Positions 1 to 32,000 of a stretch of DNA of 32,000 bases are shown here, in pieces. Under the pieces are notes generated by a model, which saw only the letters and a list, made by a program, of their open reading frames with translations, was not told the DNA's origin and ran no database searches. The DNA is from Erysipelothrix larvae (GTDB lineage: Bacteria > Bacillota_I > Bacilli_A > Erysipelotrichales > Erysipelotrichaceae). Position numbers and translations under genes: made by a program. The stretch is taken from contig NZ_CP013213.1 in NCBI RefSeq assembly GCF_001545095.1, positions 150,001-182,000 of the forward strand, given 5' to 3'. Numbering within the stretch: the stretch's first letter is position 1; each line of letters starts with the position of its first letter.

Positions 1-167
1 TTTCGCAAACAATATTACATGATTATTTTAATATGATTATGATTGTGGAGTACCAAGAAGGCACATTTGAGGGAGTGTATGAGAATCTCAAAAAAACAGG
101 TGAAGCACTCGGCGTTGAAATTCGAGTTCAACGTGAAGAAATCTTTGAAGCAATGCATCGAGTTTAG
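1..167 (+). CDS. ACT-domain protein of the UPF0237 type, 3' fragment (5' end outside the window)
   Basis: The open frame from the window edge reads ...[49 protein letters not shown] and stops at TAG 165-167, 10 nt before the next start. A small ACT protein directly upstream of a UPF0210 gene is the conserved pairing I recall. It is too short for the ORF track. Confidence 0.5.
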
Positions 168-177
168 GAGTTTTAGT

Positions 178-1536
178 ATGATTACAAATCTAGAAGTATT
201 AGAAACGATTCGGATGATTGAAGAAGAGAAGTTTGATGTTCGAACCATTACGATGGGGATTAGTTTATTGGATTGTGTCGATGAGAACATCGATAAACTA
301 AATCAAAAAATATACAATAAAATTGTGACAAAAGCGAAGGACTTAGTTCAAGTTGGTGAATCACTTGAAAAAGAATACGGTGTTGAGATTGTTAACAAGC
401 GTATCTCAGTAACGCCAATTGCTTTAGTGGCTGGCGCGTGTGATGTCGATGATTATGTATCGATTGCGCATACCCTAGATAAAGCAGCACGCGACACAGG
501 TGTTAATTTTATTGGAGGATTTAGTGCGCTTGTTCAAAAAGGAATGACGGACTCAGATCGTAAATTAATCCAATCAATCCCTCAGGCATTGGCCCAAACA
601 GAGCGCGTATGTTCATCTTTGAATGTTGGTTCTACCAAGACAGGAATTAACATGGATGCAGTCTTAATGGTTGGTGAAATGCTCGTTGAATGCGCAACTT
701 TAACACAAGATTCAGCACTGAATGGGTGTACGAAGTTTGTTGTTTTTACCAATGCAGTTGATGATAATCCATTTATGGCGGGTGCTTATCATGGCATTGG
801 TCAACCTGACTGTGTTGTAAGTGTTGGGGTAAGTGGCCCTGGGGTTGTAAAGCGTGCCTTAAAAGAAGTGCGACATGAACCGTTCCAAGTCTTATGTGAT
901 GCGATAAAGAACAGTGCATTTAAGATTACACGCATTGGACAGCTTATTGGAATTGAAGCTGCAAGACGCTTAGGTGTTGAGTTTGGAATTGTTGACTTAT
1001 CTTTAGCTCCAACGCCTGCAGTAGGAGACAGTATTGCTGAGATATTTAATGAAATGGGATTAGAATATGCTGGAGCACCAGGCACAACTGCTGCGCTGGC
1101 ATTATTAAATGACAGCATTAAAAAAGGGGGACTTATGGCATCCTCACATGTCGGTGGACTTAGTGGTGCCTTTATTCCAGTGAGTGAAGATCAAGGGATG
1201 ATTCAAGCGGTTAAAGATGGATTTTTGACACTTGAAAAACTGGAAGCGATGACCTGTGTGTGTTCTGTTGGTTTGGACATGGTTGCAGTTCCTGGATCAA
1301 CCTCTGCAAAAACGTTATCAGGGATTATTGCGGATGAGATGGCCATTGGTATGATTAATCAAAAAACAACAGCAGTTCGTATCATTCCTGTAATTGGAAA
1401 AGAAGTGGGCGATATTGTTGAGTTTGGTGGCCTTTTAGGAACCGCTCCGATTATGCCGGTGAATACAGCAGATTGTTCTCAGTTTGTAAATCGTGGTGGG
1501 TTTATCCCAGCTCCGTTACATAGTTTTAAAAATTAA
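178..1536 (+). CDS. UPF0210 / DUF711 (PFL-like) family protein
   Basis: ORF track gives 43..1536. I place the start at ATG 178 ([33 protein letters not shown]...), preceded by AGGAG at 166-170. The upstream extension overlaps the previous gene. The N-terminus and the 452-aa length match my memory of UPF0210. Confidence 0.85.
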
Positions 1537-1547
1537 GAGAGAAAGGG

Positions 1548-1593
1548 TTGCGTTGTCCCCTAATTTGTGGTATTGTACTACTATAGTGATACA
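1548..1593 (+). promoter_or_regulatory. Candidate sigma-A promoter (TTGCGT-17-TATTGT) overlapping an imperfect palindrome, a likely YtrA/GntR operator
   Basis: TTGCGT lies at 1548-1553 and TATTGT at 1571-1576. TGTACTACTATAGTGATACA (1574-1593) matches its own reverse complement at 16 of 20 positions, which is a GT...AC type GntR operator architecture. It sits just upstream of the GGAGG RBS and ATG 1608. Confidence 0.45.
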
Positions 1594-1607
1594 AAGGAGG
1601 GACACTT

Positions 1608-1979
1608 ATGACGTTTAAGAGTAACTCAATTGCGATTTATCAGCAAATCATGGATATGTTTGTTTTGCGAATCGCTTCAGGGGCATTAAGTCCTGGCGAA
1701 CGCATCGATTCAATCCGAGATCTTGCAACGCAATTTAAAGTGAATCCAAACACTGTTCAAAAAGCACTTAATGAACTAGAACGGGATGGATTATTGGAAA
1801 CGGATCGAACTAAGGGGAAGTTTGTGACCGATGATATTGAGAAGATAGCGCAATTGAAACATAAGATTACGCTTGAAACAGTGGAAGAATTTGTAGCGAA
1901 AGTTAGAGCGTTGAAGCTAGATCAAGATGAAGTAATCGAGATTTATAATCGTGTCAGAGAGGGAAAGACAGATGGTTGA
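1608..1979 (+). CDS. GntR-family transcriptional regulator, YtrA subfamily (short effector domain)
   Basis: The 123-aa protein has an N-terminal winged HTH (IYQQI...GALSPGERIDSIRDLATQFKVNPNTVQKALNELERDGLLETDRTKGKFV). A short C-terminal helical tail and a downstream ABC ATPase plus permease are typical of YtrA-type operons. Confidence 0.85.
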   Translation: MTFKSNSIAIYQQIMDMFVLRIASGALSPGERIDSIRDLATQFKVNPNTVQKALNELERDGLLETDRTKGKFVTDDIEKIAQLKHKITLETVEEFVAKVRALKLDQDEVIEIYNRVREGKTDG

Positions 1980-2673
1980 GAATGTTATTCAAATAAAGGG
2001 AGTGTCAAAAGGATACGGCAAGGTGCAAGTCCTAAGCGATATCAATTTGACACTCTCTCGAGGAAAAATTGTTGGTTTATGCGGACCAAATGGTGCGGGT
2101 AAAACGACATTGATTAAGATTTTAGTAGGGTTATTAAGGGATTATTCAGGGAACATTTTGATTGCAGATCAAAAAATTGGTCCCCATTCAAAAGGTATTA
2201 TCTCTTACTTACCGGATGTGGATACGTTTGATAGTAAGATTACCGGAAAACGTGTGTTATCTTTATACACTGATATGTATAAAGACTTCGATGCACAACG
2301 GTTTATTGAACTTATGGAACGACTCCAATTAACGATGGATATGGAATTGCGTAAGATGTCTAAGGGAATGCGCGAGAAATTTCAACTCGCATTATGCCTA
2401 GCACGTCGATCAGAAGTCTATATTCTTGATGAACCAATTGCAGGGGTCGACCCAGCTGCGCGGGATTCAATTATTCAAACAGTTTTATCAAACTATAGCG
2501 AAGATTCACTTTTGATTATCTCAACGCACTTAATTCAAGACATTGAAAATGTGCTCGATGAAGTCATATTCTTAAAGGATGGTACAGTGTTTTTGCATGA
2601 AAACTGCGATGATTTACGCTTAGAAAAAGGCATGTCAGTAGATGCGCTATTCAGAGAGGTGTTCAAATGGTAA
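1972..2673 (+). CDS. ABC transporter ATP-binding protein (YtrB-like)
   Basis: Walker A is GPNGAGKTT, the signature-like motif is MSKGMREKF and Walker B is VYILDEP. The likely start ATG 1972 overlaps the regulator stop (ATGGTTGA), whereas the ORF track starts at 1951. Confidence 0.9.
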   Translation: MVENVIQIKGVSKGYGKVQVLSDINLTLSRGKIVGLCGPNGAGKTTLIKILVGLLRDYSGNILIADQKIGPHSKGIISYLPDVDTFDSKITGKRVLSLYTDMYKDFDAQRFIELMERLQLTMDMELRKMSKGMREKFQLALCLARRSEVYILDEPIAGVDPAARDSIIQTVLSNYSEDSLLIISTHLIQDIENVLDEVIFLKDGTVFLHENCDDLRLEKGMSVDALFREVFKW

Positions 2674-3515
2674 TCAAATTAATTAAAAATGGATTCATCG
2701 ATTCATGGCAAAGTTTTAGAAATGTTATTGTTGCGATACTCGTTGCATTCACACTTCTTACATTGATGTCATTTACCGGTGAAAGTACAGCTTCTGTATT
2801 CTTTGTATCCGCAGCAATGCTTGCAATGTTTGCACTGATTGTTGCAGCGTTTGTAATGTCAATCATGGCATTCATTCGATTATTATATAAATCACTCTAT
2901 CGTGAAGAATCTTATCGTGCGTTTACACAACCGGTTGCTTCATGGGAAATCTTTGTAAGCAAAATAGTTGTCGCAATTTTATGGACTATTCTAATCTCTG
3001 TTGTGGCAAGTGTTGCATCACTCATTTCGATGTCTATTATGTTTAGGGACCTCAGTGAAGTGTTTGCGGTCGTGAAGGATCTATTCAGTTATGTTCTGTC
3101 ATACATTGATTGGTCACTCTTCTTAGTGTGGGGTGTTGAGTCATTGGTATCTACGATCTTTACATGCTCATTATTCTTAATGGTAGGTGCGATTGTGAAT
3201 TCAAGTCGTTTCCAAAATAGACGTGTAATGTGGTTTGTTATTATTTACTTGTTAATTGTCTTTGCTTTTGGACAACTAATTGGAAATTTTGATACATCAA
3301 CGATTGTGGCACAACTCGATCCAGGTTTCTACCAAAATATTGAGAACACTGCAATTTCTGGTGTCGTTAACTGGGCGGATTTATTCACGATTGCGGTTAA
3401 CCAAGCAGGAGTTCAGACACTATTGTTATTAACATTCCTAAAAGCTCTGTTAGCAGGATTTATGGGATTCGCAACAGTTTGGCTTTGGGATCATAAGCTT
3501 GAAGTCATAGACTAA
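2667..3515 (+). CDS. Multi-pass membrane protein, putative permease partner of the preceding ABC ATPase
   Basis: The 282-aa protein has about 6 hydrophobic segments. Its ATG overlaps the ATPase stop (ATGGTAA), indicating translational coupling. I recognised no specific family motif. Confidence 0.6.
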   Translation: MVIKLIKNGFIDSWQSFRNVIVAILVAFTLLTLMSFTGESTASVFFVSAAMLAMFALIVAAFVMSIMAFIRLLYKSLYREESYRAFTQPVASWEIFVSKIVVAILWTILISVVASVASLISMSIMFRDLSEVFAVVKDLFSYVLSYIDWSLFLVWGVESLVSTIFTCSLFLMVGAIVNSSRFQNRRVMWFVIIYLLIVFAFGQLIGNFDTSTIVAQLDPGFYQNIENTAISGVVNWADLFTIAVNQAGVQTLLLLTFLKALLAGFMGFATVWLWDHKLEVID

Positions 3516-3520
3516 AAAGA

Positions 3521-3580
3521 AGGCACTGTAACGATATGAAGTATTGAAATGATACTTAAGCGTTACAGGCCTTTTCTTTA
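3521..3580. terminator. Long hairpin terminator between convergent genes (bidirectional)
   Basis: CTGTAACG (3526-3533) pairs with CGTTACAG (3561-3568), with an inner AAGTAT/ATACTT stem. The hairpin is flanked by an A-run on the left and CTTTTCTTT on the right. Confidence 0.7.
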
Positions 3581-3662
3581 GGTCGTTAATCGTGTTTTTT
3601 GTCTTAGTTGTTAACTTTTTGAGAGCTCAAAGCAGTATTATCAAATCACATGTTCAGTGAGT

Positions 3663-4808
3663 TTATCTGAAAAATTGGCTGATGATATTTGCACCACTCA
3701 CAAATGTGCCGATGGAAGCAAAGATTGAAGTAAGAATAAAGACTAAAGCAATACGAAGGATACGGTTACCATACCAACCTTTTAAAGATTTCGCATCCGT
3801 TGTCATCGTGTTAAATTCTGTTTCAAGTGGGGGTCTCATATAGGCTTCTGTGAGCCCTGCAAACATACCAACTGCAAGGACTGGTGATAAGATGCTCAAC
3901 CAGGTTGTACATGCCGTGACAAGAATGGTAAGTGGGTGTGCGCGTGAAATCAATGCACCAATTACCGCAAGACCAGAACTTATTCCAATCCATAGGAGGA
4001 GTTGTTGGAAGCCAACTTCAGGATTATCAAGCGTCAAAAGTACAAGCATTACTACAAAGAAGACGGGAAGGATCCATTGCATCCAATTGTTCTTCTTTTC
4101 TTCTGGAACATGATTGAGTTTTGTGAGATCGTGTGATTCATTGAGTGCTTTAATCACACCATCTGTATGAGCAGCTCCAAGTACAACCACTATATTTGTT
4201 CCCGATAGTTTCTTGATTTTTTCAGCCATAAAGTAATTGCGTTCATGTAAGATAACTTGACTTATTTCTGGGTATTTATCATCAAGTTCCTCAATTGATT
4301 TATATAATAAATCGCTGGATTTGAGATTCTCAATTTCCTGCGCGTCAATCTCGTCATCACTTGCAAATAAAGACATAATAAGAGCAGTTGCAACTTGAGT
4401 CTTTTTCCACAATCCCATTGAATTCCAAAGTCGTTTGAACGTTGTTTGAACATTACGGTCAATGTACTGAATGGAGGCATTGATTTCCTTACCGGATAAT
4501 ATGGCTTGTTTCATTTCACCACCAACTTCTGATCCTAAGTCATCAGCGATTTGTTTTTGATAGGATGACAGAATCAGATTTGTGATAAAAAGTCCAAATT
4601 TTTTGGATTTGATTACTTCACGAATATCCAAGGGTTTTGATGCCTTAGGGTTTGTAAGTCCTTGAGCTCGGCCATAATCAAGTTCAACACAGACAGTATC
4701 TGGTTGCAGGGTTTCAATGACATGTTTTACTTCGTCGACGCTATCTTTTGATACATGGGCAGTCGAGACAAAGGTTATGGTTTTATCGTTATAGTTCAGT
4801 GTGTTCAT
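3663..4808 (-). CDS. TraB/GumN (pheromone-shutdown TraB-like) family protein with C-terminal membrane domain
   Basis: I place the start at ATG 4808 (MNTLNYNDKTITFVSTAHVSKDSVDEVKHVIETLQPDTVCVELD...) with an AAGGA RBS. The STAHVS and VCVELD motifs and GAAHTDG are as I recall for the TraB family. The C-terminus has four hydrophobic segments. Confidence 0.8.
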   Translation of the reverse strand: MNTLNYNDKTITFVSTAHVSKDSVDEVKHVIETLQPDTVCVELDYGRAQGLTNPKASKPLDIREVIKSKKFGLFITNLILSSYQKQIADDLGSEVGGEMKQAILSGKEINASIQYIDRNVQTTFKRLWNSMGLWKKTQVATALIMSLFASDDEIDAQEIENLKSSDLLYKSIEELDDKYPEISQVILHERNYFMAEKIKKLSGTNIVVVLGAAHTDGVIKALNESHDLTKLNHVPEEKKNNWMQWILPVFFVVMLVLLTLDNPEVGFQQLLLWIGISSGLAVIGALISRAHPLTILVTACTTWLSILSPVLAVGMFAGLTEAYMRPPLETEFNTMTTDAKSLKGWYGNRILRIALVFILTSIFASIGTFVSGANIISQFFR

Positions 4809-4819
4809 ACATCCATCCT

Positions 4820-5644
4820 TTACATTATAAGTAGATAACACAACAACAAGTCGTCAAGGTTCTTAAGATTAATACCGGTGATCTCATAGAATCGATCAAT
4901 GCGATATAAAAGTGTATTCCGATGGAGAAATAAACTCTGAGCACTTGAGGAAATATTTCCTTTGTGGTCCCACAAGGTCTTAATGAGCAGTGACATATCT
5001 TGTGTCGTGATAATCTGTTTGAGTTCTTTGGATACTGGATAATCATCCAGTACGGGTTTAATCAGCGCAGGCAGGTAGATTTTTAAGAAATTACTGATTG
5101 GACTATGCGCTTGGTATTTTAAAAATAATGCTTGTTCTGCTTTAAAGAGTTCAACAAAGTGTTGATCCAACTGATGTGAAAAACCGATATAAAAGGAAGC
5201 TTTGGTTTCAAAGTCTTCGTCCAAGGGTCCCATCATTGCTTCGAATTGATCAAGGTCCAGCGTTAAGGTTCCTTTATAGACAAGCAGACCATATGTTGGT
5301 GTCACAAAGAAGGCATCTTCAATGCTTCCAAAGTATTCAGATAGCACATCAAGCCATAATTGCGTATCATTGATTGCATCAACGTTGAATTGAATAATTG
5401 AGTAAGTTTGTGACGATTCATTCAGTGTATTGTTCCCTAAGATCAAAAAGTCGAACCACTGAGATGTCTGGTTAATTTGATGATACAGAGAATTTAAGAG
5501 TTTGATTTCTCGTGAAGATAATGATGCTTTTGGAAGTGTAATCCATTTTCCTTCGCTAAAGTACGATAAATCATCGTCACGCTCTGAGGGATTGTCGAGA
5601 AGTTTGGCTTCAGGAAATATTTCTTTGAGTTGCGTAAATTTCAT
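4820..5644 (-). CDS. PucR/CdaR-like helix-turn-helix transcriptional regulator
   Basis: The C-terminal HTH ...SAQSLFLHRNTLLYRIDRFYEITGINLKNLDD is typical of the PucR C-terminal domain. The stop lies 11 nt upstream of the TraB-like start, so the two are probably co-transcribed. Confidence 0.65.
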   Translation of the reverse strand: MKFTQLKEIFPEAKLLDNPSERDDDLSYFSEGKWITLPKASLSSREIKLLNSLYHQINQTSQWFDFLILGNNTLNESSQTYSIIQFNVDAINDTQLWLDVLSEYFGSIEDAFFVTPTYGLLVYKGTLTLDLDQFEAMMGPLDEDFETKASFYIGFSHQLDQHFVELFKAEQALFLKYQAHSPISNFLKIYLPALIKPVLDDYPVSKELKQIITTQDMSLLIKTLWDHKGNISSSAQSLFLHRNTLLYRIDRFYEITGINLKNLDDLLLCYLLIM

Positions 5645-5748
5645 TGCGTTACTCCTTATACAAATTCTTTGTGCACTATTACTATATCATATTTTATGGT
5701 CACAAATTATAATGAAACGGTAAAGAAAGAAAATAGTAGGTGATTAAT

Positions 5749-6852
5749 ATGGCGAATATAACACTAAAAAATGTACATAAAAAATATGACGGAAATCCAC
5801 GTTACTCAGTAACTGATTTTAACCTCGAAATTCACGATTCAGAGTTTGTTGTTTTTGTAGGACCATCAGGTTGTGGTAAATCAACAACACTCCGTATGAT
5901 TGCTGGACTTGAAGACATTACATCTGGAGAAATTTCCATTGGCGATCGCGTTGTAAATGACGTTGAACCTAAAGATCGTGATATTGCGATGGTTTTCCAA
6001 AACTACGCGCTTTATCCACATATGACGGTTTATGATAATATGGCATTTGGTTTGAAACTACGTAAAGTACCAAAACCTGAAATTGATCGTTTAGTAAATG
6101 ATGCAGCGGATATCCTCGGATTGAAAACATACCTAAAACGTAAACCTTCAGCATTATCTGGTGGGGAGCGTCAACGTGTTGCGTTAGGACGTGCGATTGT
6201 TCGTAATGCACAAGTATTCCTCATGGATGAGCCATTGTCAAACCTTGATGCGAAACTCCGTGTTGCAATGCGTGCCGAAATTGCGAAACTGCACCAACGT
6301 CTTGGAACAACAACAATCTATGTTACCCATGACCAAACTGAAGCGATGACAATGGCAGATCGTATTGTTATTATGAAAGATGGATTCATTCAACAAATCG
6401 GTTCTCCAAAAGAAGTGTACAACAATCCTGAGAATGTATTTGTTGCAGGATTCATAGGGTCACCTGCGATGAACTTCTTCAAAGTGACATATAAAGATGG
6501 AAAAATCTTCGATAATGATGGATTTGCACTTAACGTACCTGAAGGTAAAGCTAAATTGCTTAACGATAAAGGATACAATGGCAAAGAAGTAGTCTTTGGA
6601 ATTCGTCCAGAAGATATTCATGCAGATCTCTTAGTATTATCAGCTCAACCAGAATCTGTCTTAAAATCAAAAGTTGTTGTGTCTGAATTGTTGGGTGCTG
6701 AAGTAATGCTTTATGCACAAATTGGAAGTCATGAGTTTATTTCTAAGGTTGGTGTACAAGATGTATATACACCAGGAACGGATGTTGAATTGAGCTTTAA
6801 TGTTAATAAAGCACATTTCTTTGATATTGAAACAGAAAATGTAATTCGATAA
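5749..6852 (+). CDS. msmK: Sugar ABC importer ATP-binding protein (MalK/MsmK/MsmX/UgpC type), encoded without cognate permeases
   Basis: Start at ATG 5749 ([13 protein letters not shown]) after TAGGTGA. Walker A is GPSGCGKST, the signature is [14 protein letters not shown] and Walker B is [14 protein letters not shown]-terminal TOBE/MalK-like regulatory domain is present. Confidence 0.9.
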
Positions 6853-6870
6853 AGAAGATTCTCCTTCAAG

Positions 6871-6896
6871 AAAAAGAGCGGTTGCTCTTTTTTTTA
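6871..6896 (+). terminator. Rho-independent terminator
   Basis: AAAAAGAGC-GGTT-GCTCTTTTTTTT lies immediately after the stop at 6852. Confidence 0.85.
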
Positions 6897-6983
6897 CCAC
6901 TTACCACTAAATTTTTACTCCTTGCCATGAAAATATGAATAAATTTTATAGAATGTGTATAATGAAAACACGAGGTGAATTCT

Positions 6984-8585
6984 ATGAAAAAACTATTGTT
7001 TAAAAATAAATTTGAGTTTGCGAAGTATATCACGGGTGCAGTCATTGCAATGTTTGCAAACTTAGCAGTGACACTCGCATTGGCACAAGGATTCAACATG
7101 CTCACTGCAACAACACCACAGGAAATGATTTGGGTAGCACTCACAACATTAGGACTGTTCTTATTTGTCCCACTTTCGTTTTTGATATCCCGTTGGTTAC
7201 GGATTGGGTTTATGAGAGATATATTGGTGGATGTGCGCACTGCATCATTTGAACGTATCATGAACTTAGATATCCAAGCATATCGAAGTCAACCAAAAGA
7301 ACAGTACTTATCAAATATGGTATCAGACTTGAACCTCTTTGAAAAAGATTACTTTTTGTCTCTGATAAATATTATCAGTTCGGGTGGAACTTTCGTGATT
7401 GGTGCTGTGATATTATGGGTTGCTGTTAATCCTTTGATGTCAATTTCAACAATTCTAGTGGCGATGGTACTATATGGCATATCGAGACTCTTTGAAAAAC
7501 CGGTAAGAGCTGCACAAGAAAATAATCAACATGCGAACGTTGATTATAACCTAGAGTTATCCAACGTATTGAATGGACTTGAAGTCATGAAATTATACCA
7601 TGTGGAAGATACATTTAAGATGATCGCGAAGTCAATCATTGAAACCGTTGAGTCACTTAAAAATCGCTATCAACGTTTGAATGGATTTCAAAATGGATTG
7701 ACCGAAGGGATCGGTTCATCGTATCAAATCGTCATGCTTGTGTATGCGGCATACTTGTGGACAATTGGTGATATAAACATGGGATCAATGGTATTGGTTT
7801 TCAACTTATCGGGGCAAATGGTATGGGGGTTTATTAACATGACCTCATTTATCAACCGGTATAAAGCAGCAATCGATGTATACAATCGTATTACTAAAAA
7901 AACAAGTGAAGCGGTTGTTGAAGGTGAAAGCATTGACGCGTTTAACGGGCTGGTAGTGGAAAACTTAAGGTATGCTTATGGTGATCATGAAGTGTTTAAT
8001 CATCTAGAGTTTACCATTGAGCCACAATCCAAAGTGTTGATATATGGTCCTTCTGGGATTGGGAAAACAACGTTGTTGAATTGTCTCACACAAACGCTCA
8101 CTGACTATCAGGGATCAATACATGTGAATCAAAATGAGCTTCAGTCAGTAAATCATTGTGATTATTTGAAAGTCAGTGGGTATGTAAGACAACAACACTT
8201 TATGTTTGAAGATTCTATCAAAAATAACATTGTATTAAATCAACCGTATGATGAAAAACGCCTTGAGAAAGTACTCAAAGATGTAGATCTTTGGCGTTGG
8301 ATTGAGACATTGGATGAAGGCGTTGACCATGTATTAATTCAAAATGGGAACAATGTATCGGGTGGTCAAAAACAAAGGCTATCAATTGCACGAGAACTCT
8401 ACCGTGAGTGCGACATTCTGTTTATCGATGAACCATCTGCAAGTCTAGATGATGAAACATCCCGCCATATCTATGAAACGATTGCGAAGCTTGATCGAAG
8501 TGTTGTCTGTGTATCACACCGACACCTGGATTACTTGAAAACACAATTTGAAACAATTATTGACTTGAAAGGAAGTGCAGTATGA
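6984..8585 (+). CDS. ABC exporter half-transporter (fused TMD-NBD), subunit 1 of a heterodimer
   Basis: Start at ATG 6984 after GAGGTGA. An N-terminal 6-TM region is followed by Walker A GPSGIGKTT, signature VSGGQKQRLSIAR and Walker B ILFIDEPSASLD. The stop overlaps the next start (ATGA at 8582). Confidence 0.85.
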   Translation: MKKLLFKNKFEFAKYITGAVIAMFANLAVTLALAQGFNMLTATTPQEMIWVALTTLGLFLFVPLSFLISRWLRIGFMRDILVDVRTASFERIMNLDIQAYRSQPKEQYLSNMVSDLNLFEKDYFLSLINIISSGGTFVIGAVILWVAVNPLMSISTILVAMVLYGISRLFEKPVRAAQENNQHANVDYNLELSNVLNGLEVMKLYHVEDTFKMIAKSIIETVESLKNRYQRLNGFQNGLTEGIGSSYQIVMLVYAAYLWTIGDINMGSMVLVFNLSGQMVWGFINMTSFINRYKAAIDVYNRITKKTSEAVVEGESIDAFNGLVVENLRYAYGDHEVFNHLEFTIEPQSKVLIYGPSGIGKTTLLNCLTQTLTDYQGSIHVNQNELQSVNHCDYLKVSGYVRQQHFMFEDSIKNNIVLNQPYDEKRLEKVLKDVDLWRWIETLDEGVDHVLIQNGNNVSGGQKQRLSIARELYRECDILFIDEPSASLDDETSRHIYETIAKLDRSVVCVSHRHLDYLKTQFETIIDLKGSAV

Positions 8586-10213
8586 AAAGCGTACGATTTG
8601 GTGATAAAAAACAACTGACGTATTTAGTTTTAGCCCTTACTATAGGTGCATTAATCCAAGGATGGGTGACCTTTCTTTTAGGTGATATCGTTGATTATGG
8701 GTATGCAGGAAACTTGGATGGTATGCTATCACTCATCCCTCAGTTTTTAATTGTTGTAGTTTTAAATTTTGGAAACAGTATGGTCCAATTAAGTGTAAAA
8801 ACAAATTATATTAAGCAAAGCATGATGCTACTTAAGAATACGTATATTGATAAATTGATGCAAAAGGATATTACACAACTCCAAAAAGAGTTTACTCCAA
8901 TTTATCGCTCACAATTAACACAAGATATGGATCGTTACGAAGGTAAGTTCTTTGATCAAATATCGATGTTGGTATTATTGATGAGTAATGCCCTTGTATC
9001 TTTATACATTCTATTTACCGTGAATGTATGGGTTGGTGTTGGTTCAACCGCACTGATGCTGGTCTTTGGTGCAATCTCAGCGCGTAGTGGAAAACCACTT
9101 CAAAAGAGTGAAACAAAGAAAACAGAATCCTTGAACAATTATACATCGTTTGTGGAAGAGAGTTTGGAAGGGTTTGAAGTTATTAAGCAACACCAATTGG
9201 AAACGTCCCGTAAAAAGATGTTCTTTGATTATGCTTCTAAAGTTCAAGAAGATAATTATAATCTTGATGTAAAATCAACGTATATTGATGCATTAAATCA
9301 AACACTTCAAATGATTGTATTTTTTATCGCAATTTGTGGTGGATTATGGTTTGCGAATCAAGCAGGTGCAACGATTGGTGCGGTCATTATGGTGATTATG
9401 GCGTTCTCAAATATTGTGTGGCCGATGCAACAAATCGTCCCAACCCTTACGCAAATGATGTCGATTCAAGATGTAATTCGTACCTTTGATGAGCGTTTAA
9501 AAAATGAAGTTGTAAATCGTCCTGAGACTGTAGAATCGTATGAATCCTTTGACTTCATCGACACTGATTTGGGGTATGATACACCAATCTTACACGATGT
9601 TAATATAGAACTTGGACACGATGATAAAGTCCTAATTGTGGGTCCTTCAGGAGCAGGTAAGAGTACGATTTTGAAAACAATGCGTCAATCCATCAAGCCA
9701 TTGATTGGAGAAGTATTGATGAATGATATGGGCATCTACGAGATTGATGCCATGAGTTATTATAAGAACTTTGCAACGGTTGACCAAGTAGGGTATATAT
9801 TTAATGGAACGTTGAAAGAAAATGTTACACTACATCAAGCCATATCGGATGATAAAATTCATGAAGCACTCAAACAAGTACGCTTAGATGATTTAGACCT
9901 AAATATGGAACTCATTAATAATGGCGCAAATTTAAGTGGTGGGCAGCGCGCCCGATTGTTGAGTGCACGTGCATTGTGTTTGGACTGTTCCATCATTGTC
10001 TGCGATGAAATATTTGCAGCCTTAGATGGGTATGTTGCTCAAGAAATTGAACATGATCTTCTTAAACTGGATCAAGCAATTGTAAATGTCAGTCATATAT
10101 ACTTTGAAGAAAACCTTGACTTGTATGATGCCATCTACCGTGTAGACAATGGACAGGTTAAACGGGTTACAGACACACAAACCCTTGTTGATAGTATGCT
10201 TAAAGCAGCTTAA
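8582..10213 (+). CDS. ABC exporter half-transporter (fused TMD-NBD), subunit 2
   Basis: A TMD is followed by Walker A GPSGAGKST, signature LSGGQRARLLSARA and Walker B IIVCDEIFAALD. It is translationally coupled to the preceding gene. Confidence 0.85.
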   Translation: MKSVRFGDKKQLTYLVLALTIGALIQGWVTFLLGDIVDYGYAGNLDGMLSLIPQFLIVVVLNFGNSMVQLSVKTNYIKQSMMLLKNTYIDKLMQKDITQLQKEFTPIYRSQLTQDMDRYEGKFFDQISMLVLLMSNALVSLYILFTVNVWVGVGSTALMLVFGAISARSGKPLQKSETKKTESLNNYTSFVEESLEGFEVIKQHQLETSRKKMFFDYASKVQEDNYNLDVKSTYIDALNQTLQMIVFFIAICGGLWFANQAGATIGAVIMVIMAFSNIVWPMQQIVPTLTQMMSIQDVIRTFDERLKNEVVNRPETVESYESFDFIDTDLGYDTPILHDVNIELGHDDKVLIVGPSGAGKSTILKTMRQSIKPLIGEVLMNDMGIYEIDAMSYYKNFATVDQVGYIFNGTLKENVTLHQAISDDKIHEALKQVRLDDLDLNMELINNGANLSGGQRARLLSARALCLDCSIIVCDEIFAALDGYVAQEIEHDLLKLDQAIVNVSHIYFEENLDLYDAIYRVDNGQVKRVTDTQTLVDSMLKAA

Positions 10214-10255
10214 AATGTGGTAAAATAGTGGTGAAGTTACTTGGAGGACATCAAC

Positions 10256-10912
10256 ATGGTTAAATCGGTAGCGGTGTTAGGCTTGGGATTATTTGGTTCA
10301 GCGGTCGCACGTGGTCTTGCGGAAGATGGCGTCAGTGTGATTGCAGTTGATGAAAATATGGATCACGTTGAAGGTGTTATGGATGCAGTGGACAATGCAG
10401 TTCAAGCAGACTTTACAAAGCTGGATCAGTTAAAAGAAACCGGTGTGGGGAGTGTTGATATCGGGATTGTCGCGACAGGTGAGAAACTTGAAATCACAAT
10501 CCTGGGCATCATGAACTTAAAAAAACTGGGTGTTGAGCACGTAATTGTGAAAACAAAGAATGCCAACTACAAAGAAGTGTTGTTAAAAGTAGGGGCATCG
10601 CGTGTTGTTTTGCCTGAAGTAGAAATGGGAAGACGCCTTGCGAATGAGCTTGCAAGTGCAAATGTACTTGAAGCCTTTAAGCTGGATGATCGGTATCATT
10701 TAGTGGAGATATGCGTGTTGGATAAGTGGGTAGGACATCGCATTAATGAACTTCACTTTAGAAAGAAATATGATTTCAATATTATTGCGATTAAATCACA
10801 AGGATTACCGACATTTGATGCTCAAATAGATCCAACCTATGTAATTCAAGATAAAGATTTATTTTTAGTTCTGTCTGAAAACAAAAATTTAAACGAGAAC
10901 TTACATTTTTAG
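10256..10912 (+). CDS. ktrA: TrkA/KtrA-family potassium-uptake regulatory protein (RCK N plus C domains)
   Basis: Start at ATG 10256 after GGAGGA. It has a Rossmann motif VAVLGLGLFGSAVARGL and a C-terminal TrkA-C like segment. No ktrB is adjacent. Confidence 0.8.
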   Translation: MVKSVAVLGLGLFGSAVARGLAEDGVSVIAVDENMDHVEGVMDAVDNAVQADFTKLDQLKETGVGSVDIGIVATGEKLEITILGIMNLKKLGVEHVIVKTKNANYKEVLLKVGASRVVLPEVEMGRRLANELASANVLEAFKLDDRYHLVEICVLDKWVGHRINELHFRKKYDFNIIAIKSQGLPTFDAQIDPTYVIQDKDLFLVLSENKNLNENLHF

Positions 10913-11053
10913 TTGAATGTTTGAAATATTGCATCATGCCTGTGATAATCTTATGATTTATCACAAATCCAACTAAAATATTCGTTGAAATAAGGGCGAA
11001 ATAGTCACTAAAAACCTTTGTTAGTGTTACAATTCTATTATGGAGGATTCATT

Positions 11054-11503
11054 ATGAAAAAAGTAAAAGCATTACGTTTTATCTTTAGAAATGGACAAGC
11101 TTGGAATGTTGATTTAGAATTTGTTGGGGATCTTTGGATTAAGCAAGTAACCACAAGCTTTGGCCGTATCAATGGGGGAGAATTCACAGAGATCTATCCA
11201 TGTCAATCTTTCAAGATTGAGATATTCCCTGAAGCTGATGCAGGTCAAACAACAGATATCAACTCTGGTGTTTTAGAAATCGGAATGTCAAACCGTGCTG
11301 ACCGTTATGCAGATATTGAAATGATGGACATGATTTATGATGATGATTCAATTAACGAACGTCGTGTCTATTTCCCATTCAAAGCGCAAGACGCAGATGG
11401 TAATGACAACTTATATCAATCATCAAAAGTAACCAGTGATGGTCGCTTGTTTATTGTGATTGACCCAGAGAAAACTGTTGACGATATCTATCCAAATGTA
11501 TAG
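11054..11503 (+). CDS. Hypothetical acidic cytoplasmic protein (149 aa)
   Basis: ATG 11054 follows GGAGGA and the gene has its own terminator. No signal peptide or TM segment is present and I recognise no motif. Confidence 0.6.
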   Translation: MKKVKALRFIFRNGQAWNVDLEFVGDLWIKQVTTSFGRINGGEFTEIYPCQSFKIEIFPEADAGQTTDINSGVLEIGMSNRADRYADIEMMDMIYDDDSINERRVYFPFKAQDADGNDNLYQSSKVTSDGRLFIVIDPEKTVDDIYPNV

Positions 11504-11509
11504 TTTATG

Positions 11510-11538
11510 AACCAGAGATTTCTTATTCTGGTTTTTTT
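11510..11538 (+). terminator. Rho-independent terminator
   Basis: AACCAGA (11510-11516) pairs with TCTGGTT (11527-11533) and is followed by a T-run. Confidence 0.8.
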
Positions 11539-11648
11539 GGGGAAGAACGTGAATTAAGTGTGTGAAGTTATGTAAAGTAGCCATTTTACCTAAGATTTAT
11601 AATGAATTAATGATATAATTACTAGCATGGATTAGAAGGTGATTTATT

Positions 11649-12053
11649 ATGGGTAAATGGCAAGCAAAACTTCAGTCATTTATGAAAGGTCGTTATGGGC
11701 CAGATATCTTATCACGTGACTTAACGTGGTTAGCATTAGCATTAATACTTGCGAATATATTTATTCGCTTCCAATATATGCCAGTGATTGTATTGGTTAT
11801 TATATTGATTGGTTACTTAAGAATGTTTTCAAAAAATTACTCTAAACGTTATAATGAAAACCGTATTTACATGAATGCGCGCGTGAAAATAACACGTCCA
11901 ATTGGCAAGTTTTTCAAACGCATTAAGGATTTGCCGAAATATAAGTATCTTAAGTGTCCAAACTGCAAGCGCGAAATGCGCGTACCAAGAGGGAAAAAAC
12001 AGATTGTTGTTACATGTCCACAGTGTCGAACAAAATTCGATGCAAAATCATAG
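11649..12053 (+). CDS. Membrane protein with C-terminal zinc ribbon
   Basis: The N-terminus is MGKWQAKLQSFMKGRYGPD, followed by two hydrophobic segments and a basic linker. The C-terminus is CPNCKREMRVPRGKKQIVVTCPQCRTKF (CxxC-N17-CxxC). Confidence 0.7.
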   Translation: MGKWQAKLQSFMKGRYGPDILSRDLTWLALALILANIFIRFQYMPVIVLVIILIGYLRMFSKNYSKRYNENRIYMNARVKITRPIGKFFKRIKDLPKYKYLKCPNCKREMRVPRGKKQIVVTCPQCRTKFDAKS

Positions 12054-12062
12054 GAGTGTTTG

Positions 12063-12533
12063 ATGTCACAAAAAGATTATTATAAGACATTAGGTGTTGC
12101 AAGAGATGCAACACAGGATCAGATAAAAAAGGCATATCGAAAAATGGCACAAAAGTACCATCCAGATGTCAATAAAGCACCAGAAGCTGAAGCAATCATG
12201 AAAGAAGTGAATGTTGCTTATGATGTGTTGTCCGATCCAAACAAGAAAGCACAGTATGATCAATTCGGATCTTCTGGACCTAATTATGGTGGATACCAAC
12301 AAAGGCCAGGTGGAAATGGACAACAGTACACCGGAGGTTATTCAAGTTTTGAAGACCTTTTTGCAGAAATGTTGCGCCAACAACAAGCGCGTCAATACCA
12401 ACAAACCCAATATCGTCGGACAACAAATCAACGGCCTACGACTTTGGGTGGACTAATATTTAGAATGTTGTATGCAATGTTTGTATTGCAGATTATTCTG
12501 AATATACTTTCGTTTTTCTTTAGATTAATATAG
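12063..12533 (+). CDS. J-domain (DnaJ-like) protein with Q/G/Y-rich linker and C-terminal transmembrane anchor
   Basis: The J domain reads [35 protein letters not shown]...[18 protein letters not shown], with the HPD motif present. A low-complexity Q/G/Y stretch follows, then the hydrophobic tail [25 protein letters not shown]. The TAGGAG RBS lies 6 nt upstream. Confidence 0.8.
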
Positions 12534-12543
12534 GAGGATTATT

Positions 12544-13248
12544 ATGAGACATGCCCCGTTATATATACAAATTGCGGAACAGTTAAGAAGTGATATCATT
12601 GATGGTAAGTATCCACTTGGAAGTCTACTTCCAACTGAGATTCAACTTGAACAAATGTTCCAAGTGAGTAAAATTACCATACGAAATGCAGTCAAGATTT
12701 TAACTGAAGAGGGATATGTAACAAAAAAGAGTGGGGTAGGGACAAGAGTAGTAAAAAATAATATACTGTCGCAATTAGAACACGTAGCTTCTTTTTCTTC
12801 AATTCTCGCAAGTGAAGCCAACACATCAATTCAACGTTCATCATTGGATGTTGTTGAAATAGATGAATCGCATGAATATTTCCCAATCTTTGGGAATCGA
12901 TACAGGAAGTTCAAGAAGTATTACTATAATGAAGGCGTATTAGTTGCAGCGTTTGTTTATTCATTTCAATACTTTGATTTTGATGAAGATGATCAAATGA
13001 AGCTCGACCAAATGACATTGCATGAGTTTCTTGCGTCAAAGAACTATGATGCTTATAAGGTACGAGATGAATTTGTCATTATACATCGCAGTGAAAACTC
13101 AGAAGCTCAAGAAGTATTTGAAGCGGATGTCGATCTGTTGTTGAAACGTGGTCGCACTGTATTAAACCATCATGGTATGATTATTGGATTCCATACAGGA
13201 TATATTGATACACAAACATATCCTTATGTTGTAGAGTTTGAAGCATAA
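12544..13248 (+). CDS. GntR-family regulator, HutC subfamily (UTRA effector domain)
   Basis: The N-terminal wHTH is PLYIQIAEQLRSDIIDGKYPLGSLLPTEIQLEQMFQVSKITIRNAVKILTEEGYVTKKSGVGTRV. The 234-aa length with a UTRA-like C-terminus fits the subfamily. The gene starts 10 nt after the J-domain gene behind AGGAGG. Confidence 0.85.
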   Translation: MRHAPLYIQIAEQLRSDIIDGKYPLGSLLPTEIQLEQMFQVSKITIRNAVKILTEEGYVTKKSGVGTRVVKNNILSQLEHVASFSSILASEANTSIQRSSLDVVEIDESHEYFPIFGNRYRKFKKYYYNEGVLVAAFVYSFQYFDFDEDDQMKLDQMTLHEFLASKNYDAYKVRDEFVIIHRSENSEAQEVFEADVDLLLKRGRTVLNHHGMIIGFHTGYIDTQTYPYVVEFEA

Positions 13249-13254
13249 TAAAGG

Positions 13255-13281
13255 GCAGTGTCTACGGATGCTGCTTTTTTT
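13255..13281 (+). terminator. Probable rho-independent terminator of the zinc-ribbon/J-domain/GntR operon
   Basis: GCAGTGTC...GGATGCTGC forms a stem (including G-U pairs) followed by TTTTTTT. Confidence 0.55.
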
Positions 13282-13341
13282 ATGGAAGTTTGTTAATATC
13301 CCAGTGCCACATAATCCAGAGTATTAAGCGATGTTCAATGT

Positions 13342-13367
13342 ATAAAAAAAACGACATTGTGTCGTTT
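13342..13367 (-). terminator. Rho-independent terminator of the TCS-ABC operon
   Basis: The minus strand reads AAACGACACAATGTCGTTTTTTTTA directly after the kinase stop codon (13368-13370). Confidence 0.8.
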
Positions 13368-14255
13368 CTATCGAACATAGAGTGTCAGTGTAAATGTAAT
13401 TTCATCATTACTTTGATGTGCTGAAAGCGCCATATCCATCGATTTTGCTAACTCATAAGCAATAGAGAGGCCAAGACCGCTTGAGGCGTTGGATCTATCT
13501 TTGCTATTACGGTATGTGCGATCAAAGATTCGGTTTAGATCAAGAGATTCAGAGGCTCCTTTATTTACAAATGAGATATTAAGCGTGCGTTCTGAAGTTC
13601 TTATCGTGGAAATCGAGAAATATTGACTCCCATGATTTAATGCGTTCTTAATAAGATTACTGATAATACGATTGAATGCTGCAACATCAAAGTCGCCTGT
13701 GATGGCATCGTCACCGATATTGATTTCAATGGACTCGAAGTGTTGATTTAAGGAATCATAATAAAGTGCGAGGTTTTCTTGCAGTATCCGATTTGGATTC
13801 TGTGGCTCAATCGACAGTGGGAATTCATCAGAGCTGAGCTGACTGAGCATATAAAAGTCTTCAACATGGTTGTTTAATACTTTAATACGTTTTTCTACGA
13901 GGCTGAGTCGTTCTTTGTCTTTGTCTGATAAATTACTGTCTTGGACTATTTGAATATAACCAAGCATGGATGTAAGGGGAGTTCTGAAATCATGTGCGAT
14001 TGATGTCGTCATTTGCTGTAGTTGTTGCAGCATCCGATCGTTGTATTGTATCAAGTCATAATATTCTGATAAAAGATTATTCAGTTCATAAACAAGGTTG
14101 TTTAGGGATGGTTCATTATCCATAATTTGAATCGGTGAAAGTGTCTTGAAATTTCGCGATACATTGATCTGCTTTGCAAGACCTCTTATTTCATGTGAAA
14201 GGATTATGTAAACAAGAATACCACCAATCAATAATCCGATAATGAACAAAATCAT
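13368..14255 (-). CDS. Sensor histidine kinase with one N-terminal TM helix and no extracytoplasmic domain
   Basis: The H-box is SIAHDFRTPLTSMLGY, the N-box is ISNLIKNALNH and the G-box is GLGLSIAYELA. The only hydrophobic segment is MILFIIGLLIGGILVYIIL. Confidence 0.85.
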   Translation of the reverse strand: MILFIIGLLIGGILVYIILSHEIRGLAKQINVSRNFKTLSPIQIMDNEPSLNNLVYELNNLLSEYYDLIQYNDRMLQQLQQMTTSIAHDFRTPLTSMLGYIQIVQDSNLSDKDKERLSLVEKRIKVLNNHVEDFYMLSQLSSDEFPLSIEPQNPNRILQENLALYYDSLNQHFESIEINIGDDAITGDFDVAAFNRIISNLIKNALNHGSQYFSISTIRTSERTLNISFVNKGASESLDLNRIFDRTYRNSKDRSNASSGLGLSIAYELAKSMDMALSAHQSNDEITFTLTLYVR

Positions 14256-14265
14256 AAAAACCCTC

Positions 14266-15003
14266 CTAGCTTAGGTCGCTTTGTTTTAAGAAGCAAGTTG
14301 AAAGTGCACTTGAAGTAAGTACAACCAGTAATAGAACTGCAATAAAGAGTGTTGGTGAGACTTCTTGACTTCCAACTCTGATTTGGGCGAGCATTGAACT
14401 CAGGGTAACGGTAGATAATTCTTTAAGTGGCTCAAACAACTCAATAAATCGTGAAAAGAGATAGTTTAGCCACCCAGTTGTGATAAGAATATAGCCAACA
14501 ATACTTAAGGCAGTGTTTTTGAAACGGTAAACAACAACCGATGTGATTGCACTAAAACCAATAATAGAGGCAAAGGTATAGCCACCAATTCTAACAAGCA
14601 TCTGTAAAAGTTTCATATCATAGGGGGAAAATCTTCCACCAAAGAGAAGATATATCCCTATGAAAATAAATCCGTGAATAAGGGCTACAAATCCTGTAAA
14701 GAGCGTCATCACGATGAGTTTTGAACTCACAACTGTTGCGTGTGATTTTCCAGTGCTCACAAGATTCCCCAATGTATTTGCTTTGAAATCATCACAATAT
14801 ACTGCCGAAAATGCATGTGCACTGATGATAAGGGAAACAAATTGAAGCGCATTGATTCCTTCAAGAAGTATTTGCTCTCCACTTTCAAATGTCGAAAGGA
14901 CAACGGTCACAAAGAGAAATAAGCCAATCCAAACACCATAGTATATTTTCGTTGATCGTTTATGTGACAGACGATAAAGTTCTGCATGAATTGTTTGAAT
15001 CAC
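14266..15003 (-). CDS. ABC-2 type permease (LanE/LanG- or BcrB-like), copy 2
   Basis: The 245-aa protein has six hydrophobic segments. The N-terminus IHAELYRLSHKRSTKIYYGVW is paralogous to the upstream permease (IKAELYRLARKRSTYIYYGVL). Confidence 0.75.
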   Translation of the reverse strand: MIQTIHAELYRLSHKRSTKIYYGVWIGLFLFVTVVLSTFESGEQILLEGINALQFVSLIISAHAFSAVYCDDFKANTLGNLVSTGKSHATVVSSKLIVMTLFTGFVALIHGFIFIGIYLLFGGRFSPYDMKLLQMLVRIGGYTFASIIGFSAITSVVVYRFKNTALSIVGYILITTGWLNYLFSRFIELFEPLKELSTVTLSSMLAQIRVGSQEVSPTLFIAVLLLVVLTSSALSTCFLKQSDLS

Positions 15004-15015
15004 AACCGGCCTCCT

Positions 15016-15759
15016 TTAAACAGAAATTTCCTTTTTGTTGAAGAGGAATGTTGATATTGAGATGGATACCAAGACGTAGGCTGCCATGATTCCAAAGAAT
15101 TGAACATTAAGACTAAGATCAGGTCCAGATCCCATAAGATTCATAATTTGCTCTGTAATTGAAAATTGCATTGCTTCATCCAAAAACGGAATGATATTTC
15201 TTACCATATTCAAGATATTGTAAACAAAACCTAAGTTAAAGAAGAGATAGAGTGCAACACTGATCGTTGAGGATTGAAACTGTAGCAAGACAATTGAAGA
15301 TAGGGTTGCATAGGCAACAGAACTTGCAATGACACACACCAAGAATTTTAACAACCCTTGAACCAGTATAAGTTGGGTTCCTTCAAAACTACCACCATAG
15401 TAAACATATAGCCCACCATACACTAAGACAAGTCCGATAAAGACTGTAACAGTATGAATTACAAATAGGAGTACTTTTGATAGGATGAGTGCAGTGCGCG
15501 ATAAACCTGTACTAATTGTGTTGGCATATGTTTTTGATGCGATATCATCACAGTATACTGCTAAGAATACTTGAGTTGTTACAAAGAGTGAAACGACTTG
15601 GACCAATCCAAATCCGAGTTCAAGGAAGAAAGTTGGGGAATCAACATTAACTAAAAGTAGCATGATGCCCACAAATGCAGCAACCAAGACACCGTAGTAA
15701 ATATAGGTGGAACGTTTGCGAGCGAGTCGATAGAGTTCAGCTTTAATGTATTGAAGCAT
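15016..15759 (-). CDS. ABC-2 type permease (LanE/LanG- or BcrB-like), copy 1
   Basis: The likely start ATG 15759 (MLQYIKAELYRL...) lies 7 nt after GGAGGA and overlaps the ATPase 3' end. It has six hydrophobic segments. Confidence 0.75.
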   Translation of the reverse strand: MLQYIKAELYRLARKRSTYIYYGVLVAAFVGIMLLLVNVDSPTFFLELGFGLVQVVSLFVTTQVFLAVYCDDIASKTYANTISTGLSRTALILSKVLLFVIHTVTVFIGLVLVYGGLYVYYGGSFEGTQLILVQGLLKFLVCVIASSVAYATLSSIVLLQFQSSTISVALYLFFNLGFVYNILNMVRNIIPFLDEAMQFSITEQIMNLMGSGPDLSLNVQFFGIMAAYVLVSISISTFLFNKKEISV

Positions 15760-16666
15760 CGCTTGGTCCTCCAATCAGATTAAGGAAGTAGTCTTCGAGA
15801 CTGGCTTCATTGGTCGAAATTTGATACAGTGTGATTCCATTGCTCACCATTAAGTTGTTAATAATATTTGGTTCGTGAACATAATCATTAAGAATGATTG
15901 TTTTATCATCAAAGACACGGAAATTGGTTGTATTTGCTTCTTCTTCAAGGAGTATAGAAGCTTTCGCAACATTATCGACGACAATCTTCAAAGAACTGCG
16001 GGTTCTCTCATGGAGTTCTTGAGCTGTAATTTCTTCAATAAGTTTTCCTTTTTCAATAAATCCAAAACGAGTTGCCATTAATCCGAGTTCACCTAAAATG
16101 TGGGATGAAACAACGAATGTGATACCAATTTCTTTATTGAGGTGTTGAATGAGTTTCCTAAAGTCAGCAATCCCTTGTGGATCAAGTCCATTAACGGGTT
16201 CGTCCAGAATAATCACCTTAGGCGATCCCATCAACGCATTCGCAATTCCAAGTCTTTGCTTCATACCCATTGAGTAGGATTTAAAGGGTTTTTTCACCCC
16301 TGCCAAATCAACAAGCTTTAAGACACGATCAATTTCTGTTTTATCTTGAATCCCTTTGAGAAGTCTAAAGTAGTTGAGATTATCATAGGCATTCAAATAG
16401 GAGAAGAAGCTAGGCCCGTTCATGAATCCAATATTGTGTCTTCCAACGCGAAGCCCTGAATCGGATGGATCACCAAACAATGCGATATCCCCATTTGTTG
16501 GTTGTGTGAGTCCCATTAAAAGTTTAAAGAGTGTTGACTTACCGGCACCATTTCGACCGATAAGACCGTAGATGTCACCAAATTCAAGGGATAGTGAGAC
16601 GTTGTTTACCGCTGCATAATCACCATAATTTTTCGTGAGATTGTGTGTTTTTATAACTGTTGTCAT
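15743..16666 (-). CDS. ABC transporter ATP-binding protein (ABC-2/BcrA/LanF-like, with C-terminal extension)
   Basis: Walker A is GRNGAGKST, the signature is YSMGMKQRLGIANAL and Walker B is VIILDEPVNGLDP. The 307-aa length includes an extra C-terminal domain of about 80 aa. Confidence 0.9.
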   Translation of the reverse strand: MTTVIKTHNLTKNYGDYAAVNNVSLSLEFGDIYGLIGRNGAGKSTLFKLLMGLTQPTNGDIALFGDPSDSGLRVGRHNIGFMNGPSFFSYLNAYDNLNYFRLLKGIQDKTEIDRVLKLVDLAGVKKPFKSYSMGMKQRLGIANALMGSPKVIILDEPVNGLDPQGIADFRKLIQHLNKEIGITFVVSSHILGELGLMATRFGFIEKGKLIEEITAQELHERTRSSLKIVVDNVAKASILLEEEANTTNFRVFDDKTIILNDYVHEPNIINNLMVSNGITLYQISTNEASLEDYFLNLIGGPSDASIH

Positions 16667-16693
16667 AATATGTCACCTTTCTTTCATGGGAAA

Positions 16694-16748
16694 AGTATAG
16701 CAATGAAAGTTTAAATTCATTGTAAGTAAGTCTTAAATAAGTCTTAAA
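16694..16748 (-). promoter_or_regulatory. Internal promoter with tandem 11-bp direct repeat, a candidate response-regulator binding site
   Basis: The minus strand reads TTTAAGACTTA TTTAAGACTTA (16748-16727), then 27 nt, then TATACT (16699-16694). About 20 nt further on is the AAAGGTGA RBS and the ATPase ATG. No good -35 is present, as expected for an activator-dependent promoter. Confidence 0.5.
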
Positions 16749-17412
16749 TCGATAATTTATAGCCTAAACCCCAAATTGTGTCGATTGATATTTTCGCATT
16801 ATGGTCTGCAAGTGTTTTTCGAAGGCGTGAGATATGAACGGACAAGGTATTATCGTCACCATAATAGGTGTCCTCCCATATCTGTTCGTAGAGTGTTGCT
16901 TTTGTGAAGACACGATTAGGGGCACGCATCATGAAAACAAGAAGTTCTTGTTCTTTGAGCGTGAGTGTCAAAGGCGCATCATCACAAAAAAATGTACGGG
17001 ATGCTTCATGATAAGTGACATTATTAACACGAATTACTTCTGGTAAGACTTCTTTGGGTGAACGTTTTCGTAGTTGAACTTGAACGCGGGCTAAGACTTC
17101 CCGATTATCAAAAGGTTTAGTAATATAATCATCTGCTCCAAGTTCTAGAAGGTTTACACGATTTGAGACATCCGAGAGCGCGGATATGATAATGAAAGGG
17201 GATGTTGTTAAAAGGCGTGCCTGTTGAATTACTTCAGCTCCAGAAAGGCCGGGGAGCATTAAGTCCAAGAGCACACAATCAAAAGAATCAGATTCTATAA
17301 GACGCAGTGCTTCAGTGCCTGAGTAGGCTTGGGTTATCGTGTAGTGTGGTGAAAGTAATTCAAAGAGCAATTGGTTTATTTCATTATCATCTTCTACGAT
17401 TAGGATGTTCAT
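16744..17412 (-). CDS. OmpR/PhoB-family response regulator
   Basis: The receiver domain is ILIVEDDNEI...DCVLLDLMLPGLSG...KPF. The C-terminal winged-helix is LTLKEQELLVFMMRAPNRVFTKATLYEQIW...TLSVHISRLRKTL...IDTIWGLGYKL. Confidence 0.9.
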   Translation of the reverse strand: MNILIVEDDNEINQLLFELLSPHYTITQAYSGTEALRLIESDSFDCVLLDLMLPGLSGAEVIQQARLLTTSPFIIISALSDVSNRVNLLELGADDYITKPFDNREVLARVQVQLRKRSPKEVLPEVIRVNNVTYHEASRTFFCDDAPLTLTLKEQELLVFMMRAPNRVFTKATLYEQIWEDTYYGDDNTLSVHISRLRKTLADHNAKISIDTIWGLGYKLSI

Positions 17413-17435
17413 ATGATCCCTCCCATTTTATTAAT

Positions 17436-17464
17436 ATCATAGCATTTCATCAGGATGCTTTCAA
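17436..17464 (-). promoter_or_regulatory. Sigma-A type promoter for the response-regulator gene
   Basis: The minus strand reads TTGAAA (17464-17459), a 17-nt spacer, then TATGAT (17441-17436). The GGGAGGG RBS and ATG 17412 follow. Confidence 0.6.
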
Positions 17465-17542
17465 CGCTTGTGTTGGTGTGATTGGATAAATATCAGGGAT
17501 GAATTTAGACGCATACGTACAATCAAAGAAAAGGTTAAGCTA

Positions 17543-17830
17543 TTGATTCATATCGCTTTATCAAGATGTGTGACTATGGAGTGAACTACCCGCCACTAAG
17601 CATACGCTCGAAGTGGGGGCTTCTTGAGAACAAAGCAAACTTAATCGACATTCCTGTCGACCAGCGGTCACTTTTATTTATCAAGCTATCCCCGATGTCC
17701 CATCGGTTTATTGTTTTTCATTCTTAGGATTGATGCGAAAGTCTTAATCCTTCATTCAGGATATTGATGCTTGCATTCAAATCACGATCGTGTGTGATGT
17801 TGCAGTTGGAACATTCCCATTGACGTATCT
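17543..17830 (-). ncRNA. Candidate omega-RNA (TnpB guide RNA scaffold) spanning the tnpB 3' end and right end; extent approximate
   Basis: The roughly 130-180 nt after the tnpB stop is conspicuously GC-rich and structured compared with its AT-rich flanks. Hairpins are CCGATG-GGA-CATCGG (17692-17706), TCGACA-GGAA-TGTCGA (17645-17660) and CTC-GAAG-CCCCCA-CTTC-GAG (17607-17628). The position matches where omega-RNAs are encoded in IS605 elements. Confidence 0.45.
17607..17628 (-). repeat. Right-end subterminal hairpin of the IS element
   Basis: The plus strand reads CTCGAAGTGGGGGCTTCTTGAG. The stem is GAAG/CTTC with an outer CTC/GAG, followed by TTG as at the left end. Confidence 0.55.
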
Positions 17831-18857
17831 CCATTGGTTTCTTTCCATCATTATGTCCACAGTGAGAACACAGTTGACTGGACGGATACCAGGAATCAAT
17901 CTTGATTACTTTTTTCCCATACCAATCGGCTTTGTATTCGAGCTTTGCCACAAATTGTGACCACGACACATCTGCAATACTCTTTGAAACCCGCTTCGTC
18001 TTCATCATTTCTTTAACTTTTAAGGTTTCTATACAGAGCACATCATGGTTCTCGATTAGCTCCTTACTCACCTTGTTTAAGAAATCATTGCGTCGATTTG
18101 CGATCTTCTCATGGATTCGTGCGACTTTTAACTTTTGCTTTTGGTAATTCTTGGCTTCACTCAGCGGGACACCCCGTTTCTTTGCCTCCCTTTTACGTTT
18201 TGATAACTTACGTTGTTCTCGTTTCAGTGTTTGTGCTTCTTGGTTCGTGAATCGTGGGTTTGGAATCTGTGTTCCATCAGAGAGCACCGCAAAAGCAATC
18301 AATCCAAGATCAATCCCAACCTCAGACCCCGTCTTAGGTAGGTGCTCGATTGTTTCTTCGACTAAGAGTGAGACGTGATAGATTCCTGTTGTACTCCTTG
18401 ATATCGTTGCGGATTTAATATCACCTTTTGGGTGACGATGCATCTTGATTCTTACAAGACTCTTAAGTTTTGGCAGTTTAAGGTATTTATGATCTTTAAT
18501 GGATATTGTTCCTTTTTGATTGTTTGTGGTATAGGACTGCTCCATTTTTCTTGATTTATACTTTGGCTCACCTACCTTTGGATCTCGATAACAATTCTTA
18601 AATGCTCGGTCAAGATTCAATTGTGCATTCGCTAAGGCAAGACTGTCTACTTCCTTCAAATAAGGGTAATCTTCCTTATACTTTGCAGGTGTTGGAATTT
18701 TATCGTTTGTTGGAAGTCCGTTTCGATAATCCTCATTCATTTGAAGCCGCTCTTCAAGCATGAGGTTATACGTCTTACGAACACAACCAAACGTTTTTGC
18801 GAAAAAGATGATTTGCTCTTGGTTTGGATAAATTCTAAACCTGTAGGCACGTTTCAT
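17724..18857 (-). CDS. tnpB: TnpB (IS605 OrfB) RNA-guided endonuclease family protein, apparently intact
   Basis: The N-terminus MKRAYRFRIYPNQEQ is typical of OrfB. The RuvC-like acidic residues lie in GIDLGL, CIETLKV and HDRDLNASINI. The zinc ribbon is CSHCGH...CSNCN. Length is 377 aa. Confidence 0.92.
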   Translation of the reverse strand: MKRAYRFRIYPNQEQIIFFAKTFGCVRKTYNLMLEERLQMNEDYRNGLPTNDKIPTPAKYKEDYPYLKEVDSLALANAQLNLDRAFKNCYRDPKVGEPKYKSRKMEQSYTTNNQKGTISIKDHKYLKLPKLKSLVRIKMHRHPKGDIKSATISRSTTGIYHVSLLVEETIEHLPKTGSEVGIDLGLIAFAVLSDGTQIPNPRFTNQEAQTLKREQRKLSKRKREAKKRGVPLSEAKNYQKQKLKVARIHEKIANRRNDFLNKVSKELIENHDVLCIETLKVKEMMKTKRVSKSIADVSWSQFVAKLEYKADWYGKKVIKIDSWYPSSQLCSHCGHNDGKKPMEIRQWECSNCNITHDRDLNASINILNEGLRLSHQS

Positions 18858-19258
18858 CGCTTTTCCCCCTGTGTCTCAATATACTGTTTCAACACTTCTA
18901 GAGGAGCACCACCAACAGAAATAAAGCAGAAACTCTTTGAGCAAAAAGCATCTTTCCAAAGGGATGCTTTCACTTTTGGAAATTCTTTCTTAATCAAGCG
19001 ACTGCTTGCACTTTTGTAAGCATTGATAAACTTGCTAAGTGGTGTATTTGGATGGGCTTTGAATAGAATATGAACATGGTCAACATCATGATTCCATTCA
19101 ATACAGGTGATATTGTAGTTTGGAGCAATGGAAACAAAGATTTCATGAGCCCGTTTCGAAATTGAATCGTTGATGACTTTTCTGCGATATTTTGTGACAA
19201 AAACCATATGATATGTCAATAAAAACACAGAATGAGCATTATTGTCTAAAACCTGCAT
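18854..19258 (-). CDS. tnpA: IS200/IS605 Y1 (HUH) transposase TnpA
   Basis: Start at ATG 19258 (MQVLDNNAHSVFLLTYHMVFVTKYRRKV), 8 nt after GGGGAG, whereas the ORF-track start 19267 is GTG. The HUH motif is in DHVHILF and the catalytic Tyr is in LKQYIETQ. The stop TGA overlaps the tnpB ATG. Confidence 0.92.
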   Translation of the reverse strand: MQVLDNNAHSVFLLTYHMVFVTKYRRKVINDSISKRAHEIFVSIAPNYNITCIEWNHDVDHVHILFKAHPNTPLSKFINAYKSASSRLIKKEFPKVKASLWKDAFCSKSFCFISVGGAPLEVLKQYIETQGEKR

Positions 19259-19341
19259 ATTATGCACTCCCCTTACATTTCTACTGACTATATTATATCA
19301 TGATTTAAGGGTTAAAGACAGCCAATTCATCCCCCACTTAT

Positions 19342-19358
19342 AGAAGTCGGAGACTTCT
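19342..19358 (-). repeat. Left-end subterminal hairpin of the IS element
   Basis: The plus strand reads AGAAGTC-GGA-GACTTCT followed by TG, the same GAAG...CTTC-TTG design and orientation as at the right end. The adjacent CCCCCACTT (19331-19339) is the inverted complement of AAGTGGGGG (17611-17619). Confidence 0.55.
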
Positions 19359-19580
19359 TGGCATTTCTGTTAAATATCGTTTGAGCCTGTATAGAATCCC
19401 GGACTCATCCTATATATTATTAACTTATCAAACGTAATGTTGATAAAAAAGAGGAGCAAATAAAAATAATAGCGGTTTTAAGGTGAACTTATAAAAGAAT
19501 TAAGGGGTTAGGAAATCGATTATCCGGTGATTTTGGTTGATATTTTAGTGTATAATGAATGCAAGAGAAGTAAAGCAAAG

Positions 19581-20183
19581 ATGAAAATTGTATTAGTTAG
19601 ACATGGTTATACTGTTGGAAATGATTTAGGGCTCTATACAGGATGGTCCAATACATTGTTATCTGAGAAGGGAATTGAGGAGTTGAAAGGATATCGAGAT
19701 GAATATGATTATCCAAAGACAGATCGCTATTATACCTCGGATTTACAACGTACCATTGACACCTTTAAGTTACTCTATGGTGAAGAAACACCAATCACAG
19801 AATCTACATTTGCATTTCGTGAAATTAACTTTGGGGAATACGAAGATGTTCGTTGGGACAAAGTAGCGACACCTTACAACGATAACTATGTTAAGAATCA
19901 ACCCCATGTTCAAGGAGAAACAATTTCTCAAGTAAGCTTAAGATTATTTGGGAAATTAACAGCTGTGTTGTGTGAAATGATTGATAATAATGAAGATTCC
20001 GTGACCATAGTATGTCACTCAGGCGTTATTCGTACCATTCTTATGTTCTTGATGCCTTGCTCATTTGACAATTATTATGATATTGAGACACATAATGGAT
20101 TAGGGTATATTCTAAATATTGATTTTGATGAGAAGAATCATTATATAACATTAAATGATTTTGAAGCAATTCGTAAAAAGTAA
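19581..20183 (+). CDS. Histidine phosphatase (phosphoglycerate-mutase-like) family protein
   Basis: Start at ATG 19581. The N-terminus MKIVLVRHGYTVGN carries the RHG catalytic motif and a second catalytic His lies in VCHSGVIR. The ORF-track N-terminal extension (19527) lacks an RBS. Confidence 0.8.
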   Translation: MKIVLVRHGYTVGNDLGLYTGWSNTLLSEKGIEELKGYRDEYDYPKTDRYYTSDLQRTIDTFKLLYGEETPITESTFAFREINFGEYEDVRWDKVATPYNDNYVKNQPHVQGETISQVSLRLFGKLTAVLCEMIDNNEDSVTIVCHSGVIRTILMFLMPCSFDNYYDIETHNGLGYILNIDFDEKNHYITLNDFEAIRKK

Positions 20184-20192
20184 ATGAATGGT

Positions 20193-20222
20193 GGTCTGCT
20201 TGGTTTGGGCGGACCTTTTTTG
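20193..20222 (+). terminator. Rho-independent terminator
   Basis: GGTCTGC (20193-20199) pairs with GCGGACC (20209-20215) and is followed by TTTTTTT. Confidence 0.75.
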
Positions 20223-20436
20223 ATTAATGAAACGTCGCATCATAATTGCGCTTAAGGTGTGGGCAAAACACGTGAACGTGCGCGATATGCTCCTTATTGA
20301 TGCCTAAGACAGAAATCAATAAGATGAGAGTGGTTTCGTACGGGATATCCTATAAAAAAAATCATTGAAATGCACGAGTTTATCACCATAAGAAGCGTCT
20401 TCCATGTATAATAATAACGTATAAGGAGATTTAATC

Positions 20437-21258
20437 ATGATTGATAAGATAAGTACTCTGGACCCGATATTGTTGGCGTTAATGGCAACTCTATTTACGT
20501 GGGGTGTCACCGCATTAGGCGCTGCACTTGTGTTTTTCTTTAAGCAGATTAATGCGAAAGTATTGAATACAATGTTAGGTTTTGCATCAGGGGTTATGAT
20601 TGCAGCAAGTTTTTGGTCACTCTTAGCACCATCCATTGAGATGGCAGAAGGACTTGGTTATATTCCATGGTTAGTTGCGGCAATTGGATTTATGGCTGGA
20701 GGCTTATTTTTACTCGCAACGGATAAACTCTTACCGCACTTACATATGAATCATGATACACGTGATGCTGAAGGGATTAAAACCAGTTGGCAACGAAGTG
20801 TATTATTAGTACTTGCAATCACGCTTCATAACATACCAGAAGGTTTGGCTGTGGGTGTGGCATTTGGTGCTGCAGCAAGTGGCGCTTCAACAGCAACAGT
20901 TGGGAGTGCAATTGCGCTTGCAATTGGGATTGGGCTTCAAAACTTTCCAGAAGGCGCAGCGGTTTCGATCCCCTTAAGACGTGAAGGATTTTCACGATGG
21001 AAAGCCTTTGTCTATGGACAAGCATCAGGAATTGTAGAACCAGTTGCTGGGGTATTGGGGGCACTTCTTGTTACAGTGATGCAACCCATTCTTCCTTTTG
21101 CACTCGCATTTGCAGCAGGAGCTATGATCTATGTTGTCGTTGAGGAATTGATTCCAGAAGCACAAAGTGCAAAGGACACATCACACTCTGACCTTGCAAC
21201 AATGGGTGCAATGATTGGATTTTGCATCATGATGATTCTTGATGTGGCACTTGGGTAA
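20437..21258 (+). CDS. ZIP-family divalent metal transporter (ZupT/GufA-like)
   Basis: The protein has 8 TM segments. It carries the motifs [10 protein letters not shown] and [10 protein letters not shown] characteristic of ZIP/ZupT. The AAGGAG RBS is upstream. Confidence 0.9.
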
Positions 21259-21311
21259 TAAATTTCATAAATTTAGGGTATTATAGAGATATACACGGGA
21301 AAGTGAGGAAT

Positions 21312-22760
21312 ATGATGAATAAGAAAACAAATAGGTTCCCTGAGAACTTTTTATGGGGTTCAGCATCAGCTGCTTATCAAGTAGAGGGTGCATATAATGA
21401 AGATGGTAAAGGGCCTTCAGTTTGGGATAACTTTACACGCATTGAAGGGAAAACCTTCAAGGGAACAAATGGTGATATCGCTGTAGATCATTATCACCGT
21501 TATAAAGAGGATGTTCAGTTAATGAAGGAACAAGGCCTCAAGGCATATCGTTTCTCAGTAGCATGGAGTCGCGTCCTTCCTACAGGGCGTGGCGAAGTAA
21601 ATGAGATGGGAATTGAGTTCTACAACAATCTCATCGATGAGTTAATTGCAAATGATATTACTCCAGTACTCACAATTTATCACTGGGATTTACCACAAGC
21701 TTTATATGATGAGTACCAAGGGTGGGAAAGCAGAAAGATTATAGAAGACTTTACAAACTACGCGAAACTACTCTTTGAGCGCTTTGGTGACCGTGTAAAA
21801 TATTGGGTTTCACTGAATGAGCAAAACATCTTTGTAATGCATGGCTATTTAATGGGTTCACACCCTCCAGGATATAAAAATCCAAAACTTGCATTCCAAG
21901 TTAACCACCACGCAAACCTTGCGAATGCCTCTGTAATTAATGCATACCATGAAGGTGGATACCAAGGGAAAATTGGACCAAGCTTTGCATATGGTCCAGT
22001 GTATCCGAAAGATTGTGATCCAAAAAATGTCTTGGCGCATGAAAATGCAAAAGCACTTCAAAATGATTTCTGGACTGATGTTTATGTGTGGGGACGCTAT
22101 CCACGTCTTGTGATGAATCAGTTGAAAAAGGTTGGTTTGGATTTTGAAGTAACTGAAGCCGATCAAAAACTTCTTGAATCTGCAAAACCAGACTTTATGG
22201 GAATTAATTACTATCAATCAGGTACTGTTGAAATGATGCCTTTAGATGAAGTTCTAGAACAATCGAAACCAAACTACGAAGGAAAAAAAGGAACAACAAA
22301 GAGTACAGGACTACCTGGGTTCTTTAAAACGACTCCAAACCCATATTTAGAAACAACAAACTGGGATTGGGCAATTGATCCGATTGGGCTTCATATTTCT
22401 CTGCGCCGTCTTTATGAACGCTATGATTTACCACTCCTCATTACTGAAAATGGACTCGGGGAGTATGATAAATTAGAAGAAGGCGATAAAGTGCATGATG
22501 GCTATCGTATTGATTATCTTAAGAAACATTGCCTGGCAATTCACGATGCGCTAGAGGAAGGAATTCCAGTTTTAGGCTATTGCACTTGGAGTTACACGGA
22601 CTTGTTGAGCTGGCTTAATGGTTATCAAAAACGCTATGGCTTTGTATTTGTAAACCGTGAAGAAGCTGAAGGCAGTGACTTGAGACGAATTAAGAAGGAT
22701 AGTTACTTCTGGTATCAAGATGTAATTGCGACAAATGGATCAAATCTGTTTGAAGACTAA
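21312..22760 (+). CDS. Glycoside hydrolase family 1, probable 6-phospho-beta-glucosidase
   Basis: The N-terminus is FPENFLWGSASAAYQVEGA. The acid/base motif is LNEQN and the nucleophile motif is ITENG. The C-terminus WSYTDLLSWLNGYQKRYGFVFV has the S/K/Y pattern I associate with phospho-sugar specificity. Start at ATG 21312 after GTGAGGA. Confidence 0.88.
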   Translation: MMNKKTNRFPENFLWGSASAAYQVEGAYNEDGKGPSVWDNFTRIEGKTFKGTNGDIAVDHYHRYKEDVQLMKEQGLKAYRFSVAWSRVLPTGRGEVNEMGIEFYNNLIDELIANDITPVLTIYHWDLPQALYDEYQGWESRKIIEDFTNYAKLLFERFGDRVKYWVSLNEQNIFVMHGYLMGSHPPGYKNPKLAFQVNHHANLANASVINAYHEGGYQGKIGPSFAYGPVYPKDCDPKNVLAHENAKALQNDFWTDVYVWGRYPRLVMNQLKKVGLDFEVTEADQKLLESAKPDFMGINYYQSGTVEMMPLDEVLEQSKPNYEGKKGTTKSTGLPGFFKTTPNPYLETTNWDWAIDPIGLHISLRRLYERYDLPLLITENGLGEYDKLEEGDKVHDGYRIDYLKKHCLAIHDALEEGIPVLGYCTWSYTDLLSWLNGYQKRYGFVFVNREEAEGSDLRRIKKDSYFWYQDVIATNGSNLFED

Positions 22761-22846
22761 TCACATAAATTAACACTAAAAGGAGGCGAAAGTCTCTTTT
22801 TCTTCATTAGACTATTATATATAATATACGAAGAAGAGAGGGACTT

Positions 22847-23425
22847 ATGAAAAAGAAACTAAAACGCATTCTTATTGGATTTATCAGTCTTGGCATAATA
22901 TATGGCTTGTTTATATTCGGGCTTATTTTGAGTACATATCGTGAAGTGCCTCCTAAAGGTGTTGAAGTAATGATTGTTTTAGGTGCAAGAGTAAAAGGAG
23001 AAAATCCCGCAATACCTACGCGTGTCTTACAAGAACGTCTCGATACAGCGTACCAATACCTCGTGGATAACCCTGAAACGGTTGTGATTGTAACAGGTGG
23101 ACAGGGAGAAAACGAGTCAGAGCCTGAAGGTGTTGTGATGGGACGGACTTTAGTAGAGAAAGGAATCGACCCGACACGGATCTATATCGAACAGACTTCA
23201 ACTTCTACAATTGAGAATATTGAAAATGCGTTGCAAATCATCAAAACGGATACAGCAATTATTGTATCCAATGATTATCATATTTATAGAGCGAAGCGAA
23301 CTGCAAGAAATGCTGGTATTGAGACTGTGTATGGTCTCGCAGCACCTTCAACAACCATCGCAACATTTAGTTCGTATTTGCGAGAAATTGTTGCATTAGG
23401 ATATCATTTGATTTTTTCTCATTAA
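22847..23425 (+). CDS. YdcF/DUF218 (SanA/ElyC-like) family protein with N-terminal membrane anchor
   Basis: An N-terminal TM (ILIGFISLGIIYGLFIFGLIL) is followed by MIVLGARV...RLDTAYQYL...VIVTGGQG...SNDYHIYRA, the typical DUF218 core. Confidence 0.8.
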   Translation: MKKKLKRILIGFISLGIIYGLFIFGLILSTYREVPPKGVEVMIVLGARVKGENPAIPTRVLQERLDTAYQYLVDNPETVVIVTGGQGENESEPEGVVMGRTLVEKGIDPTRIYIEQTSTSTIENIENALQIIKTDTAIIVSNDYHIYRAKRTARNAGIETVYGLAAPSTTIATFSSYLREIVALGYHLIFSH

Positions 23426-23530
23426 AAAAGACCTCGTGATTTACGTACACCCACAATATTGCACATTGCTTAAATATGAGTACTCGAAAATGGACGATGT
23501 ATTATTATTGTTAAGCTTATGAAAGGTGCA

Positions 23531-23578
23531 TAAAAAAACGAGAGGTGATGATGCTGATAGCAGGGAAGCATCATCACC
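23531..23578 (-). terminator. Strong rho-independent terminator of the surface-protein gene
   Basis: A 12-bp stem forms between GGTGATGATGCT (23544-23555) and AGCATCATCACC (23567-23578). On the minus strand it is followed by TTTTTTT (plus-strand A-run 23532-23538). Confidence 0.8.
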
Positions 23579-23641
23579 TTTCTCAATATCAACAACATGT
23601 TTTTGTTGAATCGATTCCATGAAAACACATGTTGAACGCGG

Positions 23642-25852
23642 TTAATTATTTTTTGTAGCTTTCTTAAGTGTATGTATATTGATTAAAAACATAATGATAC
23701 CTAAGGCTATTGCTGAACCTTCAACAAATAACGCAGTATTAGTGGTTCCTGATTGTGGGAGTGATGAAACAGGTTTTTGAGTGAACGCATCGGTTGACTT
23801 AGGTGTTTCTGAATTTTGGTGTGGTGTGTCAATTTTAACTTTTGGTGTATTGTCAACTTCAGAACTTGGTGGAATATTTTGATTTCCAGAACTTGGAGGA
23901 GTATTTGTATTTCCAGAAATCGGTGGTGTTTTCTTGACTTCTGTCGTATTATCTGGAGTTGTTTTAGGATCATTATTTGGCGATTTATCTTTATCTTCAA
24001 GTGTAGGAACTTGATTCTCCTTGGTAGGTTCTTCATTATCATTATTTAATGTTTCGTTGAGTTTCCATTGAGCGGTGAAAGTGATAGGGTCAATGATCTC
24101 AAATCCATCTTCTAGCATTCCAGAACTAGGGCTAAGCCAACCAAGGAATGTATATCCATCTCGAATAGGAACAAGATTAGTGTTTAATTTACTTCCTTGG
24201 TCGAGATAAACATTGAAAGAAAGCTTCCCTGTTACATCTGCTTCATCAAGTTTTCTTGATCCGTCGTTTTGACTTGATAGGAGTGTATTAAAGAAGTCAA
24301 CTGCAGATGCATCATAGATGCCTCCATTTGCATCAAAGGTAACTTTTGTGACGAGTACAAATGAGATATCAACATTATTATAAAGATTAGTATAAGGTTG
24401 AGTTACACCAGTGATGTTTTTAATATTCTCACTGTAGATTTCAGTATATAACTTATTGGTTTTTTCATCCTTAACGGTGAAACTCGAGTCGTCTATTTCC
24501 CAGGCAACGCCATTCATACCAATTTTGTTGTTTTCAAAAAGTGCTCCATCAATGTGAATTGAATCTAAACACCCATTTTCTAAGTGGATACCAGCGTCTC
24601 TTAAGGAAAAATTATCGGTAATACTACCACCTTTAATAGTCAGCTCGTTTGTATTATCCACTTTGTTGTGAGCAGCATCAAAGAAAATGCCACCACCCAA
24701 ATCTGCACGGTTTAGGAGTGCTTCATCTTTAGTTGTATAATCAAATGTCGTATTACCTTGGATAGTTGTATTCTCAATAACTGTATTAGTGTTAGTGAAG
24801 ATACCGCCACCACTTCCTGCGTGATTTCCGATGAATGTTGAAGCTTCAATCCATGTTGTTGGAGTATTATTACTACTCGAGAATATAGCGAGCCCTCCTC
24901 CTTGGAATAATTGACTTGGTGTGTAAGTTTTCCCAAAAAAGATATCAGGGTTTGGTATCGTATCTGACTTATTATAGGAGAATGTAGTGTTTGTAATATG
25001 TATTTCTTGGTTGTAATTTGCACCTAGTACAACAACCATTCCTCCCCCACCAGACTGAATCGCTTTATAATAGGGTGTATCAATTGATGCCGCAAACCCA
25101 TATGCTATATTATTGGATAGTGTTGCATCACTTACATCTATAGGGTGAGTATCCTCAAATATATAAACTCCTCCACCTGAGCGGTATGCTGTATTATTGT
25201 TTATGATACCACTGATGTCAACCTTACCTCTATTTATTGAGATTGCCCCCCCTTTATTGGTTGCGACATTTTTCGTGAGTGTAACATCTTTCTCAACAAT
25301 TAATGTACTGTTGTCTCCATCTAGAAAGATGCCCCCGCCTGATCCTGAATAGACCGAAGAAGGGGTGTATCCAGCTTTATTTTCACTAACAACAGCACCA
25401 CTCTCTAAGTGGATGTATGCACCAAGACCTTCAATTGCACCTCCGTGTCCACTGCTATAGTTTTGGCGAAGTGTTGTGTTGTGCTTAATAATTAGCGACC
25501 CAAGAGTATTATTTTTTTCTTGTACTAAGATACCGCCACCTGTTGTATTGCCATCAATTATAATCCCATCAAGTGTGAGTGATGCTCCGTTAACTATAAA
25601 ATGTCTTGATTTTGAAGCAACAATGATGTTCCCCATCTCTGATTGAATCGTAATATCTTTCGTGATTTCAATTGGCTTATCTAAACTGTAGTTTTTATCA
25701 ATTACAAGTGTACCCCCATCTTGAGTCTGACTAACAAGATCTGCCAGAGTTGCTTCCCCAATGGCATGGACAAATGTTGGGCTGAATTCACACCCAATAA
25801 GGAATACTAAGATGAATAAATTCTTAAATATCGTTTTGATTATTTTCCTCAT
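23642..25852 (-). CDS. Cell-surface protein: signal peptide, beta-helix repeats (Pmp-like GGxI motifs), Listeria-Bacteroides type repeat, P/T/N-rich stalk, LPQSG sorting signal
   Basis: The signal peptide is MRKIIKTIFKNLFILVFLIGCEFSPTFVHA. GGAI/GGGI/GGGV motifs recur about every 25-40 aa. The segment VTFDANGG...YTFLGWL resembles Flg_new repeats. The C-terminus is LPQSGT plus a hydrophobic stretch plus KKATKNN. Confidence 0.8.
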   Translation of the reverse strand: MRKIIKTIFKNLFILVFLIGCEFSPTFVHAIGEATLADLVSQTQDGGTLVIDKNYSLDKPIEITKDITIQSEMGNIIVASKSRHFIVNGASLTLDGIIIDGNTTGGGILVQEKNNTLGSLIIKHNTTLRQNYSSGHGGAIEGLGAYIHLESGAVVSENKAGYTPSSVYSGSGGGIFLDGDNSTLIVEKDVTLTKNVATNKGGAISINRGKVDISGIINNNTAYRSGGGVYIFEDTHPIDVSDATLSNNIAYGFAASIDTPYYKAIQSGGGGMVVVLGANYNQEIHITNTTFSYNKSDTIPNPDIFFGKTYTPSQLFQGGGLAIFSSSNNTPTTWIEASTFIGNHAGSGGGIFTNTNTVIENTTIQGNTTFDYTTKDEALLNRADLGGGIFFDAAHNKVDNTNELTIKGGSITDNFSLRDAGIHLENGCLDSIHIDGALFENNKIGMNGVAWEIDDSSFTVKDEKTNKLYTEIYSENIKNITGVTQPYTNLYNNVDISFVLVTKVTFDANGGIYDASAVDFFNTLLSSQNDGSRKLDEADVTGKLSFNVYLDQGSKLNTNLVPIRDGYTFLGWLSPSSGMLEDGFEIIDPITFTAQWKLNETLNNDNEEPTKENQVPTLEDKDKSPNNDPKTTPDNTTEVKKTPPISGNTNTPPSSGNQNIPPSSEVDNTPKVKIDTPHQNSETPKSTDAFTQKPVSSLPQSGTTNTALFVEGSAIALGIIMFLINIHTLKKATKNN
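23849..23929 (-). repeat. Three imperfect 27-nt tandem repeats inside the surface-protein stalk
   Basis: They encode TPPISGNTN / TPPSSGNQN / IPPSSEVDN. The DNA units share the TTCCAGAA(C/A)-T(T/C)GG(A/T)GG cores visible at 23870-23925. Confidence 0.7.
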
Positions 25853-26770
25853 AGTTTTATTCTTGTGAAATAGGCCTCTTTGTTATTTCACGTTCCCTCC
25901 GCAAGGTACTATTCGCTAGGATTATAATAACTGATGCATTCACAATATAACCACTTATTTGGCTATTGTAAGGGCAGTACAAAAATAACTTACGTCGTAC
26001 TGATTGCACAATATTAAGCCTCAAGTGTGTTCATAAAAAACATTGTTCATTTATTTTGAAATATTGTTTTGTATCTGGTTATTAATCCCAAGATGAAACC
26101 TTGAATCAATGATTGGCCTTACTCTGTTTAATATAAAAAAAGGATGATAGGGTAAGTAATCGACCATAGTAGTACCTAAATATATGGGATTTGATTCTGC
26201 GTACAGCTTCATCATTAAATGGTAAAAATAATTCAAATTAGATTATGATGTTATCGCTACTTGTTGTTTCTTCCCCCCTTTATTGTCGCGTATTGGTTCC
26301 CCGACCCAAACAACAAAGTCTCTGATGTTTGTTGCGTTAATTATAACATTATTTTATAGGGATGTAAGCCTATATTGGTTATTTATCAATTATTTTTATA
26401 TTAAATTGTCAAAATATTGATTAATTTCGCGTGATAATCAATTTCATAGTATGTATTTTGAAATTATAGGTGAAGCAGTATGCGTTTAATGCCATTAAAA
26501 ATCGCTTGATCGTTTTGTGTTTTTGGTGGTATGGTCTACTGATAGATTCCAAGACGAATCAGTGTATCTGTTTTTGAACAGCACGGACAAGGTATTGTTT
26601 TTGGATTAATTGAATTGAGAAAATTATAATATTCCTTTTGAGAAAACTGTTATCATATGCTTACTCCTTTATAGGAGGTATTGGATTGGTAGAAACTTAG
26701 GGTTTGTACCATTTTATTAACCTCGTAAACTAATAAAGAAAAATCACTTTAATACAGCACTTAATTTTAA

Positions 26771-26797
26771 TAAAAAAACAAGACCGAAGTCTTGTTT
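26771..26797 (-). terminator. Rho-independent terminator (UUCG tetraloop) of the CofE-like gene
   Basis: The minus strand reads AACAAGAC-TTCG-GTCTTGTT followed by TTTTTTA, and the stem overlaps the stop codon. Confidence 0.85.
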
Positions 26798-27989
26798 ATT
26801 CTGAAGCATAATTATCAAAGTAACCTTGGATGTGGATAACAGGGGTTCCCTTATCTCCAGAACCACTTGTTAAGTCACACAGTGATCCAATGAGGTCTAC
26901 AAGACGACGCGGTGTCGTACCTTGTGCAGCCATGCTTCCAACAAGGTTGTCAGCTTTGCGATGGATTGATTCCATTATCGCATTCCGTAGCGCTTCACCA
27001 GTAAGGTCTTTAAACTCATTATCTGCAAGATATTTAAGCTTGAGTTCGTTTGGTGTTCCTTCAAGGCCTTGTGTGTAACCAGGGGCTACAGTTGGATCTG
27101 CGAGTTCCCAGATTTTACCCATTGGGTCTTTAAAAGCACCATCTCCAAAAATCATTACTTCAATGTGTTTTCCCGTTTCGTCAAGGAAACGTTTTTGAAC
27201 TTGATCAACAAACGAAAACCCATCACGTGGGAAGAGTTTTACGGAATCTTCGGTCGCTTTGTTTGAACCCAAAAGACCGTATGCATCATTATACCCACTG
27301 CCATTTATTGGGGATGACAAAATATCGTCGAGTCCATAAACGGTTTTTGCACCTCCATCAAGGAGTTGTTGTTTAGTACGTGCGCGTGTATGAATATCAC
27401 AAGTGAGCACGTGTTTTGTGTAGTCTAGAATTTTTGTAGCATGATTGCTGAAGATGATTGTTGCTTCACAATCCTCTTTTTCAATAACTTCTTTATAGTA
27501 TGACACATAGTCCATACCTGTAAATGGATGAATCGGAGATCCAAAGTGTTCTTTAAATTGTTCGAGTGTTAGTGTATCGCTGTATGGGTTAATTTTTGCT
27601 TTATCAAGATCTTCAAAAGAAAGTAAAGCATTCCCAACTTCGTCTGATGGATAGCTAAGCATCAACACAATGTGCTTTGATCCGCGTGCAATCCCTTTTA
27701 ACACAGTAGAGAATCGATTTCTTGATAAAATTGGAAATGTAATCCCAACGATTTCATCTTTGAACTTGTTATGTACGTCTTGAGCAATTGCATCAATGCT
27801 TGCATAATTGCCTTGAGCACGTGCAACGATTGATTCAGTGATACAAACAATATCACGATCGCTTATTGTAAATTGACCGCTTTCTTGAGCACTGGTAACA
27901 CTGTCGACTACGATGTCAACAAGGTTGTCACCTTCTTTAATTATTGGGCAGCGAATGCCACGAGAAACTGTTCCTATTTTTCTGTCCAT
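26796..27989 (-). CDS. CofE-like protein (F420-0:gamma-glutamyl ligase fold) with C-terminal extension
   Basis: Start at ATG 27989, 6 nt after GAGGAG (MDRKIGTVSRGIRCPIIKEGDNLVDIVV...DRDIVCITESIVARAQGNY). The N-terminal pattern matches my memory of the F420_ligase/CofE domain as annotated in Firmicutes. Length is 397 aa. Confidence 0.65.
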   Translation of the reverse strand: MDRKIGTVSRGIRCPIIKEGDNLVDIVVDSVTSAQESGQFTISDRDIVCITESIVARAQGNYASIDAIAQDVHNKFKDEIVGITFPILSRNRFSTVLKGIARGSKHIVLMLSYPSDEVGNALLSFEDLDKAKINPYSDTLTLEQFKEHFGSPIHPFTGMDYVSYYKEVIEKEDCEATIIFSNHATKILDYTKHVLTCDIHTRARTKQQLLDGGAKTVYGLDDILSSPINGSGYNDAYGLLGSNKATEDSVKLFPRDGFSFVDQVQKRFLDETGKHIEVMIFGDGAFKDPMGKIWELADPTVAPGYTQGLEGTPNELKLKYLADNEFKDLTGEALRNAIMESIHRKADNLVGSMAAQGTTPRRLVDLIGSLCDLTSGSGDKGTPVIHIQGYFDNYASE

Positions 27990-28009
27990 AATAATCTCCT
28001 CACTGAAAT

Positions 28010-28018
28010 ATTGTACCA
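28010..28018 (-). promoter_or_regulatory. Extended -10 promoter element (TGgTACAAT) for the CofE-like gene
   Basis: The minus strand reads TGGTACAAT about 20 nt upstream of the ATG at 27989. No convincing -35 is present. Confidence 0.45.
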
Positions 28019-28279
28019 CAATCAAGGTGAGAAATTGCTAAGAAATATTGGGTATATTTGTGATTTAGTCCTTTGGTAATATCAAAAGGGGAAGAAGACA
28101 CGTAAAGAGGGGTATATGATATAAATATGCTCCCACCTATAATTTATTCATACAGTTTAGGTGTACCATTAATTTGTGAAAATCTATGACACATAGTAAC
28201 TTTTGAACCCAATAATTCATAATAAACTAAAATAATGCATCGGAAAGGTATAGATAAAAGAATAACTGATCATACTTTA

Positions 28280-28309
28280 TTGTAATTGGCTGTGATGACA
28301 CTTTATAAT
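28280..28309 (+). promoter_or_regulatory. Sigma-A type promoter for the membrane-protein operon
   Basis: TTGTAA (28280-28285), an 18-nt spacer, then TATAAT (28304-28309). This leaves a leader of about 95 nt before ATG 28410. Confidence 0.55.
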
Positions 28310-28409
28310 GTTATCATTGGAAGTTATTTGATCATTAGGATATTGATAAATATTATATCAACGGCCTGATTCAATTGAATTAATACGAGCCGATAGGGCG
28401 GAGGTTACG

Positions 28410-28601
28410 ATGAAAGAAAAACAAAAAGAATATCTATTATTTATTGGAATTGATATCGTATTAATTATTTTGCTTAAGATTTTTAACTTTGATTTCTCAA
28501 ATAACCTACTTCTTATATTTGTTGTTTACAGTGTGACTGGATTTATTTCGGGTATGCTTACGACATACCTATTACAAATAATCGAGTATTTTAAGAATTA
28601 A
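28410..28601 (+). CDS. Small two-TM membrane protein (63 aa), unknown function
   Basis: The GGAGG RBS lies 5 nt upstream of the ATG. Two clear hydrophobic helices are present. Confidence 0.6.
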   Translation: MKEKQKEYLLFIGIDIVLIILLKIFNFDFSNNLLLIFVVYSVTGFISGMLTTYLLQIIEYFKN

Positions 28602-28866
28602 AGCTGATGTGATGTTGGAAAAATCTATGATAAAGGGATGGAAGAATCGATAGATGTCATTAATCCATCAACTCCAAATATTTAATGTCTAGATATTATG
28701 TACGTGTGTGGTGCGTTTTTTGTATCGCAGGGATGTTGGTGGTATTGAAGTTAGAGCCTGTCAAGAACATGTTTTGAAAAATAAATTAAGGGATTAAAGT
28801 AAAGAGGTGGTGACAGCTTTGCATTGATGATTTGATTTAGTGTGCTGCACCTAAAGGGAGATTTTG

Positions 28867-29145
28867 ATGAAAAAACTAAGTTTAAAATATGATATTTTCG
28901 GTTTTACTCTTTTAGGCGTTATGAGGATAATACCTTCGAGTGGAATAGTTATTGTGGATGGAGTGATAAGGGTATTACTCCTTACATTTGGCATCCTATA
29001 CTTTGTTCGCGCATACAAAGTTCAAAACGACAAAAATGTGACGGAAGTCATAACACCTACACAAAATAAGTGGGTTACACTGGTACTTTGTGGGGCAGCG
29101 ATTTATGCACTCGTCACTTTATTTGTTTTAATATTTTATCAATGA
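28867..29145 (+). CDS. Small membrane protein (92 aa, about 3 TM), unknown function
   Basis: ATG 28867 lies 6 nt after AGGGAG. Hydrophobic segments flank a short polar loop (KVQNDKNVTEVITPTQNK). Confidence 0.6.
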   Translation: MKKLSLKYDIFGFTLLGVMRIIPSSGIVIVDGVIRVLLLTFGILYFVRAYKVQNDKNVTEVITPTQNKWVTLVLCGAAIYALVTLFVLIFYQ

Positions 29146-29160
29146 AGATAAGGGGAGGGT

Positions 29161-29856
29161 ATGATGAAGTTTATGAAACATGAGATGGTTCCATCATGTG
29201 TGGAAGCAATCTTGTTAATTACGATTGGAGTGTTGCAGGATTTAGGAATTATGTTTGAAGGGAATCGTGGCATCCCAGCAATCTTTTATGTTTGTTCGCT
29301 TCTTGCGCTTATTGGATGGGGACTTATATGGGGCAATGTACGCGATAAGGTTGCAATGATTAATCAGGGATGTCAATTGATGATATTTTGTATGTGGTGC
29401 TTTGGACCATTCTGGTTGCCACCTCAAATGTTTTTAATCGCATCGATTGTTTTCGCATGCATTGTCGTGTTTGTTGATTATATGATCTTATTTCGAAATA
29501 GGGCACACTTACATATTGAACGCTTCCAGATTAATAACGAAATTTTATATGCACAAAATCTCGTGATCGCCCCTTTGTTTTTTATCGGTGTAATGATTCG
29601 AACTTCTGTGATTACAGATATGTTTGTTGCACTCTTATTTGTGGGGTACCTTATCATGGCTAAACGCAAATGGTGGCTCTTGTCGACCGTTCAAAAGTTT
29701 GAGAACAGGAATTATACTGTTTTTGTTATGGGTATAATTGGCATTCTACAGGTTGTAATTTATGCTTATGACTTTGGGATTGTTGTTTCAGTTGTAAATA
29801 TGATGGTATTTTATGCGATTTTTGATAGCAAAGAACCGCTAAAGAATTCTGTGTGA
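29161..29856 (+). CDS. Polytopic membrane protein (231 aa), unknown family; paralog 1
   Basis: A GGGGAGGG RBS is present and the start is ATG 29161 or 29164. It has about 6-7 TM segments. It carries a KRKWWLLSTVQKF motif shared with the downstream paralog. Confidence 0.7.
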   Translation: MMKFMKHEMVPSCVEAILLITIGVLQDLGIMFEGNRGIPAIFYVCSLLALIGWGLIWGNVRDKVAMINQGCQLMIFCMWCFGPFWLPPQMFLIASIVFACIVVFVDYMILFRNRAHLHIERFQINNEILYAQNLVIAPLFFIGVMIRTSVITDMFVALLFVGYLIMAKRKWWLLSTVQKFENRNYTVFVMGIIGILQVVIYAYDFGIVVSVVNMMVFYAIFDSKEPLKNSV

Positions 29857-29947
29857 TGATAATTACAGCGTTTATGTATCGCATAATTTGAACGCTGAAT
29901 GTAATGTTAATGTCCCTAATTTTGGAGGGGACAGATCGGAGGAAACG

Positions 29948-30643
29948 ATGAAGAAGAAAAACGGGATTATGATTTCAGGTATTGAAGCACTTTTACTAAT
30001 AGCAATTGGAATCCTGAGATATCAAGGTGGTGGCATAATAGGCCAAAATGAAATCGTCCTGGGATTGTTGCGTTTTGGTGCGTTAGTGAGTCTCATCGTA
30101 TAGTTCTATCAACATGGAAGTATTAGAAATCGTCGATTTAGAATAAATAAAACAACCCAAATTGTTATGTTTTTCTTTTTGTTTGTAGAGACAACTATGG
30201 TGAATAAAACAGTCTATTTGATTGCAAGTGTTGTTTTGGGAATGAGCATTGTGTTGTTTGACACCTTGTTTTTACGCTTCAACAAAGAAGCACTTGAAAT
30301 TAATGTTAATGAACTCAATATATCTACGATATACGCACAATTTGCCTTATCAATGCCACTCTTGCTAATCAGTACTACAAATCGAGTACCATGGGGTACG
30401 GATCTTTCAGTTGCATTACTTATGATTGTTTATCTTTATATTTTCCGATCAAAATGGTGGATTTTATCCAAGGTGCAAAAACTCAAAAATCCTGCATTGA
30501 CCATGGGGGTAATAGGATGTGTCGGCGTGGTTCAGGGGATGATGTATGTATTTAATATAAGGGGTATTTTCCCAATTATTAACATAGGAATTATTTACCT
30601 AATCATTGATAATATAGAACGAAAGAATGTCGCTGTATCTTAA
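29948..30643 (+). pseudogene. Paralog 2 of the preceding membrane protein, interrupted by one in-frame TAG (30101-30103)
   Basis: ORFs 29948..30103 (start after GGAGGA) and 30167..30643 are in the same frame, and no other stop lies between them. Joined, they give 231 codons that are collinear with paralog 1. The TAG aligns exactly with a Trp (TGG) of paralog 1. Confidence 0.65.
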
Positions 30644-30691
30644 ATAAGGGTTAGTGGGTAAACACTTAAGATATACGAATAATATCAAAAC

Positions 30692-30724
30692 AAAAAAGAG
30701 AAAACTGTAGATTTTCTCTTTTTT
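30692..30724. terminator. Bidirectional rho-independent terminator between convergent operons
   Basis: AAAAAAGAGAAAA-CTGTAGA-TTTTCTCTTTTTT has A-run and T-run flanks. It lies 9 nt from the gldA stop. Confidence 0.85.
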
Positions 30725-30732
30725 ACATCGTG

Positions 30733-31830
30733 CTATGAATGATGGGTTCTTACATACTTATCGAGTGCAAATAATGCATCCGTAACATCATTTGCTGTGT
30801 AATTATGTCCCATTTGATGAATGGTTTCATTCTCTTTCGTGGCATGTTGTCCAACCTTAAGGAGTGTGTCATAGGACGCATGCTCAAGCTTCAAGTCTTT
30901 GAGTGTTGTTGGAAGATTGAGGGCTTGATAAAAGGTGATATAACGATCAAGGTCTTCCATTGGTCTTTTTTCAAGTACGAGTTGTGTCAAGGTTGTGTAG
31001 GCTACGATTTCACCGTGTGTTAGGGTTTGAATGTCACCTTGAAGTGTGCTGAATCCATTATGTATCGCATGAGCAGCAGCTAATCCACAGCTTTCAAAGC
31101 CCAGTCCACTAAGGAGTGTGTTGGCTTCCACGACGTCTTCAAAGGCTTGCGTGACGGTGTTGTTTATGCAAGCTTCCATCGCTTCAAGTCCGTATTTAAA
31201 GAGAACAGCTTCGCATTGTTTCGCAATCGCTTGAGCTGCAAGGGTTGGACTTGCACCGACCAATGTTGTGCCGTTAGCTTTGATAACGGATTGTGCTTCG
31301 ACCCAGGTTGACATTGCATCTGCAATACCTGATGCGAAAAGCCTTGGGGGTGCTTTGCAGATAATCCCAGTATCCACTAAGACGAGATCAGGGCTCTTTG
31401 CGTAATGCTGATAATGGTCGATGGTACCGTCTTTGGAGTAGATTACCGATATCGCTGAGGTTGGAGCATCGGTTGCAGCAGTGGTTGGTAAAATCGCAAT
31501 AGGAACATGCATTTGATTGCTGATTGCTTTTGAAACATCCAGGGTTTTACCACCACCCAGTCCAATCACACAATCGATGGATGCTTTGTGTGCGTTATCG
31601 CAAAGTGACTGGATTGCTTGCTGTGAAGATTCACCCTTGAAATGCGCCACAATGATTTGCATTCCCAATGCTTGAAGGTCTGTTTCGAGTGTTTGACCGA
31701 CAAGATTATAGACAAAATCGTCGCAGACTAAGAGTGCGTTGTTTCCAAGCTCTTGAATGGCATTAAGGTGTGTTGATAATACATTATTACCTTGAATGTA
31801 TCGTGATGGGCTTATAAATATACGAGACAT
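30733..31830 (-). CDS. gldA: Glycerol dehydrogenase (iron-containing/group III alcohol dehydrogenase family)
   Basis: The N-terminus is SPSRYIQGNNVL and the GGGKTLD nucleotide-binding motif is present. Metal ligand context appears in ...DAMSTW... and ...AAHAIHNGF...LTHGE. The 365-aa length fits. Confidence 0.88.
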   Translation of the reverse strand: MSRIFISPSRYIQGNNVLSTHLNAIQELGNNALLVCDDFVYNLVGQTLETDLQALGMQIIVAHFKGESSQQAIQSLCDNAHKASIDCVIGLGGGKTLDVSKAISNQMHVPIAILPTTAATDAPTSAISVIYSKDGTIDHYQHYAKSPDLVLVDTGIICKAPPRLFASGIADAMSTWVEAQSVIKANGTTLVGASPTLAAQAIAKQCEAVLFKYGLEAMEACINNTVTQAFEDVVEANTLLSGLGFESCGLAAAHAIHNGFSTLQGDIQTLTHGEIVAYTTLTQLVLEKRPMEDLDRYITFYQALNLPTTLKDLKLEHASYDTLLKVGQHATKENETIHQMGHNYTANDVTDALFALDKYVRTHHS

Positions 31831-32000
31831 GGTGGTCCTTTCACCTGATTAACAGGTCTACAAAAAGATGATAAATAAGTATCCGCAACTCACAAAAAGT
31901 ACGTGTGTTGATGGGAGTAATAGTTCGATGGTGTTATCAATCAATTCGCTTAGTGGAACATACTTTGCGCGAAATCAAGAGCTCCAAGAAGCATCTCATT

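Follow-up and report, generated by a model that had tools for sequence, protein, structure and literature searches.

An ISEfa4-like IS200/IS605 element of Erysipelothrix larvae with a covarying RNA scaffold at its right end

Closest described systems

IS200/IS605 elements are among the commonest insertion sequence (IS) families of prokaryotes. The mechanistic paradigm of the family is IS608 of Helicobacter pylori, whose TnpA is a Y1 HUH transposase with a His-x-His motif and a C-terminal tyrosine; the subterminal hairpins of the element are imperfect, with a bulged base, and it inserts 3' of a short specific sequence without duplicating it. The TnpB protein of ISDra2 (Deinococcus radiodurans; PDB 8exa, 8h1j, and 8bf8) is 408 aa long and uses a guide RNA that comes from the element's 3' end. 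The closest named element to the locus described here is ISEfa4 from Enterococcus faecium, which has relatives in Enterococcus cecorum/columbae, Amphibacillus, and Ligilactobacillus. Literature searches on ISEfa4 with TnpB and on E. larvae returned nothing useful.

We analyzed a stretch of 32,000 nucleotides of the E. larvae contig NZ_CP013213.1 (positions 150,001 to 182,000), referred to here as the window. Positions 17581-19368 of the window, on the minus strand, can be assigned with high confidence to one of five E. larvae copies of an autonomous-type IS200/IS605 IS belonging to the ISEfa4-like clade. The gene identities, catalytic motifs, ends, flank hexamer, covarying RNA scaffold, and multi-copy status of the element are all supported directly. 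The locus conforms throughout to the IS200/IS605/OMEGA pattern and adds a new relative to a well-known type of element. It shares with ISEfa4 the order tnpA then tnpB, a left-flank TTTAAC, the right terminus GTAGTTCAC, homologous left-end (LE) and right-end (RE) hairpins, and the same omega-RNA fold, whereas amino acid identity to ISEfa4 is only 62% for TnpB and 65% for TnpA, and nucleotide identity is ~65%. The locus has little import beyond annotation. It raises no new biological question, since the family and its mechanism are established, as is the RNA-guided role of TnpB. For this Erysipelothrix IS, an unnamed member of the ISEfa4 clade, the analysis supplies exact ends, a predicted TAM (TTTAAC), a guide, and an omega-RNA scaffold, which could be of use when TnpBs are mined for compact editors.

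tnpA and tnpB encode a Y1 transposase and a TnpB homolog with intact motifs

An earlier note on this DNA had described a complete IS200/IS605-type element, with tnpA (134 aa) and tnpB (377 aa) overlapping by ATGA on the minus strand. Both open reading frames were confirmed: tnpA occupies 18854..19258, counted from its ATG, and tnpB occupies 17724..18857, with the ATGA overlap at 18854-18857. A ribosome-binding site (AAGGGGAG) is located 8 nt upstream of the tnpA ATG. HMM searches, which the note had proposed, gave family matches for both proteins. TnpA scored above the cutoffs of both Pfam Y1_Tnp (1.1e-39, 135.7 bits; cutoff of 23) and NCBIfam transpos_IS200 (130.6 bits; cutoff of 55), which bears out the assignment of the locus to IS200/IS605, with a transposase of the Y1 HUH type. 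In the alignment with IS608 TnpA (E value of 2e-23), H61-V-H63 falls on the HUH histidines and Y126 on the catalytic tyrosine.

TnpB matched NCBIfam IS200_TnpB (449.4 bits; cutoff of 425) and the Pfam families OrfB_IS605 (6e-28), Cas12f1-like_TNB (1.9e-26, 92.5 bits), and HTH_OrfB_IS605 (1.2e-15). It is identical to WP_067630086.1/AMC92589.1, and its RefSeq label already reads "IS200/IS605 family element RNA-guided endonuclease TnpB." The protein aligns over its full length with the ISDra2 TnpB structures 8exa/8h1j (E value of 8.5e-69) and, at 377 aa compared with 408 aa, stops soon after the last RuvC motif. It carries both the RuvC D-E-D triad and the zinc-ribbon (TNB) insertion: D183 (GIDLG), E277 (CIETLK), and D359 (the second D of HDRD) correspond to ISDra2 D191/E278/D361, and the zinc ribbon comprises C330/C333 (CSHC) and C349/C352 (CSNC). 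At the level of sequence, homology to the solved TnpB and TnpA structures is unambiguous, and on the strength of this homology TnpB is predicted to be a nuclease. The motifs quoted in the earlier note therefore are real and correctly assigned, and its impression that TnpB does not look decayed agrees with the intact triad and the four intact cysteines.

The word "complete" needs qualification, as TnpA carries a W106C substitution at a near-invariant tryptophan. The change, from TGG to TGC with the third codon base at 18941, is private to the window copy; 36 of 37 relatives keep tryptophan at this position, as do all four paralogs and the TnpA proteins of ISDra2 and IS608 (Trp107 in IS608). A literature search on the role of IS608 Trp107 yielded nothing useful. 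Because of this substitution, the window copy is perhaps not self-mobilizing. It is possible, although we do not favor it, that the copy is crippled and nonautonomous, with an inactive TnpA, and owes its persistence to TnpA acting in trans from the four other copies and/or to retention by TnpB. Besides the private nature of W106C, this reading can draw on the tnpA-less derivatives found among the relatives (L013, L017, L018, L020, and L029), in which the LE lies only ~170 nt from tnpB and which show that elements commonly lose tnpA ahead of tnpB. However, the tnpA open reading frame is full length, its HUH motif and catalytic tyrosine are intact, and a single change of conservative size need not abolish activity.

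Ends, flanks, and target site

Set against relatives and same-genome contigs, the element measures 1,788 bp; the span given earlier (17543-19426) had been drawn 38 bp too far out on the right and 58 bp too far out on the left. The right end reads ...GTAGTTCAC, with AGTTCAC as its final 7 nt (17581..17587, minus strand), immediately after which the relatives diverge: all of the ~35 ISEfa4-like loci examined terminate in (G)TAGTTCAC and then differ from the next base. The sole metagenome match to the 21-nt RE terminus (L084) fell in a high-GC coding region that is not an IS and was discarded as a chance hit.

On the left, the hexamer TTTAAC (19369..19374, minus strand) lies outside the element and is the predicted TnpA target site and TnpB TAM. 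It adjoins the LE in 26 of 27 independent insertions of relatives, the remaining one having TTTAAG; it also precedes ISEfa4, and the contig carrying a second E. larvae copy (L083) begins exactly at it. By the family rule, we infer that TTTAAC is flank and not the initial 6 nt of the element. The earlier note had suggested alignment with related strains to find an empty site. The predicted joint of such a site, GATATTTAACTCCATAGTCACAC, had no match in the metagenomes, and the exact junctions, like the placing of TTTAAC in the flank, therefore follow from comparison and the family rule. TTTAAC on the left and TCCATA on the right are not a repeat, so there is no target-site duplication. The arrangement is that expected of insertion 3' of a short specific sequence, with the cut sites themselves predicted. 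The target of IS608 is TTAC and its right end is TCAA, compared with TTTAAC and ...TTCAC here; the TAM of ISDra2 is TTGAT, compared with the predicted TTTAAC. The first five bases of the hexamer equal 5'-TTTAA, the TAM used experimentally with the genome-editing TnpB of ISAam1 from Anoxybacillus amylolyticus (PMC12908284).

The LE (19259..19368, minus strand) contains an imperfect subterminal hairpin and, 5' of tnpA, a promoter-like site identified by a promoter scan (TTAACC-17-TATAGT, 19315-19287). The hairpin (19329-19354; GTCTCC-G-ACTT ctat AAGT-G-GGGGAT, with the clamp GCCAA/TTGGC) has a single-stranded DNA (ssDNA) fold of -8.3 kcal/mol (z of -2.8). The LE lacks an internal segment of ~40 nt found in most relatives. 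At the other end, a subterminal hairpin at 17588..17620 on the minus strand (GCCCCCACT...AGTGG-C-GGGT) doubles as the ssDNA hairpin presumably bound by TnpA and the terminal helix of the omega RNA. The two hairpins resemble each other, and both are homologous to those of ISEfa4, so that the element has imperfect subterminal hairpins at both ends, as is characteristic of IS200/IS605 elements; a bulged base is a further feature that they share with the hairpins of IS608. No terminal inverted repeat spanning the element ends was seen. Our first-guess end hairpins, AGAAGTCtccGACTTCT (LE) and CTCaaGAAG...CTTCGAG (RE), were dropped, as the relatives conserve the CCxACTT/AAGTGGxGG hairpins.

A covarying omega-RNA scaffold abuts the predicted guide

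A covariance model (R1) was built from 18 relatives, with the window left out. R1 matched the window at 17581-17711 on the minus strand (112.2 bits, E value of ~1e-32, model positions 1-149). The scaffold so defined starts 13 nt past the tnpB stop, although the true 5' end of the omega RNA may lie further upstream, inside tnpB. The match stops exactly at the right end, which would place the scaffold next to the guide flank, as predicted for OMEGA. Among 65 distinct sequences, 29 of 42 pairs showed compensatory changes and 96.4% of cells were paired, compared with 29 to 47% in a control with the partners slid; the alignment was fitted to R1, and the pairing counts are somewhat inflated as a result. 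This conserved, covarying scaffold at the right end lends support to the earlier description of an OMEGA-type locus, in which the nuclease activity is that predicted from homology.

The predicted guide segment occupies 17561..17580 on the minus strand (TCCATAGTCACACATCTTGA) and consists of host flank into which the right end is read through; its position, and presumably its length, would follow the family mechanism. The guide of the omega RNA is predicted to be TCCATAGTCACACATC. The guide 16-mer is unique in the window, all other matches having at least 5 mismatches.

The window scaffold scored lower with R1 (112.2 bits) than did ISEfa4 (173.6 bits) or the ISEfa4-like relatives (160 to 186 bits), and its terminal hairpin is without the apical sub-helix of ~17 nt that is present in the ISEfa4-like relatives. 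Many natural TnpBs in published screens have little or no activity. A shortened omega-RNA helix of this kind, or substitutions, could block RNP assembly and leave a motif-intact TnpB that is a dead or weak nuclease in what is only a conventional IS. We regard this as unlikely. The apical segment is the most length-variable part of the RNA, and distant relatives with a 3-nt loop keep the rest of the fold; the other helices of the window RNA are all kept via compensatory changes (CCGAUG/CAUCGG, AAAG/CUUU, and CUUGA/UCAAG). Furthermore, all five TnpB paralogs retain the RuvC triad despite 2 to 4% divergence, and the zinc-ribbon cysteines are kept in the four copies checked (the window copy and P0002-P0004; the paralog P0121 was compared only with P0002). 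A tentative further reading, possible but not favored, is that the E. larvae element is a naturally minimized active system (377-aa TnpB, ~131-nt scaffold without the apical sub-helix of its relatives, and 6-nt TTTAAC TAM). If true, this would make the system a slightly smaller candidate for a TTTAA-type editor. The window copy, with the near-invariant tryptophan of its TnpA lost, might in addition represent a stage at which only TnpB homing keeps a copy after decay of its transposase.

Other RNA matches were set aside. A second R1 match within tnpA (18879-19015, 17.9 bits) was taken as noise of a roughly calibrated model. Rfam gave no match at gathering thresholds. The Enterococcus sRNA Ref70 gave a weak full-length match on the scaffold (22 bits, compared with a gathering score of 115), which did not recur with ISEfa4 or with nine relatives and was dropped as due to chance.

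Proposed transposition cycle

By analogy with the family, TnpA would bind the top strand of the element, which is the minus strand of the window, at its imperfect subterminal hairpins. It would cut on the left 3' of TTTAAC, in the flank, and on the right 3' of the terminal ...AGTTCAC. The excised single-stranded circle then would be reinserted 3' of another TTTAAC, again without target duplication. The empty site left behind is predicted to have the junction ...TTTAAC|TCCATAG..., that is, ...CGATATTTAAC|TCCATAGTCACAC.... Transcription across tnpB and the right end would yield an omega RNA consisting of the scaffold (17711-17581) and a 3' guide of host flank (TCCATAGTCACACATC...). Once it has bound this RNA, TnpB would cut the excision scar TTTAAC|TCCATAGTC..., and recombination with the sister copy would restore the element, a cycle of peel-and-paste with homing.

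The element is present in five copies in the genome

A count of copies, also suggested in the earlier note, gave five tnpA/tnpB pairs in E. larvae, which are 96 to 98% identical at the amino acid level (10 to 14 differences). The pairs are spread over protein accessions AMC92589-AMC94355 of a single E. larvae record (2.495 Mb), and the element thus occurs at multiple sites. The second copy on contig L083 is 98.9% identical in DNA sequence to the window copy. As the copies differ by ~1 to 3%, the last burst of transposition was not very recent. A contig from the same sample (L081) is 100% identical to the window over 4,885 bp and breaks 48 nt inside the right end; together with the start of L083 at TTTAAC, this supports the boundaries of the element. 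A scan of genome contigs returned relatives only, at no more than 64% amino acid identity. Within the window, a scan of the 28 other open reading frames of at least 110 aa revealed no further transposase, and neither the left nor the right end has a second copy, in agreement with the earlier claim that this is the only mobile element there.

Position relative to the response-regulator operon and orientation

The best sigma-70-like site of the neighboring response-regulator gene is TTGAAA-17-TATGAT (17464-17436). It starts 117 bp beyond the right end, within the distance of 80 to 130 bp between element and -35 that had been estimated earlier, and the analysis thus flags an IS 117 bp upstream of the promoter of a two-component/ABC-transporter operon. 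The element conceivably could have been co-opted for host regulation, with read-through or guide-directed binding modulating the response-regulator/ABC-transporter operon in the manner of a TldR-like repressor. tnpB and the omega RNA are codirectional with the operon, the right end is close to the operon -35, and the interval between the two showed no terminator-like site. We nevertheless consider co-option highly improbable: TldRs are nuclease dead, whereas the window TnpB has an intact triad; the element has tnpA and both of its ends; there are five near-identical copies, at different loci; and the guide is local flank, as in any IS copy, with nothing to single this locus out. An ordinary copy of the ISEfa4-like element remains the preferred reading here as well.

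The top strand of the element is the strand of negative GC skew. If the local skew marks the leading strand, the element would have the orientation that reportedly is less favorable for the excision of IS608 and ISDra2.

Genes and family assignment of the element

Both genes of the element lie on the minus strand. tnpA (18854-19258) encodes 134 aa from an ATG behind the ribosome-binding site AAGGGGAG, tnpB (17724-18857) encodes 377 aa, and the two open reading frames (ORFs) share an ATGA overlap. Pfam analysis identified TnpA as Y1_Tnp (1.1e-39) and revealed three domains in TnpB: HTH_OrfB_IS605, OrfB_IS605, and Cas12f1-like_TNB. In NCBIfam, TnpA exceeded the curated cutoff of transpos_IS200, and TnpB scored 449.4 bits against a curated cutoff of 425 for the model "IS200/IS605 family element RNA-guided endonuclease TnpB." Residues 3-371 of TnpB aligned with the ISDra2 TnpB structures 8bf8/8ex9/8exa and 8h1j (E, 8.5e-69); counted along this alignment, D183, E277, and D359 correspond to the ISDra2 RuvC triad D191, E278, and D361. 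The CxxC pairs are C330/C333 and C349/C352. TnpA aligned with the TnpA of IS608 (E, 2e-23) and also with that of ISDra2, which identified H61-V-H63 as the HUH motif and Y126 as the catalytic tyrosine. The earlier note had read these ORFs, their overlap, and the D/E/D, CxxC, HUH, and Tyr motifs correctly, and the family HMM searches (Y1_Tnp and OrfB_IS605) corroborated its assignment. Judged by its sequence, the element has every testable defining feature of the IS200/IS605 and TnpB/OMEGA family.

Ends, flanks, and predicted target site

Alignment with about 25 relatives showed strong conservation downstream of tnpB until ...GCTAAGTGGYGRGTAGTTCAC and complete divergence from the next base; the same right terminus was found in about 35 loci. 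In the window, this terminus reads ...GCTTAGTGGCGGGTAGTTCAC, with its last base at 17581. At the left end (LE; the tnpA side), 27 independent insertions of relatives were compared: TTTAAC directly preceded the conserved sequence in 26 and TTTAAG in one, and the sequence further upstream was unrelated among insertions. TTTAAC occupies 19374-19369 (minus strand) in the window and is followed by AGAAATGCCAAGAAGTC..., an arrangement also seen in ISEfa4. Two contigs of one public run (SRR6161627), both from the same genome, independently supported these boundaries. L081, which carries the response-regulator operon, matched the window at 100% identity along 4885 bp and ended 48 nt inside the right end (RE; the tnpB side), as contigs are expected to do at repeats. 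L083 carries another copy (11 differences over 984 nt), and its first base lies exactly at TTTAAC. Because the boundaries from the relatives and from these contigs agree, we take the element to span 17581-19368 (1788 bp). The limits first drawn, 17543-19426, were too wide, the true ends lying 38 bp and 58 bp further in.

The flanks (TTTAAC on the left and TCCATA on the right) show no duplication. Under the insertion rule of the IS200/IS605 family, TTTAAC is probably the target sequence, with the element inserted 3' of it, and would also serve as the TAM (the motif beside the TnpB target). This prediction fits the 5'-TTTAA TAM used experimentally with ISAam1 TnpB (PMC12908284). The predicted joint of an empty site was searched for in metagenomes and was not found. 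One exact match to the 21-nt RE terminus, at 834-854 of L084, a high-GC metagenome contig, had no IS features around it and was attributed to chance.

Imperfect hairpins, each with one bulged base, were located on the minus strand at 19329-19354 (LE) and 17588-17620 (RE). They are alike, with the core CCxACTT...AAGTGGxGG, and both are homologous to the ISEfa4 hairpins. The predicted left cut site lies 14 to 16 nt ahead of the LE hairpin, according to which base pair is taken as the foot, and the predicted right cut site lies 7 nt past the RE hairpin.

Omega RNA and predicted guide

The stretch between the tnpB stop codon and RE is highly conserved among relatives. For the ISEfa4-like group, RNAalifold gave a 6-bp hairpin (CCGUAG/CUACGG), a long composite helix (CUUGG...CCAAG and AGAG...CUCU, plus an inner variable hairpin), and a terminal hairpin at the same position as the RE DNA hairpin. 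Eighteen relatives, but not the window itself, went into a covariance model, and this model yielded one strong match in the 32-kb window, at 17581-17711 (minus strand; 112.2 bits; E about 1e-32, the model's E-values being rough), which spans model positions 1-149 and stops exactly at RE. A weak second match inside tnpA (18879-19015, minus strand; 17.9 bits; nominal E of 5e-4 on the same rough calibration) was treated as noise. A weak full-length Rfam match to Ref70 (RF02841, an Enterococcus sRNA) coincided with the scaffold (17594-17712, minus strand; 22 bits versus a gathering cutoff of 115); it probably is due to chance, since it was absent from nine Enterococcus-type relatives and from ISEfa4.

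A search of 66 related loci provided 65 distinct matches for alignment. Standard pairs occupied 96.4% of cells, and 29 of 42 pairs showed changes on both sides; because the alignment had been fitted to the model, these counts favour structure, but the margin is still large. No shuffle (0/500) reached any covariation measure, and pairing fell to only 29 to 47% when the 3' partners were slid by 1 to 3 columns. The window differs from the consensus by compensatory changes: CCGAUG/CAUCGG, AAAG/CUUU, CUUGA/UCAAG, and an inner hairpin of its own, UCGACA/UGUCGA. Compared with the ISEfa4-like clade, its terminal helix is shorter: in the apical sub-helix of the hairpin, about 17 nt are missing. This part varies most in length and is a 3-nt loop in more distant relatives.

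If the element works as its family does, the guide, at its predicted length, would be the flank after 17581, TCCATAGTCACACATC(TTGA), which is unique within the window. RE ends in the six bases GTTCAC, two of which differ from TTTAAC, and therefore the occupied site would be expected to escape self-cleavage.

Given the anatomy observed here, the textbook IS200/IS605 mechanism is the best-supported reading. TnpA would excise and insert the top strand via the hairpin ends, TnpB with the element's omega RNA would cut the TTTAAC-flanked scar remaining after excision, and the element would then be restored through recombination.

Copies in the genome and relatives

The window TnpB is identical to AMC92589.1/WP_067630086.1 (Erysipelothrix larvae, 2,495,108-bp record), the latter labelled "IS200/IS605 family element RNA-guided endonuclease TnpB" in RefSeq; systems of this type are very well known, and the existing RefSeq label is correct. 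Four further TnpB proteins in the genome (P0002-P0004 and P0121) are 96 to 98% identical to it (10 to 14 differences). Each is paired with a TnpA of neighbouring accession number, giving five tnpA-tnpB pairs in E. larvae; by accession order, tnpB precedes tnpA in four copies, and the reverse holds in one. The D/E/D triad is present in each of the five TnpB paralogs, and the zinc-ribbon cysteines are present in the four checked (the window copy and P0002-P0004), P0121 having been compared with P0002 only. Divergence among the copies is 1 to 3%, which indicates that they did not spread very recently.

Three substitutions in the window TnpA (E95K, W106C, and L112F) are shared with none of its four paralogs. 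At residue 106, Trp is found in the four paralogs, in the TnpA of 36 of 37 relatives, and in that of IS608 and ISDra2, whereas the window has Cys through a TGG-to-TGC codon change at 18941 (codon 106, minus strand). The earlier description of the element as complete may overstate the state of the transposase, because W106C falls at a near-invariant Trp. TnpA could come in trans for this copy.

Beyond E. larvae, the closest matches were just 62 to 65% identical; among them were proteins of Enterococcus cecorum, E. columbae, Amphibacillus, Ligilactobacillus, and ISEfa4-bearing E. faecium plasmids. Like ISEfa4 and the ISEfa4-like clade, the window element has a TTTAAC flank and the terminus GTAGTTCAC, and it shows the omega-RNA fold of that clade; at this amino acid identity, it is apparently a new and unnamed member of the clade. 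A TnpB annotated in Enterococcus phage EFP01 (P0013) is 65% identical to that of the window; thus, elements of this clade also are found in phage genomes. In five loci from Candidatus Enterococcus ferrettii and E. pallens (L013, L017, L018, L020, and L029; about 2780-3000), only about 170 nt separates tnpB from the conserved LE upstream, too little to hold tnpA. They appear to be non-autonomous members of the same element family that are without tnpA but retain the complete omega-RNA scaffold.

Genomic context

No transposase or integrase was found by Pfam in the 28 other window ORFs of at least 110 aa that were scanned (three that overlapped longer ORFs were skipped), and neither end sequence has a second copy elsewhere in the window, consistent with the earlier view of this as the only mobile element there. 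The element occupies an intergenic region between divergently oriented genes, of which the one on the LE side encodes a histidine phosphatase (19527-20183, plus strand). This ORF is listed from a GTG; MKIVLVRHGYT... begins 17 codons downstream, at an ATG at about 19578 that looks like the real start, which would make the LE-side intergenic region about 50 bp longer. Directly downstream of tnpB, in the same direction, is an operon (13368-17412, minus strand) of an OmpR-type response regulator, an ABC ATPase, two membrane ORFs of about 250 aa with no Pfam match, and a histidine kinase; modules for peptide-antibiotic sensing/efflux have a similar layout. Its best sigma-70-like site (TTGAAA-17-TG-TATGAT, 17464-17436) begins 117 bp beyond RE, within the 80 to 130 bp previously estimated for the response-regulator -35. 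Since no terminator-like site was found between RE and this site, read-through from the IS into the operon is possible.

GC skew of the plus strand was positive in 14 of 15 4-kb windows across 1-32000. The element's top strand is the minus strand and therefore lies on the C-rich strand, which is the leading-strand template if positive skew marks the leading strand. Ton-Hoang and colleagues reportedly found in 2010 that excision of IS608 and ISDra2 is disfavoured in this orientation; a single case proves nothing.

Two other ORFs in the window were noted. A 409-aa ORF (26796-28025, minus strand) matched F420-0:gamma-glutamyl ligase (PF01996, 190 bits), which is unexpected in Erysipelotrichaceae, and a 736-aa ORF (23642-25852, minus strand) contains a Chlamydia PMP-type repeat, which suggests a surface protein.

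Follow-up and report, generated by a model that had tools for sequence, protein, structure and literature searches.

A window of 32 kb, the entire stretch of Erysipelothrix larvae DNA analysed here, contains one complete copy of an IS200/IS605 element, which occupies 1788 bp of the minus strand (19368-17581). Read along this strand, a TTTAAC target site and putative TAM is followed by the left end, the genes tnpA and tnpB and the right end:

19374-19369, minus strand: TTTAAC, target site directly 5' of the left end and putative TAM
19368-19268, minus strand: left end (LE), with an imperfect palindrome and a promoter-like site upstream of tnpA
19353-19330, minus strand: imperfect LE palindrome TCTCCGACTT-CTAT-AAGTGGGGGA, as read from the sequence
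19315-19287, minus strand: promoter-like site in the LE (consensus match only)
19267-18854, minus strand: tnpA, Y1 (HUH) transposase, with a possible alternative ATG start at 19255
18857-17724, minus strand: tnpB, RNA-guided endonuclease of 377 aa, overlapping tnpA by 4 nt
17726-17724, minus strand: stop codon of tnpB
17708-17581, minus strand: core of the omega-RNA scaffold, 128 nt and entirely non-coding here, defined by a covariance model and covariation
17580-17565, minus strand: predicted guide TCCATAGTCACACATC, 16 nt of host DNA directly 3' of the right end, placed by the boundary of the right end (RE) and the guide rule, with its length assumed

The properties of a mobile element of this family are reflected in the proteins encoded by the two genes. 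TnpA matches the Pfam family Y1_Tnp (PF01797) over its full length (E 1e-39) and the NCBIfam model NF033573 with a score of 130.6 bits (cut-off 55). In TnpB, the Pfam domains HTH_OrfB_IS605 and OrfB_IS605 are accompanied by a Cas12f1-like TNB domain, the NCBIfam model NF038281 reaches 449 bits (cut-off 425), and the protein can be aligned over its full length to TnpB of ISDra2 (8exa/8h1j) with an E-value of 8.5e-69. In this alignment, GIDLG, CIETL and HDRDLN are found at the RuvC positions, with the aspartate of GIDLG being equivalent to D191 of ISDra2 TnpB, whose mutation abolishes cleavage (PMC8612924), and with the glutamate of CIETL and the aspartate of HDRDLN residing in the motifs that correspond to TEHL and HDRDEN.

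For the definition of the ends, we have relied on relatives collected by a protein-seeded scan, in which each species was represented by a single genome and which provided 80 loci with up to 64% protein identity to the TnpB of the window. These originate from Enterococcus, Amphibacillus, Ligilactobacillus, Staphylococcus, Fusobacterium, Coprobacillaceae and others, and a genome often contributes several of them. A left-end block extending from GAAGTC to CTATAGGTGGGTGATGAAT is kept in 28 relatives, and TTTAAC adjoins the left end of the element in the window. Upstream flanks are known for 27 relatives, of which 26 have TTTAAC at this position as well and one carries TTTAAG; the sequence upstream of this motif is unrelated between relatives. 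TTTAAC is present on the left side only, with the flank of the right end beginning with TCCATA, so that the target is not repeated and there is no duplication. Both ends contain subterminal imperfect palindromes (LE 19353-19330, RE 17620-17588) and terminal inverted repeats are absent. As judged from these ends, the element, which terminates in TTCAC, is inserted 3' of TTTAAC without duplication, which is the pattern of the IS200/IS605 family, and its extent (19368-17581) results from the TTTAAC-flanked left end in combination with a right-end boundary at 17581.

At least three further copies of tnpB with 97-98% identity are carried by the genome, and by this count the element is multi-copy in E. 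larvae. The same insertion is found in the independent Logan assembly SRR6161627, whose contigs extend into the element by 47 nt on the right and by 22 nt on the left side before they stop, which would be expected of a repeat. A search for the empty site with two neighbouring genes identified none, as these genes matched only this one other assembly, in which the insertion is present.

The boundary on the right side emerges from a comparison of the sequences following tnpB. A block 3' of the gene is common to all relatives and extends up to GTAGTTCAC or AGGTTCAA, after which no two of them are alike. In 37 and then in 70 related insertions, conservation persists through GTAGTTCA(C/A) and is succeeded by unrelated sequence, and the information content calculated from 70 independent insertions amounts to 2.0 bits at positions -6 to -2 (GTTCA), 1.0 bit at -1 and at most 0.2 bits at +1 to +25. 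In the window, where the sequence reads GTGGCGGGTAGTTCAC|TCCATAGTCACACATC, this comparison places the right end at 17581, after GTAGTTCAC, with a perfectly sharp boundary that is based on relatives of at most 64% protein identity and a single copy in the window. The exact right-end pattern had 0 matches in the metagenome and viral contigs scanned, and a protein-seeded metagenome scan revealed nothing closer than 64%.

The position of the guide is a consequence of this boundary. In ISDra2, the RNA co-purifying with TnpB derives from the 3' end of tnpB and the right end, with its last approximately 16 nt, which originate from the flank, acting as guide (PMC8612924), and the solved structure of this RNA contains a scaffold of 116 nt and a guide of 16 nt (PMC10097598). 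With the first approximately 16 nt of the flank taken as guide, the boundary at 17581 thus suggests TCCATAGTCACACATC (17580-17565, minus strand), which may extend up to 17561 (TCCATAGTCACACATCTTGA) if the enzyme uses 20 nt. Since the right end is located at 17581 and not at about 17597, 17561 or 17543, the three guides that had been proposed in the original prediction are all wrong. The first of them, GTGGCGGGTAGTTCAC (end about 17597), is kept in all relatives and has CCCCCAC as its pairing partner, and it comprises the 3' arm of the terminal stem and the invariant tail, with 2 bits per position at GTTCA. The second and third, AAAGCGATATGAATCAATAG and TAGCTTAACCTTTTCTTTGA (ends 17561 and 17543), start 20 and 38 nt past the boundary in unconserved host DNA, and the region 17580-17543 has no counterpart in any of the 70 insertions. 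A scaffold that ends earlier or later, with one of these sequences as guide, is also at odds with the match of the covariance model described below, which ends at 17581. As nothing beyond motifs (TTGAT, TCAA) that resemble those of other IS200/IS605 elements speaks in its favour, we attribute practically no probability to it; it appears that end motifs of the ISDra2/IS608 type had been sought. Other parts of the original prediction have fared better. The assignment of the tail downstream of tnpB, whose stop had been correctly located at 17724, to an omega-RNA scaffold with the adjoining flank as guide is strongly supported by the comparative evidence, and the anticipated pattern of copies that share the scaffold and diverge exactly at the guide boundary is displayed by the 70 insertions in the relatives.

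The scaffold starts 15 nt past the stop codon of tnpB and ends exactly at the transposon boundary. It is composed of the following parts:

17706-17692, minus strand: hairpin 1, CCGATG-GGA-CATCGG
17692-17685, minus strand: invariant GGGGAUAG
17685-17681 with 17627-17623, minus strand: long-range helix CUUGA/UCAAG
17674-17671 with 17635-17632, minus strand: inner helix (helix B) AAAG/CUUU
17660-17645, minus strand: variable hairpin TCGACA-GGAA-TGTCGA, hairpin 2 of the original prediction
17620-17588, minus strand: terminal stem CCCCCACU/AGUGG(C)GGG
17587-17581, minus strand: single-stranded tail AGUUCAC

A covariance model (R1) that was built from 30 relatives with the window excluded, and that was searched against the 32-kb window, matches 17708-17581 on the minus strand with 111.4 bits (E 9e-27) and covers all of its positions (1-146 of 146). 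A second match of 14 bits (18879-19013, minus strand) lies inside tnpA and was discarded as noise. Covariation was evaluated in 60 distinct aligned sequences for a named structure of four helices and 21 pairs, where 94.9% of cells form standard pairs and 10 of the 21 pairs have changed on both sides (54 cells). None of 500 shuffles reached any of these measures, and the fraction of paired cells dropped to 33-49% upon sliding the partners. The window itself contributes compensatory changes: pairs 4 and 5 of hairpin 1 are swapped from U-A/A-U to A-U/U-A, A-U takes the place of the G-C of relatives as the last pair of the long-range helix, and the inner helix contains A-U in place of G-C. Gene content, boundaries, conservation and covariation are in this way established by the comparison of sequences. 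In case of the long-range interaction, RNAalifold applied to the raw MAFFT alignment had instead proposed a local helix UGGU/ACCG, whose two G-to-A changes are uncompensated. We slightly prefer the long-range CUUGG/CCAAG helix, since two of its four changes, including that of the window, are compensated and since it corresponds to stem 2 of ISDra2.

Conservation and folding energies point in the same direction. The nucleotide identity of the scaffold is 80-84% to the closest relatives and 73-81% to the more distant loci tested, compared to 70-73% for the coding sequence of tnpB, and the non-coding scaffold is thus more conserved than the gene. By itself, the 128-nt scaffold folds with -44.3 kcal/mol (z = -3.26, with 0 of 200 shuffles as good), and the minimum-energy fold of the single sequence of the window contains the same helices, including the terminal stem. 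The structured tail that had been proposed for this region is therefore confirmed for the scaffold but not for a broader segment of 271 nt, which is not unusual (z = -0.95). Similarly, the described enrichment in G+C is real but modest: G+C amounts to 48% over the scaffold and rises locally to 53%, while tnpB has about 40% and the flank below 17570 has 33-38%. Hairpins 1 and 2 are found at their predicted locations and both are kept in relatives by compensatory changes, and the G-rich segment is equally in place and constitutes the 3' arm of the terminal stem. The claim that no open reading frame explains the region also holds, as an antisense frame of 53 aa (17566-17727, plus strand) that we considered remains uninterrupted over the scaffold in no more than 3 of 71 relatives. 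Although hairpin 3 (CTC-AA-GAAG-CCCCCA-CTTC-GAG, 17628-17607) is possible on paper, its outer CTC/GAG pairs fail to form in 53-58 of 60 sequences, and pairing over the whole helix reaches only 66%. Its assignment was mistaken. It competes with the conserved terminal stem (17620-17588), which is itself 98% paired in the long subfamily and uses the G-rich segment as its 3' arm.

In every subfamily, the terminal part consists of a long imperfect stem followed by a single-stranded tail of 7-8 nt, with stem sequences that differ between subfamilies, the variants being CUCCCACUU/AAGUGG(U)GAG, CUCGUGACU/AGUCAUGAG, CCCGUGAC/GUCAUGGG and CUCCUUCUU/AAGGAGGGG. Since this stem is also the DNA hairpin recognised by TnpA, its conservation alone is no proof of a role in RNA. 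The entire conserved block could in principle be a right end at the level of DNA, composed of the TnpA hairpin and the cleavage site and devoid of a function as RNA, and the resemblance of its palindrome CCCCCACT..AGTGGCGGG to TCTCCGACTT..AAGTGGGGGA in the left end would agree with such a role. The ends of IS200/IS605 elements such as IS608 and ISDra2 are built with palindromes of this kind. We nevertheless regard this explanation as very improbable. TnpA requires only the subterminal hairpin and the cleavage site, contained in roughly the last 40-50 nt, whereas conservation extends over about 85 nt further upstream, and this stretch contains covarying helices (hairpin 1, the long-range helix, helix B and the variable hairpin). 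Moreover, the RNA of the minus strand folds much better than its complement, which reaches a z-score of -1.79, a difference that is due to G.U pairs, and the layout matches that of the solved omega-RNA of ISDra2.

Even less probable, to an extent that we consider it negligible, is a role of the hairpins as intrinsic terminators or attenuators of tnpB or of convergent transcription. The terminator-like sites of a consensus scan include hairpin 2 when read on the minus strand and hairpin 1 when read on the plus strand, but the number of such sites found (3) is to be compared with a shuffle expectation of 1.3 ± 1.1. Runs of U/T are weakly developed in the window and missing from relatives, in which CAAGUAUGC follows the hairpins and AAG precedes them, and terminators do not require a conserved multi-helix fold of 128 nt that ends at the boundary of a transposon.

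The architecture of the omega-RNA closely resembles that of ISDra2 from Deinococcus radiodurans (PDB 8exa, 8h1j, 8bf8), whose TnpB is homologous over the full length of the protein. As in ISDra2, the RNA of the window would be encoded from the 3' end of tnpB through the right end, with the first approximately 16 nt of the flank as guide. The solved ISDra2 RNA comprises stem 1, a pseudoknot, the long-range stem 2, stem 3a, the flexible stem 3b and the terminal stem 4 (PMC10097598), and its pseudoknot is formed between UUC at positions -5 to -3 of a GUUCAA tail and GGA at -105 to -103 (PMC10097598). The order of parts, from a 5' hairpin region with a GGA motif through stems 2, 3a, 3b and 4 to a GUUCA(A/C) tail, is the same in the window. 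Here, hairpin 1 and the GGGGAUAG block would correspond to stem 1 and the region of the pseudoknot partner, CUUGA/UCAAG to stem 2, AAAG/CUUU to stem 3a, the variable hairpin to stem 3b, the terminal stem to stem 4 and the tail AGUUCAC to the pseudoknot strand. The right end of an ISDra2-like element from Deinococcus, GAATCACGCGACTTCAGTCGTGTGAGGTTCAA, is almost superimposable on GAATCTCGTGACTTTAGTCATGAGAGGTTCAA of the 'short' subfamily and aligns with the relatives of the window at GAAUC-hairpin-GAGGUUCAA. The ISDra2-like RNA from Deinococcus escapes detection by model R1, and the similarity in sequence is thus confined to the 3' third.

Differences concern the TAM, which is TTGAT in ISDra2 compared to TTTAAC in the window, and the location of the scaffold, which overlaps the open reading frame in ISDra2 and is placed wholly downstream of the stop codon in the window. 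In more distant relatives, hairpin 1 is found inside the open reading frame. A third difference is located at the 5' end, where the stem of ISDra2 closes a large loop with the pseudoknot partner, whereas a tight 6-bp stem with a loop of 3 nt is found in the window. This raises the question of which bases would pair with the tail. Its GUUCA sequence does not vary and thus offers no covariation, and it matches the ISDra2 type exactly; GGA/GAA is present in both the loop of hairpin 1 and the invariant GGGGAUAG. It is conceivable that the tail pairs with the GGGGAUAG block, which lies 3' of the hairpin, and not with the loop, although we consider this rather unlikely. If true, the topology of the pseudoknot would differ from the solved ISDra2 RNA in a system with the same protein fold and tail.

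Outside E. larvae, the most similar sequences are IS200/IS605 TnpB elements of Enterococcus cecorum and other Enterococcus species, with 63-65% identity of the protein and about 81-84% identity of the scaffold, which have the TTTAAC target, the plan of left and right end and the terminus GTAGTTCAC of the right end in common with the window. For the EceTnpB clade, the predicted TAMs are TTTAA and TTTAT, in agreement with the TTTAAC motif at the left ends, and EceTnpB is an active nuclease that eliminates target plasmids in E. coli (Wiegand et al., PMC10705468). The likeness of the assayed protein to the TnpB of the window holds at the level of the clade, as it may not be among the aligned loci. 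Compared to the Enterococcus elements, the terminal stem of the window lacks the apical AAGAACC-GUUA-GGUUU extension, and several of its stems carry compensatory substitutions. Another compact TnpB, of the Bacillota type, is found in ISAam1. This protein has been used for genome editing and recognises the TAM 5'-TTTAA (PMC12908284), whose core is common with the window, a likeness by TAM alone that we treat as a lead only.

At gathering thresholds, neither the window nor any of 14 relatives has a match in Rfam. With permissive E-values, RF02841 (Ref70) matches 17594-17712 on the minus strand with 22.1 bits (E 0.76), far below its gathering score of 115, and the scaffold is thus not a member of this family. 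With the scaffold of the window, Ref70 has in common a 5' hairpin (CUGUAG-GGA-CUACAG in Ref70), which is followed by a GGGAU motif, and a long-range helix, which in Ref70 is formed by CCUAG/CUAGG and precedes GGAA. As a side observation, Ref70, which is filed in Rfam as a plain Enterococcus sRNA, scores 117.9 bits in an E. faecalis locus, 4 nt after a TnpB-family gene downstream of opp1F, which is the position of the oppF-associated TldR guide RNA. The latter is natively expressed in Enterococcus faecalis and has a guide of 9-11 nt (Wiegand et al., PMC10705468). The link is drawn by position, since the name Ref70 is absent from the text of Wiegand et al., and a search of the literature for 'Ref70' found nothing relevant. 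TldR proteins are domesticated, nuclease-dead forms of TnpB that lack tnpA and transposon ends around their gene and repress oppA with guides of 9-11 nt, whereas the TnpB of the window has retained its RuvC motifs and is part of an element with intact ends. With these motifs present, tnpA adjacent and both ends identified, we have rejected an identity as TldR guide RNA.

The reduced terminal stem, which lacks the apical approximately 18 nt found in the closest relatives and which contains one U.U mismatch, might indicate that the window harbours a genuine omega-RNA gene in a copy that has become a non-functional relic. We consider this improbable, as both open reading frames are of full length and contain their catalytic motifs, as both ends are intact and as the at least three near-identical tnpB copies and the contig breaks inside both ends in SRR6161627 are the features of a multi-copy repeat. 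In addition, other subfamilies work with even shorter terminal stems.

Taken together, we consider it very likely that the region constitutes the right end of an intact IS200/IS605 element, which encodes the omega-RNA (reRNA) of its TnpB nuclease with the corrected guide described above. Transcription and processing of the RNA, its binding by TnpB, the length of the guide, cleavage and the use of the TAM are modelled on ISDra2 and the relatives. A consensus scan has identified no sigma-70-like promoter that stands out just upstream of the scaffold, and we thus infer that the omega-RNA would be transcribed with the tnpB message, or processed from it, and run about 16 nt into the flank. TnpB would bind the scaffold and employ the flank-derived TCCATAGTCACACATC as guide. 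In ISDra2, the target motif of TnpA doubles as the TAM of TnpB (PMC8612924). Since TTTAAC is the target site directly 5' of the left end, we infer that it is the TAM of the TnpB in the window. In the described systems, the reconstituted donor joint of TAM and flank is the natural target and the excised copy is re-installed by repair, as reported in PMC8612924 and in the preprints of Meers et al. By analogy, excision by TnpA would recreate the joint TTTAAC|TCCATAGTCACACATC, where TnpB would read TTTAAC as TAM, pair the guide with its target and cut the DNA, and recombination with an intact sister copy would restore the element. The only near match in the window to the 22-mer composed of TAM and guide is the junction between right end and flank, GTTCAC|TCCATAG..., with both mismatches located in the TAM. 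The resident copy would thus escape cutting, since the guide match at the occupied site is preceded by GTTCAC instead of TTTAAC.

Collectively, the described feature is ordinary in the sense that it is a regular member of the TnpB/omega-RNA class, and its importance beyond the correct annotation of an element that was previously unannotated in Erysipelothrix is small. In the Bacillota TnpB clade to which it belongs, the 5' end of the RNA is a tight, covarying hairpin of 6 bp with a 3-nt GRA loop, followed by the invariant GGGGAUAG. Our analysis also illustrates that the prediction of a guide from a single copy by motif resemblance fails, whereas the comparison of insertions fixes the boundary to the base. 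With its exact ends, the putative TAM TTTAAC, the scaffold and the predicted guide, the element would be usable for testing another compact TnpB of the TTTAA type.

A match to the Rfam family RF02841 ('Ref70, Enterococcus sRNA 70') at the gathering score is found in a locus of Enterococcus faecalis (L164:2201-2310, NZ_CP143580.1), where it is located directly 3' of a gene encoding a TnpB-family protein that itself resides downstream of opp1F. The same position is occupied by the guide RNA of the oppF-associated TldR, a nuclease-dead TnpB-family protein (PMC10705468); Ref70 is classed in Rfam as plain sRNA. In the window, the minus strand between 17594 and 17712 shows a weak match to Ref70 (22 bits), and the putative omega-RNA scaffold following tnpB is a distant relative of this RNA. 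Its terminal stem (17581-17620) lacks the apical ~18 nt (AAGAACC-GUUA-GGUUU) of its closest relatives (columns 236-252 of their alignment with the window scaffold, A1) and contains a U.U mismatch in place of their U-A pair. A tandem duplication of ~21 nt at the variable hairpin is present within the scaffold of another relative (L026:2540-2705).

Further variation concerns the organization and left ends of related elements. In L013, L017, L018, L020 and L029, which are non-autonomous tnpB-only derivatives, tnpA is absent and the left end is located directly 5' of tnpB. The left ends of the Enterococcus elements L003, L004 and L009 (about 1900-1960 in each locus) read GGCATTCATCGCCC... instead of the GGCAGAAGTCGCCC... 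of other copies, which together with the downstream GATGAATGCC forms a longer perfect palindrome. The AGAAG immediately 5' of the left-end hairpin, a motif also preceding the right-end hairpin, is replaced in all three.

Another assembly, from a nearly identical strain (Logan SRR6161627; L081:1-47, L082:1-28), carries the identical insertion. Its contigs stop within the element, 47 nt in from the right end and 22 nt in from the left end, which would fit a repeat present in several copies in that strain. P0004, one of the TnpB paralogues with 97-98% identity in the E. larvae genome, differs at its N-terminus (MPTGLKIYPN... vs MKRAYRFRIYPN...), which suggests a frameshifted or re-started copy.

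Downstream of the element, the window contains the following features:

17464-17436, promoter-like site of the response-regulator gene, with the element just upstream
17412-16744, response-regulator gene in the same orientation as the element, first of an ABC-transporter/histidine-kinase cluster

This gene is located 168 nt downstream of the element (interval 17412-17580), and transcription could conceivably read through from the element into the ABC-transporter/histidine-kinase operon.
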